Positions 1-64,000 of a stretch of DNA of 64,000 nucleotides are shown piece after piece. The position numbers and the translations under genes were made by a program. The notes below the pieces were generated by a model, which saw only the letters and a list, made by a program, of their open reading frames with translations, was not told the DNA's origin and ran no database searches. The stretch is from assembly GCA_919901555.1 (NCBI GenBank), contig CAKKPG010000055.1, positions 278 to 64,277 of the forward strand, written 5' to 3'. How positions within the stretch are numbered: position 1 is the first letter of the stretch; each line of letters begins with the position of its first letter. The stretch is from Nitrospiria bacterium. Its GTDB lineage: Bacteria; Nitrospirota; UBA9217.

Positions 1-1
1 C

Positions 2-646
2 CCCCATCATCCCGGCACGTGGTTCATCTCGGTGCAGCACCGGCCGGGTTACTTCACCTGGTACAATAATCTGGGCGGGGTGGAGCCCGGCATCGTCGTG
101 GGGACGCCCGTGCGCGCCGGCGATCCGCTGGGCGCACCGATGGAGATTCCTGACGGCGATTCCAGCTTTTTCGTGATCCATTTCGCTGTGAATGTAAACT
201 CTCAAACGATGTGCCCGGAGGACTACCTCAATGCGGGAGGACATTCGTTATTCGACGGCATGTGGCGGACGGCGGCGTACGGGGAGGAATTGACAGAGCC
301 GCTGCCGTGCAACCCGCTTGCGGTGACGTTCCCGCTGACGCGCACCTGGCTCCGCGCGAGCGGCCCCCTGGCGCCGAAAATTGAGTTCACGCGCCTGGAC
401 CCCACAACCAGCGCGTATACATACCGGTTGCTCGATGCGGGCGGAATAGTCCTGGAGTCCGGCGCCGTCAACTGGTTCAATCCGAGAGCGCTTCCCTACT
501 CCACGATCGACCTGCTGCCCTCGGGTGAGAGAGCGCCGCACCTGGGGATCTACGACATCGTGAGCGGAACGATGCGGATTATCTGGGACGATGCAGTGCG
601 TCCAACGGACCTCACCGGCGCCTCGGTGTATACCCTCGCGCCCTGA
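2..646 (+). CDS. 3' part of a CDS entering from the left edge; secreted LytM/M23-peptidase-like protein (degenerate motif)
   Basis: Frame 2 is open from base 2 (PHHPGTWFISVQHRPGYFTWYNNLGG...). The listed ORF 32..646 is its tail. GTPVRAGDPLG ... FFVIHFAV resembles the M23 V..G..iG...HLHFE core. Stop TGA is at 644-646. Confidence 0.5.
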   Translation, partial: PHHPGTWFISVQHRPGYFTWYNNLGGVEPGIVVGTPVRAGDPLGAPMEIPDGDSSFFVIHFAVNVNSQTMCPEDYLNAGGHSLFDGMWRTAAYGEELTEPLPCNPLAVTFPLTRTWLRASGPLAPKIEFTRLDPTTSAYTYRLLDAGGIVLESGAVNWFNPRALPYSTIDLLPSGERAPHLGIYDIVSGTMRIIWDDAVRPTDLTGASVYTLAP

Positions 647-775
647 GATCCGTTCGGCGGCAGTTATGACTACGCCAACGCCGTTGCCATCCAGCCGGAC
701 GGGAAGATCGTGGCAGCCGGGTATGCCTTTACCGGCGCCACCACTGATTTCGCCCTGGCGCGGTACTGGCCGTGA
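647..775 (+). pseudogene. Orphan single delta-60 repeat unit (DPFGGSYDYANAVAIQPDGKIVAAGYAFTGATTDFALARYWP*). It is a copy of the last unit of the gene at 2896..4287.
   Basis: It translates in the same frame as the upstream CDS, directly after its TGA. It is near-identical in motif and termination (FALARY.P*) to 4165..4287. It has no start codon or RBS of its own. Confidence 0.6.
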
Positions 776-1029
776 TGATTGCCTATGGTAGGCTGCAACC
801 GAGACCGCAAACCGCTGCGCCCTGCGCAGGCGGAACCGGGAACTGCGGGAGCGCCTGCGGGAGACGCGGCGGCGGTCGTCCCGGCGTTCTCCATCCGAAT
901 AAGGAGGTGATGTTGACCGCGACAAAGTCTGCGCACTGGTTCAATCCCGACAAGCCGGAATGGCCGGTCGGGGACCGGCATCGCCTGAAAACAGGCGATG
1001 ACAATACACATTAACAAAAGGAGCAATCC
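776..1029 (+). repeat. Copy 1 of a ~254-bp intergenic module (copy 2 at 4288..4541)
   Basis: Hand alignment to 4288..4541 shows the same length and two compensating 1-nt indels in the 5' half. The 3' 105 nt has 5 substitutions and no indels. A conserved hairpin CATCGCCTG-AAAA-CAGGCGATG lies at 979-1000. Confidence 0.85.
910..1014 (+). CDS. Candidate 34-aa small ORF inside the repeat module (MLTATKSAHWFNPDKPEWPVGDRHRLKTGDDNTH)
   Basis: AGGAGG at 902-907 lies just upstream (ATG 910, TTG 913). Against copy 2, 4 of 5 substitutions are third-position synonymous and 1 is K->R. The RBS is not conserved in copy 2. Confidence 0.25.
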   Translation: MLTATKSAHWFNPDKPEWPVGDRHRLKTGDDNTH

Positions 1030-1554
1030 ATGAAATACCTACTGCAAACATCGTTCGCACTTGCAACTTTGTCATTGATGTGCGTTCAGCCGGTCTTTGC
1101 CATGACCCTGGCCGAGGCCGAGGCAAACTGCGCAAAGATGAAAGGACAGCTCACGGTCACGCGTACCGCGCTCGGAGTCAACTATGTATGTAGGGTCGGG
1201 GGAAAGGTGGTCTTGTCGGGGACGGCGACCACTCCACTTGCAACCACACCAGTAGTGCCGAGGACTGATCTGATTATCGGTCCTCAGACAACGCCACACA
1301 CGACGCCTCAAGCAGCACCCACTCAAGTCGTGCCTATAACCAAGCAGCCGAAGCAGCCGGGAAGTGGGCCGGAGGTTATGCCGCTAACAATGGCTGAATG
1401 CCTCAACCTAGGCGGCACAGTTACACACGACGCTCGGTGTCCAAACACGACGACGAGGTCAAATAACGGCGGTACTCTGCAAGGTACATTTAGGTGTACA
1501 GGAGTTGGGGGACATTCGGCGTGCGTAGATGAAAGCAACGTGGGAAACCCATAA
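1030..1554 (+). CDS. Secreted protein with two small Cys-containing domains joined by a Pro/Thr-rich linker
   Basis: RBS AAAGGAG at 1017-1023. Signal peptide MKYLLQTSFALATLSLMCVQPVFA. PT-rich tract TTPLATTPVVP...TPHTTPQAAPTQVVP. The motif AE..C...G..T occurs twice. Confidence 0.75.
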   Translation: MKYLLQTSFALATLSLMCVQPVFAMTLAEAEANCAKMKGQLTVTRTALGVNYVCRVGGKVVLSGTATTPLATTPVVPRTDLIIGPQTTPHTTPQAAPTQVVPITKQPKQPGSGPEVMPLTMAECLNLGGTVTHDARCPNTTTRSNNGGTLQGTFRCTGVGGHSACVDESNVGNP

Positions 1555-1834
1555 TTGGGGTCGGTGCTTCGTCATTTTTTGTTATCCCCATGGGGTAGCT
1601 CAGAATCTCCCCAGCCGATTCGAAGAAGTCGCAATGACAGCCGTCGAATTGAACCCTGCCCGCGAGGCGCACGACTTACTTTACGCATCGCTGCGACAGA
1701 GGACAACGGAGGTTCTGCATGAGGAGACTACCGCGGATGCTTCTGTAGGACGAGCGTCACGTTAAATTCCGCCACGTGTTTGTTGCGTCGCATGAGTTTA
1801 TTAACCCATTCTGCACTGAGAAAGGAGCTCCGTT

Positions 1835-2410
1835 ATGAAAACCGTCCTATCCGTCACCGCTGCACTGATGCTGGCGCTGTCACTCGGCGGCCAGCCGAAC
1901 CCGGCGTACGCCGATACAAAGAAACCTGCTTCGTCAACTCCACAGCCTGCTTTTGGCCAGCCGAACCCGGTTAACGCCGGGACGAACAAATTTAATCCTG
2001 GTCCGATTACCTCTGTACCGATCTCGGCCAATCCCGATCTGGCCATAGGCAGCGTGCTCGCCTTCAGGTGCCTGTGCACACCGGACTTGGACCGGGTCGA
2101 CGCCCTGTACATGGACACCATCAAGGTGGAGGTGTTCAATAACACAACCAGGCCGTTTAACGGGACAAACACCCCTATCACTATCAGGGCGACATTCCAT
2201 GACCTGGTGTCGGGCACGGTTAAGACCTTGGAAAAGACGTGGGGGGGCTCGATTCCCAGCTATGGAAAGGTCAAACTTCTCGCGTCCACCGACGTCCACC
2301 TGGTGAAGCGCAGCGTCGGTATTACCGCCAGCGTTTCAGTGCCCAACGACACGAATCCATCGAACAATTCGGTCACCATCAGGACTTGTGCCACGTATGT
2401 CATCGAATAA
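1835..2410 (+). CDS. Secreted protein with a CARDB-like domain
   Basis: RBS GAAAGGAG upstream. Signal peptide MKTVLSVTAALMLALSLGG. PDLAIGS...VEVFNNTT...NDTNPSNNS matches the CARDB pattern (pDL..., V.N.G, ...E.NE.NN). Confidence 0.7.
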   Translation: MKTVLSVTAALMLALSLGGQPNPAYADTKKPASSTPQPAFGQPNPVNAGTNKFNPGPITSVPISANPDLAIGSVLAFRCLCTPDLDRVDALYMDTIKVEVFNNTTRPFNGTNTPITIRATFHDLVSGTVKTLEKTWGGSIPSYGKVKLLASTDVHLVKRSVGITASVSVPNDTNPSNNSVTIRTCATYVIE

Positions 2411-2895
2411 TCAACCCGGCTATCCACGGCATCGCGGGGAGGGCCGGGAAGATGGATTCCCCGCAGATTGAGCAGGACGCATCGGCGCATATTGCAAATG
2501 AATATCAGAAGAGGTAAGTGGGGTGTGGGAGGGGGAGCCGCTGCCTCCTGATTCGATGACACGCGAGGGAAGCTCTGAGCACGTCGTTGCAGCGAAAGCT
2601 GGGATCCAGGAGGTATATAAATTTTATGGTCCTTCCCGTGATGAGCGAGAAAAGCCCTGTTGGGCCATGAACCGTTTGCGCCCCGGCTTCGACTCAGGGG
2701 TGTAAACGGAAACACCCTCGCCGGGTCGATTCCGCTATTCGGAGGACAACGCTGGGGAGCGACGGGCGCTGAGCATTGAAAAGATCGACCATGGTAATTT
2801 CGGTTCCAGCCCGTGCCTGAACGACCCGGCGACGTGGGTATTCGGTGTGAATCGCGTGATGTTTATACGTTGAACGCTTCAATAAGAGGGGGTGT

Positions 2896-4287
2896 GTGAT
2901 TATGAACACTTACGTAAAGCACAAAGGGATCAAGAGCTTCTTCGGCGGCATCGGCATTCTGAGCCTGCTCCTCGGCCTTGGGGCGGCATTGTATGGCTGC
3001 GGCGGCGGGGGCGGAGGGGGCGGCGGAGGAGGCGTTGCTGCCGGCAGTCTGGATACGAGCTTTAACACCACCGGCATAGTGACCACGGCCATCGGCGGCT
3101 TTGGTGACGTTGCCAATGCCGTCGCCATCCAGTCGGACGGGAAAATCGTGGCAGCCGGGAGTGCCTCTAACAGCGGCAACTATGATTTCGCCCTGGTCCG
3201 GTACAAGACCGACGGCTCGCTGGATACAAGTTTTGGTGCAACCGGCAAGGTCACCACGCCTATCGGCAGCGGTTATGACTACGCCAACGCCGTCGCCATC
3301 CAGTCGGACGGGAAAATCGTGGCAGCCGGGAGTGCCTCTAACAGCAGCAACTATGATTTCGCCCTGGTCCGGTACGACACCGAGGGCTTGCTGGATACAA
3401 GCTTTAACACCACCGGCATAGTGATCATTGCCATCGGCAGCGGTTATGACTACGCCAACGCCGTCGTCATCCAGTCGGGCGGGAAGATCGTTGTAGCCGG
3501 GACTTCCTATAACGGCAACGATTATGACTTCACCTTGGCGCGGTACAACACCAACGGCTCGCTGGATACAAGCTTTGGCGCAAGTGTACTCTGCCCTATC
3601 CTCTCCAACTGCACTGGCATAGTGACCACTGACATCGGCGGCAGCAGCAATGACTCCGCCAAGTCCGTCGCCATCCAGCCGGACGGGAAGATCGTGGCGG
3701 TCGGGTATGCCTCTAACAGCACCGACACTGACTTCGCCCTCGTTCGGTACAATGCCGGAGGCTCGCTGGATACGAGCTTTAACATCACCGGCATAGTGAT
3801 CATTGCCATCGGCAGCGGTTATGACGCCGCCTGGTCCGTCGCCATCCAGCCGGACGGGAAGATCGTGGTGGCCGGGAGTGCCCGTATTAGCAGCAATGAT
3901 TTCGCCCTGGTCCGGTACAACGCCGACGGCTCGCTGGATACAAACTTTGGCGCCAACGGCATGGTCACCACGGCTATCAGCAGCGATAGTGACGCCGCCT
4001 ACGCCGTCGCCATCCAGCCGGACGACAACCAGCCGAACGGGAAGATCGTGGTAGCCGGGGTTGCCTCTAACAGCACCGGCCATGATTTCGCCCTGGCGCG
4101 GTACAACACCGACGGCACGCTGGATACAAGCTTTAACACCACCGGCATAGTGACCACTGCCATCGGCAGCAGTGATGACTATGCCAATGCCGTTGCCATC
4201 CAGCCGGACGGGAAAATCGTGGCAGTCGGGTATACCCGTAACGACGGCGGCGACGAAGACTTCGCCCTGGCGCGGTACTTGCCGTGA
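2896..4287 (+). CDS. Delta-60 repeat domain lipoprotein
   Basis: Lipobox LYGC followed by a poly-Gly linker. About 7-8 units of the SLDTSF(N/G)..G.V...IG...D.ANAVAIQ.DGKIV.AG......DFAL.RY motif (delta-60 repeat family). Confidence 0.9.
   Translation: MIMNTYVKHKGIKSFFGGIGILSLLLGLGAALYGCGGGGGGGGGGGVAAGSLDTSFNTTGIVTTAIGGFGDVANAVAIQSDGKIVAAGSASNSGNYDFALVRYKTDGSLDTSFGATGKVTTPIGSGYDYANAVAIQSDGKIVAAGSASNSSNYDFALVRYDTEGLLDTSFNTTGIVIIAIGSGYDYANAVVIQSGGKIVVAGTSYNGNDYDFTLARYNTNGSLDTSFGASVLCPILSNCTGIVTTDIGGSSNDSAKSVAIQPDGKIVAVGYASNSTDTDFALVRYNAGGSLDTSFNITGIVIIAIGSGYDAAWSVAIQPDGKIVVAGSARISSNDFALVRYNADGSLDTNFGANGMVTTAISSDSDAAYAVAIQPDDNQPNGKIVVAGVASNSTGHDFALARYNTDGTLDTSFNTTGIVTTAIGSSDDYANAVAIQPDGKIVAVGYTRNDGGDEDFALARYLP
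3046..4284 (+). repeat. Tandem in-frame coding repeats (~57-60 codons per unit) of the delta-60 gene
   Basis: Recurring DNA strings gacggctcgctggatacaagctt and gccatccag(t/c)cggacggga(a/g)atcgtggcagccggg. They also create the long antisense shadow ORF 2863..4437. Confidence 0.9.
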
Positions 4288-4541
4288 TGATCGTCTATGG
4301 TAGCTGCAACCGAGACTGCAAACCGCTGCGCCCTGCGCAGGCGGAACCGGGAGCTGCGGGAGCGCCTGAGGGGCGACGCAGCGGCGGCAGTCTCGGCGTT
4401 CTCCATCCGAATACGGATGTGATGTTGACTGCGACAAAGTCTGCGCACTGGTTCAATCCCGACAGGCCGGAATGGCCTGTCGGGGATCGGCATCGCCTGA
4501 AAACAGGCGATGACAATACGCATTAACAAGAGGTATTTCAC
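4288..4541 (+). repeat. Copy 2 of the ~254-bp intergenic module
   Basis: See 776..1029. The hairpin CATCGCCTG-AAAA-CAGGCGATG lies at 4491-4512. Confidence 0.85.
4422..4526 (+). CDS. Candidate 34-aa small ORF, copy 2 (MLTATKSAHWFNPDRPEWPVGDRHRLKTGDDNTH)
   Basis: Same frame and length as 910..1014. The upstream sequence is ACGGATGTG, so the SD is poor. Confidence 0.2.
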   Translation: MLTATKSAHWFNPDRPEWPVGDRHRLKTGDDNTH

Positions 4542-5465
4542 ATGAATAGATATTGCCGAGCAATAATTCTTCCATTTATAGTTATCCTGGCATCGTGCGG
4601 TAACGGAGAGAGGGTGCCGACCTGCGACTGGTATGTGAACGCAGCCATTGGGAACAATAATAACGCAGGCACGCCCGGCGCCCCATTCAAGACAATCACG
4701 TATGCGCTCACGCTCACGAAGAGCGGCGAGGTGGTATGCGCCGCGCCCGGAACCTACAATGCCGTCTCGGGCGAAACGTTCCCCATCGTGGTCCCCGCTA
4801 ATGTTGCACTGCGGTCCCTCGAAGGCCGGGCCGGCACAGTTGTCGAAGGCGGAGGGACATACTCCCTCGCATTCGGCACGGTAAAACTCGGTTTCTATGC
4901 CTCTGACCAGAGTACGATCGACGGATTTACGATAAAGGTTCCATCGGCAGACGTGGTCGGCATCGACGTGGGCATAGCGACGGAATCGGGCGCCGCTGTA
5001 TTAAAAAACAACGCATTTGTCGGCATTGCAATGGGACATGTGGGTGGGGCAGCCATCGCTACAGGCGGGTCGGCGGCTCCACTGATCGCCGATAACACGA
5101 TGACCGGCTGTCATGACGGCATCGCCGGCTTCGGCACATCGGCCCCCGTCATACGCCGGAATATCATGACCCTCAATGAAGACCAAGCGGTGGACGCGCA
5201 GGAAAATGCAGTTCCGGACCTCGGGACACCGGCTGATCCCGGTCGGAACACGATCAAAGACAACGGCTCGCGGGGGTTGTTCAACGAAACCGCTGATTCG
5301 ATCATTCAGGCAGCCGGGAACACATGGAATGTCAACTGCATGACGGATGCAAGTGGACATTACCTAACCCAACTGATCAAGGGCGCCTATGACGATGAAA
5401 ACAAGTGCCCGGGGGAGCAGTCTAATTTTCGAATCGAATATGAAGGGGCAGGCATACAACTGTAG
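4542..5465 (+). CDS. Lipoprotein with a right-handed parallel beta-helix (DUF1565 / pectin-lyase-fold-like)
   Basis: Lipobox ILASC. N-terminal WYVNAAIGNNNNAGTPGAPFKTITYAL...APGTYN is typical of DUF1565. Repetitive G/N/A-rich beta-helix-like turns follow. Confidence 0.75.
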   Translation: MNRYCRAIILPFIVILASCGNGERVPTCDWYVNAAIGNNNNAGTPGAPFKTITYALTLTKSGEVVCAAPGTYNAVSGETFPIVVPANVALRSLEGRAGTVVEGGGTYSLAFGTVKLGFYASDQSTIDGFTIKVPSADVVGIDVGIATESGAAVLKNNAFVGIAMGHVGGAAIATGGSAAPLIADNTMTGCHDGIAGFGTSAPVIRRNIMTLNEDQAVDAQENAVPDLGTPADPGRNTIKDNGSRGLFNETADSIIQAAGNTWNVNCMTDASGHYLTQLIKGAYDDENKCPGEQSNFRIEYEGAGIQL

Positions 5466-5520
5466 AGCGAACCACGTTTGGGCGGATGCGATGACAATAC
5501 ACATTAAAAGGAGAATTACC

Positions 5521-5988
5521 ATGAAAACGAATCTGAAACAGAAGTTCCTGCGTACCGTTATGGGCGGCACGGTGGCCCTGCTGCTGCTGTCCGCGCCGAA
5601 TGCCTTTGCTTTTCCGAGCAGAGGCACGTGCGCGGTGTTGATAACCGCCCCCGTGCCTGTTGGCGCGACCTTCCCGCGCAGCGAAATCTATAACGTTCTC
5701 GGGAAGATCACCTTCAACAGCGATACAACTGCCACAATTGACCTCCTTGCTGTGGGCGCGCAGTACACCGAAAATGGGGTTTCACACGGTACCGACGAAT
5801 TCGGATCTGGTTTGTTAGTAGATATCATAGCAGGTGGCCTTGGCAGTCCGGAGTCGAAAACGCTTACTTTCATCAGACCCGAAAAACCCGATTATCCCGT
5901 TGTTATCAATGCATACTCCGTGAATGGGGGAAGAACTATCTTGCTGCAAGGGGCAAGTTCACCGTTCAGCGGCGTTTGCCAGTTTTGA
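5521..5988 (+). CDS. Secreted hypothetical protein (~155 aa)
   Basis: Internal ATG of ORF 5389..5988, preceded by AAAGGAG (5508-5514). Signal peptide MKTNLKQKFLRTVMGGTVALLLLSAPNAFA. Confidence 0.7.
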   Translation: MKTNLKQKFLRTVMGGTVALLLLSAPNAFAFPSRGTCAVLITAPVPVGATFPRSEIYNVLGKITFNSDTTATIDLLAVGAQYTENGVSHGTDEFGSGLLVDIIAGGLGSPESKTLTFIRPEKPDYPVVINAYSVNGGRTILLQGASSPFSGVCQF

Positions 5989-5998
5989 GGGGATCGCC

Positions 5999-6154
5999 AT
6001 GAAAACAATCCAACAACTTGGAATGGCCTTGGCGGCGGCAGCGCTGCTGATCATGGCCGGCTGCGGCGGAGGCGAGGGTTCCTCGGAGGCGCCGGCCGAC
6101 ACGACCACCACCACTTCTTCGGTGGTCGTGACAACCGTTCTGACTACGCAGTAG
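5999..6154 (+). CDS. Small Thr/Ser-rich lipoprotein (51 aa)
   Basis: GAGGGG lies upstream of ATG 5999. Lipobox IMAGC, then GGGEGSSEAPADTTTTTSSVVVTTVLTTQ. Confidence 0.5.
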   Translation: MKTIQQLGMALAAAALLIMAGCGGGEGSSEAPADTTTTTSSVVVTTVLTTQ

Positions 6155-6294
6155 TCCGGGCGCCCGGGATGGGTTGCACCCATCCCGGGTGTACTCGTCT
6201 TCCAATGCGGCGCGCGTTTCGAACCAGAAACGCGCGGGCCTCGCGCGGCCTGTCTGAAGTGCTTCTTCCTGCGGAATATAAAAGGAGGTGTGCT

Positions 6295-6750
6295 ATGAAA
6301 CGGATACTTATGATAGTGCTTGCCGTAATTGCGGTAAGCGGAATCGGCGCGGCGCTGCTGCTCATCGGCAGTACGCCGGCATCGGCAGGACCGGGATATT
6401 CCGCCAGTGATGTAAAAGGGGAATATTTATTCACCGTCGCTTCGATCGGTTATGTGGGCAGTGTGCTCGATTATTGCGATCATGCGGGAACCATGTTCTT
6501 TGACGGCGTCGGCGCGGTAACGATAACCGAGACGCGGCGGTGCAGCGTCGGCGGTTTGATCGCGGAAACCGCCGTTCTCTCCTATACCGTGAACCCGGTG
6601 ACCGGCGAGGTTCTCCTTGAAGATCCGAGGGCCCCCGGCGATCCTACCCATGGCCAGATCGTGATGAAGGGCAGGAGCGTGCTTCTCGACGGGACCACGA
6701 GGACGAATCCCCATAGGCTGATCATGCACGGCGTGGCCATGCAGCGGTAG
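6295..6750 (+). CDS. Secreted hypothetical protein (~151 aa), distant paralog of 5521..5988
   Basis: AAAGGAGG at 6280-6287, then ATG 6295. Signal/TM segment MKRILMIVLAVIAVSGIGAALLLIG..ASA. Shares the ...G(G)R(T/S)(I/V)LL(Q/D)G... block with 5521..5988. Confidence 0.7.
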   Translation: MKRILMIVLAVIAVSGIGAALLLIGSTPASAGPGYSASDVKGEYLFTVASIGYVGSVLDYCDHAGTMFFDGVGAVTITETRRCSVGGLIAETAVLSYTVNPVTGEVLLEDPRAPGDPTHGQIVMKGRSVLLDGTTRTNPHRLIMHGVAMQR

Positions 6751-6803
6751 CAGCACTGGTGACGCAGGCCCTTGATATATTAAAAAGATAGGCCTTCTCT
6801 TTC

Positions 6804-6845
6804 AAGGCCGGTGAGGTCATTTGACCGCCATCGGCCTTATTTTTT
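6804..6845 (+). terminator. Rho-independent terminator ending the secreted-protein gene run
   Basis: AAGGCCGGTG (6804-6813) pairs with CATCGGCCTT (6829-6838), followed by ATTTTTT. An alternative upstream arm AGGCCTT lies at 6790-6796. Confidence 0.7.
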
Positions 6846-6938
6846 CAAGCTGATGTGAAGTTTCACTTGAGCGGGTCTTCCACCGATTTTTCTCACTTCC
6901 GCACTGTTTTGATTCTTCCCGTTTCATCTTGTTTTTTC

Positions 6939-6967
6939 TTGACAAAAATTTTCAATCCACGTAATCT
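6939..6967 (+). promoter_or_regulatory. Sigma70-type promoter upstream of pheS
   Basis: TTGACA (6939-6944), a 17-nt spacer, then TAATCT (6962-6967). A T-rich UP-like tract lies upstream. Confidence 0.55.
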
Positions 6968-7035
6968 TATCCGCACATCCAATAACGCAGATTGCACGGA
7001 TTTTGTGAATCAGATTACACAAATCAAAGAGCAGC

Positions 7036-8598
7036 ATGACGACCCCTGACCAGATAAAACTCCTCGAAAGCCTCCATCCCCTCGAACACAAGCTCCTCCT
7101 GAGCTTCGAGCGCGGGGATACGCTCTCCGCCTCCGAGATCATGGGCATATCGGGCCTCGATGAGTCGCGGCTGGACATGGCCGCGGGCTGGCTCCAGACC
7201 AAAGGCATGCTCGCAGTGACGGGCGAGACGGTCACGACCTCCGTTGCGCTCACCGAAGCGGGCGCGGAATACCGTGAAAAGGGTACGCCCGAGATGCGGA
7301 TCATCGGGGCCCTGCGCGAGGGAAAGCAGTTCACGGTCAAGGACGTTATCCAGACGTGGGGTATGGACCCGTCGGAGGTCAGCTCCGCCACCGGATCGCT
7401 CAAGGCAAGCAACATCATTCGGATAGCCCAGGGCGGTATTCTCGAATTAAACCAGGCGACTGATACGGCCCCCTACGATTTGCTGAAGGAAGTTATCGAT
7501 GAAACAGGAACAGCATCCGTCGTTCTCTCGGGCTTTCCTGAAGAGAAGCAGGCCGTAATCCACGCCAACTTCCACAAGCGCGGCAAGGCAAAGGGCGTCT
7601 TCCGCATCACGGAAAAGAAAAACCGAACGTACGCCCTGACGGCGCAGGGGAAGGAGATCGTCCGTCTCGTTCTCGAGCGGGGCGGGGGAGAGGACGAAGT
7701 GTCGGTCCTCACGCCGGAGATGCTGAAGCAGGGCACGTGGAAGGACAAGAAGTTCCGCGCCTACAATATTTCGCTCAACCCGCCGCGGATCAGCATCGGA
7801 AAGAAGCACCCTTACCGGGAGTTCCTCGATTTCGTCAAGTACAAGTTCATCGGCATGGGGTTCGAAGAGATGCGCGGGCCGCTCGTGGAGAACGAGTTCT
7901 GGGACATGGACGCGCTGTTCATGCCGCAGTTCCATCCGGCCCGGAACATCCATGACGTGTATTTTGTGAAAGAGCCCGCCTCTGCCGGGAAGATCGAAGC
8001 GCCCTTTGGAAAACAGGCAGCGGCGACCCACCGGGACGGCTGGAAGACCGGCTCAACAGGCTGGCGATACAACTTCGACCTTGAACGGGCGAAGCGGCTT
8101 ATCCTCAGGAGCCAGGGCACGGCCGTGTCCGCCAGGACCCTTGCCTCGGGGCCCAAGGTCCCGGGGAAATACTTCTCCATCGCCCGCTGTTTCCGCTACG
8201 ATGCCGTGGACGCAACGCACGCCCCGGACTTTAACCAGGTCGAGGGGATCGTGCTGGGAGAGGACATCAATTTCAAGACCCTCCTGGGGCTGTTGAAGCT
8301 CTTCGGCCAAGAGGTCGCAAAGGCAAAGGAGTTTCAATTCAGGCCCGCCTACTTCCCCTTTACCGAGCCGTCGGTGGAACTCCATGTGAAGCACCCCGAG
8401 CTCGGCTGGATGGAACTGGGCGGGGCGGGCCTCTTCAGGCCCGAGGTCACCATCCCGCTGGGCGTTGACGTCCCGGTCATCGCCTGGGGCCTCGGCCTGG
8501 ACCGCATGGCCATGATCGCCATGGAGATCCGGGACATCAGGGATTTGTTTTCGAGGGATTTAGACTTTATCAGGACAAAGAAGATACACTTGGAATAA
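7036..8598 (+). CDS. pheS: Phenylalanine--tRNA ligase alpha subunit, long archaeal/eukaryal-type
   Basis: 520 aa with an N-terminal winged-helix-like extension. Class II core motifs are FMPQFHPARNIHDVYF, RSQGTAVSARTL and GGAGLFRPEV...GLGLDRMAM. Confidence 0.9.
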   Translation: MTTPDQIKLLESLHPLEHKLLLSFERGDTLSASEIMGISGLDESRLDMAAGWLQTKGMLAVTGETVTTSVALTEAGAEYREKGTPEMRIIGALREGKQFTVKDVIQTWGMDPSEVSSATGSLKASNIIRIAQGGILELNQATDTAPYDLLKEVIDETGTASVVLSGFPEEKQAVIHANFHKRGKAKGVFRITEKKNRTYALTAQGKEIVRLVLERGGGEDEVSVLTPEMLKQGTWKDKKFRAYNISLNPPRISIGKKHPYREFLDFVKYKFIGMGFEEMRGPLVENEFWDMDALFMPQFHPARNIHDVYFVKEPASAGKIEAPFGKQAAATHRDGWKTGSTGWRYNFDLERAKRLILRSQGTAVSARTLASGPKVPGKYFSIARCFRYDAVDATHAPDFNQVEGIVLGEDINFKTLLGLLKLFGQEVAKAKEFQFRPAYFPFTEPSVELHVKHPELGWMELGGAGLFRPEVTIPLGVDVPVIAWGLGLDRMAMIAMEIRDIRDLFSRDLDFIRTKKIHLE

Positions 8599-8655
8599 TA
8601 GGGGCAAGGGTCCAGGAAAAATTTATTTCTTGACCCATGACCATGAGTTGCACCT

Positions 8656-10347
8656 ATGCCTACAATAGACATTAAAAAACAGGACCTGGAAAAGCTCATC
8701 AACAGGAAGCTCACCCTTCCGGCCTTGGAGAAGCACCTTATGCTCGCCAAGGCAGAGTTGAAGGAGTACAACGCCGACACCGATGATCTGAAGGTAGAGC
8801 TTTCGGACAGCAACCGGCCCGACCTGTGGTGCGCCGAGGGCGTGGGACGCCAGGTACGCATCGCCCTTTCCGGGAAGCCCGACGAATACCCCTTTTTCAA
8901 GCCCGGGAGAAAGGCCACGCGGATCATCAACGTCTCCCGTGAGATGAAGGCCGTGCGGCCCTCTATTGCGGCCTGCACCGTCCAGGGCGTCCGCATGAGC
9001 GACGACGTGCTCACCCAGATGATCCAGAGCCAGGACAAGCTCTCGGAGATATTCGGCCGGAAAAGGACCACCGTGTCCATCGGCATCTATGAAATGGACC
9101 GCATCACCTTTCCCGTGGAGTACCGCCTTGTCGAGCCGTCGTCAGTGTCCTTCACTCCCCTCGGCATGAAGCAAAAGCTCACGCTTGCCGAGATCGTCGA
9201 ACGCCACCCCAAGGGCATCGCCTACGGCGGCATCGTGAAGCCCTTCAAGAAGTATCCCGTGCTCACGGACGGCATGGGCCGGGTGCTTTCGTTCCCGCCC
9301 ATCATCAACAGCGCCGAGCTCGGCGAAGTGAAGACGACCACGAGGAACGTTCTCGTGGAGGTGACCGGAACGGACCTGAGGATGGTGACCCTTACCCTCA
9401 ACATCCTGGCAGCGAACTTTTACGATCGGGGCGGGGACATCGATCCCGTCCTGGTGGTCTATCCCTATGAGACCGACCTGGGAAACCGGGTGACGTTCCC
9501 CTACGATACCTCGGGCACGATGAAGATGAGGCTTTCCAAATTTTCCGCTGCGCTTGGAGAGGACGTTCAGCTTGCGGACCTGAAAAAACGGCTCAGCGCA
9601 TACGGCCTTATTGTCAGGGGTTCAAAGGACGTCCTCGCCGTCTCGTACCCGCCCTATCGCGACGATATCATGCATCCCGTTGACCTGGTGGAAGACTATG
9701 CCATCAGCAGGGGATACGATTCTTTCGAGCCGGTCATGCCGCGGGAATCCACCGTAGGCGCGCTGTCGAAACTGGAGCTGTTCTCCGATAACCTTCGCGG
9801 CACCCTGGTGGGCGCCGGCTTTCAGGAGATCGTTTCGAACATCCTCTGCTCGCGGGAGGAGCTGGAAGACGCCCTCTTCCCCGCGGAGCGCCTCGTGGAA
9901 GTGGACAATGTAATGTCCCTTGCCTATTCCGTCCTGAGAAATCGCGTGCTGCCGTCGCTCCTCAACGTGGAGGCGGCAAGCTCCAAGGCCTTTTATCCCC
10001 ACAAGATCTTCGAAGCGGGCGAAGTTGCCGTGCTCGACGACGCAGAGAACATGGGCACGCGCACGGACCTGAATCTTGCCGCTCTCATCAGCCATCCTGC
10101 GGCCAATTTTTCTGAAATGCACACCAGCCTCGATATTCTCCTGTACTATCTCGGCATCGAGTACCGGCTGGAGCCCGCCGAACACCCGCTCTTCACGCAG
10201 GGGAGATGCGGGAGAATCCTTGCCACGGGAGCTGAACTCGGCTTCATCGGCGAAGTGCGGCCCGAGGCGCTGGAGCGCCGCCGGATCACCATGCCCTGCG
10301 CCGCCTTTGAGATCAATCTCAATGCCGTGTTGACTTTTGTTGCATGA
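8656..10347 (+). CDS. pheT: Phenylalanine--tRNA ligase beta subunit, short archaeal/eukaryal-type
   Basis: 563 aa. The N-terminus MPTIDIKKQDLEKLI matches the archaeal/eukaryal beta-chain start (MPT.s.k..dL). Bacterial-type PheT is about 800 aa. Confidence 0.85.
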   Translation: MPTIDIKKQDLEKLINRKLTLPALEKHLMLAKAELKEYNADTDDLKVELSDSNRPDLWCAEGVGRQVRIALSGKPDEYPFFKPGRKATRIINVSREMKAVRPSIAACTVQGVRMSDDVLTQMIQSQDKLSEIFGRKRTTVSIGIYEMDRITFPVEYRLVEPSSVSFTPLGMKQKLTLAEIVERHPKGIAYGGIVKPFKKYPVLTDGMGRVLSFPPIINSAELGEVKTTTRNVLVEVTGTDLRMVTLTLNILAANFYDRGGDIDPVLVVYPYETDLGNRVTFPYDTSGTMKMRLSKFSAALGEDVQLADLKKRLSAYGLIVRGSKDVLAVSYPPYRDDIMHPVDLVEDYAISRGYDSFEPVMPRESTVGALSKLELFSDNLRGTLVGAGFQEIVSNILCSREELEDALFPAERLVEVDNVMSLAYSVLRNRVLPSLLNVEAASSKAFYPHKIFEAGEVAVLDDAENMGTRTDLNLAALISHPAANFSEMHTSLDILLYYLGIEYRLEPAEHPLFTQGRCGRILATGAELGFIGEVRPEALERRRITMPCAAFEINLNAVLTFVA

Positions 10348-10395
10348 AGATGACCGGCGGGCCCCACTTTCTTCTTTTCTTCTTCCCCCCCTTTT

Positions 10396-10404
10396 TGGTA
10401 TAAT
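10396..10404 (+). promoter_or_regulatory. Possible extended -10 promoter (TGgTATAAT) upstream of the kinase gene
   Basis: TG at 10396-10397 and TATAAT at 10399-10404. The -35 region is weak. Confidence 0.3.
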
Positions 10405-10523
10405 CACTTCAGCAGTCACTTCTTCGTGGTATTCTTCCCGGGAACAATATGCTTCTCAGCGTTCTTCCAGGCAGGGACGGCCTGTTTTCCGGCTTGCCGC
10501 CCTGCCTGTAATGTGCCCACACT

Positions 10524-13184
10524 ATGAAGAAACCGAACCTCCCATCGCCGTCAAAGAAAAAAAGAACCAGCACGCCGCTAAAGACCGCCATGCGGCGCGG
10601 CCTCACCGCGACCTCTTCCAGCGAAAGCGACGAGCGCTGCGGGGCGCTTGTCGAACTCTCTCCCGACGCCGTCGCCGAACGCAGGAGCCTGGAAGAAGCG
10701 CTCAAAAAAAACCATGCTGAGCAGGAAATCCGGGTCCAGGAAAGAACGGCCGAGCTGGTCAAGGCCAATGAGGCGCTGAACAGGTCGGAAACGCTGACCC
10801 GCATCGTGCTGGATGCCGTGCCCATCGGCGTCTGGCTCGTGGATGCCGCAGGCAAGATCGTCGAGGGCAACCCCGCGGGCCGCCGGATCTGGGCCGGCGC
10901 CAGATATGTGGGCATTGAACAGTATGGGGAATACAAGGGCCGGCGGGTCGGCACGGGGGAACGGATTGAGCCCGAAGAATGGGCCGCAGCGCGCGCCATC
11001 AGGAACGGTGAAACGTCGATAGACGAGGAAATAGAGATCGAATGTTTTGACGGGACGCACAAGATCATCCTGAACTCCGCAATCCCCATCCGGAACGAAC
11101 AACAGGAAATTACCGGCGCCATCATCGTCAATCAGGACATCACCGAGCGGAAGGAAATAGAGACTCGCACCGAAATCACCAACAGGCTGCTCAAGCTGTT
11201 CACGCAAAAAGTGACGCGGCAGGATTACCTGGACCAGGCGCTGGAGCTGATCCGCGCATGGAGCCGCTGCCGGTGCGCGGGAATAAGGATATTGCATGAA
11301 AACGGGGACATCCCCTATGAATCCTCTGTCGGCTTCAGCAAGGAGTTCCGGGAATCGGAGTGTTTGCTTTCCATCCATAAAGACCAATGCGCATGTATAC
11401 GGGTCATCATCGAAACCCCGGAGCCACAGGACGCCCCGGCAATGACGCGCGCAGGTTCTTTCTATTCCAACTCCATGATGCAGTTTGTGGCCGGATTGAC
11501 CGAAACGGAGAAATTACGGTTCCGGGCGGGGTGTGTCAGCAACGAATTTGCGTCGATAGCGGTCATCCCTATCCGTTACCACGATAAGATACTCGGGGCG
11601 ATCCATCTGGCCGATGAACGGGAAGGACTGGTCCCGCTCACAAAAGTCGAATTTTTGGAAGTGCTCGCCTTCCTTATCGGAGAAGCGCTCTATAAGTTCG
11701 ACGTGGAAAACGAGCTTCGCAAAAACTACGACCTGCTCAGGGAAAACAACGAACTCCTGGAGAACATGTTCTCCAATATTCACGTCATGATAGCGTATAT
11801 GGACACGGATTTCAACTTTGTCCGGGTGAACCGCACCTATGCCGAGGCCGATGGAAGAACGCCGGAGTTCTATCCCGGCAGGAACCACTTTGCCCTTTAT
11901 CCGAACGAGGAAAAGGAGGCGATCTTCCGCCGCGTCGTCGAGACCGGTGAGCCCTACTTTGCCTATGAGAAGCCCTTTGTATACGCCGAACATCCGGAGC
12001 ACGGCGTGACCTATTGGGACTGGAGCCTCATGCCGGTCAAGGAGAGCGACGGCGGAATAATCGGCGTCATGATGAGCCTCATCGACGTCACGGACCGGAA
12101 GCTGGCCGAGGTGGAACGGGACCGCCTTGCGGCCGCCGTCGGAGCTACTGCCGATGCCGTGGCCATCACCGAGCCCCTCGGGGGCCTCATCCAGTACGTG
12201 AACCCCGCCTTCGAGCGCATCACGGGGTACGCCAGAGACGAAGTCGTGGGGCGCAGCCTCCATATTCTGGACAGCGGAAAACAGGATGCGGCGTTCTACC
12301 AAGAGCTCCGCGAGACCCTTGAGCGAGACGGCGTCTGGAGGGGCCGGCTCATCAATAAGAAGAAGGACGGCGCCCTGTACTTCGAAGAATGCACCTATTC
12401 CCCGGTGAGGGACCCGTCGGGGAAAATCATGAACTATGTCTCCGTCAAACGCGACATGACCGAGAAGCTCAGGCTTGAATCCATTGCCGAGTCGGTCAAC
12501 ACCATGGAAAATATCGGCTGCGTTTTCTCCGGTGTGCGGCACGAAATCGGCAACCCCATTAATACCGCCAAGATGATCTTGAGCGTGCTCCAACACAAGC
12601 TGGACAAAAGCACAAAAGAGGACATCCGTGAGCAGATAGACCGCACCATGACCGAGATCGCCCGGGTTGAATATCTTTTGAAGAGCCTCAAAAATTTCAA
12701 CCTCTATGAGTCATTGGATATCCAGGCGGTGGATATGGAGGCCTTCCTGACGAGGTTCCTGTCGCTCGTGGCCGAAGACTATGACCGGAAGAACATCACG
12801 ATAAAAACCGACTTGAGTCCCGAGGCAGCAAGGGCATATGCGGACCCCCGTGCGCTCCAGCATGTCCTCTTGAACGTCTTTTCCAATGCAGCCGACGCCC
12901 TCGAAGGGCGTGACGATCCCACCATTTTGATCACCGTCTTGAAAAGAAACGGACGAATACACATAGGGGTTGCAGACAACGGCTCCGGCATGTCCGGGAC
13001 GCAGCAAAAGGACCTGTTCAAGCCTTTTTATACCTCGAAAAAGCACGGAACGGGCCTCGGCCTCGTGATCGTTAAAAAGATGCTGGCAAAAATGAACGGA
13101 ACGATAGAGGTCACGAGCGTGCAGAACGAGGGTACGACGGTCGACATTGCGCTACCGGAGGGCAGGGATGGCACACAGCAATAG
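10524..13184 (+). CDS. Cytoplasmic multi-PAS/GAF sensor histidine kinase
   Basis: H-box FSGVRHEIGNPIN, N-box LNVFSNAADA, G1 VADNGSGM, G2 GTGLGL. Several PAS-like blocks are present and no obvious TM segment. The start codon is uncertain because no SD is seen. Confidence 0.85.
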   Translation: MKKPNLPSPSKKKRTSTPLKTAMRRGLTATSSSESDERCGALVELSPDAVAERRSLEEALKKNHAEQEIRVQERTAELVKANEALNRSETLTRIVLDAVPIGVWLVDAAGKIVEGNPAGRRIWAGARYVGIEQYGEYKGRRVGTGERIEPEEWAAARAIRNGETSIDEEIEIECFDGTHKIILNSAIPIRNEQQEITGAIIVNQDITERKEIETRTEITNRLLKLFTQKVTRQDYLDQALELIRAWSRCRCAGIRILHENGDIPYESSVGFSKEFRESECLLSIHKDQCACIRVIIETPEPQDAPAMTRAGSFYSNSMMQFVAGLTETEKLRFRAGCVSNEFASIAVIPIRYHDKILGAIHLADEREGLVPLTKVEFLEVLAFLIGEALYKFDVENELRKNYDLLRENNELLENMFSNIHVMIAYMDTDFNFVRVNRTYAEADGRTPEFYPGRNHFALYPNEEKEAIFRRVVETGEPYFAYEKPFVYAEHPEHGVTYWDWSLMPVKESDGGIIGVMMSLIDVTDRKLAEVERDRLAAAVGATADAVAITEPLGGLIQYVNPAFERITGYARDEVVGRSLHILDSGKQDAAFYQELRETLERDGVWRGRLINKKKDGALYFEECTYSPVRDPSGKIMNYVSVKRDMTEKLRLESIAESVNTMENIGCVFSGVRHEIGNPINTAKMILSVLQHKLDKSTKEDIREQIDRTMTEIARVEYLLKSLKNFNLYESLDIQAVDMEAFLTRFLSLVAEDYDRKNITIKTDLSPEAARAYADPRALQHVLLNVFSNAADALEGRDDPTILITVLKRNGRIHIGVADNGSGMSGTQQKDLFKPFYTSKKHGTGLGLVIVKKMLAKMNGTIEVTSVQNEGTTVDIALPEGRDGTQQ

Positions 13185-14541
13185 GAAAACGCTCCTCATC
13201 ATTGATGACGAAAAGGTCTTTTGCGACACGGTCAAGGAGTTCCTGTCAAGCAGTGTCCTGGAAGTACTGACTGCTCATACCGGCGCGGAGGGCCTCCGCA
13301 TCTGCTTGCAGCGGAACGTGGACGTCGTTCTTCTGGACCAGAAGCTCCCCGACGGTGAAGGGCATGACCTCGCCGTGCCCATTCTGGAAAGGAACGAGCA
13401 GACAAAAATTATTTTCATTACCGCTTTCCCCACCTTTGAGAGCGCCGTGAAGGCCGTCAGGGCCGGGGCCCACGACTACCTTTCCAAGCCCTTCGACCTG
13501 GAAGAGCTGCGGCTGACCGTGGAACACGCCGTAAGAACGGCGGAGCTGGAAAAGATGGAACAGGTCCAGACGTATACCAGGGAAAAAGAGCGCGACGAGA
13601 CCGTCCTCATCGGCGGCGACGGAGGGCTTGCCGAGATTGTGCGCATCATAGAGGCGGCAGCGCTCGTTGATTCACCGGTGCTCATCACGGGCGAGACGGG
13701 CACGGGCAAGAATGCCGTTGCCAAGGCAATCCACTATCGCAGCCCTGCGCCGAGAAAGGCCTTCATCAGCGTAAACTGCGCGGCCCTGCCGGAGAACCTC
13801 ATCGAGGCGGAGCTCTTCGGCCATGAAAAAGGCGCTTTTACGGGCGCTGTTGCGATGAAGCGGGGCGTCTTCGAAATGGCCGAAGGGGGGACGCTCTTTC
13901 TTGACGAGATCGGCGACATGCCCTTCCACCTCCAGTCGAAGCTCCTGAGCGTCATTGAAGACAAGAAGATCCGGAGGCTCGGCGGAGAAACGATCAGGCC
14001 TGTGGACGTCCGCATCATCGCGGCGACGGGCGCAGAGCTGGAAAAGTCGCTCGGGAAAGCCTTCCGGAAGGACCTCTATTACCGCTTGAGCGTCGTGCGC
14101 ATTCACCTCCCCCCGCTCCGCGAGAGACGCCGGGACATTCCCGCGCTCTGCGCGTATTTGACCAAAAACATCGCCGGCAACCGGAAGGTCGATTTACCGG
14201 ACTCCGAAATCGCGAACCTCATGGAATACTCGTGGCCGGGGAACGTTCGTGAGCTCAAGAACATCCTTGAACGGGCGATATTCCTCCAGAGAGGTCCGGT
14301 CCTGCGGCCATCAGCACTCCTGGAGAATCCTGCCGGCATTTCCCGGTCCGCTTCCAGCGCGGATGCCGTCTCCGGCTATATCAAGACCCTCGATGAGCTC
14401 GAGAAAGACCATATTGTCCGCGCGCTCCAACAGTTCTCCGGCAACTATACAAAAACCGCCAAAGCCCTCGGGACATCGCTCTCCACCTTAAAGAGAAAGG
14501 TCAAAGAATACGGTTTAAAATGGACTACTGGTTCAAAATGA
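13168..14541 (+). CDS. Sigma54-dependent response regulator (NtrC family bEBP)
   Basis: GGAGGG SD, then ATG 13168, overlapping the kinase stop. Receiver LLIIDDE...LLDQKLPDG. AAA+ domain with GETGTGKN and GAFTGA (EKGAFTGA). C-terminal Fis-type HTH. Confidence 0.9.
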   Translation: MAHSNRKTLLIIDDEKVFCDTVKEFLSSSVLEVLTAHTGAEGLRICLQRNVDVVLLDQKLPDGEGHDLAVPILERNEQTKIIFITAFPTFESAVKAVRAGAHDYLSKPFDLEELRLTVEHAVRTAELEKMEQVQTYTREKERDETVLIGGDGGLAEIVRIIEAAALVDSPVLITGETGTGKNAVAKAIHYRSPAPRKAFISVNCAALPENLIEAELFGHEKGAFTGAVAMKRGVFEMAEGGTLFLDEIGDMPFHLQSKLLSVIEDKKIRRLGGETIRPVDVRIIAATGAELEKSLGKAFRKDLYYRLSVVRIHLPPLRERRRDIPALCAYLTKNIAGNRKVDLPDSEIANLMEYSWPGNVRELKNILERAIFLQRGPVLRPSALLENPAGISRSASSADAVSGYIKTLDELEKDHIVRALQQFSGNYTKTAKALGTSLSTLKRKVKEYGLKWTTGSK

Positions 14542-14631
14542 ACAACCTATAATGCCCATAATTTGAGTTCAGCGCCCCCCGCAAGTCTTATAATCCCTAA
14601 ATTTACCAAGATATAGACTCTCATATCCCCA

Positions 14632-14647
14632 TGGCACGTCCTTTGCT
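14632..14647 (+). promoter_or_regulatory. Sigma54 (-24/-12) promoter
   Basis: TGGCACgtcctTTGCT is an exact match to TGGCAC-N5-TTGCW. It lies in the intergenic gap directly downstream of the bEBP gene. Confidence 0.8.
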
Positions 14648-14659
14648 CTTTACCAAGAC

Positions 14660-15049
14660 ATGATGGATATACTGATTGTGGATGACGAAAAGCCTTTTCT
14701 CCTCAGCCTCGCAGAGGGTCTCGGCTTTTATACCCGGTACTTCAACGTCATCACCGCAGAGAGCGCCAAAAAGGCCATGGAGATCCTGACGACGATCGTC
14801 GTTGACCTCGTGGTAACAGACCTGAAAATGCCGGGGACCAGCGGAGTTGAGCTTGTAGGCTATATAAAAAAAAGATTTCCGAATATTCCCGTTATTGTCA
14901 TGACGGCTTTCGGAGACCGCGATTTAGAGTTGCGTCTCCATGAATTGGGCATCGCAGGCTACCTCGAAAAACCGCTGGATTTAGAGACAGTTGTCGCGAG
15001 GATTCTCTCCGTGGAGAAAGTTAATGCCCTGCCGGACGTCAGCAGTTGA
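14660..15049 (+). CDS. Single-domain CheY-like response regulator receiver
   Basis: MMDILIVDDEKPF...VVTDLKMPGTSG...VIVMTAFGD...GYLEKP. Confidence 0.85.
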   Translation: MMDILIVDDEKPFLLSLAEGLGFYTRYFNVITAESAKKAMEILTTIVVDLVVTDLKMPGTSGVELVGYIKKRFPNIPVIVMTAFGDRDLELRLHELGIAGYLEKPLDLETVVARILSVEKVNALPDVSS

Positions 15050-15080
15050 ACAGTAGGGCAAGGAAATCGGGGAATGAACC

Positions 15081-15287
15081 ATGAAGTGTCCTTTTATGAC
15101 GGGGATCCATCTTTCATCGTGCAGTGCAAGCAAAGAAGTATATGTCCCGAGCAAGTTCGAACTTGAGGAATATTGCAGGGACAGCCGACACCGGATGTGC
15201 CCCTTCTACTGCGCGGCGAAAGCCGGAGAGTATCCGGTCATGAGCCACAGCAGGCGGTCTTCTCCCTGGAGAAATCCGGCGGGATGA
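15081..15287 (+). CDS. Small Cys-rich hypothetical protein (68 aa)
   Basis: MKCPFMTGIHLSSCSASKEVYVPSKFELEEYCRDSRHRMCPFYC has five Cys in the first 44 residues. It sits between the receiver and sigma genes on the same strand. Confidence 0.5.
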   Translation: MKCPFMTGIHLSSCSASKEVYVPSKFELEEYCRDSRHRMCPFYCAAKAGEYPVMSHSRRSSPWRNPAG

Positions 15288-15431
15288 AGGGCTATCGAGC
15301 GTTTTCGTCGGGGAGACGGCAGGAAGGGAAAACAACAGAACAGGCGAGCCGCAACGAGAGCCGGATCGGGTGATCGCAGGCGGCCGTCACGTCGTTAATC
15401 GAAGCCCCGCTTTTCCTCCAGGGAGGTGACT

Positions 15432-16400
15432 ATGATCCAGGAACTCATGGCCGAGCAGGCGCGTCCCGTCGATGTGGTGTTCAACATGCAGTCCGATGAT
15501 GAGGGGTCAGTGTGGCATGAGTCACGACGGAAGAAGGGCGGATCAAGCACTGACGACGATGAGGGCAGCTCCGGACTGGACGTCGTCAAACAGTATTTAA
15601 AGGAAATACGGAAAACAACGCTCCTGACCTTTGCAGAGGAACAGGCGCTGGCAAAAAGGGTCGATGCGGGCGATGAGGAGGCACGGGCCAGGATGATCGA
15701 GTCCAATCTGCGGCTCGTCGTTGCCATCGCAAAGAAATATATCGGTCGCGGGCTGCCTTTTGCCGATCTTATTGAAGAGGGCAATCTCGGTCTCATCAGG
15801 GCGGTGGAAAAGTTCCGATGGGAAAAGGGGTTCAAATTCAGCACCTACGCGTCGTGGTGGATCAGGCAGGCCATCGAGCGGGCGATCGTGAACCAGACAA
15901 GGATCATACGCCTGCCGGTGTACGTCGCTGAAAACGTCAATCTGTACATGCGGACGGTGCGCAAGCTGTCACAGACGCTGAGCGAGGAGCCGCACGTCGA
16001 GGAAGTGGCCGCGTCCATGGGCATGACCGTCGAGAAAGTGCGGAGCATCTCCCAGGTCGTGCGTGAGACCTATTCCCTGGACATGCTTGTGGGAGAGCAG
16101 GAAGAGGACACCCTGCAGGACATTCTCATCGACAGCAGGTCGCCCCATCCCATGACCCTGCCCGATGAGATTCTCAGGCGGGAGCATATAGAGGAGTGGC
16201 TTGCAAAGCTCTCGCCCAATGAACGGTATGTCGTCCAGATGAGGTTCGGTCTGAACGGGGGGGAGGGAAAGACGTTGAACAGCATCGGCAAAGAGTTCGG
16301 CATTACGAGAGAGCGCGTCCGGCAGATAGAGGGCCAGGCCCTGGCCAAACTCAGAGAAATGACCGTTGACGAGCATATCGGCTCGGAGGAGATGCTGTAG
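15432..16400 (+). CDS. Sigma70-family sigma factor, RpoS/RpoD-like (group 1/2)
   Basis: GGGAGG at 15421-15426, then ATG 15432. [50 protein letters not shown] and region 4.2 [19 protein letters not shown] closely follow the E. coli RpoS layout. Confidence 0.9.
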
Positions 16401-16416
16401 ATCGCGCCGATGCCGG

Positions 16417-16436
16417 GAGCGGGGGACGCTCTTTTT
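16417..16436 (+). terminator. Short hairpin plus T-run after the sigma gene
   Basis: GAGCG-gggga-CGCTC followed by TTTTT. Confidence 0.4.
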
Positions 16437-16461
16437 CGAAAGACACCGATTCCCTGTTCCC

Positions 16462-17304
16462 CTATTCCATGGCAATCCGGTTCGGCCAGGTATAGATGTT
16501 CATCCGGTCGCCGCGGGCAAAGCCGATGAGGGTGATCCCCATGTCCTCCGCATAGCTCACCGCCATGCACGACGGAGCAGCGCGGCTGATAAGAATGGGG
16601 AAGCGGTTCCTGCCCGCTTTGGTCATGATCTCCGAGGTGACCCTGCCGCTCGTGAGCAGGATCTTGTTTTCCACCGAAACCCCGTTCAAAAATGCCTTCC
16701 CGATGAGCTTGTCCACGGCATTGTGCCTGCCGATATCCTCGGAGAAAAAGAGTATCTCCTTGCCGTCGGAGAGCGCCGCGCTGTGAACGCCGCCGGTCTC
16801 AAGATAGAGCGAGGAGATGTTTCTGAAGGTCTTGAGCAGCCTCCTGATGTCGTCGAGCGACATCAGAGGCCCTTTCACTTCTATCCTCCGCTCATGCCCC
16901 ATCCGATAATTCGTAAACGTAATTCCACTGCCGCACCCGGAAGAGATGGTCCGCTTTTCGAACAGGGCGCTCCACTCCGGAGGAAGGCCTGAAAGCTCAA
17001 TCCTCACGGCCGCTTCTTTCTCGTCAACTTCCAGCCTTTGTATCGAAGATTTTTCCTGCAAGAGCCCTTCAGAGAGAAGGAATCCCACGACGAGCTCTTC
17101 CAGCTCCGAGGGTGTGCAAAGAAGGGTCACGAGCGGCTCGTTGTTCAGAATAAGCCTGATGGGGAGTTCCGAGGCGACTTCGTCGATAACGCCGTCAACG
17201 GTATTGCCCGCCACTTTCAGTATGAATGCTTCTCTCTTTGGTTCCACGGCAGGAATATACCATGCAGAGGGGCAGGGGTCAAGGGGCAGGGTGCAGAGAG
17301 TCAA
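16462..17304 (-). CDS. fdhD: Formate dehydrogenase accessory sulfurtransferase FdhD
   Basis: GGVHSAAL...EDIGRHNAVDKLIG...LLTSGRVTSEIMTKA...ISRAAPS...A...GITLIGFARG. Confidence 0.85.
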   Translation of the reverse strand: MTLCTLPLDPCPSAWYIPAVEPKREAFILKVAGNTVDGVIDEVASELPIRLILNNEPLVTLLCTPSELEELVVGFLLSEGLLQEKSSIQRLEVDEKEAAVRIELSGLPPEWSALFEKRTISSGCGSGITFTNYRMGHERRIEVKGPLMSLDDIRRLLKTFRNISSLYLETGGVHSAALSDGKEILFFSEDIGRHNAVDKLIGKAFLNGVSVENKILLTSGRVTSEIMTKAGRNRFPILISRAAPSCMAVSYAEDMGITLIGFARGDRMNIYTWPNRIAME

Positions 17305-17368
17305 GTATTATAAAAAAAGGCCCCCGGACTGATTGCCGGAGGCCTTTGTTGTCAGCAGGACGGCGGAC

Positions 17369-18097
17369 TTAGAAGTGCAGGTTCAGCCTGAATGAATACA
17401 TGTTGATGGACGCAAAGTCGGCTTCGGCCACGATGTTTAACACCGGGAGGAGGCTGAGCTTCATGCCCACGAAGCCCTTGGTCTCGGTGATCTCTTCCTC
17501 TTGGAGTGGCACGGAAGAATCTGGTTCACTCGTGATCCGAACGAGACCGATGCCGGCGTAGGGGGTGAGCATGGCGAAGCCCTTGCTGATGGAGACGTCG
17601 AGGGACTTGGTGTCCAGGTCCAGCACGTCGACGCCTTCGAGCTTGGTGTAGGCCGCGCGCAAGGCCAGGGCAGGCGTGAGGGTGCTGCCCTTGAGGATGG
17701 CCCACTTGATCTCTCCGCCCGTGAGCTTGATGTCGCTATCAGGCACTTTCGAATATACAACACCGATATCAATCGGTACGACCGGCAGGCCGAGCTGCGC
17801 GTGGAGCTTGGGGAAGAGAAGCATGCTCGGAACACCGGTTGCCGCGTTCGTCCAGTACGCCGCATTATCCGAGATGTTCACCGAGGTCGCTTCAACACCC
17901 ACATCGAAATGGGGGAGGACTCCGCCGCCGAGCGGCTCTGCTGGCGCGAGAGGAATGTAGCTCAGCGCGAGGCCCAGTTCAGTGCTGAATTCTTTGAATT
18001 CGGTTTGGGACGTGCCGAGAAGGTCAATGTCGAGTTTCGCCATCGCCGGCACTGCGGTGAGCAATACAATCAGAACTGCCAAAACAAATTTTTTCAT
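17369..18097 (-). CDS. Outer-membrane beta-barrel protein
   Basis: Signal peptide MKKFVLAVLIVLLTAVPAMA. Alternating beta-strand pattern. C-terminal ...FRLNLHF. Confidence 0.75.
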   Translation of the reverse strand: MKKFVLAVLIVLLTAVPAMAKLDIDLLGTSQTEFKEFSTELGLALSYIPLAPAEPLGGGVLPHFDVGVEATSVNISDNAAYWTNAATGVPSMLLFPKLHAQLGLPVVPIDIGVVYSKVPDSDIKLTGGEIKWAILKGSTLTPALALRAAYTKLEGVDVLDLDTKSLDVSISKGFAMLTPYAGIGLVRITSEPDSSVPLQEEEITETKGFVGMKLSLLPVLNIVAEADFASINMYSFRLNLHF

Positions 18098-18240
18098 AGT
18101 TACCCTCCTTATTTTTGTCGGATGCCGGATTTGTCGTGATGAGGACCGGTAAAACCATCGATTGATTTCATTGAGTTAAAAGGTTATCAAACATGAGTTA
18201 GTTTGTCAAGGTAATATTCCCCCGGTCAACTATTTCAAAC

Positions 18241-18268
18241 TTGACAAAGATGGAATGTTTGATATAGT
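18241..18268 (+). promoter_or_regulatory. Sigma70-type promoter of the Rrf2 gene
   Basis: TTGACA (18241-18246), a 16-nt spacer, then TATAGT (18263-18268). The -10 hexamer ends 7 nt before ATG 18276. Confidence 0.5.
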
Positions 18269-18275
18269 TAGAGCC

Positions 18276-18683
18276 ATGCAAGTAACGCGAGAAGGTGATT
18301 ACGGGATACGGAGTGTCCTGTATCTCGCCCGCCAGCCCTTCAAAAAGATCAGTTTTGTCACCGAAATATCGGAAGATTACAAGATACCGAGAAGCTTCCT
18401 GGCCAAGATTCTCCAGAAACTGGTGAGGGCCAGGCTCGTCCGGTCGTACCGGGGCGTGAAAGGCGGTTTTTCCCTTGCCAAACAGGCCCGGGACATATGC
18501 GTGCTCGACGTGCTCGAGGCGATCGAGGGCAAGCTCTATCTCAATGTCTGCCTTATGGACAAAAAGAAGTGCGGCTTCTCCCGGCACTGCCCGACCCACG
18601 ATATGTGGATGACCGCCCAGGGCAAGGTCGTCGAAGTCCTCAAAAAAACAAATTTCGACGACTTGGCGCGGCAGAAGGGCTGA
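18276..18683 (+). CDS. Rrf2 family transcriptional regulator (IscR/NsrR-like, three-Cys cluster motif)
   Basis: MQVTREGDYGIRSVLYLA... wHTH. C-x7-C-x5-C (CLMDKKKCGFSRHC). The start was chosen to match the usual Rrf2 N-terminus. Confidence 0.85.
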   Translation: MQVTREGDYGIRSVLYLARQPFKKISFVTEISEDYKIPRSFLAKILQKLVRARLVRSYRGVKGGFSLAKQARDICVLDVLEAIEGKLYLNVCLMDKKKCGFSRHCPTHDMWMTAQGKVVEVLKKTNFDDLARQKG

Positions 18684-18815
18684 TATTCTCTCTCACATTC
18701 ATAACGAGGCGTAGTTACATCAGGTAACAGAGCCGGGCCAAACCCGGGTCGTGAAACTGTTTTCTGCGTCTTTAGTTTTCTGCAATAAAAAAAACTTACA
18801 ATCGAGGACAAGGCC

Positions 18816-20213
18816 ATGCCACAGGAAAACACGTATGACTACCGAGCGGTAAAAGGTTTTGCAATCTCATCGCTGTTCTGGGGCGTCGTGGGGCTGCTCA
18901 TCGGCATCCTGATCTCGCTCCAACTCGTCTATCCCCAGCTCAACTTCACCTCGTGGCTCACCTACGGCAGGCTGCGGCCGATCCATACGAACGCGCTCAT
19001 TTACGGATTCACGATCCCTGCGGCGTTCAGCCTCTTCTTCTACCTGGTGCAGCGCCTCGGCAGGGCGCCCCTCGCGTTCCCGGGCCTCGCGCAGGTGACG
19101 CTCTATGTCTTCAACATCGCCATCGTGCTTGCCGCGTTGTCGCTCTTTGCAGGCATGAACACGAGCAAGGAGTATTCCGAGCTTGAATGGCCCCTGGACA
19201 TCGGCGTCGTGGTCCTCTGGGTGATGTTCTCGATCAATATCATCGGTACCATCATGAAGCGCAGGGAAGAGCAGATGTACGTGTCGCTCTGGTTCATCCT
19301 CGCGACCGTGGTGGGCGTGGCCATCGTGTATATCGGGAACAACCTGGGGGTCCCCGTGTCGTGGTTCAAATCCTACTCGATTTATGCGGGAGCGAATGAC
19401 GCGAACGTCCAGTGGTGGTTCGGGCACAACGCCGTGGCATTCGTATTCACTACGCTGCCCCTCGCCGTATTTTACTACATTCTCCCGAAAGCCACGGGCG
19501 CGCCGCTTTACAGCCACCGTCTTTCCATCATCGGGTTCTGGTCCCTTGTTTTCGCGTACCTCTGGACCGGCGCCCATCACCTGGTCTACACGCCTCTCCC
19601 TGACTGGATCCAGACCGTTGCCATCGCTTTCAGCCTCTTCCTTATCGCTCCCTCGTGGGCTTCGGTGATCAACGGCTACGGGACCATGAACGGACAGTGG
19701 GAGCAGATGCGTTCCAATTATCTCGTCAAGTTCATCGTCATGGGCATCACGTTCTACGGTCTCCAGACGCTCCAGGGGCCGAGCCAGGCCGTGCGCGCCT
19801 TCAGCGCCCTCATCCACTATACGGACTGGGTGCCGGGCCATGTCCACATGGGGACCATGGGGTGGGTGACCATGACCATCTCTGCCGGGTTCTATTATAT
19901 GCTGCCCCGGATATACAAAACGGAACTCTACAGCGTGAAGCTTGCCGATCTCCACTTCTGGCTCGTGCTCGTTGGGCAGCTCATTTACTCGGTGACCATG
20001 TGGATCACGGGAATCAGGCAGGGCGCCATGTGGCAGGCCGTGAACCCCGACGGAAGCCTGGCGTATCCCAACTTTATCCAGACCCTCACGCCCAACTACC
20101 CCTTCTGGAACATGAGGGCGGCAGGCGGGGTCATCTTTTTCGCAGGGTTCCTGGTGTTTGTCTATAACATTGCGCAGACCATCAGACAGGCGCCCCAACG
20201 GAGGCCGTCATGA
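18816..20213 (+). CDS. ccoN: cbb3-type cytochrome c oxidase subunit I
   Basis: 12-TM haem-copper oxidase pattern. WWFGHNAVAF...YILPK...GAHHLVY...HYTDWVPGHVHMG. Confidence 0.9.
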   Translation: MPQENTYDYRAVKGFAISSLFWGVVGLLIGILISLQLVYPQLNFTSWLTYGRLRPIHTNALIYGFTIPAAFSLFFYLVQRLGRAPLAFPGLAQVTLYVFNIAIVLAALSLFAGMNTSKEYSELEWPLDIGVVVLWVMFSINIIGTIMKRREEQMYVSLWFILATVVGVAIVYIGNNLGVPVSWFKSYSIYAGANDANVQWWFGHNAVAFVFTTLPLAVFYYILPKATGAPLYSHRLSIIGFWSLVFAYLWTGAHHLVYTPLPDWIQTVAIAFSLFLIAPSWASVINGYGTMNGQWEQMRSNYLVKFIVMGITFYGLQTLQGPSQAVRAFSALIHYTDWVPGHVHMGTMGWVTMTISAGFYYMLPRIYKTELYSVKLADLHFWLVLVGQLIYSVTMWITGIRQGAMWQAVNPDGSLAYPNFIQTLTPNYPFWNMRAAGGVIFFAGFLVFVYNIAQTIRQAPQRRPS

Positions 20214-20782
20214 ACGTCGATAAAAGACCGGTCATCTTCATTATCCTTGCAACACTCTCGATCCTTGTGGGCACGCTGGCGACCACGTTCATCCCGCTCT
20301 TTGTGGGAACAACGACACCGTCCATAGCGAATGTGATTCCCTACAAGCCGCTTGAGCTGGAGGGAAGAGACATCTACATCCGCGAAGGATGCAACAACTG
20401 CCATACACAGACGGTGCGTCCGCTGCCGTTCGAGACCGCGCGGTACGGCAGTTACTCCATGCTTGAGGAATCCGCTATCGATCGGCCCCATCTCTGGGGA
20501 TCGAAGCGCACGGGACCGGATCTGGCGCACGTGGGCCGGAAGTACCCCGCAGTCTGGCACACCATGCACTTGAAAAACCCCCGGAGCATGTACCCGGACT
20601 CCAATATGCCCGCGTATCCGTGGCTCGCGGACAGAAATCTTGACACCCGTTATACCGAGAAGAAGATGAAGGTCCTGGGGTATCCTTATACTGCTGCTGA
20701 TATGAAGGCGCTGCAAGGTAAGACAGAGATGGACGCCCTCGTGGCGTATCTGCTCAGGCTGGGCAAGGAGCTGAGGCAATAG
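20210..20782 (+). CDS. ccoO: cbb3-type cytochrome c oxidase subunit II (monohaem)
   Basis: ATGA overlap with ccoN. N-terminal TM segment. CNNCH haem c site. DLAHVGRKYP. Confidence 0.9.
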   Translation: MNVDKRPVIFIILATLSILVGTLATTFIPLFVGTTTPSIANVIPYKPLELEGRDIYIREGCNNCHTQTVRPLPFETARYGSYSMLEESAIDRPHLWGSKRTGPDLAHVGRKYPAVWHTMHLKNPRSMYPDSNMPAYPWLADRNLDTRYTEKKMKVLGYPYTAADMKALQGKTEMDALVAYLLRLGKELRQ

Positions 20783-20783
20783 T

Positions 20784-20924
20784 ATGGCACTGAAACAATG
20801 GCTCTACTTGGGCTTCACCGCGCTTCTCGCCGTTGTTCTTGCAGGTATCATGGTGTATTATTTCAGAAGCAGGCGAAAGGAAAAGGTAGAATCGCCCAAG
20901 TACCGGATGATGGATGATGATTGA
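20784..20924 (+). CDS. ccoQ: cbb3 oxidase small subunit CcoQ/FixQ-like (46 aa, absent from the ORF track)
   Basis: MALKQWLYLGFTALLAVVLAGIMVYYFRSRRKEKVESPKYRMMDDD has a single TM segment and an acidic tail. It starts 2 nt after the ccoO stop. Confidence 0.6.
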   Translation: MALKQWLYLGFTALLAVVLAGIMVYYFRSRRKEKVESPKYRMMDDD

Positions 20925-20929
20925 ATATG

Positions 20930-20989
20930 GAGCGAGCCGACCATGTCGGCGTACATGACGGCAACGCGGTTGCCTTGGTCCAAAAATGG
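20930..20989 (+). repeat. 60-bp double-hairpin dispersed repeat, copy A (ccoQ-ccoP spacer)
   Basis: GAGCGAGCCGACCATGTCGGCGTACATGACGGCAACGCGGTTGCCTTGGTCCAAAAATGG. Hairpins are GCCGAC-cat-GTCGGC and GGCAAC-gcg-GTTGCC. Confidence 0.85.
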
Positions 20990-21012
20990 AGCGTAATACC
21001 AGGAGATGAGCG

Positions 21013-21498
21013 ATGGCTGAATTCGACGGCATACAAGAGCGTAAAGAGGGGAAGAAGAAAATTCCCCTCGGCATGGCGGTCCTGTTTATCGGTCTCGTTG
21101 TCTGCGCGCTGGTTTACCTGTACCTGTTTCTCCCGCAGACGACAGGATGGACACAGGCGGACCGTTACGAAAAACTGATCAAGACCCAAGAGGCCGCCTT
21201 GACGGAGCATGGAAAAGCAGACGTCCATGCTGAGTCGGAACATGAACAGATGGTGGCTGCGGAGCAGGGCAAAGAGGTTTATGCCGCCGAGTGTGCCGCG
21301 TGTCATGGAGAAAAACTTGAAGGCGTCGTCGGGCCCGCCCTGGGAGGACCGAAGTTCAAGTACGGTGCAGCGCTTGAGGACCATATCCGCGTTATAACAA
21401 AGGGCACGCAGAAGGGGATGCCGGGATTCGGGCAGCGGCTCGGAGCGGCAAAAATTCGCAACGTGGCATCCTACATCCACACCCGCCACAAGCACTAA
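21013..21498 (+). CDS. ccoP: cbb3 oxidase subunit III-like, short monohaem form
   Basis: FixP-type N-terminus (DGIQERKEGKKKIPLGMAVLF, one TM segment). One CAACH haem site plus KGMPGF. 161 aa. Confidence 0.7.
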   Translation: MAEFDGIQERKEGKKKIPLGMAVLFIGLVVCALVYLYLFLPQTTGWTQADRYEKLIKTQEAALTEHGKADVHAESEHEQMVAAEQGKEVYAAECAACHGEKLEGVVGPALGGPKFKYGAALEDHIRVITKGTQKGMPGFGQRLGAAKIRNVASYIHTRHKH

Positions 21499-21541
21499 AT
21501 CGAGCTTGCAAGAAACTATCCGAGGCATCCTGCTTCGGTCG

Positions 21542-21574
21542 GGTCAGGCACGATGCCTGACCTGTTTTATTTTT
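21542..21574 (+). terminator. Rho-independent terminator after ccoP
   Basis: GGTCAGGCA-cga-TGCCTGACC followed by TGTTTTATTTTT. Confidence 0.85.
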
Positions 21575-21600
21575 AAGGCAATGAAAACGGCAAACAGGGA

Positions 21601-22854
21601 ATGAAATTATTATCAACCTTCCGCGCAAAGCGCAGGCTCACGGCACGGATCCAGTCGGTTATTGTTCTCGGGTTGCCTTTTGTGCGAATAGACGGCGAGA
21701 GCGCCCTCCGGTTCGATGTCCCGTCGCTCAAACTGTATTTCTTCGGCTCCGTGATCTGGATCAGCGAGGCCTACTTCTTTCTCCTCGTCTCTCTTCTCTT
21801 TTTCATCGGGGTGATGCTCTTTACCATGCTCTATGGACGCATCTGGTGCGGGTGGGCCTGCCCCCAGACCGTTCTCTCCGATTTTTCCCGCAGGATCGCC
21901 GCCATGGCCCGGTGGCTGACCGGGCATCGGGCGCTCTCCATGGTTCTGACGCAGTTTTTTATTCTTGCCTTCTCCATCGTTGTTTCAGCCGGCCTGATCT
22001 GGTACTTCGTTTCGCCCTATGACATGGCAAAGGATATCTTCTCCCGGTCCCTCGGCCCGTGGACGCTCTGGTCATGGATATTCTTTGCCGCGCTTGCGTA
22101 TCTGAACCTCGCATTTGTTCGCCAGAAATTCTGTACCTCGGTATGCCCCTATGCGCGGTTCCAGAGCGCGTTTTTCGACCATAAGACGCTCACCATCGGC
22201 TTTGACGGCGACCGTTCGCATGAGTGCCGGGGATGCGAGGCCTGCGTTAAGGCCTGTCCAGCTGAGATCGATATCAGAAACGGCCTCCAGGTGGAGTGTA
22301 TCAACTGCGCCGAGTGCATTGACGCCTGCGCAGGGAGGATGAAACGCCTTCATAAGCGGGGGCTCATCGGGTATTTCTTCGGCCGCGTTGATCGGGATGT
22401 CAAGCAAACCGCTCGGCCGCGCGTTATCGGTCTGGCCGTCGCTTTTGCGGTCATCGCCGCGCTGTTCATCCATCAGATATACGTCAGGGTCCCCGTGGAC
22501 TTCCTGGTCATCCGCGACGAGAGCCGGCCTTACCATCAAACGGGTTTCAAAGGTGATATGCTCAATACGTACAGTCTCTTTGTGGAAAACAGGAGCCTTG
22601 AGCCGGAAGAGTATTTGCTGGGACTTTCCGGCGTGGAGGACGCGGAGCTGGTCATTCCCAGAAACCCTTTTACGCTTCCGCCTAATGCGATGGTGAAATT
22701 CACGATTTACGTATTCGCCCGAAGAAGCAGCCTCAGGGAACGCATCACCCGTCTGCAATTCACGCTGAAGAGCACCAGGTCTTCGGAAATACGGATCACG
22801 CGGGAGGCGCCGTTTTTGTATCCCGAGAGAACTGAAAAAGGGGTGGAGATCTGA
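21601..22854 (+). CDS. ccoG: cbb3 oxidase accessory 4Fe-4S protein CcoG/FixG
   Basis: CGWACPQT, CTSVCPY, CRGCEACVKACP and CINCAECIDAC, plus TM segments. Confidence 0.85.
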   Translation: MKLLSTFRAKRRLTARIQSVIVLGLPFVRIDGESALRFDVPSLKLYFFGSVIWISEAYFFLLVSLLFFIGVMLFTMLYGRIWCGWACPQTVLSDFSRRIAAMARWLTGHRALSMVLTQFFILAFSIVVSAGLIWYFVSPYDMAKDIFSRSLGPWTLWSWIFFAALAYLNLAFVRQKFCTSVCPYARFQSAFFDHKTLTIGFDGDRSHECRGCEACVKACPAEIDIRNGLQVECINCAECIDACAGRMKRLHKRGLIGYFFGRVDRDVKQTARPRVIGLAVAFAVIAALFIHQIYVRVPVDFLVIRDESRPYHQTGFKGDMLNTYSLFVENRSLEPEEYLLGLSGVEDAELVIPRNPFTLPPNAMVKFTIYVFARRSSLRERITRLQFTLKSTRSSEIRITREAPFLYPERTEKGVEI

Positions 22855-22857
22855 GCC

Positions 22858-25353
22858 ATGACTTCCCCGGCCGCCCGCCTGATTTGCGACCACTGCCTGT
22901 TGCCGGTATCCACGAGAGACGCGGTCTCTGATGATTCTCCGGGGGGACGCAAGGTCTTCTGCTGCCATGCCTGCCGGGCCATTTATCGGATGATCACCGA
23001 AGAAGGGTACGGCGACTTTTATAAGAGGCGCGACTGGAAGACCGTCGGGATCCCCGAAGCGCTGAGAAGGGCGGACCAACCGGAGCCCGGACCTCCGGCA
23101 GCGGAACGGGAAGCTCTCCTGCCGTTCATCCGCGGTAACGGTGATATCAAGGAAGCGGACCTCATGATCGACGGCATCCGCTGTGCCTCCTGCATCTGGC
23201 TGAACGAGAAAGTGCTGGAACGCACGAAGGGTGTTCTTTCCGCGCGGATCAATTTTGCCACCCATCGCGCTCTCATCAAATGGGACGGCGCCGCGATCAC
23301 CCTCCACGCGATCCTTGCCCGCATCCGTTCCATCGGCTATCTTGCCAGGCCCTATACTCCTGCCGCTCAGGAAGAGGCCCTCAAAAAACAGAATTACGAT
23401 CTTCTCATCCGCCTCGGCACGGCGTCATTCTTTTCCATGCAGCTCATGCTCCTGAGCTTCGGTCTGTATGCGGGCTACTTCCAGGGAATCGACCCTGTGG
23501 AAAAATACTGGCTGGAATTTTTTGCCCTGCTGATGTGCACGCCAGTTCTTTTTTATTCTGGATGGCCCTTTTTGAGAGGGGCCTACGGGGGACTGCGAAA
23601 CCGCGTTCTGAACATGGACGTGCTCATTTCCCTGGGCGCGCTTTCCGCCTATTTCCTGAGCATCCATCACATGCTTACCCGGGGCGAGGTCTATTTCGAC
23701 ACGTCGGCCATGATCATCACCCTGGTGCTTTTGGGGAGGTTCCTTGAACATTCAGCCAGGCGGCGCGCCTCGCAGGCAATAGCACGGCTTCTCGCCCTCC
23801 AGCCGCAGGATGCAAGGCTTGTCCGGGACAGTGACCGTGTGGTGGTCGCCGTGAGCAGCGTGAAGAGAGGCGACATGCTGGAAATACGGCCTGGCGAGAA
23901 GGTGGCGCTGGACGGAATTATCAAAGAGGGCGTCTCCGAGGTCGATGAGTCCCTGGTGACCGGCGAGTCGCGGCCCGTTGAAAAATCACCGGGTTCCGGA
24001 ATGATCGGCGGAACGATAAACGGCCTGGGCACGGTCATCATGGAAGTGACCAGAGTGGGGCAGGAGACGACACTTTCCCGGATCACGCGACTCGTGGAGA
24101 ACGCCCAGGCATCGACAGCGCCGATCCACAGGTTCGCGGACAGGGTATCCGCCTATTTCATCCCTTTTGTGATCGCTGCCGCAGGGATCACGTTCTGGCA
24201 CTGGCACCGTTATTTCTACGCGGACCAGTCCCTGCTCGTTGCCGTGTCGGTGCTCGTCATCGCCTGCCCCTGCGCCCTGGGCCTCGCCACGCCCGTGGCG
24301 GTCCTTGCAGGCACGGGTCGCGCCGCGCGGAGCGGCATCCTCATAAAAGGCGGAGATGTGCTGGAGCGCATGCATAAGGTGAATACCGTGGTCATGGACA
24401 AGACCGGCACGCTCACGACAGGGAAGATGCAGGTCGTTGAAGTGCGGAATTTGGAGCAAGCCGACCGTGTCGGCGTCGCAGACGGCAACGCGGTTGCCTC
24501 GATCCAGAATAGAAGCGAAAAAATCATACTATACGCTGCATCGGCTGAGCAGGGCTCGGAGCATCTCCTGGGGGCTGCGATAGTGCGCTACGCAAGAGAT
24601 AAGGGGATATCGCCGCTGAGCTCCGGAGGCTTCCAGGCAGTGCCGGGGCAGGGTGTGCGGGCCATGGTTGAAGGCAAGCAGGTGCTCGTAGGGAAGCAAA
24701 GTCTTCTTGAACAAGAAGACATTGTGGTATATCCTGAGATTGTCGCTGAAGCGGAGGTCCTGGAGCAAAGCGGAAGAACGGTGGTGTTTGTCTCGCAGGA
24801 GAAGGTACTCCTCGGCATGATCGCTCTCATGGATTCGGCAAAGCCGGATGCCGCCTTTGCCGTGGAGCGGTTGAAGCGAATGGGTATGGAAGTCGTTATG
24901 ATAACCGGAGACAACCGGACGACCGCTGATGTTATCGCAAAGAGGACGGGAATTGAGAAGGTCCTTTCCGGCGTCCTGCCTTCAGGGAAATCAGAAGAAG
25001 TAACTAAGCTCAGGACAGAAGGCAGGGTCGTTGCCATGGTGGGGGATGGGATCAATGACGCGCCTGCCCTCGCGGCGGCCGATGTCGGCGTCGCCATGTC
25101 CGCCGGTTCCGATATCGCCATAGAATCCGCGGGCATGGTGCTCATGCGGTCCGATTTGACCGGTGTCGTAGAGGCGATTGAACTGTCGCGAAAGACCTTT
25201 CGGGTGATCAAGCAGAACCTGTTCTGGGCATTTTTTTACAACGTGGCGGCGATTCCGCTGGCAATGGCGGGTCTGTTGCATCCCATCGTTGCCGCTGGTG
25301 CTATGGCGTTAAGTTCCGTGACCGTGGTGACGAATTCACTTCGTCTAAGATAG
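22858..25353 (+). CDS. ccoI: Copper-translocating P1B-type ATPase CcoI/FixI
   Basis: N-terminal CDHC...CCHAC, TGES, CPC (IACPCALG), DKTGTLT and GDGINDAP. Confidence 0.9.
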   Translation: MTSPAARLICDHCLLPVSTRDAVSDDSPGGRKVFCCHACRAIYRMITEEGYGDFYKRRDWKTVGIPEALRRADQPEPGPPAAEREALLPFIRGNGDIKEADLMIDGIRCASCIWLNEKVLERTKGVLSARINFATHRALIKWDGAAITLHAILARIRSIGYLARPYTPAAQEEALKKQNYDLLIRLGTASFFSMQLMLLSFGLYAGYFQGIDPVEKYWLEFFALLMCTPVLFYSGWPFLRGAYGGLRNRVLNMDVLISLGALSAYFLSIHHMLTRGEVYFDTSAMIITLVLLGRFLEHSARRRASQAIARLLALQPQDARLVRDSDRVVVAVSSVKRGDMLEIRPGEKVALDGIIKEGVSEVDESLVTGESRPVEKSPGSGMIGGTINGLGTVIMEVTRVGQETTLSRITRLVENAQASTAPIHRFADRVSAYFIPFVIAAAGITFWHWHRYFYADQSLLVAVSVLVIACPCALGLATPVAVLAGTGRAARSGILIKGGDVLERMHKVNTVVMDKTGTLTTGKMQVVEVRNLEQADRVGVADGNAVASIQNRSEKIILYAASAEQGSEHLLGAAIVRYARDKGISPLSSGGFQAVPGQGVRAMVEGKQVLVGKQSLLEQEDIVVYPEIVAEAEVLEQSGRTVVFVSQEKVLLGMIALMDSAKPDAAFAVERLKRMGMEVVMITGDNRTTADVIAKRTGIEKVLSGVLPSGKSEEVTKLRTEGRVVAMVGDGINDAPALAAADVGVAMSAGSDIAIESAGMVLMRSDLTGVVEAIELSRKTFRVIKQNLFWAFFYNVAAIPLAMAGLLHPIVAAGAMALSSVTVVTNSLRLR
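24454..24513 (+). repeat. 60-bp double-hairpin repeat, copy B, in-frame inside ccoI
   Basis: GAGCAAGCCGACCGTGTCGGCGTCGCAGACGGCAACGCGGTTGCCTCGATCCAGAATAGA. It starts on a codon boundary and encodes EQADRVGVADGNAVASIQNR. Confidence 0.8.
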
Positions 25354-25528
25354 ACCAGACTTGCCACGGATAGACACGGATAGGATCTGAACGATACTGT
25401 TGGCCACGAATGTACGCGAATGAACGCGAATAATAAGCAAAAGATTGGCATGTGGGTATTGTATTTTGGCGCAATTGAAATTTGGATTTTTTTTGTAATT
25501 TGGGATTTGATATTTGGAGTTTAAACTT

Positions 25529-25672
25529 ATGCTCTGGACCATCATCGCACTCATAATCCTCATGTTCGCTATCGGTCTTGCCGGCTGGTTCATTTTCCTC
25601 TGGGCCGCCAAGACCGGCCAGTTCGACGACATCGAACGGCCGAAGCACCGGATGATGGATGATGAGTCGTAG
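25529..25672 (+). CDS. ccoS: cbb3 oxidase maturation protein CcoS/FixS (47 aa, absent from the ORF track)
   Basis: MLWTIIALIILMFAIGLAGWFIFLWAAKTGQFDDIERPKHRMMDDES matches the CcoS signature (W..KSGQFDD...P..R...DD). Confidence 0.75.
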   Translation: MLWTIIALIILMFAIGLAGWFIFLWAAKTGQFDDIERPKHRMMDDES

Positions 25673-25730
25673 GGGCGGCCCTCTGTGGCTGCCCAATGCA
25701 GTCGTCCTTCGTCCCTCGAAAGGAAAAGAC

Positions 25731-26420
25731 ATGTCCACTTACGTCGAAGTCTTCCTCATCGGTTTCCTCGGCAGCATGCACTGCATCGGCATGTGCGGCG
25801 GGTTTGTGGCCATGTATTCGCTCAAGAAACCTGCGGTACGACCTTCACTGCCGTACCACCTGCTCTATAATCTCGGCAGAATCGCCACCTACTCGCTCCT
25901 CGGCGGAATTATGGGGCTTTTGGGTTCGACGGTCGCTTATATCGGCGAACTCAGGGGCATACCGGGAGCGACGCTGCTGATCGCCGGGGCTGTGATGGTC
26001 CTCATGGGCCTGAACATTGCCGGCATCCTGGGCAGGGGAGGGGCCTTCGAAAATGCGGAGATCGCATCTCGCCCCTTTTTCCGAAAAGCGCTTCACCGTA
26101 TTCTCGCCATGGAGAGCATCTGGGGAACGTTCCTGCTCGGGTTTCTTCTGGGATTCCTTCCGTGCGGGCTTCTGTACCCCCTGTTCATCAACGCCGCTGC
26201 GGCAGGCAGTTTCTCTTCCGGCATGTTCATGATGGCTGTTTTCGGCCTGGGCACCGTGCCCGCCCTGATGTCCTTCGGCTTCCTGGTGACGAAGATACGG
26301 CCCCACGTGAAACTTCTTCTGTACCGGGTCGCAGCAATTCTGATCGTGCTCCTGGGCATTCAAGCCTTTCTCCGCGGCATGGCCTTCAACGGCTGGATTG
26401 CTCCCGGCAGATTCTGGTAG
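25731..26420 (+). CDS. DsbD_2 / TauE-like integral membrane protein commonly linked to ccoGHIS
   Basis: Internal ATG with AAAGGAAAAG upstream. FLGSMHCIGMCGGF N-terminal motif. About 6 TM segments. Confidence 0.7.
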   Translation: MSTYVEVFLIGFLGSMHCIGMCGGFVAMYSLKKPAVRPSLPYHLLYNLGRIATYSLLGGIMGLLGSTVAYIGELRGIPGATLLIAGAVMVLMGLNIAGILGRGGAFENAEIASRPFFRKALHRILAMESIWGTFLLGFLLGFLPCGLLYPLFINAAAAGSFSSGMFMMAVFGLGTVPALMSFGFLVTKIRPHVKLLLYRVAAILIVLLGIQAFLRGMAFNGWIAPGRFW

Positions 26421-26470
26421 CGTTCATGAGGATATTTCTAAGCGCACGATAACCCTTGTAAAAAAACTGC

Positions 26471-26499
26471 TTGACAAGGCAACATTTGGAGTGTATTTT
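26471..26499 (+). promoter_or_regulatory. Sigma70-type promoter of the tetR-efflux operon
   Basis: TTGACA (26471-26476), a 17-nt spacer, then TATTTT (26494-26499). Confidence 0.5.
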
Positions 26500-26509
26500 G
26501 TTCGTGCAA

Positions 26510-26529
26510 TTAATTAACCGGTTAGTTAA
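26510..26529 (+). promoter_or_regulatory. 20-bp near-perfect palindrome, likely the TetR operator
   Basis: TTAATTAACCGGTTAGTTAA has one mismatched pair and the core TAACCGGTTA is perfect. It lies between the -10 hexamer and the tetR start. Confidence 0.5.
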
Positions 26530-26541
26530 TAAGTCCACTCT

Positions 26542-27216
26542 ATGAGAAAAATAAGAACCAAACGGGAACGAACAGTGGGCAGGCGCCCCAAGTCCTTGAA
26601 GCCGGACAGGGGCACCAGGGCCGATATCCTCGCTGCTGCACGGCATGTTTTTGCGAGCAGGGGCATCGATGGCACATCGGTGCGGGAAGTGGCAGAGGCC
26701 GCGAAGGTGAACAATGCCATGATCTACTACTACTTCAAGGACAAAGAAGACTTATACCGTTCGGTGCTTTCCGATTCATTTTCCCCACTGGCGGCCATCT
26801 GGGACGACAAGATTTTCAAAGGGGCCGCACCGGTAAAGGAAAAGATCCGGAAATATATCGAAGGCTATATCCGCTTTCAGCAGGTGAACGAGGACCTTCG
26901 CCGCATCATGGCAATGGAATTCGCGGGGAGCGGAGGGAACATTACGTGGATCTGCGAGAAGCATTTTGCGGTCAATTACGGAAAACTCGTAAAGATCCTC
27001 AAGGAAGGCATGAAGACCGGTGAACTGAAAAAGGTCGATCCGTCGCTGGCCATTGCATCGTTGTTCGGCATCATCATTCACAACTTTATCATGGAGCCTC
27101 TTGCAGAGCACGTGCATGGAAAACACGTGAACCTCTCGCCGAAGAAGTTCGGCGCTTTCGTAACGGAGCTTTTCTTCAACGGCCTCGGCAGGCAGACAAC
27201 AGTGCAGCGGGCATAA
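26542..27216 (+). CDS. TetR/AcrR family transcriptional regulator
   Basis: ILAAARHVFASRGIDGTSVREVAEAAKVNNAMIYYYFKDKEDLY is the canonical TetR N-terminal HTH. Confidence 0.9.
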   Translation: MRKIRTKRERTVGRRPKSLKPDRGTRADILAAARHVFASRGIDGTSVREVAEAAKVNNAMIYYYFKDKEDLYRSVLSDSFSPLAAIWDDKIFKGAAPVKEKIRKYIEGYIRFQQVNEDLRRIMAMEFAGSGGNITWICEKHFAVNYGKLVKILKEGMKTGELKKVDPSLAIASLFGIIIHNFIMEPLAEHVHGKHVNLSPKKFGAFVTELFFNGLGRQTTVQRA

Positions 27217-27237
27217 ACGGATACAGGATATCATTCT

Positions 27238-28536
27238 ATGAAAATCATACAGGGCACAGTCATCATCGTATTGCTTTTGCTTTTCGCATTTGCTACAGCA
27301 TCCGCGGCGGACAGTGTGTATACGCTCCAAGAGGCGTACGATGCCGCGCTCGGAACGAACGAAACCGTCAAGATCGCCGAAGAGGGCGTAGTCCAGGCGG
27401 AGAGCAGGGTAGATCAGGCGCGGACCTATATTTTTCCCCGCTTGACCGGCAAGGCGGGATATACCTGGTATAACAAGGAGCTTCCGCCGGGAGACGGAGA
27501 ATTCATCTTTCAACCCCTGGAGCAGTTCCAGGCGGGCCTCGTGCTCACCCAGCCTCTCTATACGGGCGGAAGAACCTTTGCCGCGTTCCGGACGGCCAAG
27601 ACCCTGTCGGACGCGAGCAGAAAGCAGCTTTCAACCTCGCAGCAGGACATTCTGCTGGGCGTGGCCGATGCGTATTTTGAAGTGCTCAAGGCCCGGAAAC
27701 TGGTGGACGTGAGCCGGGATTCCCTCTCCCGTATGGAAGAATACAAGAAGGTGACCGAGCGGGTGGCGTCCACACGCAGGAGCAAAGCAAACATGTCCGA
27801 CCTGCTCAGGGCGAGGACCCTGGCGAGCCAGGCCGGAATCTCCGTTGTGACTGCCGAAAACAGGCTCAAGATCGCCCGGCAGCGATTGAGCCTGCTCACG
27901 AGACTGCCCGAGGACGCGGCCGTAACGGAGCCGCCGCCGCCAGCGCCGCCGTCGTATTCTCTCGACCGGCTCAAGCAAATAGCTTTTGAAAATCGAGACG
28001 ATTACGCCGGCGTACGTCTGAGCCGGAAGGTGGCCGAGGAAAACATCACCATCGTCAAAGGCGCGCACCACCCCCAGATTTATGCCGAGGGTGGGCTTCA
28101 GTACCAGGACTCGCGCCCCGCGACGGGGCTGGACGCAACGGTATATTATGGCGGTCTCCGGCTCCAGATCCCCATCTTCGAGGGCGGGCTGATGAAGGCA
28201 GAGGTGTCCGAGGCCCGGTCCAAACTCCGGCAGGCCGAACTTTCCACGGAACTGCTTCGCCGGAACATCGAAACGGACGTGTATGAGGCGTACATAAGCC
28301 TCCAGACCGTAACGACGGTCCTTGAGTCGGTAAAGCTGCAGTACGCCGACGCGAAGGGGAACTTCGATGCCGTTACCAGCCTGTTCGCGGAAGGGCTTGC
28401 GTCGAGCCTTGCGGTCATCGACTCGCAGCAGGCCCTTTTTGTCGCCGAACGGGAGCTTGTGAACGCCACCTATGACCGGCAGGTGGCCGTGCTGCGGCTG
28501 CAGAGAAGTATCGGACTGCTGAGAAAAGAGTTGTGA
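27238..28536 (+). CDS. TolC-family outer membrane efflux protein
   Basis: Signal peptide ...FAFATASA. Two-fold repeated OEP pattern (L.eA...AL..N..., P.L...y.....). Confidence 0.85.
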   Translation: MKIIQGTVIIVLLLLFAFATASAADSVYTLQEAYDAALGTNETVKIAEEGVVQAESRVDQARTYIFPRLTGKAGYTWYNKELPPGDGEFIFQPLEQFQAGLVLTQPLYTGGRTFAAFRTAKTLSDASRKQLSTSQQDILLGVADAYFEVLKARKLVDVSRDSLSRMEEYKKVTERVASTRRSKANMSDLLRARTLASQAGISVVTAENRLKIARQRLSLLTRLPEDAAVTEPPPPAPPSYSLDRLKQIAFENRDDYAGVRLSRKVAEENITIVKGAHHPQIYAEGGLQYQDSRPATGLDATVYYGGLRLQIPIFEGGLMKAEVSEARSKLRQAELSTELLRRNIETDVYEAYISLQTVTTVLESVKLQYADAKGNFDAVTSLFAEGLASSLAVIDSQQALFVAERELVNATYDRQVAVLRLQRSIGLLRKEL

Positions 28537-28670
28537 GTTGGGAAACGGCGTCGTCTTTCGGCAACGAGGCCCGTATCGTCAATCGGTAACGTGGAGCGGC
28601 TCAACACCGACGACGTTAGACGCAGCCGAAAACGGCGTCGTGACCCTTTTACCATTTACGAGGTTTAACC

Positions 28671-31600
28671 ATGCGACTTCCTGAAATATCCATTAAACGG
28701 CCGGTGTTCATCACCATGGTGGCACTCGCCCTGATCGTCTTCGGCATCGTTTCATTACCGCGGCTTGCCCTTGACCTTTTCCCGAAGATCGATTTTCCCG
28801 TCGTGAACATCACCACGAAGCTGGTGGGCGCAAGCCCGGAGGTCATGGAGGTTGATGTCACGGACGTCATTGAAGAGGCCGTGAACACGATCAACGGAGT
28901 TAAGACCATCACGTCGCGGAGCATGGAAGAATACTCCATCGTCACGGTGGAGTTTTTCCTCGAGCGCAATGTGGAACAGGCGGCCCAGGACGTCCGCGAT
29001 AAGGTGGCTGCTGTCCGCAATCAGCTTCCAAAGGACGCGGAACCGCCGGTGATCGAGAAGATAAGCCCTGAGGACCAACCCATCATCTGGATCGCGGTAT
29101 GGGGAGACCGGACCGTTAGGGACCTCACGCACTATGCGGACAAGGTCTTGAAGCGGGACATCGAGAAGATCCCCGGCGTGGGTTCCGTGACCATGAGCGG
29201 CGGCCGCACGCGGCAGGTCCGCATCTGGCTCGATCGAAAGAAGATGGAGGCGTTGGCGCTTACGGCGAGCGATGTCAAACAGGCGCTCGGGGCCGAGCAT
29301 AAGGAGGTCCCCGGCGGCAAGATCGAGAACCAGCGGATCGAGTATGTGGTAAAGACCAAGGGCGAATACGAAACACCGGAAGCGTTCAATGATCTCGTGG
29401 TCTCCTATCGGCACGGCAGACTCATCAAGCTTCGCGACATCGGCTACGCCGAGGATGGTCTTGAAGAAGAACGCTCCCTTACCCGGTTCAACGGGAAGAC
29501 CTCGGTCGGGCTTTCCGTAAAAAGGCAGTCCGGTGAGAACACCGTTGCCGTTGCCGAGCGCATCAAGGCTGCGGTTGCATCCGTGACGCCACCCGAAGGG
29601 ATCAAGCTCGACATCACCTTCGACCAGTCTATATACATTCGCAGGTCCATCGAGGATGTCGAGGTTTCGCTCTGGCTCGGCGCTGCGCTCGCCGTTCTCA
29701 TCATCTTCGCATTCCTTCGGAGCATCCGGAGCACGCTGATCAGCGCCGCGGCGCTGCCGACCTCGGTGATCGCGACCTTTGCATTCATCAACGCCTTCGG
29801 ATTCACCCTGAACATGATGACCATGCTCGGCTTGTCGCTCTCCATCGGCATCCTGATCGACGACGCCATCGTGGTGCTCGAGAACATCTATCGCCGCATG
29901 GAGGAGGGCGAGCCGCCAATGCAGGCCGCCCGTGAAGGCGCGTCGGAGATCGGGCTCGCGGTCATGGCGACCACCATGTCGATCGTTGCCGTGTTCGTGC
30001 CCGTTGCGTTCATGAAAGGTATCGTGGGCAAGTTTTTTTACGAATTCGGGATCACCGTAACCGTGGCTGTCCTGATCTCGCTGTTCGTGTCGCTGACGAT
30101 GACGCCCATGTTGACGTCGCGGTTCCTGTCCTATCGGAAAAAGCACGGCAAGGTCTATATGTTCCTGGAGCGCGGTTTCGATGCGATCTTCAGTGTATAC
30201 CGGCCCCTTCTGGCCCTGGCGCTCCGGAACCGCTGGAAGACCATCCTGCTTGCCCTGGCGAGCGTCATCGCCGGCCTTGCCCTTTTCGTCATCGTCGACA
30301 AGGAATTCCTGCCTGCCGCCGACCAGGGACGCTACATGGTGCGCCTGGAAACACCCATCGATTATTCTTTGCCGCGGGCCGATGCCGCTATGCGGCAGGT
30401 CGATGAACAGCTCAGAAAACGCCAGGAGATCGCGGGCACATTCTACGTCACCGGTTCGGATTTTGCCCCGGACAGTAATAAGAGCAAGATCTACGTCAAC
30501 TTGAAGGAGCGGAAGGACCGGAATCTCATTCAGCTCGACTCGATGAAGCAGGTGCGCGACGATCTGTCCACGGCAAAAGCGATCAAATCGTCCGTAGAAG
30601 AGATTGGGATGGTGGGCGGCGGTTTCCGGGCGGTCCCCATCCAGGTGATGATCCAGGGAAGGGATCTGGATGAACTGAACCGGAGGACCATGATCATCAA
30701 GGACCAGTTTGCGAAGATCCCCGGGATCGTGGACGCCGATACGTCCATCGAGATCGGCAAGCCGGAGGTAAAGCTCCGCATCGATCGTGATCGTGCGGCC
30801 AACTACGGCGTCAGCGCCGCGGCCATTGGCGGAACAGTGAATACCTTGATCGGTGGAGAAATCGTCGGCAAGTACAAGGACGAGAAGGAAGGGGAGCGCT
30901 ATGACATTACCGCGCGCCTTCTCGGGACGGAACGGACCCAGCCCGATGATATCGGCATCCTGCAGGTCCGCTCATCCACAGGTGAGCTCGTGAGGCTGCG
31001 GGATGTTACCGAGCAGTCTACCGGCACCGGGCCCACGTTGATCATGCATATGAACCGGCAGCGCGGGGCGGCAGTATTCTCGAACATCGACAAGACGAAA
31101 CCCATGGCCACGGCGGTCAATGATCTGGAGCAGATCATCAAGAAGAACCTGGCGCCGGACATGTCCTTCAAGCACGTGGGCATGGCGGACGCTATGCTTG
31201 ACGCGTTCAAGAACATCGCCTTTGCCCTGGTCATTGCCGTCATCATGGTCTATATGATCCTGGCCGCACAGTTCGAGAGCTTCGTGCATCCTTTTACCAT
31301 CATGTTCTCCCTCCCGGTCAGTCTTATCGGCGCAGTGGGCCTGCTCCTCATCACCGGCGAACGGATCAGCATTTTCAGCCTTATCGGCATTATTATGCTG
31401 ATGGGCCTTGTGACCAAGAACGCCATCCTGCTGGTCGACTATACCATTACCCTCCGACACCGGGGGATGAGCCGTGATGAGGCGCTGATGAAAGCGGGTC
31501 CGGTCCGGCTTCGGCCCATCATCATGACCACGGCCGCCATGGTGTTCGGTATGCTGCCCACAGCACTCAAGATCGGCGAGGGAGCAGAGCAGCGGGCGCC

Positions 31601-31727
31601 CATGGCCATTGCCGTGATCGGCGGGCTCATCACGTCCACGCTTCTTACGCTTGTTGTCGTACCCGTGGTTTATACGCTCGTTGACGACCTGGAGAACTTC
31701 TTTAAAAAGAAAAGAGAGCGTACTTAG
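28671..31727 (+). CDS. RND efflux transporter permease (AcrB/HAE1-like)
   Basis: 1018 aa. N-terminus [25 protein letters not shown]. Twelve TM segments and two large periplasmic loops. Confidence 0.9.
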
Positions 31728-31829
31728 TGTTTGAGTGGTTTCATTAGTTTTTAATGCTATACTTCCTTTAACGATCCAAACCTGTCGAACCAGTTAAGCG
31801 AATCGAACCAATCGAACAGGAGAAGACTC

Positions 31830-32798
31830 TTGAAAATCCTCGTCACCGGCGGGGCAGGGTATATCGGCAGCCATGTGGTGAAGGCGCTGGGGGAGAAGGG
31901 GGCCACCGTCCTGGTTTACGATGACCTTTCAAAGGGCCATCGCGACGCGGTCCTGTACGGCGAACTTGTTGTCGGCGATCTGGCGGACCAGGCCCTTCTG
32001 GCACGGACCTTGCGCGCCTTCAAGCCCGATGCGGTCATGCATTTTGCCGCATTCATAGCCGTCGGGGAGTCGGTCCGTGAACCTGTCAAATATTACTGTA
32101 ACAACACCGCGAATACGCTGAACCTTCTCCGGGGCATGCTTGAGAACGGCATCAATAAGTTTATTTTTTCTTCAACGGCGGCGGTATACGGCAGTCCCGG
32201 GAAGGCGTTGATCACCGAAACGGAACCGCTCAAGCCCATCAATCCCTATGGTCATTCCAAGGTCTTCGTGGAAAAGGCCTTAGAAGACATGTCTGCTTCG
32301 CAGGGGCTGCGATATGTTTCGCTGCGCTATTTTAACGCCGCCGGGGCAGACCCGGAAGCAAGGATAGGGGAGAGACACCAGCCTGAGACTCACCTGATTC
32401 CCCTGGCATTGAAAACAGCAAAAGGGGAACGAAAAAGCCTCGAGATATACGGCGCCGATTATCCGACCCCGGACGGCACATGCCTGCGGGACTACATCCA
32501 TGTAGATGACCTGGCAGAGGCCCATTTGATCTCCCTTGACCACCTGTCGGGGAGAGGAAAAAGCGAAGTATTTAACTGCGGCTACGGGCATGGGTATTCC
32601 GTCCGGGAAGTCATAGATACAGCCAGGAAAGTCACCGGGAAGGACTTTACCGTGGAAAACATCCAGCGAAGGCCGGGCGACTCGCCCGTACTTGTTGCCG
32701 ACAGTTCCAGGCTCAAAAAAGCGCTGAACTGGAACCCCAAATATGACGACCTGGAATACATCATAAAGACCGCATGGGAATGGGAGAAAAAGCAGTAA
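31830..32798 (+). CDS. galE: UDP-glucose 4-epimerase
   Basis: TTG start after [24 protein letters not shown] (YxxxK) and LRYFNAAGA. Confidence 0.85.
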   Translation: MKILVTGGAGYIGSHVVKALGEKGATVLVYDDLSKGHRDAVLYGELVVGDLADQALLARTLRAFKPDAVMHFAAFIAVGESVREPVKYYCNNTANTLNLLRGMLENGINKFIFSSTAAVYGSPGKALITETEPLKPINPYGHSKVFVEKALEDMSASQGLRYVSLRYFNAAGADPEARIGERHQPETHLIPLALKTAKGERKSLEIYGADYPTPDGTCLRDYIHVDDLAEAHLISLDHLSGRGKSEVFNCGYGHGYSVREVIDTARKVTGKDFTVENIQRRPGDSPVLVADSSRLKKALNWNPKYDDLEYIIKTAWEWEKKQ

Positions 32799-33079
32799 GT
32801 TCCTGAACAAAAACCGCTCGTAACACAATCACCCAAGAGAATTAAAATAGGAGACAAGAAGCAAGAATTTTTGAGGTTAAATTCTCGCCCGGTTATTTTA
32901 TTAAGCGTTACAATTTGACATAATATACATTATCAGACAATATTAAAGTTAAAGTTAATTGTCGTTAATCTTGCTAATTCTTTGTTTTTACGCTGTTTAT
33001 TTGCAATGTGTTATTGAGGCGTTCTGGAAGGTTTTAATGTAAAACTTGATGTTATGGGAGAATGTTCGGCCCGGCCATT

Positions 33080-33961
33080 TTAGAACTTTATGCTCATCAT
33101 GCCGATAACCCTGCTTGAGTCTTTATATGCTACTTCTACTTCCTCCTTGTGAAGCAACTGGGTGCCCATGGTGAGGTTGAACTTTTCACTTACGAGCCTG
33201 ATGCCGTACGTGACCGCCGTATAATCCATGTCGTCGGGAGTCAAGTTGCTCTTCGTGTGCACGTCTCTGCCGCTCACCACGGTATACTCAACGAGCAACT
33301 GGAGGTTCCGGTATTTGCTTATGGGAAAGAGCATCCCGGCGTTCGTGACGCTGTAGCGGTCCCGGTAACGAGGGTCTGAGAGATCCTGCACCGCCACCTG
33401 TGTTTCCGCATAGATGCCCAGAACGTGCTCATCCCAGACTATTTCTCTCCCTGCGCTTATCCCCAGCCGAGAGCCCCAGTGGACCACATTGTTTAACTCT
33501 TTATCTTCGTCGCTTGTGGGGGCTATGCCCGTGATGATCATTGCCAGGGCGGGGAAGGCTGACGATTCCTTCTGGGGTCTGAAATTCCACTTCCAGGAGA
33601 CTTCCGTGTCCCCCATTTCGTGCTCTGTTATTCCCATCGGAGGGCTTATTTCCCGCCGGGAGTAAGAACCTTTGACAGCGAGTTCCATTCCCGGGCTGAT
33701 CCCGATGGTGATGTGCGTACGATATTGCGCAAGGGAGTAATGAGGTTCGGCGCTGTTTTCGGACAGAACGCCCGCGCCGATTTCCACGGTTTTTGGCGGA
33801 AGGACGTAGGGCGTGCTCGTAAAGAGAAGTCCGGTGAGCCCGGCTGCGTTAACCGGACGGTTCACCATCTCGAGTTCTTCGGCCGAAAGAGGCGCGGAGA
33901 AGAAAAATGCCAGAGCAACGATTCCCGATGCCAAGAGTGATTTTTTCATGAACGCATTCAT
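33080..33961 (-). CDS. Putative outer-membrane beta-barrel protein
   Basis: Signal peptide ...FFFSAPLSA. Amphipathic strands. C-terminal ...GMMSIKF. Confidence 0.65.
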   Translation of the reverse strand: MNAFMKKSLLASGIVALAFFFSAPLSAEELEMVNRPVNAAGLTGLLFTSTPYVLPPKTVEIGAGVLSENSAEPHYSLAQYRTHITIGISPGMELAVKGSYSRREISPPMGITEHEMGDTEVSWKWNFRPQKESSAFPALAMIITGIAPTSDEDKELNNVVHWGSRLGISAGREIVWDEHVLGIYAETQVAVQDLSDPRYRDRYSVTNAGMLFPISKYRNLQLLVEYTVVSGRDVHTKSNLTPDDMDYTAVTYGIRLVSEKFNLTMGTQLLHKEEVEVAYKDSSRVIGMMSIKF

Positions 33962-33968
33962 CCTCAGA

Positions 33969-34328
33969 TCAAATTGATCGAATTTTTCTCCTCAGTATCT
34001 TCCGACTTATTGCAACTCCGATAAGAGCGCCGGCCCCGTCTGCCATAAGATCGTACAAGCTCGATGTCCGTACAGGGTTGAAAGCCTGGAAAAACTCGTC
34101 ACCAGCCCCGACGAGAACGGCCAGACTTACAGCCGGAAGAACGGTTCGTTTGAATCCGGTACGGGCAAAAGACAGAGCTGAGAGAAATGCCAGGAGCGCA
34201 TAGGCTGAGGCATGAGCAAGTTTATCGATTTGGCCTACAGACGGAAGCTTCGGCGCGGGTTTGAAGGACAGAGTAAGAATCAGCGAAATATAGATTATCG
34301 TGGGCAACCACCAGAGGATTTTTTTCAT
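33969..34328 (-). CDS. VanZ-like family membrane protein
   Basis: DKLAHASAYALLAFL and GAGDEFFQAF.P.R.....DL.AD..GA motifs. Four TM segments. Confidence 0.7.
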   Translation of the reverse strand: MKKILWWLPTIIYISLILTLSFKPAPKLPSVGQIDKLAHASAYALLAFLSALSFARTGFKRTVLPAVSLAVLVGAGDEFFQAFNPVRTSSLYDLMADGAGALIGVAISRKILRRKIRSI

Positions 34329-34387
34329 AATTTTTGGACCAAGGCAACGGCGTTGCCGTGGATTACGCCGACACGGTCGGCTCGCTC
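34328..34387 (-). repeat. 60-bp double-hairpin repeat, copy C (plsY / vanZ-like spacer, reverse orientation)
   Basis: The reverse complement reads GAGCGAGCCGACCGTGTCGGCGTAATCCACGGCAACGCCGTTGCCTTGGTCCAAAAATTA. Confidence 0.85.
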
Positions 34388-34394
34388 TACATCG

Positions 34395-34994
34395 CTACTT
34401 TTTCTCCCCTATTTTCGACTCAGTACCGGCGAAGAGCCGTTTGATGTTGTCCCGGTGGCGGTAGTAGATCATTCCGGAGACAAAGAGCGAAAGCAGTCCC
34501 AGAGGTCTTGAGTCGGGACGGAACAGGAATGTCAGCACCGGATAGAGGGCATAGGCGATGAGCGCTGAGAGAGATGAATAGCGCCAGGCCGCCGCCGCGA
34601 GCCACGTGAGCAGGCTGGCAAGCCCGATCCAGGGTGATACGGCCAGAACCACGCCGAAGCTCGTGGCCACCCCTTTGCCCCCCTTGAACCGGAGATAGAC
34701 GGGAAAGTTGTGTCCGAGGATCGCCGCCGCGCCGGTAAGGACGGTCACTGAGTCATCCTGGAAAAGCGCCCTGACTGCCAGGACGGGCAGGAGTCCTTTA
34801 AGCGCATCCGCGAGCAGCGTGAAGATCGCCGCTTTTTTTCCCGCAGCGCGAAGGACGTTTGTTGCCCCGATATTGCCGCTCCCGACAGAGCGCACATCGA
34901 TGCCGGAAAAAATCCTGGTGAAGAGCAGCCCAAAGGGCACGGCGCCGAGGAGGTATGCAATAACGATCGTAATGATTTTCGGGATGGCGTTCAT
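34395..34994 (-). CDS. plsY: Acyl-phosphate:glycerol-3-phosphate acyltransferase
   Basis: GSGNIGATNVLR..GKK....LL.D.LKG and FKGGKGVAT. Confidence 0.9.
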   Translation of the reverse strand: MNAIPKIITIVIAYLLGAVPFGLLFTRIFSGIDVRSVGSGNIGATNVLRAAGKKAAIFTLLADALKGLLPVLAVRALFQDDSVTVLTGAAAILGHNFPVYLRFKGGKGVATSFGVVLAVSPWIGLASLLTWLAAAAWRYSSLSALIAYALYPVLTFLFRPDSRPLGLLSLFVSGMIYYRHRDNIKRLFAGTESKIGEKK

Positions 34995-34997
34995 GGA

Positions 34998-35534
34998 TTA
35001 TTTCAACTTCTTCCAATAGCGGGCGAAGTATTGTACCGCAGAGTAGACCCCCAGGAGCATGGCTATCCAGAGCGCGATAATTCCCAACTCCGACATCCAG
35101 ATGGTCTCCAGATGGTAATTCAGCACCAGGGAGATGACGGCTGTGATCTGGGCGCCCGTTTTGTATTTGCCTGTGGTTTCTGCGGGGATGACGATGCCGT
35201 CGCTCGAAGCGATGGCGCGAAGTCCCGTAACGGCGAATTCCCTTCCGATGATTACGATGGCTATCCAGGAATGGACGTCTTTATTGATGTCCACGAGCAT
35301 GATGAGCGCCGATGTCACGAGGATCTTATCTGCAATGGGGTCAAGCAGTTTTCCGATTTTGGTCACCTGGCCCCATCTCCGCGCGAGGTAGCCGTCGAGC
35401 CAGTCCGTGGCCGAGGCAAGGGAGAAGATGATGGCCGCGACGAGAGCGCGGAACGGCGTGGGCTCCAGCATGAGGATGATGAACAGGGGTACGGTGAGAA
35501 TCCTGCTGATCGAAAGAAGGTTCGGTATATTCAT
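34998..35534 (-). CDS. pgsA: CDP-diacylglycerol--glycerol-3-phosphate 3-phosphatidyltransferase
   Basis: NIPNLLSISRI..VP and D.LDGYLAR......K.GK.LDP.ADK. The start was chosen at the ATGA overlap with the upstream stop. Confidence 0.85.
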   Translation of the reverse strand: MNIPNLLSISRILTVPLFIILMLEPTPFRALVAAIIFSLASATDWLDGYLARRWGQVTKIGKLLDPIADKILVTSALIMLVDINKDVHSWIAIVIIGREFAVTGLRAIASSDGIVIPAETTGKYKTGAQITAVISLVLNYHLETIWMSELGIIALWIAMLLGVYSAVQYFARYWKKLK

Positions 35535-36430
35535 GGCTGTCGTCTCCATCTGCGATGCATCCAGACCCACTGTTCGGGCTGTTGCACGATGCAGTCTTCT
35601 ATCATTTTGGTGAGCAGAGCGGTGTTGGCGACGATGTCTTTTGTCTCATCGCCCGTTCGTATAAGGTTCAGCGGCCCTTTTATGGTTATCGCATGTTTAT
35701 TGTTGTTTTCCCGCCGAATGTAACCGAACACGACGGGCGCATTGAATTTAAAGGCCATTTGGGCGGCCGCCGTGGGGGTCCAGGCAGGCCGGCCCATGAA
35801 GTCAACGAAGGCGCTCTCCACCTCCGTGTCCTGGTCTATAAGTATTCCGAGGACGCGATTTTCCTTAAATATCCGTATCAACTCCCGGGACGCGCCCGGC
35901 CTGCTCCTGAGGATGGTCCTCACTCCCATGCCGGCCCGGAGCCCTACGATCATATCGTTCACCGGTTTCGGTTCTATGGGCGTTGCGACGACGCTCAGAG
36001 GCAATCGCGCCGCGACAGCAGCTCCCATCAATTCCCAGTTGCCCAGGTGGCCGGTAACATAGATTACTCCCCTGCCCTGCTCTGTCGCGTTCCTGAGGTT
36101 CTCGAATCCCCTGAATTCAACGATCCGGGAAAGCCGACGGGGCGTTATGAGCATGACCTCAAGAAGCGATTTTCCGAGATGAATGAAAGTCCGCCTTGCA
36201 GTACGCTTTATCCATGCGTCCCCTTTTTCTGCGAATACGGGCGTAAGGTGCGCAATGGCCCTCTTGCGGTTCCTGGGAAGCACATAGTATGCCGCCAACC
36301 CGAGGATTCCGCCCATCACGACGCCCAGCCGGTACGGGACAAGTTTTGAAAGAAGCCGGAGAATCCTGGTAAACCATATCAGAGAGATGCGGGAGAACCG
36401 CTTTCTCATGTTCTCTATCCTGTGATTCAT
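35531..36430 (-). CDS. Lipid A biosynthesis (Kdo2-lipid IVA) acyltransferase family protein, LpxL/HtrB-like
   Basis: VIYVTGHLGNWELMG (HxxNWE). Size and context within the Kdo/lipid A genes. Confidence 0.75.
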   Translation of the reverse strand: MNHRIENMRKRFSRISLIWFTRILRLLSKLVPYRLGVVMGGILGLAAYYVLPRNRKRAIAHLTPVFAEKGDAWIKRTARRTFIHLGKSLLEVMLITPRRLSRIVEFRGFENLRNATEQGRGVIYVTGHLGNWELMGAAVAARLPLSVVATPIEPKPVNDMIVGLRAGMGVRTILRSRPGASRELIRIFKENRVLGILIDQDTEVESAFVDFMGRPAWTPTAAAQMAFKFNAPVVFGYIRRENNNKHAITIKGPLNLIRTGDETKDIVANTALLTKMIEDCIVQQPEQWVWMHRRWRRQP

Positions 36431-36963
36431 GAAATGGGCAATTTCTCCTGACTTTTCAGGATCAGGTTGATGACCTCGCGCACGGCGCCCCTGCCCCCGG
36501 CGGCCTTGGTGACCAGGTCCACCTGGGGCTTCACCGCGGGGTCGGCGTCCGCCACTGCCGCGGCGATGCCTGCGCGTTTGAATATATCGGAATCGACGAT
36601 ATCATCGCCGATGTAGGCAACTTCGTCGTCACGGAAGCCATATTTTGAAAGGAGCGCGTCATACACGGCTATCTTTTCGTGCGCGCCCTGGTGAACTTCC
36701 TGAATGCCCAGCTCCCGGGCACGGACGTTTACGACCTCGGAAATCCTGCCGGTGATGATGCCTACCATGATGCCGGCCTTCTGGGCGAGCTTGATGCCAT
36801 GTCCGTCGCGCACGTGAAACGCCTTGTATTCGTTCCCCTGGTTGTCAAGGATGATCCGCCCGTCCGTCAGCACTCCGTCCACGTCGAGGAGGAGGAGCTT
36901 GATCTTTTTCGCTTTTGACTGGAGGCTCTGCGTTGTTTTACTGCCCAATTTTGAATTTTTCAT
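36427..36963 (-). CDS. kdsC: 3-deoxy-D-manno-octulosonate 8-phosphate phosphatase
   Basis: LLLLDVDGVLTDG...D..G..Y.GDD..D....AG...AV.DA. Confidence 0.85.
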   Translation of the reverse strand: MKNSKLGSKTTQSLQSKAKKIKLLLLDVDGVLTDGRIILDNQGNEYKAFHVRDGHGIKLAQKAGIMVGIITGRISEVVNVRARELGIQEVHQGAHEKIAVYDALLSKYGFRDDEVAYIGDDIVDSDIFKRAGIAAAVADADPAVKPQVDLVTKAAGGRGAVREVINLILKSQEKLPIS

Positions 36964-36983
36964 TTTGAATTTTGAGTTTATTG

Positions 36984-37955
36984 TTACACCACTCCTGCCT
37001 TCAGCAGGTCATGGAGGTGGATCACGCCTTCGGGTTTGCCCTCGGGTTCCGTAACAATAAGGCAGGTGATGGAGCTGTTCTCCATAACCGCCACGGCCTC
37101 GGCAGCCAGCGCGTCCTGTCCGATGACCTTCGGGTTCTTGGTCATGATGTCCCCGGCTTTTTTGGCAAGGAGGTTTTCTCCGCTCTTTTCGGTCTTTTCC
37201 ATCCAGCGGCGGAGGTCCCCGTCGGAGATGACCCCTACCAGTCTGCCGGAGGAGTTCAGGACCGAGGTGACTCCCATCTTCTTGGACGAGATCTCGTAAA
37301 TGGCGTCCTTGATCATCGTCTCCTCAGAGACCGCGGGAACGGCAGCTCCCGTGTGCATAATGTCCTTCACGCGGAGCAGCAGCCGCTTCCCGAGGGCCCC
37401 GCCGGGATGGAAGCAGGCGAAGTCCTCCTCCTTGAACCCGCGCTTGTCCAGGAGCGCCACTGCCAGAGCATCGCCCATGGCAAGGGTGGCGGTGGTGCTC
37501 GCCGTGGGCGCAAGACCGAGCGGGCACGCCTCTTCCTTTACGCCTACGTCGATGACCACGTCGCTGTTCTTTGCCAGGGTTGATTCGGTGTTGCCGGTGA
37601 GGGCGATGATTTTTATCCCGATCCGTTTCAATGACGGCAGCATCCGTGCGATTTCTTCGGTCTCGCCGCTGTTGGACAGGGCGATCACCGTGTCCCCTCT
37701 CGTCACCATGCCGAGGTCTCCATGGATGCCCTCCGCCGGATGGAGGAAGAGGGCCGGCGTGCCCGTTGACGCGAGGGTGGAGGCTATTTTCTTCCCGATA
37801 AGCCCCGACTTGCCCATGCCCGTCACCACGACCCGGCCCTTGCAGTTCATGATCATGTCAACGGCTTGCTCGAACCGTTCATCAACGCGGTTGATCAGCG
37901 CCGCAACAGCGTCAGCCTCTATTCGCAGAACTCTTTTTGCCTGATCGATGCTCAT
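36984..37955 (-). CDS. kdsD: Arabinose-5-phosphate isomerase (SIS domain plus tandem CBS)
   Basis: GRVVVTGMGKSG.IGKKIA.T..STGTPA.F.HP.E..HGDLG. CBS pair at the C-terminus. Confidence 0.85.
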   Translation of the reverse strand: MSIDQAKRVLRIEADAVAALINRVDERFEQAVDMIMNCKGRVVVTGMGKSGLIGKKIASTLASTGTPALFLHPAEGIHGDLGMVTRGDTVIALSNSGETEEIARMLPSLKRIGIKIIALTGNTESTLAKNSDVVIDVGVKEEACPLGLAPTASTTATLAMGDALAVALLDKRGFKEEDFACFHPGGALGKRLLLRVKDIMHTGAAVPAVSEETMIKDAIYEISSKKMGVTSVLNSSGRLVGVISDGDLRRWMEKTEKSGENLLAKKAGDIMTKNPKVIGQDALAAEAVAVMENSSITCLIVTEPEGKPEGVIHLHDLLKAGVV

Positions 37956-38770
37956 TTCACGATCCTGTCTATCTCCTGCGCCTGCTTGAGGAGCGCCGGC
38001 AGCTCATCGAGGCTCAGCATGTTCGGCCCGTCGCAGAGGGCTTTGTCCGGACAGGCGTGGACTTCCATGAACAGGGCGTCGACCCCTGCCGCGACGGCGG
38101 CCCGCGTCAGATGAGAAACAAACTGCCGGTCTCCGGACGAGGCCGTGCCGCCTGCGCCCGGGAGCTGCACCGAGTGCGTGGCGTCGAACACCACGGGCAA
38201 GCCGAGGCTGCGGATGATGGGCAGAGAACGCATGTCGACCACCAGATTGTTGTAGCCGAAGGACACGCCCCGCTCGGTGATGAGGATATTGGTGTTTCCC
38301 GTGGACGCCGCCTTTTCCGCGGCATTCTTGATGTCCCAGGGCGCGAGGAACTGGCCCTTTTTGATGTTGACGACCCTGCCCGTTTTAGCGACCTCCACGA
38401 GGAGGTCGGTCTGGCGGGAGAGGAACGCGGGGACCTGGATGACGTCGAGCACCTCGGCTGCGGGGCCGATCTCCTCAAAGCGGTGAACATCGGAAAGGAG
38501 CGGCAGGTCCAGCTCTTTTTTGACCCTGGCAAGGATCCTCAGCCCCTCTTTCAATCCGGGGCCGCGGTAGGACTTGACGGAGCTGCGGTTCGCCTTGTCG
38601 TAGGAGGACTTGAAGATGAACGGAATACGGAGGTCCGCGGTGATCCGTTTCAGGCTTTCCGCCGCCTCGAGCGTCGTCCGTTCGGACTCGATGACGCATG
38701 GACCGGCAATCAAGGCGAAGGGCCTGTTGCCGCCGATGGTTACCTGGCGTATGACGATTTCCCGTGTCAC
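37952..38770 (-). CDS. kdsA: 3-deoxy-8-phosphooctulonate synthase
   Basis: [24 protein letters not shown] and [12 protein letters not shown]. Confidence 0.9.
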
Positions 38771-40431
38771 GATGATTTTTTCCCCTGTTCTTTGTTCTTG
38801 AGGGCCGCGCCGATGAACGACGTAAAGAGCGGATGGGGGCTGCGCGGCCGTGACTTGAACTCGGGGTGGAACTGGCAGCCCAGGAACCAGGGATGGTCTT
38901 TCAGCTCCACGATCTCCACCAGCTCCTTGTCGGGCGAAACGCCGCTGATCACGAGGCCCGCGGCCTTCAGGGCCTCTTTGTACTTGATGTTGAACTCGTA
39001 CCGGTGCCGGTGGCGCTCGGAAATCTCCTGGCGTCCATAGGCCTGATAGGCAAGCGTCCCCTTCTCAATATTGCACGGGTATGCTCCCAGGCGCATGCTG
39101 CCGCCCTTGTCGCAGGTGATGTCCCGCTTTTGAATGGTTTTGGTCCGGTAGTCATACCACTGCTCTATCAGGTAGATCACGGGATGGGGCGTCGCCTGAT
39201 CGAATTCCGAGCTGTTGGCATTCTGCAGTCCTGCGAGGTCCCGCGCAACCTCAATGACCGCGCACTGCATGCCGAGACAGATGCCGAAGTAGGGGATTTT
39301 GCCCTCCCGCGCGTACCTGACCGCCGCTATTTTTCCCTCAACACCGCGGATGCCGAAGCCTCCCGGTACAAGGATTCCATCCATACCCTTGAGCATTTCC
39401 GCTGCGCCCTTGCTCTCGATATCCTCCGAGTCCACCCAGCAGATGGACACTTTGGATTCATTGGCGATGCCGCCGTGGGTGAGCGCCTCGCAGAGGCTCT
39501 TATACGCCTCCTTGAGCTCGATATACTTGCCCACGAGGGCTATGGTGACATTTTTGGACGGATGTTTGACCCTCCGGACGATCTCTTCCCACGTTTTGAG
39601 GTCATTATTCGGGGCTTTTATGTCGAGGGCCTCCAGGATCCGGTCGTCAAGGCCCTCTTCGTGGAGGTGAAGCGGCACTTCATAAATGGTCTCAACGTCC
39701 TGGGCCGTGATGACGGCGTTCTCCTCTACGTTGCAGTAGAGGGCTATTTTCTTTTTCATTTCCCGGGGGATGGGGCGGTCGCTCCGGCAAAGAAGGATGT
39801 TCGGCTGGATCCCGATGGACAGGAGTTCCTTGACGCTGTGCTGTGTCGGTTTCGTCTTGAGCTCATCGGCGGCCCTGATAAACGGCACGAGGGTGAGGTG
39901 GATGTAAAGGACATTCTGCTTGCCCAGCCCGTACCGGAGCTGCCGGATGGCTTCGAGGAACGGCAGGCTCTCGATGTCGCCGATGGTCCCGCCGATTTCT
40001 ACGATCACGACGTCCTCGTCATTGGAAAGGTCGGTGATGGCGCGTTTGATCTCGTCGGTGATGTGCGGCACTACCTGGACTGTGCCGCCGAGGTAATCTC
40101 CTCTGCGCTCCTTGGTGATGACGTTGTAATAGATCCTTCCGGAGGTATAGTTGTTCTTCTGGCCCATGGTGACGTTGGAGTAGCGCTCGTAGTGCCCCAG
40201 GTCAAGGTCGGTCTCGGCGCCGTCGTCGGTCACGAATACCTCGCCGTGCTGGAAGGGGCTCATGGTGCCGGGGTCCACGTTGATATAGGGATCGAGTTTC
40301 AGGAACGTTACCTTGAGCCCCCTGCTCTCCAGGAGCGCCCCGATGGAAGCCGCTGCCAGCCCTTTGCCGAGGGACGACACCACGCCGCCGGTTATGAAAA
40401 TATATTTCGTTCTTGTCTTTTTCTCAGCCAT
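38767..40431 (-). CDS. pyrG: CTP synthase
   Basis: [16 protein letters not shown] and GATase GICLGMQ. The start ATG lies 1 nt after the kdsB stop. Confidence 0.9.
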
Positions 40432-40432
40432 C

Positions 40433-41212
40433 CTATTCCCTGCTTTCATCCAAACGCTTCAATATTTTACCCAAATCCCCGGGGATGTCAACACCAAAGG
40501 ATTCATGCCGGGTTTCGACAACTTTAATCTTATACCCCTGTTCCAAGGCCCGGAGCTGTTCCAGTTTCTCAATACCTTCGAGCGTGGTCTGGGGCATGCC
40601 CGCGAAAGTGATCAGAAAATCCCTGCGGTATACGTACAGGCCGATATGCTTGTACAGGGGACCGGCGAGGGGCAGGTCGCTGAGACAGTTTTTGCCCGCC
40701 CATTGGTCCCTGTCCCAGGGAATGGGCGCGCGCGAGAAATAGAGGGCGAAGCCTTTACCGTCGCGCACCACTTTCACCACATTGGGATCAAAGGCCTCAT
40801 CCCGGTCTTCTATTTTTCTGCAGAGCGTACCCATGGGGATGGAGGCATCGTCCGCGATGGGTGCAATGGCCTGGTCGATCATATCGGGATGGATCAAGGG
40901 CTCATCCCCTTGAACATTGACCACGAGCGTGCAGTCCAGGTTCTTTGCCACTTCTGCAATCCTGTCCGTGCCGGTTGCGTGCTCCGGTGAGGTCATCACT
41001 CCTTCACCGCCGAAAGCGGCCACTGCTTTGAGAATACGGTCGTCATCGGTGGCGACAATGACCCTGTTGACAAGGCGTGAACGCTTCGTGCGCTCGTAGA
41101 CCCACTGGATCATGGATTTGCCCTTGATCAGGGCCAGGGATTTCCCGGGGAACCTGGTGGAGCCGTACCGGGCGGGAATAATGGCGATGATGGATGTCTG
41201 TTTATCTTTCAC
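40433..41212 (-). CDS. kdsB: 3-deoxy-manno-octulosonate cytidylyltransferase
   Basis: [17 protein letters not shown] and [11 protein letters not shown]. Confidence 0.9.
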
Positions 41213-41234
41213 CGGAAAATCCCCCTCACCCCAG

Positions 41235-41325
41235 CCCTCTCCCTCGGAGGGGAGAGGGAGTACGTCGTAGCCCCTCCAATGATAAGCCCCCTCTCCCTTT
41301 TTCCCTCTCCCACTGGGGGAGAGGG
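41235..41325. repeat. Two copies of a C/G-rich hairpin (CCCTCTCCC-loop-GGGAGAGGG)
   Basis: Hairpin 1 spans 41235-41258 and hairpin 2 spans 41303-41325. Flanking GGGGTGAGGGG / CCCCTCACCCC strings are present. Confidence 0.7.
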
Positions 41326-41498
41326 GTAGGGGTGAGGGGAGTTGTATTGGGTTGGGGAGGGTGATGGTCAGGTAGCCGAATAAATATCAATTTTCATTCC
41401 CCTTTGTGAGCGCAACTCATGGACGATTCATAGAAGGAGCATAGAGCATGGCGCAGAACGTGGAGACGTATGGCTATATGCCCGATGCCCTTATGCCC

Positions 41499-42431
41499 CT
41501 ATGCCGACAATTCCTTTTTGAAATACTCGATCGTTTTCTTCAGCCCTTCATCGACGCTGACGGCCGGATTCCAGTTGAGCTTCTGCTTTGCCAGCGTAAT
41601 ATCGGGCTTGCGCTGCGTGGGGTCGTCGGATGGCAGCGGCTTCCGGGCGATCTTGGACTTCGAGTCTGTCATGGCAATGATCTTCCTGGCGAGGTCGAGG
41701 ATGGTATACTCCTCGGGGTTCCCGATGTTCACCGGGCCGATGAAGTTTTCGCTCTCCATCATGCGCACCATACCGTCGATGAGGTCGTCGACGTAGCAGA
41801 AGGAGCGGGTCTGGGAGCCGTCTCCGTAGACGGTAATGTCTTCGCCTTTGAGCGCCTGGACGATGAAGTTGCTCACCACCCTCCCGTCGTCAGGAAGCAT
41901 GCGCGGTCCATAGGTATTGAAGATACGCACGATCTTGACGTCCACCTTGTTCTGGCGGTGATAGTCCATGGTGAAGGTCTCGGCCACGCGCTTGCCCTCA
42001 TCATAGCAGCTCCTGATGCCGATGGGATTCACATTGCCCCAGTAGGTTTCTTTCTGAGGGTGCTCCGCCGGGTCGCCGTATACCTCCGAAGTGGATGCGA
42101 GGAGCATCCTTGCCTTTACTCGTTTTGCCAGGCCGAGCATATGGAGCGTACCGATAACGTTCGTTTTGATGGTCTTGACCGGATTATACTGGTAGTGCAC
42201 CGGCGAGGCAGGGCAGGCCAGATGATAAATCTTGTCCACCTCCAGGAGGATGGGCTGAACAACGTCGTGGCGCACCAGTTCGAAGCCGGAATGCTTCATG
42301 AGATCCTGGATGTTCTTTTTCCTGCCCGTGAAAAAATTGTCCAGACAGAGCACCTCATGCCCTTCTTTGAGCAGCCGTTCACATAAATGCGATCCTAAAA
42401 ATCCGGCGCCGCCGGTTACGAGTATTCTCAT
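41499..42431 (-). CDS. UDP-glucuronate decarboxylase (UDP-xylose synthase)
   Basis: [26 protein letters not shown] and NIGNPEE. The ATG at 42431 follows AGAGGA. Confidence 0.8.
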
Positions 42432-42577
42432 GTTTATTCCTCTTTCTGGGACGACCGTGACGGTTACGGTCACGACGCCCGTTGCGTCTTACGGCTACGT
42501 CGATCGTTTAAAGACGCTACCGTTTACCGAACTACGATACGGGCATCGTTACCGTAAGACGACTGCCGATGCGTTTG

Positions 42578-43912
42578 TCATCTTCTTCCTATGCCGTAAT
42601 AGGTGAATCCCATTTTCCGCAGCTCTTCCCGGCTGTAAATGTTTCTGCCGTCGAAGATGACCGGCGTTTTCATGAGTTTTTTCATCCGTTGGAAATCGGG
42701 AGTGCGAAACTCGTTCCACTCCGTCACCAGCGCCAGGGCGTCAGCCCCGCGGAGGGCTTCATAGCTGTCGTCCAGGAGCTCTATTTTGTTTTTAAATATT
42801 TTGTACGCCTCGTTCATGGCCACGGGATCATGGGCCTTGATCTTCGCACCGGCGCGCACGAGATGATTGATGATGACCACCGACGGCGCCTCGCGCATAT
42901 CGTCGGTGCGAGGCTTGAACGAGAGTCCCCAGACGGCGATGGTTCTTCCGGCGAGGGGTTTTCCGCTCCGGCCGCCTTTTTTCGGGCCCTTTGTGTGAAA
43001 GTGATTGATGACGAATTCAGAAAGGACCGTCTTCTGGCGTTCATTCACCGCCTCGACGGACTTAAGCACCTTTGCATCGATCCCCTGCTCTTTTGCGATC
43101 TGGACCAGGGCCTTGACGTCCTTGGGAAAGCACGATCCGCCGTACCCTACCCCCGGAAACAGGAATTCGAAGCCGATGCGCTTGTCGTATCCCATTCCCT
43201 TGCGCACGTGGTCGATATCCGCGCCCAGACTGCCGCAGATGTTTGCCATCTCGTTGATAAAGGATATCTTGGTCGCGAGCAGGGCATTGGACGCATATTT
43301 TGTCATTTCTGAGCTTCTGATGTCCATGATGAGGATGGGTTTGCCTGTGCGTACGAAGGGCGCGTAGAGTTCTTGCATGATCTCGGCGGCCTTCGGATTT
43401 TCCGCCCCGATGACCACGCGGTCCGGCTTCATGAAGTCCTCGATGGCGGCGCCTTCCTTCAGAAATTCGGGGTTTGAGACCACATCGAATTTGTGCTTTG
43501 TTCTCGAGGCAACGGCCGCCCTCACCCTGCCCCCCGTGCCCACCGGCACCGTACTCTTATTGATGATGATCTTGTGGCCGTTCATGTGGGCGCCGATCTC
43601 CCGTGCCGCTCCGAGCACGTGCTTAAGATCAGCCGAGCCGTCCTCTCCCGGGGGGGTCCCCACGGCGATAAAGATGAGGTCCGAAGTCTTCACCGCACCG
43701 GCCATGTCCGTCGTGAACGAGAGCCTGCCATGGGCGGTATTTCTTTTGATGAGTTCCTCCAGCCCCGGCTCGTAGATGGGCACCTGGCCGGAATTGAGCG
43801 CCTCGATCTTGCGAGCATCGATATCCATGCAGACGACATCGTTGCCGCTCTCAGCCAGGCAGGTGCCGGTCACCAGTCCAACGTAGCCGGTGCCGATGAC
43901 GGAAATTTTCAT
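42578..43912 (-). CDS. ugd: UDP-glucose 6-dehydrogenase
   Basis: [16 protein letters not shown] and [10 protein letters not shown]. Confidence 0.9.
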
Positions 43913-43950
43913 ATTCCTCCCTCGTGCATTTTACAGAATGGCAAAACGAT

Positions 43951-45108
43951 TCAAAGCCGGCCCGTATAATTTTTTTCGATCCACGTCTTATATTCGCCGG
44001 TTCTCACACTGCTCACCCAGTTCGCATTTTTGATATACCACGATATCGTATCCTTCAGGCCGTCTGCAAAGGCGTATTTTGGCTTCCAGCCGAGATCTTT
44101 TTTGATCTTTTCGCAGTTGATTGCGTACCGTCTGTCGTGGCCGGGACGGTCGGGTACGAAGGTGATCAAATCCTTGTACCGGTGAACAGGCGGTGTTCGC
44201 TTCCGGATGGGGATATTTTCCCTGAGAGGATAGAGTTCCTCCAGGAGCTCACAGATGGTATTCACGACGTCCCTGTTGCGCTTTTCGCACTCGCCGCCGA
44301 TATTATAGGTCTCACCCGCGGCGCCTTTTTCCAATATGAGCCAGAGCGCTTCACAGTGATCATCCACATACAGCCAATCGCGCACGTTTTTGCCGTCTCC
44401 GTAGAGCGGCAGATCTTTGCCCTCAACGGCGTTCACGATCATGAGAGGGACCAGTTTCTCCGGGAACTGGTATGGTCCGTAATTATTGGAACAGTTGGAA
44501 ATTGTGACCGGCAGCCCATAGGTATGAAAATATGCTCTCACGAGATGGTCTGACGCCGCCTTGGAGGCCGAATAGGGACTTCGCGGATCATAAGGAGTCG
44601 TTTCGAAGAAGAAACCATTATCGCCGAGCGAACCGTAGACCTCATCGGTGCTGATATGGTGAAACCGGACGTCCTTCCTCGTTCCCCAGGACCGGCGGGC
44701 GGCTTCGAGCAGGCTGAAGGTGCCGTTGATGTTCGTCTCTACAAAATCTTTTGGTCCGAAAATGGAACGGTCAACGTGGCTTTCGGCGGCAAAGTGGACC
44801 ACTGCGTTGATCCGGTATTTGCCGAATGCCGCGGTGACCTTATCGAAATCGCGTATGTCGCCCCGCTCGAAAAAATAGCTCTTTCCGCCGAATGTCCCGG
44901 CAATATCCGCCAGGCTCATGAGATTGCCGGCGTAGGTCAGCGTGTCGTAATTGACGACCGTGCCGGTAAAATCCGTTCTTCCCAGGACATGACGGATGAA
45001 ATTGGAACCGATAAATCCCGCGCCGCCGGTCACCAGGATGTTCGCTGATGACGGGGTCAAGGCCTCGGGAGCATCGCCCTTATCTGTTCGATCGTGGTTT
45101 TTACTCAT
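43951..45108 (-). CDS. rfbB: dTDP-glucose 4,6-dehydratase
   Basis: [21 protein letters not shown] and [15 protein letters not shown] overlap with the rfbD stop. Confidence 0.9.
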
Positions 45109-45959
45109 GATGCAAAATGTTCTTCCCGCATAAATGCTTCGACCGCCGCTTCCCACGCCGGAATAGCGACGTTCAGCGCGCCGGACAGCTTGGCGTTGTT
45201 CATGGCGGAGAACTTCGGCCGTTTGGCCGGAAGATTAAAACTGTCCATGGACACGGGCCTGATGAACTTGTGTATGCCGAGACGGCCGGCAATGAATCTC
45301 GCCCACTCGTACCGGGAACAGAAGCCGCTGTTCGTTAAATGGTACAGTCCCTGGAGGCCCTGATCAAGGGACCTCAGCGTGACGTCCACGACGGTATCAA
45401 CACAGGTCGGCACCGAGAACTCATCGCAGGCGATCTTCAGGTATTCGCTGTCCCTCGCCCATTCCTTGAGCTTATGGATAAAATTTTGCTTCCCTGCGCC
45501 GTAGACCCAGCTCAGCCTGAAGATAAGGAAATTCCCGCACGCCTCCCGGACAAGGTCTTCTCCGGAGCGTTTGCTCTTCCCGTATTCATTGAGCGGGTTT
45601 ACCTGGTCATCTTCTTCGTACAGGCCGTTCTCTTTCGTCCCGTCGAAAACATAATCGGACCCGAAATGGACGAGAATCGCCTTCTGCCGGGCGGCCGCCT
45701 GCGCCAGATGCTTCGGCCCCGATGCGTTTACCGCAAACGCCCTTCCCTGCTCCTGCTCGGCCCTGTCGACGAGATTGTACGCCGCACAATTCACAATGAC
45801 ATCCGGTGTATAAGCGGCAACGGCGTCGGCAACGGCGGCGGCATTGGTAATGTCGAGCCGAGATTCATCGGGTGCGCTGAAGTCGATTGACTGTTTCTCG
45901 AACTTCTTGATGAACGCCCGGGCCAGTTGCCCGTTTTTGCCGGTGATAAGATATCTCAT
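45105..45959 (-). CDS. rfbD: dTDP-4-dehydrorhamnose reductase
   Basis: [12 protein letters not shown] and YGKSKR..E, in operon context. Confidence 0.85.
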
Positions 45960-46522
45960 GGGGAAGCGGTAAATACAAAATTATTATCAGCATCTTTCAA
46001 CAAAGGAAGCATTGCATCCTTGCCCGACAGCAGGGGGTCTTTGATCGGCCAGGCGATGTTGATTTCGGGGTCGCTCCAGATGACGCCCCGCTCGTCGGCC
46101 GGCGAATATTCCTCAGTGCACTTGTACAGCACCGCCGCCGTATCGCTGGTGACCTGAAAGCCATGGGCGAAGCCGGGCGGCACAAAGAGCATATGTCTGT
46201 TCTCTTCGGACAGCTCCAGGCCTACCCACTTCCGGTAATGGGGAGAGCCCCTGCGGATGTCCACGGCCACGTCGTAAACTCTGCCCTGTATGCAGGAGAC
46301 GAGCTTACCCTGCGCCTTCGGGTGCTTCTGATAGTGGAGTCCTCTCAGCACTCCCTTCGTTGACGTTGAATAGTTGTCCTGGACCAGATGCTCCCCTATG
46401 CCGGCGCGGACAAAGTCGGCATGTTTGTAAAGCTCGAGGAAAACCCCCCGGCCGTCATCGAACACCCGCGGCCTGACCAGCACGGGACCCGGTATCTCCA
46501 GTCGCTCGAACTCAAAGGGCAT
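45956..46522 (-). CDS. rfbC: dTDP-4-dehydrorhamnose 3,5-epimerase
   Basis: D.RG.F.E...........Q.N.S.S..GVLRGLH.Q and VP.GFAHGF. Confidence 0.9.
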
Positions 46523-47405
46523 CGGAGGCTCCCTGCTCGGCTATCCGGAGAAGATATTCCCCGTATCCGTTTTTCCGGAGACGTTCCGCCGCCCGCAGCA
46601 GCGCGCTTTTATCGATGTAACCCAGATTGTAAGCAATTTCTTCGATGCAGGCGATCTTGAGTCCCTGTCGTTTTTCAATGGTCGCGATGAACTCGCCGGC
46701 CTCGAGCAGGCTTTCATGGGTCCCGGTGTCGAGCCAGGCATAGCCTCTGCCCATGAGCTCGACACTGAGCTTTTTCTTCGCCAGGTAAACGTTGTTCACG
46801 TCGGTTATTTCGAGCTCTCCGCGCCCCGAAGGCTTTATGTTCTTTGCTATACCGACAACGTCATTGTCGTAAAAATACAGGCCCGTCACCGCATAGCGGG
46901 ACTTCGGGTGTTTTGGTTTTTCCTCAATGGACAGCACGTTTCCCGTGGTATCGAACTCCACGATGCCGTAACGTTCAGGATCTCCCACAGAGTATCCGAA
47001 TATCGTTGCACCGCCGGCTGATGCGACCTGGTTCACCGCTTTTTTGAGCAGCTCCGTGAGGCCGTGACCGAAGAAGATATTGTCTCCCAGGACCAGGCAG
47101 ACGGCGTCCCTGCCGATGAACTTCTCGCCGATGGTGAACGCCTCGGCGATGCCGTTGGGACGCGACTGCACGGCATAGGAAAATCTCAGTCCAAGTTCCG
47201 AGCCGTCGCCGAAGACGTCCCTGAACCGCGGCAGGTCGCCGGGGGTTGAAATAATGAGAATGTCACGGATCCCCGCAAGCATCAGCACGGAGAGCGGATA
47301 ATAGATCATGGGTTTGTCGTAGATCGGCAGCAGCTGTTTGCATACTCCCCGCGTAAGAGGGTAGAGTCGCGTTCCGCTGCCGCCCGCCAGGATGATGCCT
47401 TTCAT
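46512..47405 (-). CDS. rfbA: Glucose-1-phosphate thymidylyltransferase
   Basis: [18 protein letters not shown] with GAGGGAG SD and YGVVEFD-like IVEFD. Confidence 0.9.
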
Positions 47406-47474
47406 ACAACGCTCCCTCAATCAGTATTCCTCACGGTACGGTAAACAATACATCAGCGCCATGACAGCGCTCAC

Positions 47475-48470
47475 TCACATGTTCATGATCCTTTTCTTCA
47501 GTTCCTCCGGGTTCACCGTTGCCGTTCCCACCACCGCCACAACGATGCCGGCGGCGACATTCGAGAGCCGGGCCGCGTCCACCATGGGTGCGCCGGCGGC
47601 CATGGCAAGGGTGAGCGTGCTGATCACCGTATCGCCCGCGCCGGTAACGTCGAAGACCTCCCGCGCCACCGTCGGGATGTGGGTGATCCTGCCTCCCCGT
47701 TCAAAGAGGCTCATGCCCTGTTCACCCCGGGTGATAAGAACGGCCTTGCACTTGAGCCGCTTCAGCAGGGCAGTGCCGGCCTTGAGCAGGCTCTTTTCGC
47801 TTTCGATCTCAATCTTGGAGCCAAGGGACGCCTCCTTGGTGTTCGGTGTGAGGATGGTGACTCCGCTGTAAATGCCGAAGTGGTTCACCTTGGGGTCGAC
47901 GGACACGATAAGGTCGCGCTTGCTCGTCAGCTTGACGATGTCCCTGACCAGCTCCTTGGTGACCACTCCTTTGCTGTAATCAGAGAGGATGATGGCGTCA
48001 AGCCCGTCATCCACGTGCTGTTTGACGGCATCATAGATCCTTCTATGGGTGTCCCGGTCGATCCCGTCCTTCGTCTCCCGGTCGAAGCGCACGACCTGTT
48101 GGCTGTGTGCGATGACGCGCGTTTTGATCGTGGTTGGTCTGCCGCTTTCGACAATGAGTCCGTCAGCAGGGATGCCCTTGGCGCGGAGCATGTGGGAGAG
48201 CTGTCTCCCCGCGTCGTCATGGCCGATCACGCCGCACACGCGCACGCTTCCGCCGAGAGCATGGACGTTGTTCACCACGTTGGCGGCCGCTCCGAGGAGC
48301 ACGGTCTCTTTCGTGACGTGCACCACGGGCACCGGCGCTTCCGGCGAGATGCGCGAGACGTTTCCCCAGATGTAGTGGTCCAGCATCATGTCGCCGACCA
48401 CCAGGATGCGGGCCTTGGGGAAACGGTCGATGTACTGTAGGAGGCGTTTCGATCCGGTTTTCGCAATCAT
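47475..48470 (-). CDS. D-glycero-beta-D-manno-heptose-7-phosphate kinase (RfaE domain I only, PfkB fold)
   Basis: ILVVGDMMLDHYIWG...RISPEAPVPVV and DVTGAGDTV. No fused adenylyltransferase domain. Confidence 0.8.
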   Translation of the reverse strand: MIAKTGSKRLLQYIDRFPKARILVVGDMMLDHYIWGNVSRISPEAPVPVVHVTKETVLLGAAANVVNNVHALGGSVRVCGVIGHDDAGRQLSHMLRAKGIPADGLIVESGRPTTIKTRVIAHSQQVVRFDRETKDGIDRDTHRRIYDAVKQHVDDGLDAIILSDYSKGVVTKELVRDIVKLTSKRDLIVSVDPKVNHFGIYSGVTILTPNTKEASLGSKIEIESEKSLLKAGTALLKRLKCKAVLITRGEQGMSLFERGGRITHIPTVAREVFDVTGAGDTVISTLTLAMAAGAPMVDAARLSNVAAGIVVAVVGTATVNPEELKKRIMNM

Positions 48471-49261
48471 GGTGCTTCTTCTCCCTGCTTCAGTTCCGTG
48501 AGCGTGGCAATGACGGAGCCGATGGCGATCTTGCTCTTCATGAGAAGCGGCACCTTCCTGGCGTCATCGGTGAGCCAGATGAATATCTCGCCTTTATGCA
48601 TGAACACCCCTTCATACTTGGGGTATGTTCTTACCTTGATGGTATCGAATTCCCCGAGGGGGGTCTTGAGCTTTTCCCTGCCGAGGACCTGTATCTCCAC
48701 GGACCAGTTCTTTCCGCCGTCATGCACGTCGATCACGATCGGCGTTTCATTGCTGAAGTCCTGCCTCGTCCTCAGGTAGTAAAGGGACGACAGGGAATCC
48801 TGAACCCGCGGCGGTATCTCAAAGGTCTCTTCCTTGCCGTCCGTGACCAGTCTCACAATCCCCTTTGCGTGATCGAAGGTCATCTCGCGGTGTTTCTTTC
48901 TCTTTCCGTGCTTCTGATCCAGGCTGAACCAGAGGCTGCTCAGCCCCTCGGCTTCCATGATGCTCTGCACCGTGTCCCTGACCGAATACAAGGTCGAAAC
49001 AATGCCGACAGTCTTTGCGCTGGAGGTAATACGGTACGTTTTTCCCCCCTCGGTTGTCGTTTCCGCCCTCACTTCCATGACGGCGACGCCGGCCTGGAGG
49101 ATCTTGGACCAACTGATGCTGTAGGTCAGCTTCTCTCCCGAGTGGAAAGCGCGGTTTATCGTTTTTATATTATTCCCATGCTTTTCAGGCGGCTCGGCAA
49201 GCGCCGCATGAGAGAACAGCGCCCACGCGCCAATAAGAAGTGCCAGAGAACTTATTCGCAT
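48467..49261 (-). CDS. DUF3108-like secreted protein
   Basis: Signal peptide MRISSLALLIGAWALFSHAALA. GEKLTYSISW..I.AG beta-rich pattern. The start was chosen at the signal peptide. Confidence 0.6.
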   Translation of the reverse strand: MRISSLALLIGAWALFSHAALAEPPEKHGNNIKTINRAFHSGEKLTYSISWSKILQAGVAVMEVRAETTTEGGKTYRITSSAKTVGIVSTLYSVRDTVQSIMEAEGLSSLWFSLDQKHGKRKKHREMTFDHAKGIVRLVTDGKEETFEIPPRVQDSLSSLYYLRTRQDFSNETPIVIDVHDGGKNWSVEIQVLGREKLKTPLGEFDTIKVRTYPKYEGVFMHKGEIFIWLTDDARKVPLLMKSKIAIGSVIATLTELKQGEEAP

Positions 49262-50259
49262 GCGACCATGCTCCTGACCGCTTGAAATACTTCGTCCACC
49301 GTAATTGCCGCCATACATGCCCTGGTGCCGAGGGGGCAGTCCTTTGCTTCACAAGGGACGCAGGAAAGACCTTTTATCAGAACGCGCTGCCGGTGGCCCA
49401 CCGGGCCCGTGCGCCGGGGATCCGTGGAGCCGTAGAGCCCCACTACCGGGGTATGTACCGCCGTCGCCAGATGGAGCGGCCCTGTATCGGAACTGACGAG
49501 GCAGGCGCAGCGCGACAGGAGGGCAGCTGTGTCGGAAAGCGAGAGCATTCCGGCCGCAGAAATAGCCCTGTTCTTCATCGACGCTATGACGGCCGCTACA
49601 ATATCCCTGTCCTCTTTTCCTCCCACGAAGACCACTGCCGCGCCGAGTTCTTCAACCAGCCTGTCCCCGAGCGATGCGAAACGCTCGGTATGCCAGTTGC
49701 GCGCAGGTCTTGCAGCGCCCACACTGCAATTCAGCGCAATCAGCAGGCTGTCTCCTTCAACACCCTGTTGGGACAGAAAGCGGCCAACGACTTCTCTCGC
49801 TTCGGGCTTTACCGGCAACGATATCTCTTCCACGCGGTCATGGATGCCGATGGGCCTGAGCGTCACCATAAAATTTTCAGCAGCGTGCAGGCGTCGCTCA
49901 CCCCTTCGCACCTTCTTCTGCTTCCGGTAGACGAGCGTCCTCTTCGCGCCCATCAGCAGTCTGAGCACAAGGGACCGCAGGGAAGGCTGCATGTCAACAA
50001 CGAGGTCATAGTGTTGGCGTCTCAGGCCCAGCCCGAAATCCAGAAAATGCCGGAAACGTTTTTTAAGAAACGATTTGTCGAATACGAGCACGCTGTCTGC
50101 GAGATGTGTTCCCAGGATGAGCGGCTCCACTTCCGGAGTGACCACAACGGTGACCTGCGCTGCGGGAAACTTCTTCTTCAAAGCCGTGAGAGCAGGGAGC
50201 GCATGGAGAAAATCGCCGATTGCACCAGGCTTGAAAAACAGGATCTTTTTGAAGTCCAT
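49252..50259 (-). CDS. ADP-heptose:LPS heptosyltransferase (GT9)
   Basis: KILFFKPGAIGDFLHALPAL and ...SSDTGPLHLA...P.V.L.G. Confidence 0.8.
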   Translation of the reverse strand: MDFKKILFFKPGAIGDFLHALPALTALKKKFPAAQVTVVVTPEVEPLILGTHLADSVLVFDKSFLKKRFRHFLDFGLGLRRQHYDLVVDMQPSLRSLVLRLLMGAKRTLVYRKQKKVRRGERRLHAAENFMVTLRPIGIHDRVEEISLPVKPEAREVVGRFLSQQGVEGDSLLIALNCSVGAARPARNWHTERFASLGDRLVEELGAAVVFVGGKEDRDIVAAVIASMKNRAISAAGMLSLSDTAALLSRCACLVSSDTGPLHLATAVHTPVVGLYGSTDPRRTGPVGHRQRVLIKGLSCVPCEAKDCPLGTRACMAAITVDEVFQAVRSMVACE

Positions 50260-50523
50260 TTCGGCCTCATTATATGCAAAAACCCCGCATTTGTAAAGAT
50301 AATTTTCGGCGCAGATGCAGAAGGGCGAACGATTCTTGCTCTCGGGTATGACCTGCGTCATAGCGCACGTTGCGGATATCGTTTATAAAAAACTTGAAAT
50401 CGTCTGGAAATGGATGTATTATCCTGGCCGGATTGAAGGCTGTACGCTCAGCATTGGACCGGCCACGGCAAACTTCATCTCCGTAAACTTCATCGAAACC
50501 TCATTGATAAAGAAAGGAACGTA

Positions 50524-50712
50524 ATGATCATGGCTGCCCCGAAAGTTGACATGGACCTCTGCATCGGCTGCGGGCTCTGCGCCGAGCTCTGCCCCAAGGT
50601 TTTTGAACTTCGTGAGGACAAGGCGTGGGTCATCAATCCCAACGCCTGCGATACCTGCGATTGTCAGCAGGCAGTGGACAGCTGTCCCGTGATCGCGATC
50701 TCAATGGAATGA
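50524..50712 (+). CDS. Small single-cluster ferredoxin
   Basis: CIGCGLCAELCP ... C..C.C....SCP. 62 aa. Confidence 0.8.
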   Translation: MIMAAPKVDMDLCIGCGLCAELCPKVFELREDKAWVINPNACDTCDCQQAVDSCPVIAISME

Positions 50713-50949
50713 GATTCACCTTTCGGCGGTGACCGGGGACGACCTCGTCCCCTCCTGCCGACCTCATGCCTCATAACGGGGCGTCCTTTGCCGATCTCCC
50801 CGAGCAGGACATCCAGGACCTCGCAGATTATCTTTCAAGCTTGAAATAAATAACGGTTTTTCACCCGTTGCACTCGTCCCAGCGTTCGTCTCTCCTTCCT
50901 TCTTTGCCCCGCCAGACGGTTCGAGGACGTGCACACTTGTTGATTCTGC

Positions 50950-50980
50950 TTGACAAATCCACCTGTTTTTATTTAATGTA
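50950..50980 (+). promoter_or_regulatory. Possible sigma70-type promoter for tRNA-Leu
   Basis: TTGACA at 50950-50955 with an AT-rich TTTAAT/TAATGT -10 candidate 16-18 nt downstream. Confidence 0.4.
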
Positions 50981-51003
50981 CTACATATTTCGTATGAACA
51001 CAT

Positions 51004-51092
51004 GCCGCTGTGGCGGAATTGGCAGACGCAAGGGACTTAAAATCCCTCGGGGGGCGACTCCCGTACCGGTTCAATTCCGGTCAGCGGCACCA
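51004..51092 (+). tRNA. tRNA-Leu (anticodon UAA), class II long variable arm, CCA encoded
   Basis: Acceptor stem GCCGCTG/CAGCGGC. Anticodon arm AGGGA-CTTAAAA-TCCCT. T arm ACCGG-TTCAATT-CCGGT. 3' ACCA. Confidence 0.95.
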
Positions 51093-51119
51093 TATTTTTT
51101 TTATTTCAGGAGGAAGAGG

Positions 51120-51785
51120 ATGAAGAAAGCTGGTAGTCTGGGGATTTTGCGTATCAGTATCGTAATTGTTGCCTTTGCCGTTCTCGGCGGTTGCGGGGTG
51201 CCCTTTGCCCTTGTGGAAGAGAACTACAAGGTTAAACCAGGCACATTGGCGGTAGCGAGCGGAACAAATAACGAGGCCTGTAACAGGCTCGCAGAGCTGC
51301 TTACTCAGGAACTCAAACAGAGAAGTACGTTTCGCGTCATGAGTCAGGAGGAGATCGGCAGACGAGCACCCGGCTACCCCTATGCTCTCATGAAGGAATC
51401 CGCCCCGTCTTTGGACAACAAAAATCCGGCATGGGTCTCTCCTGGGAACAAAGGCCGAATAGATGCGCTGCAGGCGCAGCTTAAGACGGATTACCTGTTT
51501 GTCGTTTGGGGTGAAAACCTCGGCAGGATGGTAACGACAACCTACAACCAGCATGGCGGGGCAAACACACGGGTATCGTATCACATAGATGTCTACGGCA
51601 GATTAGTCGAATATCCGAAAAGCAAGGCCATCGGGTATTCGCAGTTCCACGGCAGCAAAGGACAGTCGTGCTGTTTTCTGTTCAGGTCGGAGGGCGAGGA
51701 CATCGACATTATGCTGAAAAATTCCGCTGAAAAAATAGCCGGTAAGTTTCTGGACATAACAAAAACGGAAAAACCCGGGAAATAG
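51120..51785 (+). CDS. Lipoprotein, paralog A
   Basis: AGGAGGAAGAGG SD. Lipobox LGGC. It starts after the tRNA, and the rest of ORF 50868..51785 is spurious. Confidence 0.75.
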   Translation: MKKAGSLGILRISIVIVAFAVLGGCGVPFALVEENYKVKPGTLAVASGTNNEACNRLAELLTQELKQRSTFRVMSQEEIGRRAPGYPYALMKESAPSLDNKNPAWVSPGNKGRIDALQAQLKTDYLFVVWGENLGRMVTTTYNQHGGANTRVSYHIDVYGRLVEYPKSKAIGYSQFHGSKGQSCCFLFRSEGEDIDIMLKNSAEKIAGKFLDITKTEKPGK

Positions 51786-51797
51786 AGGAGGATGGCC

Positions 51798-52409
51798 ATG
51801 TCTGCAACCGTACAACGTCCGTTCTTTGCCGTCCTGCTCCTTCTTTCGCTTACGGCATGCTCCTACAGCGCTTTTACGCTTACCGAGAGCGATTATAAAC
51901 CAAAAGGGAAAACGCTGGCGGTGATAGCGGGGCTGAATAATGAAGTAAATGTCGTTGCGGCAAAATATGTGTCGGACGCACTGGGCGCCGACAGCCGCTT
52001 TCAGGTTGTGTCTCAAAGCAAAGTCGACCAGTCCCTGCCGGCCTATCCGACGAACATCAAAGGCCCCTATAAATACGCTTATTTGAATATTGAGCCGGAC
52101 TACTCCAGGACTGATATGAAAAAAGTCAGGGATGTCCAGCAGCAGCTCGGTGTCGACTACCTCTATGTGATGTGGGCGCCTGTTTCGCATACGGTCGGCT
52201 ATCAGGGGGTTCAACTGTGGTTCATCGGGCAGCTTTTTGAATTCCCTGCCGGCAAAGAGGTCGGCAACGGCATATACGGCGCAGGGGCGAGCGGCTCTTG
52301 TTTGCCTCCTTCACTGCCCAGGGATAAAGAAATTGAGGACAACTTAAAGCAATCCATGGGGTATGTGGCAAAAAAGATCGCTGAAGAGTCGGGGATGCAG
52401 AAAAAATGA
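51798..52409 (+). CDS. Lipoprotein, paralog B
   Basis: GAGGAGG SD. Lipobox LTAC. Shares blocks YK.K..TLAV..G.NNE, F.V.SQ, YP and QLK/G.DYL.V.W with paralog A. Confidence 0.75.
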   Translation: MSATVQRPFFAVLLLLSLTACSYSAFTLTESDYKPKGKTLAVIAGLNNEVNVVAAKYVSDALGADSRFQVVSQSKVDQSLPAYPTNIKGPYKYAYLNIEPDYSRTDMKKVRDVQQQLGVDYLYVMWAPVSHTVGYQGVQLWFIGQLFEFPAGKEVGNGIYGAGASGSCLPPSLPRDKEIEDNLKQSMGYVAKKIAEESGMQKK

Positions 52410-52775
52410 AGGTGTGCTAGGCCTCTTTTGAGCGAACTCCGATTTGTGAGATTAAGAAGTGTACCTTGAAGCCTGCACTGCCCGCCCCTCATCTGGCGGG
52501 CAGTGTAATCTGCAGTTAAATTGGGTTGCCGTTATTTGCGCGGCGTGAAAATCATCCCCCATTAGTTTTGTAGTAACCTCGGCATGTGTTGGAATGAATC
52601 TCATCACCACAGCATCGACATAAGATGAACCACAGAAACGAAGACCGAGCTGTTGCGGCTCATCGTTTGAAATTTTTTCCTCTCCCCTTCCCTCGCGAGC
52701 TCGCGCAGAGAGTTGCATTTTGATGTTTGCAATCTCACTCCCAGGAAGCTGCATCCGCCGTTTTCGAACAAATCC

Positions 52776-52804
52776 TTGACAATAACCCACTAATATCCGA
52801 TAAT
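52776..52804 (+). promoter_or_regulatory. Sigma70-type promoter of accA
   Basis: TTGACA (52776-52781), a 17-nt spacer, then GATAAT (52799-52804). Confidence 0.6.
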
Positions 52805-52886
52805 ACTCTCCATTCAGAGGGCCTTGTCCCACAGGGCGCGTCTGCGCCGTGCAAGCCTTTTACCGTCAATCAATCAGGAGTACGAT

Positions 52887-53846
52887 TTGGCTCAAGAATA
52901 TCTGGATTTTGAAAAACCCATTGCCGAGCTCGAAAAAAAGATTGAAGAGCTCACGCTGTTCACGTCCAACGGCAATATCGACCTTGAAGAAGAAATCCTC
53001 AAGCTCCACAAGAAATCGGACCAGCTTCGCGCCGAGATATACTCAAGGCTCACGCCCTGGCAAAAAGCGCTGATCTCCCGCCATCCCAACCGCCCCTACA
53101 CGCTTGACCTTGCCGAGGCCATGCTCACGGATTTCATGGAGATGCACGGCGACCGTGCCTTTGCCGACGACCCCGCCATTGTCTGCGGCATGGCCAGGCT
53201 TGAAGGAACACCCGTCGTGGTCATCGGCCACCAGAAAGGCAGGACCACCAAGGAAAAGATCTACCGGAACTTCGGGATGCCGAACCCCGAGGGTTACCGC
53301 AAGGCCTTGCGCGCCATGCGGTTTGCCGAGAAGTTCAGGAAACCGCTCATTACCTTCATCGACACGCCCGGCGCCTATCCCGGCATCGGAGCGGAAGAGC
53401 GGGGGCAGGGAGAATCCATAGCCAGGAACCTTTATGTCATGTCCCTGCTCAAAACGCCGATCCTCTCGGTGGTCATTGGAGAAGGCGGGAGCGGCGGCGC
53501 GCTCGCCCTGGGCGTTGCCGACCGGGTCCTCATGCTTGAGCACTCGACGTACTCCGTGATATCGCCCGAGGGGTGCGCGGCGATCCTCTGGAACAACGGG
53601 TCAAAGGCAAATGAGGCCGCGGAACTGCTCAAAATAACGGCGCAGGACCTCTTTCAGATGAACGTGATCGATGAGGTTGTGGAGGAGCCTGTCGGAGGAG
53701 CGCATCGTGACCCCCGCAGGGCCGCGGACCTGCTGAAAGAAGCCATCGTCAGGAACCTGTCGGAAATACGGGAGATCCCGGCGGACGAACTGGTTGCGTT
53801 GAGATACGAAAAATTCAGAAAATTGGGGATATTTGATCAGTTATAA
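52887..53846 (+). CDS. accA: Acetyl-CoA carboxylase carboxyltransferase alpha subunit
   Basis: TTG start 6 nt after AGGAG gives [16 protein letters not shown], which aligns to E. coli MSLNFLDFEQPIAELE. The product is 319 aa. Confidence 0.85.
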
Positions 53847-53872
53847 GGGCCTATCCCAGATACAGGAAGGCG

Positions 53873-54268
53873 TTATTCGATGTCCTTTTTCAACAGCACA
53901 ATCGCTTCTTTCAGTTTGTTCATAGCGCTCTGCGTATCAGCAAGAGAAGACAGGAAGAGCAGCAAGCAGTAATCCTCCACCACGGGGGCCATGATCGCAT
54001 TCCCCTCGTCCTGCGTGAACAGCACCGCAGTCACGTCTCCGAGGCCAAGCCGCCGGGTGATGTCCCTGATCTGGTCAAGATGTAATTCTTTCCATGCGCC
54101 GAGTAATTTGATGTCCATGACGGTATCGCCCATATTGGAAATTGCCTCGCCGTCTCCGTCAAGAAAGATGGCAGCCTGAGCGCCTTTTACCGACGCGATG
54201 AGGTCCTTCAGAATAGTATCGATCAATACGTCCTCCACGGGAAAAAATCCGCCGGCGCCAAGACACAA
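53873..54268 (-). CDS. Roadblock/LC7 (MglB-like) domain protein
   Basis: L......GA.AA.FLDGDGEAI...........LGA.........I......LG...........EG.AI.AP...DY.L pattern. About 130 aa. Confidence 0.55.
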   Translation of the reverse strand: MCLGAGGFFPVEDVLIDTILKDLIASVKGAQAAIFLDGDGEAISNMGDTVMDIKLLGAWKELHLDQIRDITRRLGLGDVTAVLFTQDEGNAIMAPVVEDYCLLLFLSSLADTQSAMNKLKEAIVLLKKDIE

Positions 54269-54322
54269 AGCAATGCGGTTTTTTGCGACCTGCCTTCGTG
54301 GTTCAAGATCTTGTGCTTTCGT

Positions 54323-55024
54323 TCAGCTGAAAATAAAAAAAAGCAGCGCCGTGATGCCTGCCCCGAGCATTGCCCCACCGATCACTTCGCCGGGCCGGTG
54401 AATGCCCGAAGACCATCTGTTCCAGCTCACCATGGCGGCGAGGATAAACGTCAGCACCGCAACGGGCGCCGAATACGTCAGAAAGAGCGCGGCGGCCCAG
54501 ATGGAGAACGAGACCGCGGCATGGCCGCTCGGCATCCCTCCCCGGAGGGGCTCGCCCTTACCCAGGAACGCCTTGATGATGATCACGACAATGACCACCA
54601 CGGCGAGAGCAACGAAGGCCACCACATCATTGGGAGCTTTCGCGACGCGCCATAACCCGCGGGCAAAAGACCTCTTGAGCGCGGGATAGAGTATCAAATA
54701 TGCCAGGGTCAACGCGCCGGTGGACGCGACGAGCACCACCCCGGCGGCGATGTCCTTTGCGATCTTGGCGCGGGGATGATAGGTTTCGGAGATCATGTCA
54801 ATGGTGACCTCGATGGCGGTGTTGAGCATTTCCGACACGAGGACGATGACGATGGCCATGCAGAGGAGGATGAACTCGATCCGGGAAATATTCAGAAAGA
54901 GGCTCAGGATGAGCACGGCGGCGGCGGCAAACAGGTGGTACCGCATGTGCCGCTGGGTCTTGACGGAATAGATGATCCCCTCGATTGCCAGGTTGGCACT
55001 CTGGACCCAGGATGTCGGTTTCAT
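54323..55024 (-). CDS. Fusion protein: DgkA-type lipid kinase (N-terminal) plus PAP2 phosphatase (C-terminal)
   Basis: N-terminal ANLAIEGIIY..K..R....H.......SEMLNTAIE...D (DgkA). C-terminal PSGHA and NRWSSGIHRPGEV (PAP2 motifs 2 and 3). Confidence 0.75.
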   Translation of the reverse strand: MKPTSWVQSANLAIEGIIYSVKTQRHMRYHLFAAAAVLILSLFLNISRIEFILLCMAIVIVLVSEMLNTAIEVTIDMISETYHPRAKIAKDIAAGVVLVASTGALTLAYLILYPALKRSFARGLWRVAKAPNDVVAFVALAVVVIVVIIIKAFLGKGEPLRGGMPSGHAAVSFSIWAAALFLTYSAPVAVLTFILAAMVSWNRWSSGIHRPGEVIGGAMLGAGITALLFFIFS

Positions 55025-55458
55025 GCAGCGAGCCTCCTGAGCAGGGCCGCCTCTTTTTTTCTCATGACTGCCGCGTCTTTTCCGCCTCGCTCGTGGTCGT
55101 ACCCCAGGAGATGGAGCAGGCCGTGTATCAGGAGAAGGTCGATTTCTCGGGCAAGCGGGCGCCCGGCCGCCGCCGCCCGGCGCGCTGCAACGGGGATACT
55201 GATGACAATGTCGCCTAAAACATCGGGTCGGATAGAGGCGAACTCTCCCTCTCGCAGGGAGAAGGAGAGAACATCCGTAGGCCTGTCGATCCCCCGGTAG
55301 CGGCGGTTGAGCGTGCGCATGGCGCGGTCCCCGACAAAGAGGACGCTCAGCTGGGCGTTATGAAGACCGAGGTTCCGTAACAGCATCCTGAGATTTGCCT
55401 TTATCCTTCCCGTTGCCGGTCTTTGCTTCCTCAGGTTGTTTTTTATCCAGATAGTCAC
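55021..55458 (-). CDS. ybeY: Endoribonuclease YbeY
   Basis: PTDVLSF and HGLLHLLGYDH. Confidence 0.9.
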   Translation of the reverse strand: MTIWIKNNLRKQRPATGRIKANLRMLLRNLGLHNAQLSVLFVGDRAMRTLNRRYRGIDRPTDVLSFSLREGEFASIRPDVLGDIVISIPVAARRAAAAGRPLAREIDLLLIHGLLHLLGYDHERGGKDAAVMRKKEAALLRRLAA

Positions 55459-57151
55459 TGCGTTTTTTCTCTCCGGCGAGATCCATGCCCGGGTAGTGAA
55501 TCCTGTGGTGAAAGATGCCGTTCAGGATGAGGTTGAAACTCTTTGCGATCTCCCGCAGGTTCCTGAGAGTTAGATCACACTTGCTGAACTGGTCGTCGAG
55601 AAAGATACGGGTAATGACGCTGTTCGTAAGGGCCTGGATCCTCTGGGGTGTCGGGTCTTCGAGGGTCCGTGACGCCGCTTCGACGGCATCGGCCAGCATC
55701 ACGATGGCCGCGACTTTTGTTCTCGGGCGAGGCCCGGGGTACCGGTAATCCTCCTCGGAGATCTTCGTAAACGGGTAGAGGTCTTTCGCCTTCTGGTAAA
55801 AGTAGGTGATGAGCGACGTCCCGTGGTGCTGCTGGATAATGTCGATCACGGTGCCGGGGAGCTTGTGCTCGCGGGCGACTTCCACCCCGTCCTTGACATG
55901 AGACGCGATGATGAGGCTGCTCATGGACGGCGTGAGCCGGTCGTGCTTGTTCTCCGAGGGCCGCTGGTTCTCTATGAAGTATTCCGGTTTCCGGATTTTT
56001 CCGATGTCATGATAGTACGCCCCGACCCGCGCCAGGAGCGGGTTCTCTCCGATTGCCTCGGCCGCGGCCTCGGCAAGGTTTCCGATGAGGATGCTGTGAT
56101 GATAGGTGCCGGGGCTCTTGTAGACGAGTTCCTTGAGCAGCGGCTGATTGGGGTCCATGAGTTCGAGAAGTTTGATGTCCGTGGCAATATCGAACATGGC
56201 CTCGTAGAACGGGAGCAGAAGCGACACGAGCATGGAGACCATGAAGGCGCCGAACAGTCCTGCCCCGAGGTCATAGAGGCCGTGGGACATCCACTCGCCC
56301 TTGTAGAGGTCGATGCTCGCGATTGCGATCAGGTTGAACAGCCCCGTGAGGGCCCCTGCCCTGAGAACGGCGGTCCTTTTTTTGCACTGGATCACGCAGA
56401 GCGCCGCAACGGTGCTGCCCACGAAATAATAGATGGGCATAAAGGGGTCTCCCCGGAACAGGACGCCGAGGAGAATGCTGATGATGAAGGAGAACCCCAG
56501 GGCAAGGTGCAGGTCGAACAGGAGCGTCACCAGCATGGCGCCGCCGGCAACGGGGAGGGCAAACCCCACGGTGGAGGCATCTACTCCCAGGGGGTCGCCG
56601 ATGAGCGAAAAAACGTATTTTGTGAACTGCGAGACGATGACGGTGACCAGGAGCAGGAATGCCAGGAGAAAGAGCTTTCGCGTATCGGTGATGATCTGGG
56701 GCCGGTATCTCTTTATATGCTGATAGAACAGAAAGAACAGGATCAGGATGAGGGTGGTCAGTCCGAGGAACGCATGGGACTTGGTGCCGATCCCCTCGCG
56801 GCGCGCAATTTCCGCAAGGATCCTCGCTGACTTCTCCGAGACCCTCCGGCCCGCCTCAACAATGACGTCGCCCTTGTTGACCTTGTAGGCGATGATCGTC
56901 TGCTCGGGCGTCTGGTATTCAATATAAAGGGTATAGGGCGCGCTGATATCTTTGGTCACGATGTCGCCCTTTTGGAGCAGCGGGATTCGCGGCAGCACGA
57001 CAAAGGCGAGGAGCATCGCTGTTACCAGGGCGAGCCCCATATTATAGAACTTCGTGTATGAGGAGACCTCTTCGGGCAACTCGTCCTTATCAAGGTCCTG
57101 AAACTGCGATTTCGGCAGGAGCTTAATGCTCGTTTCGTTCCTGTTGTTCAT
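55358..57151 (-). CDS. 7TM-HD membrane phosphohydrolase (PgpH/YqfF-like HDIG protein)
   Basis: Multiple TM segments, then YHHSILIGNLAE...YYHDIGK...ASHV.DG (HD domain). Confidence 0.85.
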   Translation of the reverse strand: MNNRNETSIKLLPKSQFQDLDKDELPEEVSSYTKFYNMGLALVTAMLLAFVVLPRIPLLQKGDIVTKDISAPYTLYIEYQTPEQTIIAYKVNKGDVIVEAGRRVSEKSARILAEIARREGIGTKSHAFLGLTTLILILFFLFYQHIKRYRPQIITDTRKLFLLAFLLLVTVIVSQFTKYVFSLIGDPLGVDASTVGFALPVAGGAMLVTLLFDLHLALGFSFIISILLGVLFRGDPFMPIYYFVGSTVAALCVIQCKKRTAVLRAGALTGLFNLIAIASIDLYKGEWMSHGLYDLGAGLFGAFMVSMLVSLLLPFYEAMFDIATDIKLLELMDPNQPLLKELVYKSPGTYHHSILIGNLAEAAAEAIGENPLLARVGAYYHDIGKIRKPEYFIENQRPSENKHDRLTPSMSSLIIASHVKDGVEVAREHKLPGTVIDIIQQHHGTSLITYFYQKAKDLYPFTKISEEDYRYPGPRPRTKVAAIVMLADAVEAASRTLEDPTPQRIQALTNSVITRIFLDDQFSKCDLTLRNLREIAKSFNLILNGIFHHRIHYPGMDLAGEKKRSDYLDKKQPEEAKTGNGKDKGKSQDAVTEPRSS

Positions 57152-58109
57152 CCGATGCCTCGTATTTCTCGTACGCCTTGATGATCTGCTGAACCAGCTT
57201 GTGGCGCACTACATCCCGGTTCGTGAAATACATGAACCGGATGCCCTCGATGCCTTCGAGAATTTTTTGAACTTCGATGAGCCCGGAACTCCTCCCGCTC
57301 GGGAGGTCGATCTGGGTGATGTCTCCCGTCACGACCGTCTTGGAGTTGAACCCCAGGCGGGTGAGGAACATCTTCATTTGTTCCGACGTGGTGTTCTGGG
57401 CCTCGTCCAAAATGATGAACGAATCATTCAACGTGCGTCCTCGCATGAACGCGAGGGGCGCGATCTCGATGTCCCCCCGTTCCACGAGCTTGTTCGCCTT
57501 TTCGGTCTCGATCATGTCGTAGAGGGCGTCGTAGAGAGGCCGCAGATAGGGATGTACCTTTTCGTACATGTCTCCCGGCAGGAACCCGAGCTTCTCTCCT
57601 GCCTCCACGGCGGGCCGCACAAGGATAATGCGGCTTACCTCGCGGCGGAGCAGGGCCGAGACCGCCGTGGCCATCGCGAGGTACGTCTTTCCCGTGCCCG
57701 CAGGACCGATGCCGAACACGATGTCGTGCTCCTTGATGGCCTCGACGTACTTGCGCTGGGCCTCGTTTTTCGGCACAACAGCGCGCTTCCTGGTGGAAAC
57801 CGGGATTTCTCCCTGAAAGATATCCTTCAAGGTCGACGACGGATTGGACGTATAGGCATGAATGGCTGAAACCACCTCGTCTTTGTGCGTAATAATTCCC
57901 TCCGCCAGCATGTCATCGAGCTGCTTGAGCAGGCGTTCGACACCGGCGACGTCCCTCTCCTCCCCTTCGATCTGTACCCTGTTTCCCCTGGCATTTAAGA
58001 CGACGCCGGAGGACTTTTCTATCAGCCTCAGGTGCTTGTCCAGGTCTCCGAAGAGAATGGGGAGCGCTTCTTCATGAACGATTGTTATGCTTACTGCCGT
58101 AGTCTTCAT
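57123..58109 (-). CDS. phoH: PhoH-family ATPase
   Basis: GPAGTGKTYLA and ILDEAQN. Confidence 0.9.
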   Translation of the reverse strand: MKTTAVSITIVHEEALPILFGDLDKHLRLIEKSSGVVLNARGNRVQIEGEERDVAGVERLLKQLDDMLAEGIITHKDEVVSAIHAYTSNPSSTLKDIFQGEIPVSTRKRAVVPKNEAQRKYVEAIKEHDIVFGIGPAGTGKTYLAMATAVSALLRREVSRIILVRPAVEAGEKLGFLPGDMYEKVHPYLRPLYDALYDMIETEKANKLVERGDIEIAPLAFMRGRTLNDSFIILDEAQNTTSEQMKMFLTRLGFNSKTVVTGDITQIDLPSGRSSGLIEVQKILEGIEGIRFMYFTNRDVVRHKLVQQIIKAYEKYEASDEQQERNEH

Positions 58110-58166
58110 TCCTTCCCAAGAGGGCCGGCGTTATCATAGGACGCATAATGCTCTATGTATGGAAAT

Positions 58167-58195
58167 ATACTAGCATTTTAAAAATTTAAAGTCAA
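58167..58195 (-). promoter_or_regulatory. Sigma70-type promoter of the phoH-pgpH-ybeY-dgkA operon
   Basis: On the minus strand: TTGACT (58195-58190), a 17-nt spacer, then TAGTAT (58172-58167). Confidence 0.5.
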
Positions 58196-58322
58196 CAGAC
58201 ATGCGGGTATGATGGTGAAGGTGAAAAAGAAGGGTGTGGGGTCACGAAGGCGGAGGCTGCCGTGTAAGGGCGTGGGAAATCGTATGCCCGCTTCGTAAGG
58301 CCGTACCTTCGCTCTGCCTGAT

Positions 58323-58853
58323 CTAGAAATCTATTCCTTTTCGCGCCGGCACACCTCGCTCGAAAGGGTGTTTTACGTCGCTTATCTCGCTCACCAGGTC
58401 AGCGAGGGCGATCAGATCGGGATGGGCATCGCGGCCCGTGAGGACCACATGGAGTTTCGGCTGCTTGCTCCTGACGAGATTCAGGACGTCCTCGATGTCC
58501 ACAAGGCCGAGTTTTACCGCATTGTTAATCTCGTCGAGGATCAGGACGTCCCAGTAACCGGAGCGTGCGCGCTGACGCGCCAGGCTGAGGGCGTCCGCCG
58601 CGGCTTTCCTGTGCTCGGACAAGGGGATCGCGCCTTTCTCCCCCGTCACGAACCCCCTGCCCATGGAAATGAACTCAAGCTCGGGCGCAAGCCGCCCTGC
58701 CGCCTGCGCCTCTCCGGTGGGCAAAGGGCTCTTGATAAACTGCACCATGGAGACGTACATCCCGTGGCCGCTGGCGCGAAGCGCCGTCCCCAGGGCGGCG
58801 CTCGTCTTCCCTTTGCCGCTGCCGGTAAAAACTATCACCAGTCCCTGGTCCAT
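58323..58853 (-). CDS. cobO: Cob(I)yrinic acid a,c-diamide adenosyltransferase (CobO/BtuR type)
   Basis: VFTGSGKGKTSAALG, QFIK, ILDE and HP...G..ARKGIDF. Confidence 0.85.
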   Translation of the reverse strand: MDQGLVIVFTGSGKGKTSAALGTALRASGHGMYVSMVQFIKSPLPTGEAQAAGRLAPELEFISMGRGFVTGEKGAIPLSEHRKAAADALSLARQRARSGYWDVLILDEINNAVKLGLVDIEDVLNLVRSKQPKLHVVLTGRDAHPDLIALADLVSEISDVKHPFERGVPARKGIDF

Positions 58854-59431
58854 TATTTGAGCCGCGACTCCACGGCCTTCCAGTTGACGTTGGCGAAAAA
58901 CGCCTCGATATAGTCGGCCCGCTTCAGCTGGTAGTCCGTCATGTATGCGTGCTCAAAAACATCCATGATCAAGACGGGCGTGCAGCCCGCGAGGTGCGCA
59001 ACGTCATGCTCGTTGATCCAGCAGTTATAGAGCCGGTCCCCGGCAGCGTCGTGGTACAGCGCCACCCAGCCGATGCCGCGCATGGCCCCCGTGGCCCTGA
59101 AATCCTTTTCCCACGCGTCGACGCCTCCGAAGTCCTTTTCCAGCTTCTTCGCGAGCCTGCCGGTCTTGTCCAGGGCGTTGCCGCCCTTGAGGTTCTCGAA
59201 GTAAAGCTCGTGGAGCCGCATGCCGTTGAACTCCCACCCGAACCTCCGCTTGAGCTCCGCGAACTCCGGGACGGCGGTCTTTCCGTCCTTCAGCATCTGC
59301 GCCAGCGCGTCCGCTGCCTTGTTGGTGTTGGTCACGTACCCCTGGTACAGGGTAAAGTGGTTCTTGAGAAGCGTCTCGCTGAATCCCTTCATGCCGAGTA
59401 ATGAGCTGTAATCCTTGGCTGCGTAAGACAT
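58853..59431 (-). CDS. Fe/Mn-family superoxide dismutase
   Basis: H..LY..Y...N, LHELYF and DVFEHAYM. AAGGAGG SD. Confidence 0.8.
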   Translation of the reverse strand: MSYAAKDYSSLLGMKGFSETLLKNHFTLYQGYVTNTNKAADALAQMLKDGKTAVPEFAELKRRFGWEFNGMRLHELYFENLKGGNALDKTGRLAKKLEKDFGGVDAWEKDFRATGAMRGIGWVALYHDAAGDRLYNCWINEHDVAHLAGCTPVLIMDVFEHAYMTDYQLKRADYIEAFFANVNWKAVESRLK

Positions 59432-59559
59432 GGTGTCCTCCTTTGTTGTTGACTAAGATAAATGAACAGGGAGCGAAGAAAGGACGAACGGGTGAATCAA
59501 GGGAGGAGAAAGCGGCGGTTCCCCTCTCCCCGTCTCCCCGTCACCGCTTCTCCGATCCA

Positions 59560-60447
59560 TCACGTCATTGCATACTCCCCCGCATGGTACGAGCTTCTCA
59601 CCAGGGGTCCCGCTACCACCTGCCTGAACCCCAGGCCCAACGCTTCGTTTTTCAATTGTGCAAATTCGTCGGGATGATAATATTTTTCAACGGAGAGCGC
59701 CCTTTTATTCGGCTGGAGATACTGGCCCAGCGTCAGGATCTCGCACCCTGTCATCCGGAGGTCATTCATGACGACCCGCACCTCGGACAGGCTTTCGCCC
59801 AGGCCGAGCATAAGCCCTGACTTGGTCACTGCCCCGGAGAGCCTTGCTTGCTTCAGGAGCTCCCTTGACCGCCCGTAGTCCGCCTGAGGCCTGACCCGTG
59901 GATAGAGTGACGGGACGGTCTCCAGGTTATGGTTCAGCACGTCCGGAAAAGCGTCGAGAACGGTGCCGAGGGACTCGAAGGAACCCTGAAGATCAGGGAT
60001 AAGCACCTCCACCCGGCAGCCGGGCGATTTCTCCCGGATAGACCGGATGGTCTCGGCGAATATGCCGGCGCCGCCGTCAGGGAGGTCATCGCGGGTCACG
60101 GAGGTCACGACGGCATAGGACAGGTGCAGTGCGGCAACGGCATCTGCCACGCGGCCCGGCTCGCCGTGATCCGGTCCTGACGGCGCCCCTTGGGGCACGT
60201 TACAGAACCTGCACCCCCTGCTGCAGACATTGCCGAGGATCATGAATGTGGCCGTGCCGGCGTTCCAGCACTCGTTCCGGTTCGGGCAGGCTGCGCTCCG
60301 GCAGACGGTGTGCAGCCCGTTGTCCCTGACAAGGTTCCTGACAGCAGCAAACCGTTCGTTTGTCGTGAGCCGCACCTTGAACCACGGCGGCAACCGTTTG
60401 GGACGTTCTTTCGTCGGCATGATAAAAACAAATGGGTCAATTGCCAC
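59560..60447 (-). CDS. lipA: Lipoyl synthase
   Basis: CPNRNECW and CSRGCRFCNV radical-SAM motifs. Confidence 0.9.
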   Translation of the reverse strand: MAIDPFVFIMPTKERPKRLPPWFKVRLTTNERFAAVRNLVRDNGLHTVCRSAACPNRNECWNAGTATFMILGNVCSRGCRFCNVPQGAPSGPDHGEPGRVADAVAALHLSYAVVTSVTRDDLPDGGAGIFAETIRSIREKSPGCRVEVLIPDLQGSFESLGTVLDAFPDVLNHNLETVPSLYPRVRPQADYGRSRELLKQARLSGAVTKSGLMLGLGESLSEVRVVMNDLRMTGCEILTLGQYLQPNKRALSVEKYYHPDEFAQLKNEALGLGFRQVVAGPLVRSSYHAGEYAMT

Positions 60448-60475
60448 AGATCTATCCCTCAGACTTTTAATTCAG

Positions 60476-62851
60476 TTACTTTTTTTCGTCCAGAGCGCTT
60501 TTGATAACCTGGTCTATCGTGTCCACAAAGATGAAATTCATCTCCTTGCGCAGGTCTTCGGGCACGTCATCGAGGTCGTTCTTGTTCTTTTCAGGAAGGA
60601 TGACCGTCTTGATGCCTGCGCGCCTGGCCGCGAGCACCTTTTCCTTCACCCCGCCGATGGGCATGACCTTGCCGCGAAGCGTAATTTCGCCCGTCATGGC
60701 CAGGTCATGCTTTACGATCTTTCCGGTAAGCAGGGACACAAGCGCCGTGGTCATGGTGACTCCGGCAGACGGTCCGTCCTTGGGGATCGCGCCGGCGGGC
60801 ACATGGATGTGGATGTCCGTCTTGTCGAAAAAGTCTTTGCCGATGCCGAACTTCTCGGCCTGGGAACGGACATAGGAAAGCGCCGCCTGGGCTGATTCTT
60901 TCATCACGTCGCCGAGTTGGCCCGTCAGCGTGAGCTGCTTGTTCCCCGGCATCATCGTGGCCTCGACGAAGAGAATGTCGCCGCCCACCGGCGTCCAGGC
61001 CAGGCCGGTCACCACGCCCGGGCGGTCGATCATCACGGCCGTTTCCGCGAAGAACCTCGGCTTCCCGAGATAGTCATGGAGGTTCTCCGCCGTGACGGTA
61101 ATGGGCGTAGGCTTTCCCTCGGCAACGGCCTTCGCCGTCTTGCGGCAGACGTTGGCGATCTCCCGCTCCAGGTTCCGCACTCCCGCCTCACGGGTGTAAT
61201 CCTTGATGACGGCCGTGACGGCGTCGTCCTGCAGGACGAGCTCCTCGGGTTTGAGCGCGTTCGCCCCTATCTCCTTCGGAATGAGATACTTTTTGGCGAT
61301 GTTCAGTTTCTCGAACTCCGTATAGCCCGGGAGCCGGAGCAGTTCCATGCGGTCCAGGAGCGGCGGCGGTATGGTCTCGAGCTGGTTCGCCGTGGTAATG
61401 AACATGACCTTCGTGAGGTCGAAGGCAACGTCCAGGTAATTGTCGCGGAAGTCCTTGTTCTGTTCCGGGTCGAGCACCTCCAGGAGGGCCGAGGAGGGGT
61501 CTCCGCGCCAGTCGGCGCCGATCTTGTCCACTTCGTCGAGCATGATCACGGGGTCTTTGGCCTCCACGCGCTTGATCGTCTGGATGATGCGGCCCGGCAT
61601 GGCGCCGATGTAGGTCCGCCGGTGGCCGCGGATCTCCGCCTCGTCGTGGAGCCCGCCCAGAGACAGGCGGATGAATTTCCGGTCCAGGGCACGCGCAATG
61701 GATTGTCCCAGAGAGGTCTTTCCCACGCCCGGAGGGCCGACGAAGCAGAGGATGGGCTCGCGGATCTTTGTTCCCTCCCGGGCGCCGCGGTCCTCGCCCA
61801 GCTTCTTGACGGAAAGGTATTCCAGGATGCGGTCCTTCACCTTGTCGAGGTCGTAGTGGTCTTCGTCGAGGATGGCCCGGGCCTTCGTGATGTCGATGGG
61901 AGAGGCCGTTGTCGTGTTCCAGGGCAGGCCCGTCATCCACTCGAGGTAGGTCCGAATGACCGAATATTCGGGCGACGATGCCGAGAGCTTCTCCATGCGG
62001 CCGAGCTCCCGCACCGCCTCTTTTTCCGCCTCCGGCGGCATCTTGGCCTTCTCGATCTTCTCCCGGAGGCTCTTGAGCTCGGAGCCCTCGTCGGCCTCCT
62101 CGCCCAGTTCCTTCCGGATGGCCGAAAGCTGCTGACGGAGGAGGTACTCCCGTTCCGCCTTCTGCATCTGGTCCCTGGCCTGTCCCTGGATCTTTCTGCC
62201 CAGTTCCAGCACTTCCACTTCACGGTTCATGACCTGCATGAGGCGGCTGAGCTTCTCCGCCACGGGATCGAGGACGAGGATCTCCTGGCGCTGCTGCAGG
62301 TCCAGCCTGATGTTCGTGGCGATGAGGTATGCGAGCTGGCGCGGCTCATCGATGTTGATGGCGGCTGCCGAGAGCTCTTCCGGCATATTGGGCGTGAGGG
62401 AGACCATCTTTTGGAAGAGCTCTGCCACGCTCCGCATCAGCGCCTCGATCTCCACGGACCGCTCGATCTTGTCGGGCAGCGCCTGCACCCGCGCCCGGAT
62501 ATAGGGCTCGGTCCGGGTAAACTGGGTGATGGCGATGCGCTCGATCCCCTGGACGAGGACCCGCAGCGTACCGTCGGGCACTTTGATCATCTGGAGTATC
62601 CTGGCCATGGTGCCGACGGCATGAATGTCGCCGGTGCCTGCGACCTCCGCATCCATTTTTTTCTGGGCCGTCAGCCCCAGGATCTTGTCTCCCATGGTCA
62701 CGTCGTTGACGAGCTTGATGGACTTCTCCTTGCCGATCACAAGAGGATAGACCGTAAGGGGATAGACAATCGTATCCTTGAGCGGGAGCAGCGGAAGTTC
62801 GTCAGGCACGGGGGGCAGCTTTTCGGTATCTGCTTCTTTTATCTCCTCCAT
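60476..62851 (-). CDS. lon: ATP-dependent Lon protease
   Basis: LPLLPLKD N-domain, GPPGVGKTS, and protease DGPSAG plus K. The start was chosen at ATG 62851, 7 nt after AGGAG. A TTG at 62926 is also possible. Confidence 0.9.
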   Translation of the reverse strand: MEEIKEADTEKLPPVPDELPLLPLKDTIVYPLTVYPLVIGKEKSIKLVNDVTMGDKILGLTAQKKMDAEVAGTGDIHAVGTMARILQMIKVPDGTLRVLVQGIERIAITQFTRTEPYIRARVQALPDKIERSVEIEALMRSVAELFQKMVSLTPNMPEELSAAAINIDEPRQLAYLIATNIRLDLQQRQEILVLDPVAEKLSRLMQVMNREVEVLELGRKIQGQARDQMQKAEREYLLRQQLSAIRKELGEEADEGSELKSLREKIEKAKMPPEAEKEAVRELGRMEKLSASSPEYSVIRTYLEWMTGLPWNTTTASPIDITKARAILDEDHYDLDKVKDRILEYLSVKKLGEDRGAREGTKIREPILCFVGPPGVGKTSLGQSIARALDRKFIRLSLGGLHDEAEIRGHRRTYIGAMPGRIIQTIKRVEAKDPVIMLDEVDKIGADWRGDPSSALLEVLDPEQNKDFRDNYLDVAFDLTKVMFITTANQLETIPPPLLDRMELLRLPGYTEFEKLNIAKKYLIPKEIGANALKPEELVLQDDAVTAVIKDYTREAGVRNLEREIANVCRKTAKAVAEGKPTPITVTAENLHDYLGKPRFFAETAVMIDRPGVVTGLAWTPVGGDILFVEATMMPGNKQLTLTGQLGDVMKESAQAALSYVRSQAEKFGIGKDFFDKTDIHIHVPAGAIPKDGPSAGVTMTTALVSLLTGKIVKHDLAMTGEITLRGKVMPIGGVKEKVLAARRAGIKTVILPEKNKNDLDDVPEDLRKEMNFIFVDTIDQVIKSALDEKK

Positions 62852-62922
62852 GGCGTCGCTCCTGAGAGGTTTTTTGAATATTTTTTCGAACAGGTGCTGG
62901 ATTTTCAAGATATATCCTTTGT

Positions 62923-63330
62923 TCAATCCGTTTTTTTAAGGGTAATGGAGAGCAATCCATTTTTGTATTCAGCGGTCACGAGATCATGATCTACGGGCGT
63001 GGGGATGTACACCTCGGACCTGAATTCCCCGTACTTGATGCCCAGTTGATGGCAGGCCGACAGGGCCGCATTCGAGCGCAGGGGCTGCTGCCGCTCTCCC
63101 TCCACGACCAGGAGGTCGCTGAACAGCGTGACCGAGAGGTTCTCCTCGGAAACGCCCGCAAGTTCCATGACCACGACGAGTTCATCGGGCGTTTCATACA
63201 CATCGGTAGGCGGGCGCCATACGGTGACTGAAGGCACGGCCCAGGCGCCGAAGGAATCCCAGATGCTCTGGAAACCCGCATTGGGCGTAATCTTTCGAGT
63301 ATATTTGTAGGCAATGTATCGGTAACGCAA
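62923..63330 (-). CDS. Hsp20/alpha-crystallin small heat-shock protein
   Basis: WRPPTDVYET.DELVV..ELAGV....L.V......L.V.GER....AEYKNGLLSITL.K. TTG start at 63330 after AAGGGGG. The longer ORF to 63633 is low-complexity. Confidence 0.8.
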   Translation of the reverse strand: MRYRYIAYKYTRKITPNAGFQSIWDSFGAWAVPSVTVWRPPTDVYETPDELVVVMELAGVSEENLSVTLFSDLLVVEGERQQPLRSNAALSACHQLGIKYGEFRSEVYIPTPVDHDLVTAEYKNGLLSITLKKTD

Positions 63331-63568
63331 ATCACCGCCCCCTTTCGTGCCGCAGCCGGCCCGGGACACGGCAGGATTTCTGAAATGTAAGAAATAGTAA
63401 CAGGTTATGTAACAGGGTATTGAACGGCGAACCAGACGGCTTCGTACGGATACGTTATCACAGGGACATCGGAATTTCAAGAAGTTTATGGTACGAGATT
63501 CACGGGAGAAAAGAGGCCGGGAGCGCGGACGAAGGGAAAAACGACGGGGCATGGCCGCCCTCGCCGGC

Positions 63569-63715
63569 TTATCCTTCGAAGGACGTAACGAAGGCCTTTC
63601 TCTGCTCCTCGGGGAGCTGCCGGCAAACGGCATCGAGAAGCCGGTTGAGTTCCGGTCGCTTGAGAGGAACGCCCTTTTTGAGGCTGCATATGCCGAAGGC
63701 GCGGTCGAGGACCAT
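63569..63715 (-). CDS. Candidate small ORF (48 aa from the ATG; up to 54 aa from an upstream GTG)
   Basis: MVLDRAFGICSLKKGVPLKRPELNRLLDAVCRQLPEEQRKAFVTSFEG. AAGAGGAG lies upstream. It sits directly downstream of htpX. No family was recognised. Confidence 0.3.
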   Translation of the reverse strand: MVLDRAFGICSLKKGVPLKRPELNRLLDAVCRQLPEEQRKAFVTSFEG

Positions 63716-63766
63716 CGGCGCCACGGGCCCCACGAGCTCCTCTTTACGGGTCTTTTGACTGTGGTT

Positions 63767-64000
63767 TTACGCTCCCCTGGCCATCTCCTTGAGCCTCTTT
63801 ACCCGCTCAGCGATGGGCGGATGGGTGCTGAAGAGCGTCATGAGGCCGCCGCCGGACAGCGGGTTCACGATGAACATGTGGGCCGTTGCCGGGTTCGGGT
63901 CCTGCATGGGAATGAGCTGGGAGCCCTTCTCGAGCTTCAGCAGCGCGTTCGCCAGGCCGTAGGGATTTCCCGCCAGCCGTGCGCCACTCGCGTCGGCCTC
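63767..64000 (-). CDS. htpX: 3' end of M48 protease HtpX (5' part lies beyond the right edge)
   Basis: The reverse translation reads [27 protein letters not shown]...[29 protein letters not shown], the typical HtpX C-terminus. Stop at 63767-63769. Confidence 0.8.

Follow-up and report, generated by a model that had tools for sequence, protein, structure and literature searches.

A REPIN-type palindromic repeat in frame within a ccoI/fixI-type copper ATPase gene

The ccoI/fixI locus and its in-frame insert

The window, as the whole 64-kb stretch of DNA analysed is called here, carries a cbb3 oxidase maturation cluster in which ccoG (21601-22854, + strand; TIGR02745, 290 bits) is followed by an 831-amino-acid coding sequence at 22858-25353 (+ strand). 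Its product is a heavy-metal (Cu) P1B ATPase of the ccoI/fixI type, matching TIGR01525 with 629 bits and TIGR01511 with 592 bits. Further upstream lies a gene for a mono-haem ccoP-like cytochrome c (21013-21498, + strand), whose match to TIGR00782 is partial (E = 6e-15) and whose orthologues are matched by the Pfam family Cytochrome_CBB3. The order ccoNOQP-ccoG-ccoI-ccoS is found at orthologous loci. This linkage to ccoNOQP, ccoG and ccoS, together with an N-terminal PF12156 domain, the CxxC of the HMA domain and the DKTGT, CPC, TGDN and GDGxND motifs, places the enzyme among the CcoI/FixI P1B ATPases. All of the ATPase motifs are found, namely CASC at residue 109, CPC at 470, DKTGT at 514, TGDN at 683 and GDGIND at 729.

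Within this gene, a 60-base string at 24454-24513 (+ strand) starts on a codon boundary of the 831-codon open reading frame ((24454-22858)/3 = 532) and is translated as EQADRVGVADGNAVASIQNR, flanked by DKTGT (residues 514-518) and AASAEQGSEH; the tryptic peptides of this translation are NLEQADR and VGVADGNAVASIQNR. A preliminary description had reported a palindromic repeat in frame in the ccoI/fixI ATPase, and this is borne out, with the reading frame intact, 24454 on a codon boundary and intergenic copies elsewhere in the window. The string and its frame also stand, whereas the limits of a 60-bp element at 24454-24513 do not, being set by codons. The consensus ends of the repeat, drawn from 112-118 unique copies, are TnTGGA...TCCAnA, so the copy in ccoI (copy B), found by profile search, spans 24450-24508 (+ strand), about codons 532-551, and measures 59 nt, which is not a multiple of three. 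It is composed of an outer stem (24450-24459 with 24499-24508), a first hairpin GCCGAC-CGT-GTCGGC (24460-24474), a spacer (24475-24483) and a second hairpin GGCAAC-GCG-GTTGCC (24484-24498), all on the + strand, and the 86-nt region around it has a predicted RNA fold of -30 kcal/mol (z = -2.4).

The best stretch of the TIGR01511 profile match stops at residue 534 of the ATPase, which is the insert position. In an AlphaFold2 model of the enzyme (mean pLDDT 83), the ten-residue blocks 531-540 and 541-550, in which most of the insert (533-552) lies, have mean pLDDT values of 61 and 53, compared with 91 for the neighbouring blocks, and residues 546-552 are helical in the model and lengthen helix 546-566 at its N-terminal end. 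The insert is accordingly modelled as a low-confidence loop of the nucleotide-binding domain (N-domain), running from its first strand to its first helix. The surface loop of the N-domain raised as a question at the outset agrees with this model, as does the site between DKTGT and the nucleotide-binding block; what does not hold is the term linker for a segment joining the P- and N-domains, as the segment belongs to the first strand-first helix loop of the N-domain itself.

The repeat family and its RAYT partner

Two of the three copies in the window are intergenic. Copy A (20926-20984, + strand) starts 2 nt past the ccoQ stop codon (TGA, 20922-20924) and ends 28 nt before the start of the ccoP-like cytochrome c gene (21013), which lies 3' of it, while copy C (34333-34391, - strand) takes up nearly all of the 66 nt that separate the plsY stop (34395) from the vanZ-like start (34328). 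Copies A and C show 74-81% and 76-87% identity over 63-74 nt, and profile search finds the three copies with E = 1e-18 to 1e-19. Loci with the repeat were taken from among the matches listed in pattern scans, that of metagenomes allowing a variable gap between the hairpins; the window and 131 of these loci (132 sequences, about 1 Mb) contain 159 full-length copies from hosts that span 39-70% GC, and about 13 of the 159 lie in verified coding sequences, in five gene families. A scan of genome contigs required exactly 6 nt from the GT that follows hairpin 1 to the AC that precedes hairpin 2 and undercounts the family, since the window copies have a 5-nt gap and their own class is missed. Copy density appears modest, at three per 64 kb here and about one per 150 kb on one 476-kb contig (strict pattern).

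By its sequence, the element is a REPIN, in which two related REP units stand in inverted orientation. When unit 2 is reverse-complemented, it matches unit 1 at 20 of 27 positions; each unit has its own 6-bp hairpin, the inner hairpins (GTCGGC to GGCAAC) stand 6-11 nt apart, and in the outer stem 8 of 10 positions are paired in 96% or more of the copies. As the search pattern prescribed the inner stems, these are informative only among ATPase orthologues. Covariation in the outer stem was considered as a sign of structure-driven selection and is not convincing, as position 7 has a G.G mismatch in most copies and a C-G or G-C pair in some. None of GTAG, CTAC, CGTC and GACG occurs in the consensus; the GTAG/CGTC tag defines two large REP superfamilies, not all REPs (Di Nocera et al., 2013; PMC3733652). 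Neither a target-site duplication nor a conserved flank appears in the flank logo of 118 anchored copies, and comparison of filled and empty sites shows no target-site duplication. The strings ATGGAGCG 3' of copy A and AGCGAA 3' of copy B resemble partial left ends and were set aside, as only TnTGGA...TCCAnA is conserved in the 118-copy logo.

REPINs are non-autonomous repeats, and the proposed agent of their movement, in the form of single-stranded DNA hairpins, is a RAYT (REP-associated tyrosine transposase, of the HUH/Y1 type). One listed locus (L007) encodes such a protein at 6036-6575, matching NCBIfam NF047646 (REP-associated tyrosine transposase) with 82.3 bits (cut-off 80) and Pfam Y1_Tnp with 33.7 bits (cut-off 23), and nine more intact homologues of 54-68% identity occur among the listed loci, which were fetched by the repeat pattern alone. 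All ten of the RAYT genes in the listed loci have a full or half element on either side, no more than about 100 nt away, and half copies are found alone beside RAYT genes. A tblastn search found no RAYT gene in the 64-kb window or the ATPase loci, so the association comes from other genomes only; in the present genome, too, a RAYT may mobilise the REPIN. The repeat is no orphan element; it is a REPIN with an associated transposase.

This association also bears on whether the element is a cis-regulatory RNA (a riboswitch-like 5'-UTR motif) or a transcription-factor operator, with the ATPase copy as a chance resemblance or an internal site. Several intergenic copies do end 10-30 nt 5' of a start codon in the orientation of the gene (copies A and C; loci L003 and L004), and the sequence is strongly conserved across GC-diverse hosts. 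However, the downstream genes are unrelated (cytochrome c, vanZ, thiG, purS, gatB, kdsC), copies are also found at gene 3' ends, in coding sequences, in the opposite orientation and in clusters, and every listed RAYT gene is flanked by the element, making a regulatory origin highly improbable. At gathering score, the sole Rfam match in the window is a tRNA at 51004-51089. A riboswitch or 5'-UTR motif, suggested by the copies just 5' of starts, was rejected because the gene contexts are unrelated, the copies flank RAYT genes and no Rfam family matches.

The search for further copies in coding sequences that the preliminary description had proposed revealed the same REPIN in frame in at least four other gene families. 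These encode a CoA-enzyme activase (L005), a CusA/AcrB-type RND pump (L021, L069, L115), a cytochrome bd-like subunit I (L077) and an RHS-repeat protein (L097), and in the RND pump and the activase one Pfam domain match runs across the insert.

Gain and turnover of the insert among ATPase relatives

The closest relative without the REPIN is a 90%-identical orthologue (P0002, locus L008), which has no copy in 22 kb of flanking DNA and a different insert, a heptamer array, at the same spot. Because this relative bears another repeat-derived segment there, the REPIN adds only five residues in comparison to it. A larger difference, of about 16-17 residues, is seen when the protein is compared with solved structures and with homologues that have no insert: in homologues of 50% identity the linker is shorter by about 17 residues, and alignment with the solved HMA4 leaves a 16-residue gap at the insert point. 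The proposed addition of 20 codons is an approximate figure. Filled sites (L011, L009, L012) align with an empty site (L134) as a clean insertion, and all REPIN-bearing ATPase loci with enough flanking DNA have further copies nearby.

Two readings under which the preliminary description would fail, namely that ccoI is a decaying pseudogene or that the 20-residue segment is an ancestral protein feature, are contradicted by the present data and keep almost no probability. The 831-codon frame is intact with all P1B motifs kept, and dN/dS between REPIN-bearing ATPase orthologues is 0.14-0.16 (about 0.15) at dS up to 0.75. In addition, the same DNA has intergenic copies, and the segment is missing from P0002. 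Judged from these features, ccoI is intact and under purifying selection, and appears to be functional.

Both ATPase and intergenic copies differ in presence between close relatives, which is evidence of mobility. The copy A site is filled in L009 and holds a heptamer array instead in L008 and in L014 (98% ATPase identity), the latter at an ATPase dS of 0.07. L008 and L134 also lack the ATPase copy, which their sister sequences have. REPIN-bearing ATPases fall in three separate places on the tree, and taken over the whole clade the N-domain loop has received no fewer than four repeat classes that are unrelated to each other. Nearly all clade members at 60-98% identity have some insert of 20-50 residues and homologues of 50% identity lack one; along with the helix extension modelled for residues 546-552, this would fit a protein-level exaptation in which a longer flexible beta1-alpha1 loop of the N-domain is advantageous in the CcoI clade and repeats are the raw material. 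Such an exaptation is nevertheless quite improbable, given that the insert sequences are mutually unrelated (REPIN, heptamer arrays, GQG-type, PHP/PLP-type, C6/G6 hairpin), turn over between sister sequences and are modelled with low confidence, and that short loops of 16-22 residues occur in P0056, P0060, P0072, P0075 and P0077.

In three of four cases the empty site is a heptamer array, so recombinational replacement is possible. It has also been considered that the (CGGARTG)n array in the coding sequence is a sequence-directed target at which the REPIN, the C6/G6 hairpin and GC-tract palindromes land at the same nucleotide position, the landed REPIN then being kept by selection on its hairpins as DNA or RNA, with RAYT binding or inter-domain translational pausing as examples of their role; this seems unlikely. 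Heptamer arrays in the window are no more frequent than expected by chance. A general link between REPINs and period-7 arrays was also examined and dropped: only 4 of 142 copies, two of them the ATPase copies, lie within 70 nt of an array, and the corresponding share of random positions is 0.9%.

Interpretation and comparison with known systems

Very probably, a REPIN was fixed in ccoI and is read through as a flexible loop, a tolerated passenger under gene-level purifying selection. One copy would have become fixed in the nucleotide-binding domain, in the loop that leads from its first beta-strand to its first helix, where, since five of the six reading frames of the REPIN consensus are open, it would be read through with a gain of about 17-20 flexible surface-loop residues. 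The ATPase would tolerate the insert while purifying selection persists, and the permissive loop would have been colonised repeatedly by several unrelated hairpin-forming repeats. The insert itself probably has no protein-level function. Neither a target-site duplication nor a flanking target lends support to a particular insertion chemistry.

Synonymous sites of the in-gene copy are more conserved than those of the rest of the gene, which is not what an ancient and purely neutral passenger would lead one to expect. When the window is compared with L009, L011 and L012, four-fold sites are identical at 7/7 to 8/8 positions, compared with 0.39-0.45 gene-wide, and both inner stems (24 nt) are identical in all ATPase copies, third codon positions included. 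The excess persists under a codon-matched control, in which 11-13 of 13-14 codons are identical against 6.2-6.6 expected. Among L009, L011 and L012, whose copies are orthologous because a lineage-specific spacer is common to all three, 14-17 of 14-17 third positions are identical (0.67-0.74 gene-wide; P = 0.001-0.015), and the codon-matched control gives 14-16 of 14-16 identical codons against 9.6-11.4 expected. Combined with the stable fold of -30 kcal/mol, these values could mean that the in-gene copy is kept at the nucleotide level, its DNA or RNA hairpin being functional as a site for RAYT or another protein, in mRNA stability or processing, or in a translational pause between the P- and N-domains. 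However, the sites are few (7-17 per pair), and between distant lineages a like signal would arise if the copies had been inserted independently and recently or had undergone short gene conversion from other copies in the genome. REPIN-bearing ATPases also occupy three separate places on the tree. Furthermore, the close relatives L008 and L134 do without the element, whose contexts elsewhere are unrelated and which matches no Rfam family. Nucleotide-level selection is regarded as unlikely.

The case of a REPIN in frame in a gene is real, and the phenomenon is already documented in other bacteria. With filled and empty sites, purifying selection and a structural model, the locus provides a clean comparative case of a REPIN read as protein in a conserved P-type ATPase, and it widens the known range of REPIN-RAYT systems to include Nitrospirota-like lineages of groundwater and sediment. 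A single enzyme loop with at least four unrelated repeat classes is a natural experiment that bears on how mobile hairpins lead to protein length variation. For annotation, ME(R/Q)ADRVGV...GNAVA(L/S)VQ peptides in predicted proteins, or small open reading frames that start in this way, are repeat translations rather than protein motifs.

The element resembles REP/REPIN-RAYT systems (Bertels and Rainey, 2011; PMC3116915) in its short GC-rich palindromic units, its dispersed, mostly intergenic inverted doublets, the REPtron arrangement of a RAYT gene between full and half copies, and the read-through of some copies in genes, where about 20 residues are encoded. Unlike the best-studied REPINs, which are those of Gammaproteobacteria, it has a Nitrospirota-like host, and neither GTAG nor CGTC, the tags that mark the two large REP superfamilies, is found in its units. 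Each unit has its own small hairpin, so that the doublet can fold as a T-shaped three-way structure or one long hairpin; the sequence is unusually conserved over hosts of 39-70% GC, and copy density appears modest. Such systems were reportedly also treated by Nunvar in 2010 and Ton-Hoang in 2012.

Rickettsia palindromic elements (RPEs), reportedly described by Ogata et al. in 2000, are said to be 100-150 bp long and restricted to Rickettsia, and no transposase is known for them. They are likewise palindromic repeats in frame in functional genes, expected in surface loops. The present element differs in its 59 nt, its Nitrospirota-like hosts, its RAYT partner and the lack of an apparent sequence relationship, and is analogous to RPEs rather than a member. 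The parallel drawn with in-frame colonisation in Rickettsia is sound, although the phenomenon is not restricted to that genus: intragenic REPs encode 20-30 residues in several species (Di Nocera et al., 2013; PMC3733652), and intragenic bacterial MITEs (ERIC/IRU, RUP, Correia, Nezha) have been reviewed (Delihas, 2011; PMC3184786). With the latter the element shares the nature of a small non-autonomous repeat with open reading frames, fused to or inserted in coding sequences. MITEs duplicate their target site and end in inverted repeats that stem from DDE-type IS elements, whereas the present element shows no target-site duplication and no IS-like ends, and is not assigned to them.

As for its host protein, the ATPase has in common with solved CopA/CcoI P1B-type Cu ATPases (3RFU, 3J09, 8Q75, 2B8E) the full motif set, the domain order and the cbb3 maturation cluster. 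It differs from them in the N-domain, where about 16 more residues separate strand 1 from helix 1, in a loop that is hypervariable and repeat-derived in the present clade.

The in-gene repeat and its host gene

One copy of the repeat lies within the 831-residue ORF of a ccoI/fixI-type ATPase (22858..25353, + strand), directly preceded by ccoG (21601..22854, +). The ORF product is a heavy-metal P1B ATPase: it matches TIGR01525 at 629 bits, and the best stretch to the copper-ATPase model TIGR01511 stops at residue 534, that is, at the insert. At orthologous loci the complete gene order is ccoN-O-Q-P, ccoG, ccoI, ccoS. The ATPase gene is free of decay, since the full set of catalytic motifs is kept and dN/dS is 0.16 between the window and L014 (a locus with 98% ATPase identity) and 0.15-0.16 among the ATPases of loci L009, L011 and L012, with dS of 0.5-0.75. 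At L011 and L012, ccoI lies immediately 3' of an Rrf2-family regulator gene; this locus lacks ccoNOQP and ccoG, yet its ccoI is under purifying selection.

The preliminary description had placed a repeat copy in frame inside this gene, which is borne out by its start on a codon boundary and by two more copies in the window. The 60-base string at 24454-24513 begins 1596 nt (532 codons) into the ORF and is therefore translated as EQADRVGVADGNAVASIQNR, flanked by DKTGT (514-518) and AASAEQGSEH. Since the conserved ends of the family are TnTGGA...TCCAnA, the copy itself spans 59 nt (24450-24508, +). In an AlphaFold2 model (72-sequence alignment, mean pLDDT 83, pTM 0.73), a strand (520-531) is followed by a short turn and a helix (546-566). 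Most of the insert (533-552) falls in the 10-residue blocks 531-540 and 541-550, whose average pLDDT is 61 and 53, compared with 91 in the adjoining blocks. From the ATP-binding domain of A. fulgidus CopA, we take this loop to be the one that joins strand 1 to helix 1 of the N-domain.

Affiliation with REP/RAYT systems

REPINs (inverted pairs of REP units) and RAYTs (REP-associated tyrosine (Y1) transposases) are well described. Two public scans with a core pattern and a subsequent profile search yielded at least 205 repeat matches, at least 159 of them full length; the match sample comprised 132 sequences (the window and 131 fetched loci, ~1 Mb). The repeat-bearing sequences range from 39 to 70% GC, and those records with names are mostly Nitrospirota MAGs. 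From 5' to 3', the element consists of an outer stem half, a GCCGAC-nnn-GTCGGC hairpin, a variable spacer, a GGCAAC-nnn-GTTGCC hairpin and the other stem half. The left half matches the reverse-complemented right half at 20/27 positions; the element is therefore a pair of related REP units in inverted orientation, a REPIN.

What is decisive for a REP/RAYT identity is a RAYT gene of 180 codons at L007 (6036-6575), located between one full and one half element, which matches the NCBIfam model 'REP-associated tyrosine transposase' at 82.3 bits (cut-off 80) as well as Pfam Y1_Tnp. Nine more RAYT homologues (54-68% identity) occur among loci fetched solely for carrying the repeat, and full or half copies lie on both sides of 10/10 RAYT genes, within ~100 nt. 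The L007 gene may be a pseudogene, as it has a TAG in frame at 6159-6161; the other nine are all intact. No RAYT gene was found in the 64-kb window.

Elsewhere in the window, copy A (20926-20984, +) begins 2 nt past the stop codon of ccoQ and leaves 28 nt to the start of a ccoP-like cytochrome c gene, and copy C (34333-34391, -) takes up the space that separates plsY from a vanZ-like gene. Upstream of the Rrf2/cco region, full and half copies also cluster between fdhD and a conserved ~250-aa gene (L009 3694-3890, L011 8291-8512 and L012 2-126). Read-through of this REPIN occurs in at least four further Pfam-checked gene families: a CoA-enzyme activase (L005, inside DUF2229), a CusA/AcrB-type RND pump (L021, L069 and L115, where the ACR_tran match, 5-1046, runs across it), a cytochrome bd-like subunit I (L077) and, in opposite orientation, an RHS-repeat protein (L097). 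At L006, a citramalate-synthase-like ORF derives its 3' end from the element. Read-through is easy because the consensus is open in five of six frames.

Repeat classes at the ATPase loop

Across 120 homologues, the DKTGT-to-SEH linker varies strongly and is ~17 residues shorter in those of ~50% identity; in the alignment with the solved HMA4, a gap of 16 residues falls precisely at the insert. A 98% relative (P0001) has an insert identical to that of the window, and two 90% relatives (P0002, from L008, and P0003) carry AECGIRNHNSKLQTPNSE in its place, encoded by three tandem GTGCGGA heptamers and then an inverted array of AACTCCG-like heptamers. L009, L011 and L012 have a REPIN within the left heptamer arm that is missing from their sister L134 (protein P0010), and this filled-versus-empty alignment shows REPIN insertion directly. 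The window REPIN sits at the same point, with a degenerate left-arm remnant (…AATCATA), and the right arm is deleted from its ccoI; as a result, the window ATPase is merely 5 residues longer than P0002.

The loop is a hot spot for other repeats too. Among its orthologues, the alternatives are heptamer arrays, GQG-type segments that resemble translated heptamers, a GC-tract palindrome and a C6/G6 hairpin. The arrays, (GTGCGGA)n then inverted (AACTCCG)n-like, are found at L008 11576-11662, at L014 ~8100-8150 and in the ccoI linker of L134; the C6/G6 hairpin of L133 entered the heptamer arm at the same point as the REPIN. The GC-tract palindrome (L132 11579-11731) encodes ...PHPGPLP...GERIEVRG, and an element of the same class (CCCCTCACCCCAGCCCTCTCCC ... 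GGGAGAGGGGTAGGGGTGAGGGG) lies at 41222-41339 of the window. On a loop-masked neighbour-joining tree, insert type changes between sister sequences, and REPIN-bearing ATPase genes occupy three separate places. A family-wide test gave no enrichment of REPINs beside period-7 arrays.

In many CcoI orthologues the heptamer arrays are translated as AECG(V/I/M)RN...KLKTQN, and such arrays also fill the ccoQ-ccoP spacer, precisely where the window has REPINs. The copy A site holds a REPIN in the window and L009, and a heptamer array in L014 and L008. Despite the 98% ATPase identity to L014, the ccoQ region of the window (20700-20930) is nearer L008, which suggests mosaic recombination among related strains. 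Copies similar to the GC-tract palindrome are present at the unrelated loci L065, L043 and L054.

At synonymous sites, the in-gene REPIN is more conserved than its host gene. In comparisons of the window with L009, L011 and L012, 7/7 to 8/8 four-fold sites are identical (gene-wide, 0.39-0.45), and under a codon-matched control the number of identical codons is 11-13 of 13-14, where 6.2-6.6 would be expected. Among L009, L011 and L012, whose copies are clearly orthologous because all three have a common spacer, 14-17/14-17 third positions are identical compared with 0.67-0.74 gene-wide (P = 0.001-0.015). This signal, from small samples, could stem from hairpin constraint, or from reinsertion or gene conversion.

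Other window repeats and comparison with known systems

The window also contains tandem 171-nt coding repeats (3005-4275; 62-86% identity; motif ...DFALVRYNTDGSLDTSF...) in a repeat-domain protein gene, with an extra unit ~2.4 kb upstream (654-766). A direct duplicate of ~230 nt (792-1021 and 4303-4533, 92-96% identity) flanks this gene region and has a partial copy at 5488-5513. An inverted 67-nt pair (28550-28616 and 42497-42563, 75% complementarity) is possibly another dispersed repeat family. The sole Rfam gathering-level match in the window is a tRNA gene (51004-51089).

Intragenic small repeats in general have been reviewed (PMC3184786), and REPs within genes, coding for 20-30 residues of known proteins, were described from several species in 2013 (PMC3733652). 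Thus, in-frame colonisation, for which the preliminary description named Rickettsia elements as precedent, is not confined to Rickettsia. Particular to the present case are the host lineage, the repeated occupation of a single enzyme loop by several classes of repeat and the synonymous-site signal of the in-gene REPIN. REP/RAYT systems are defined by the REPtron arrangement, a RAYT gene with flanking REP copies (PMC6006769; PMC3116915), and all ten RAYT genes found here are so arranged; the REP units, however, differ in carrying neither a GTAG nor a CGTC tag.
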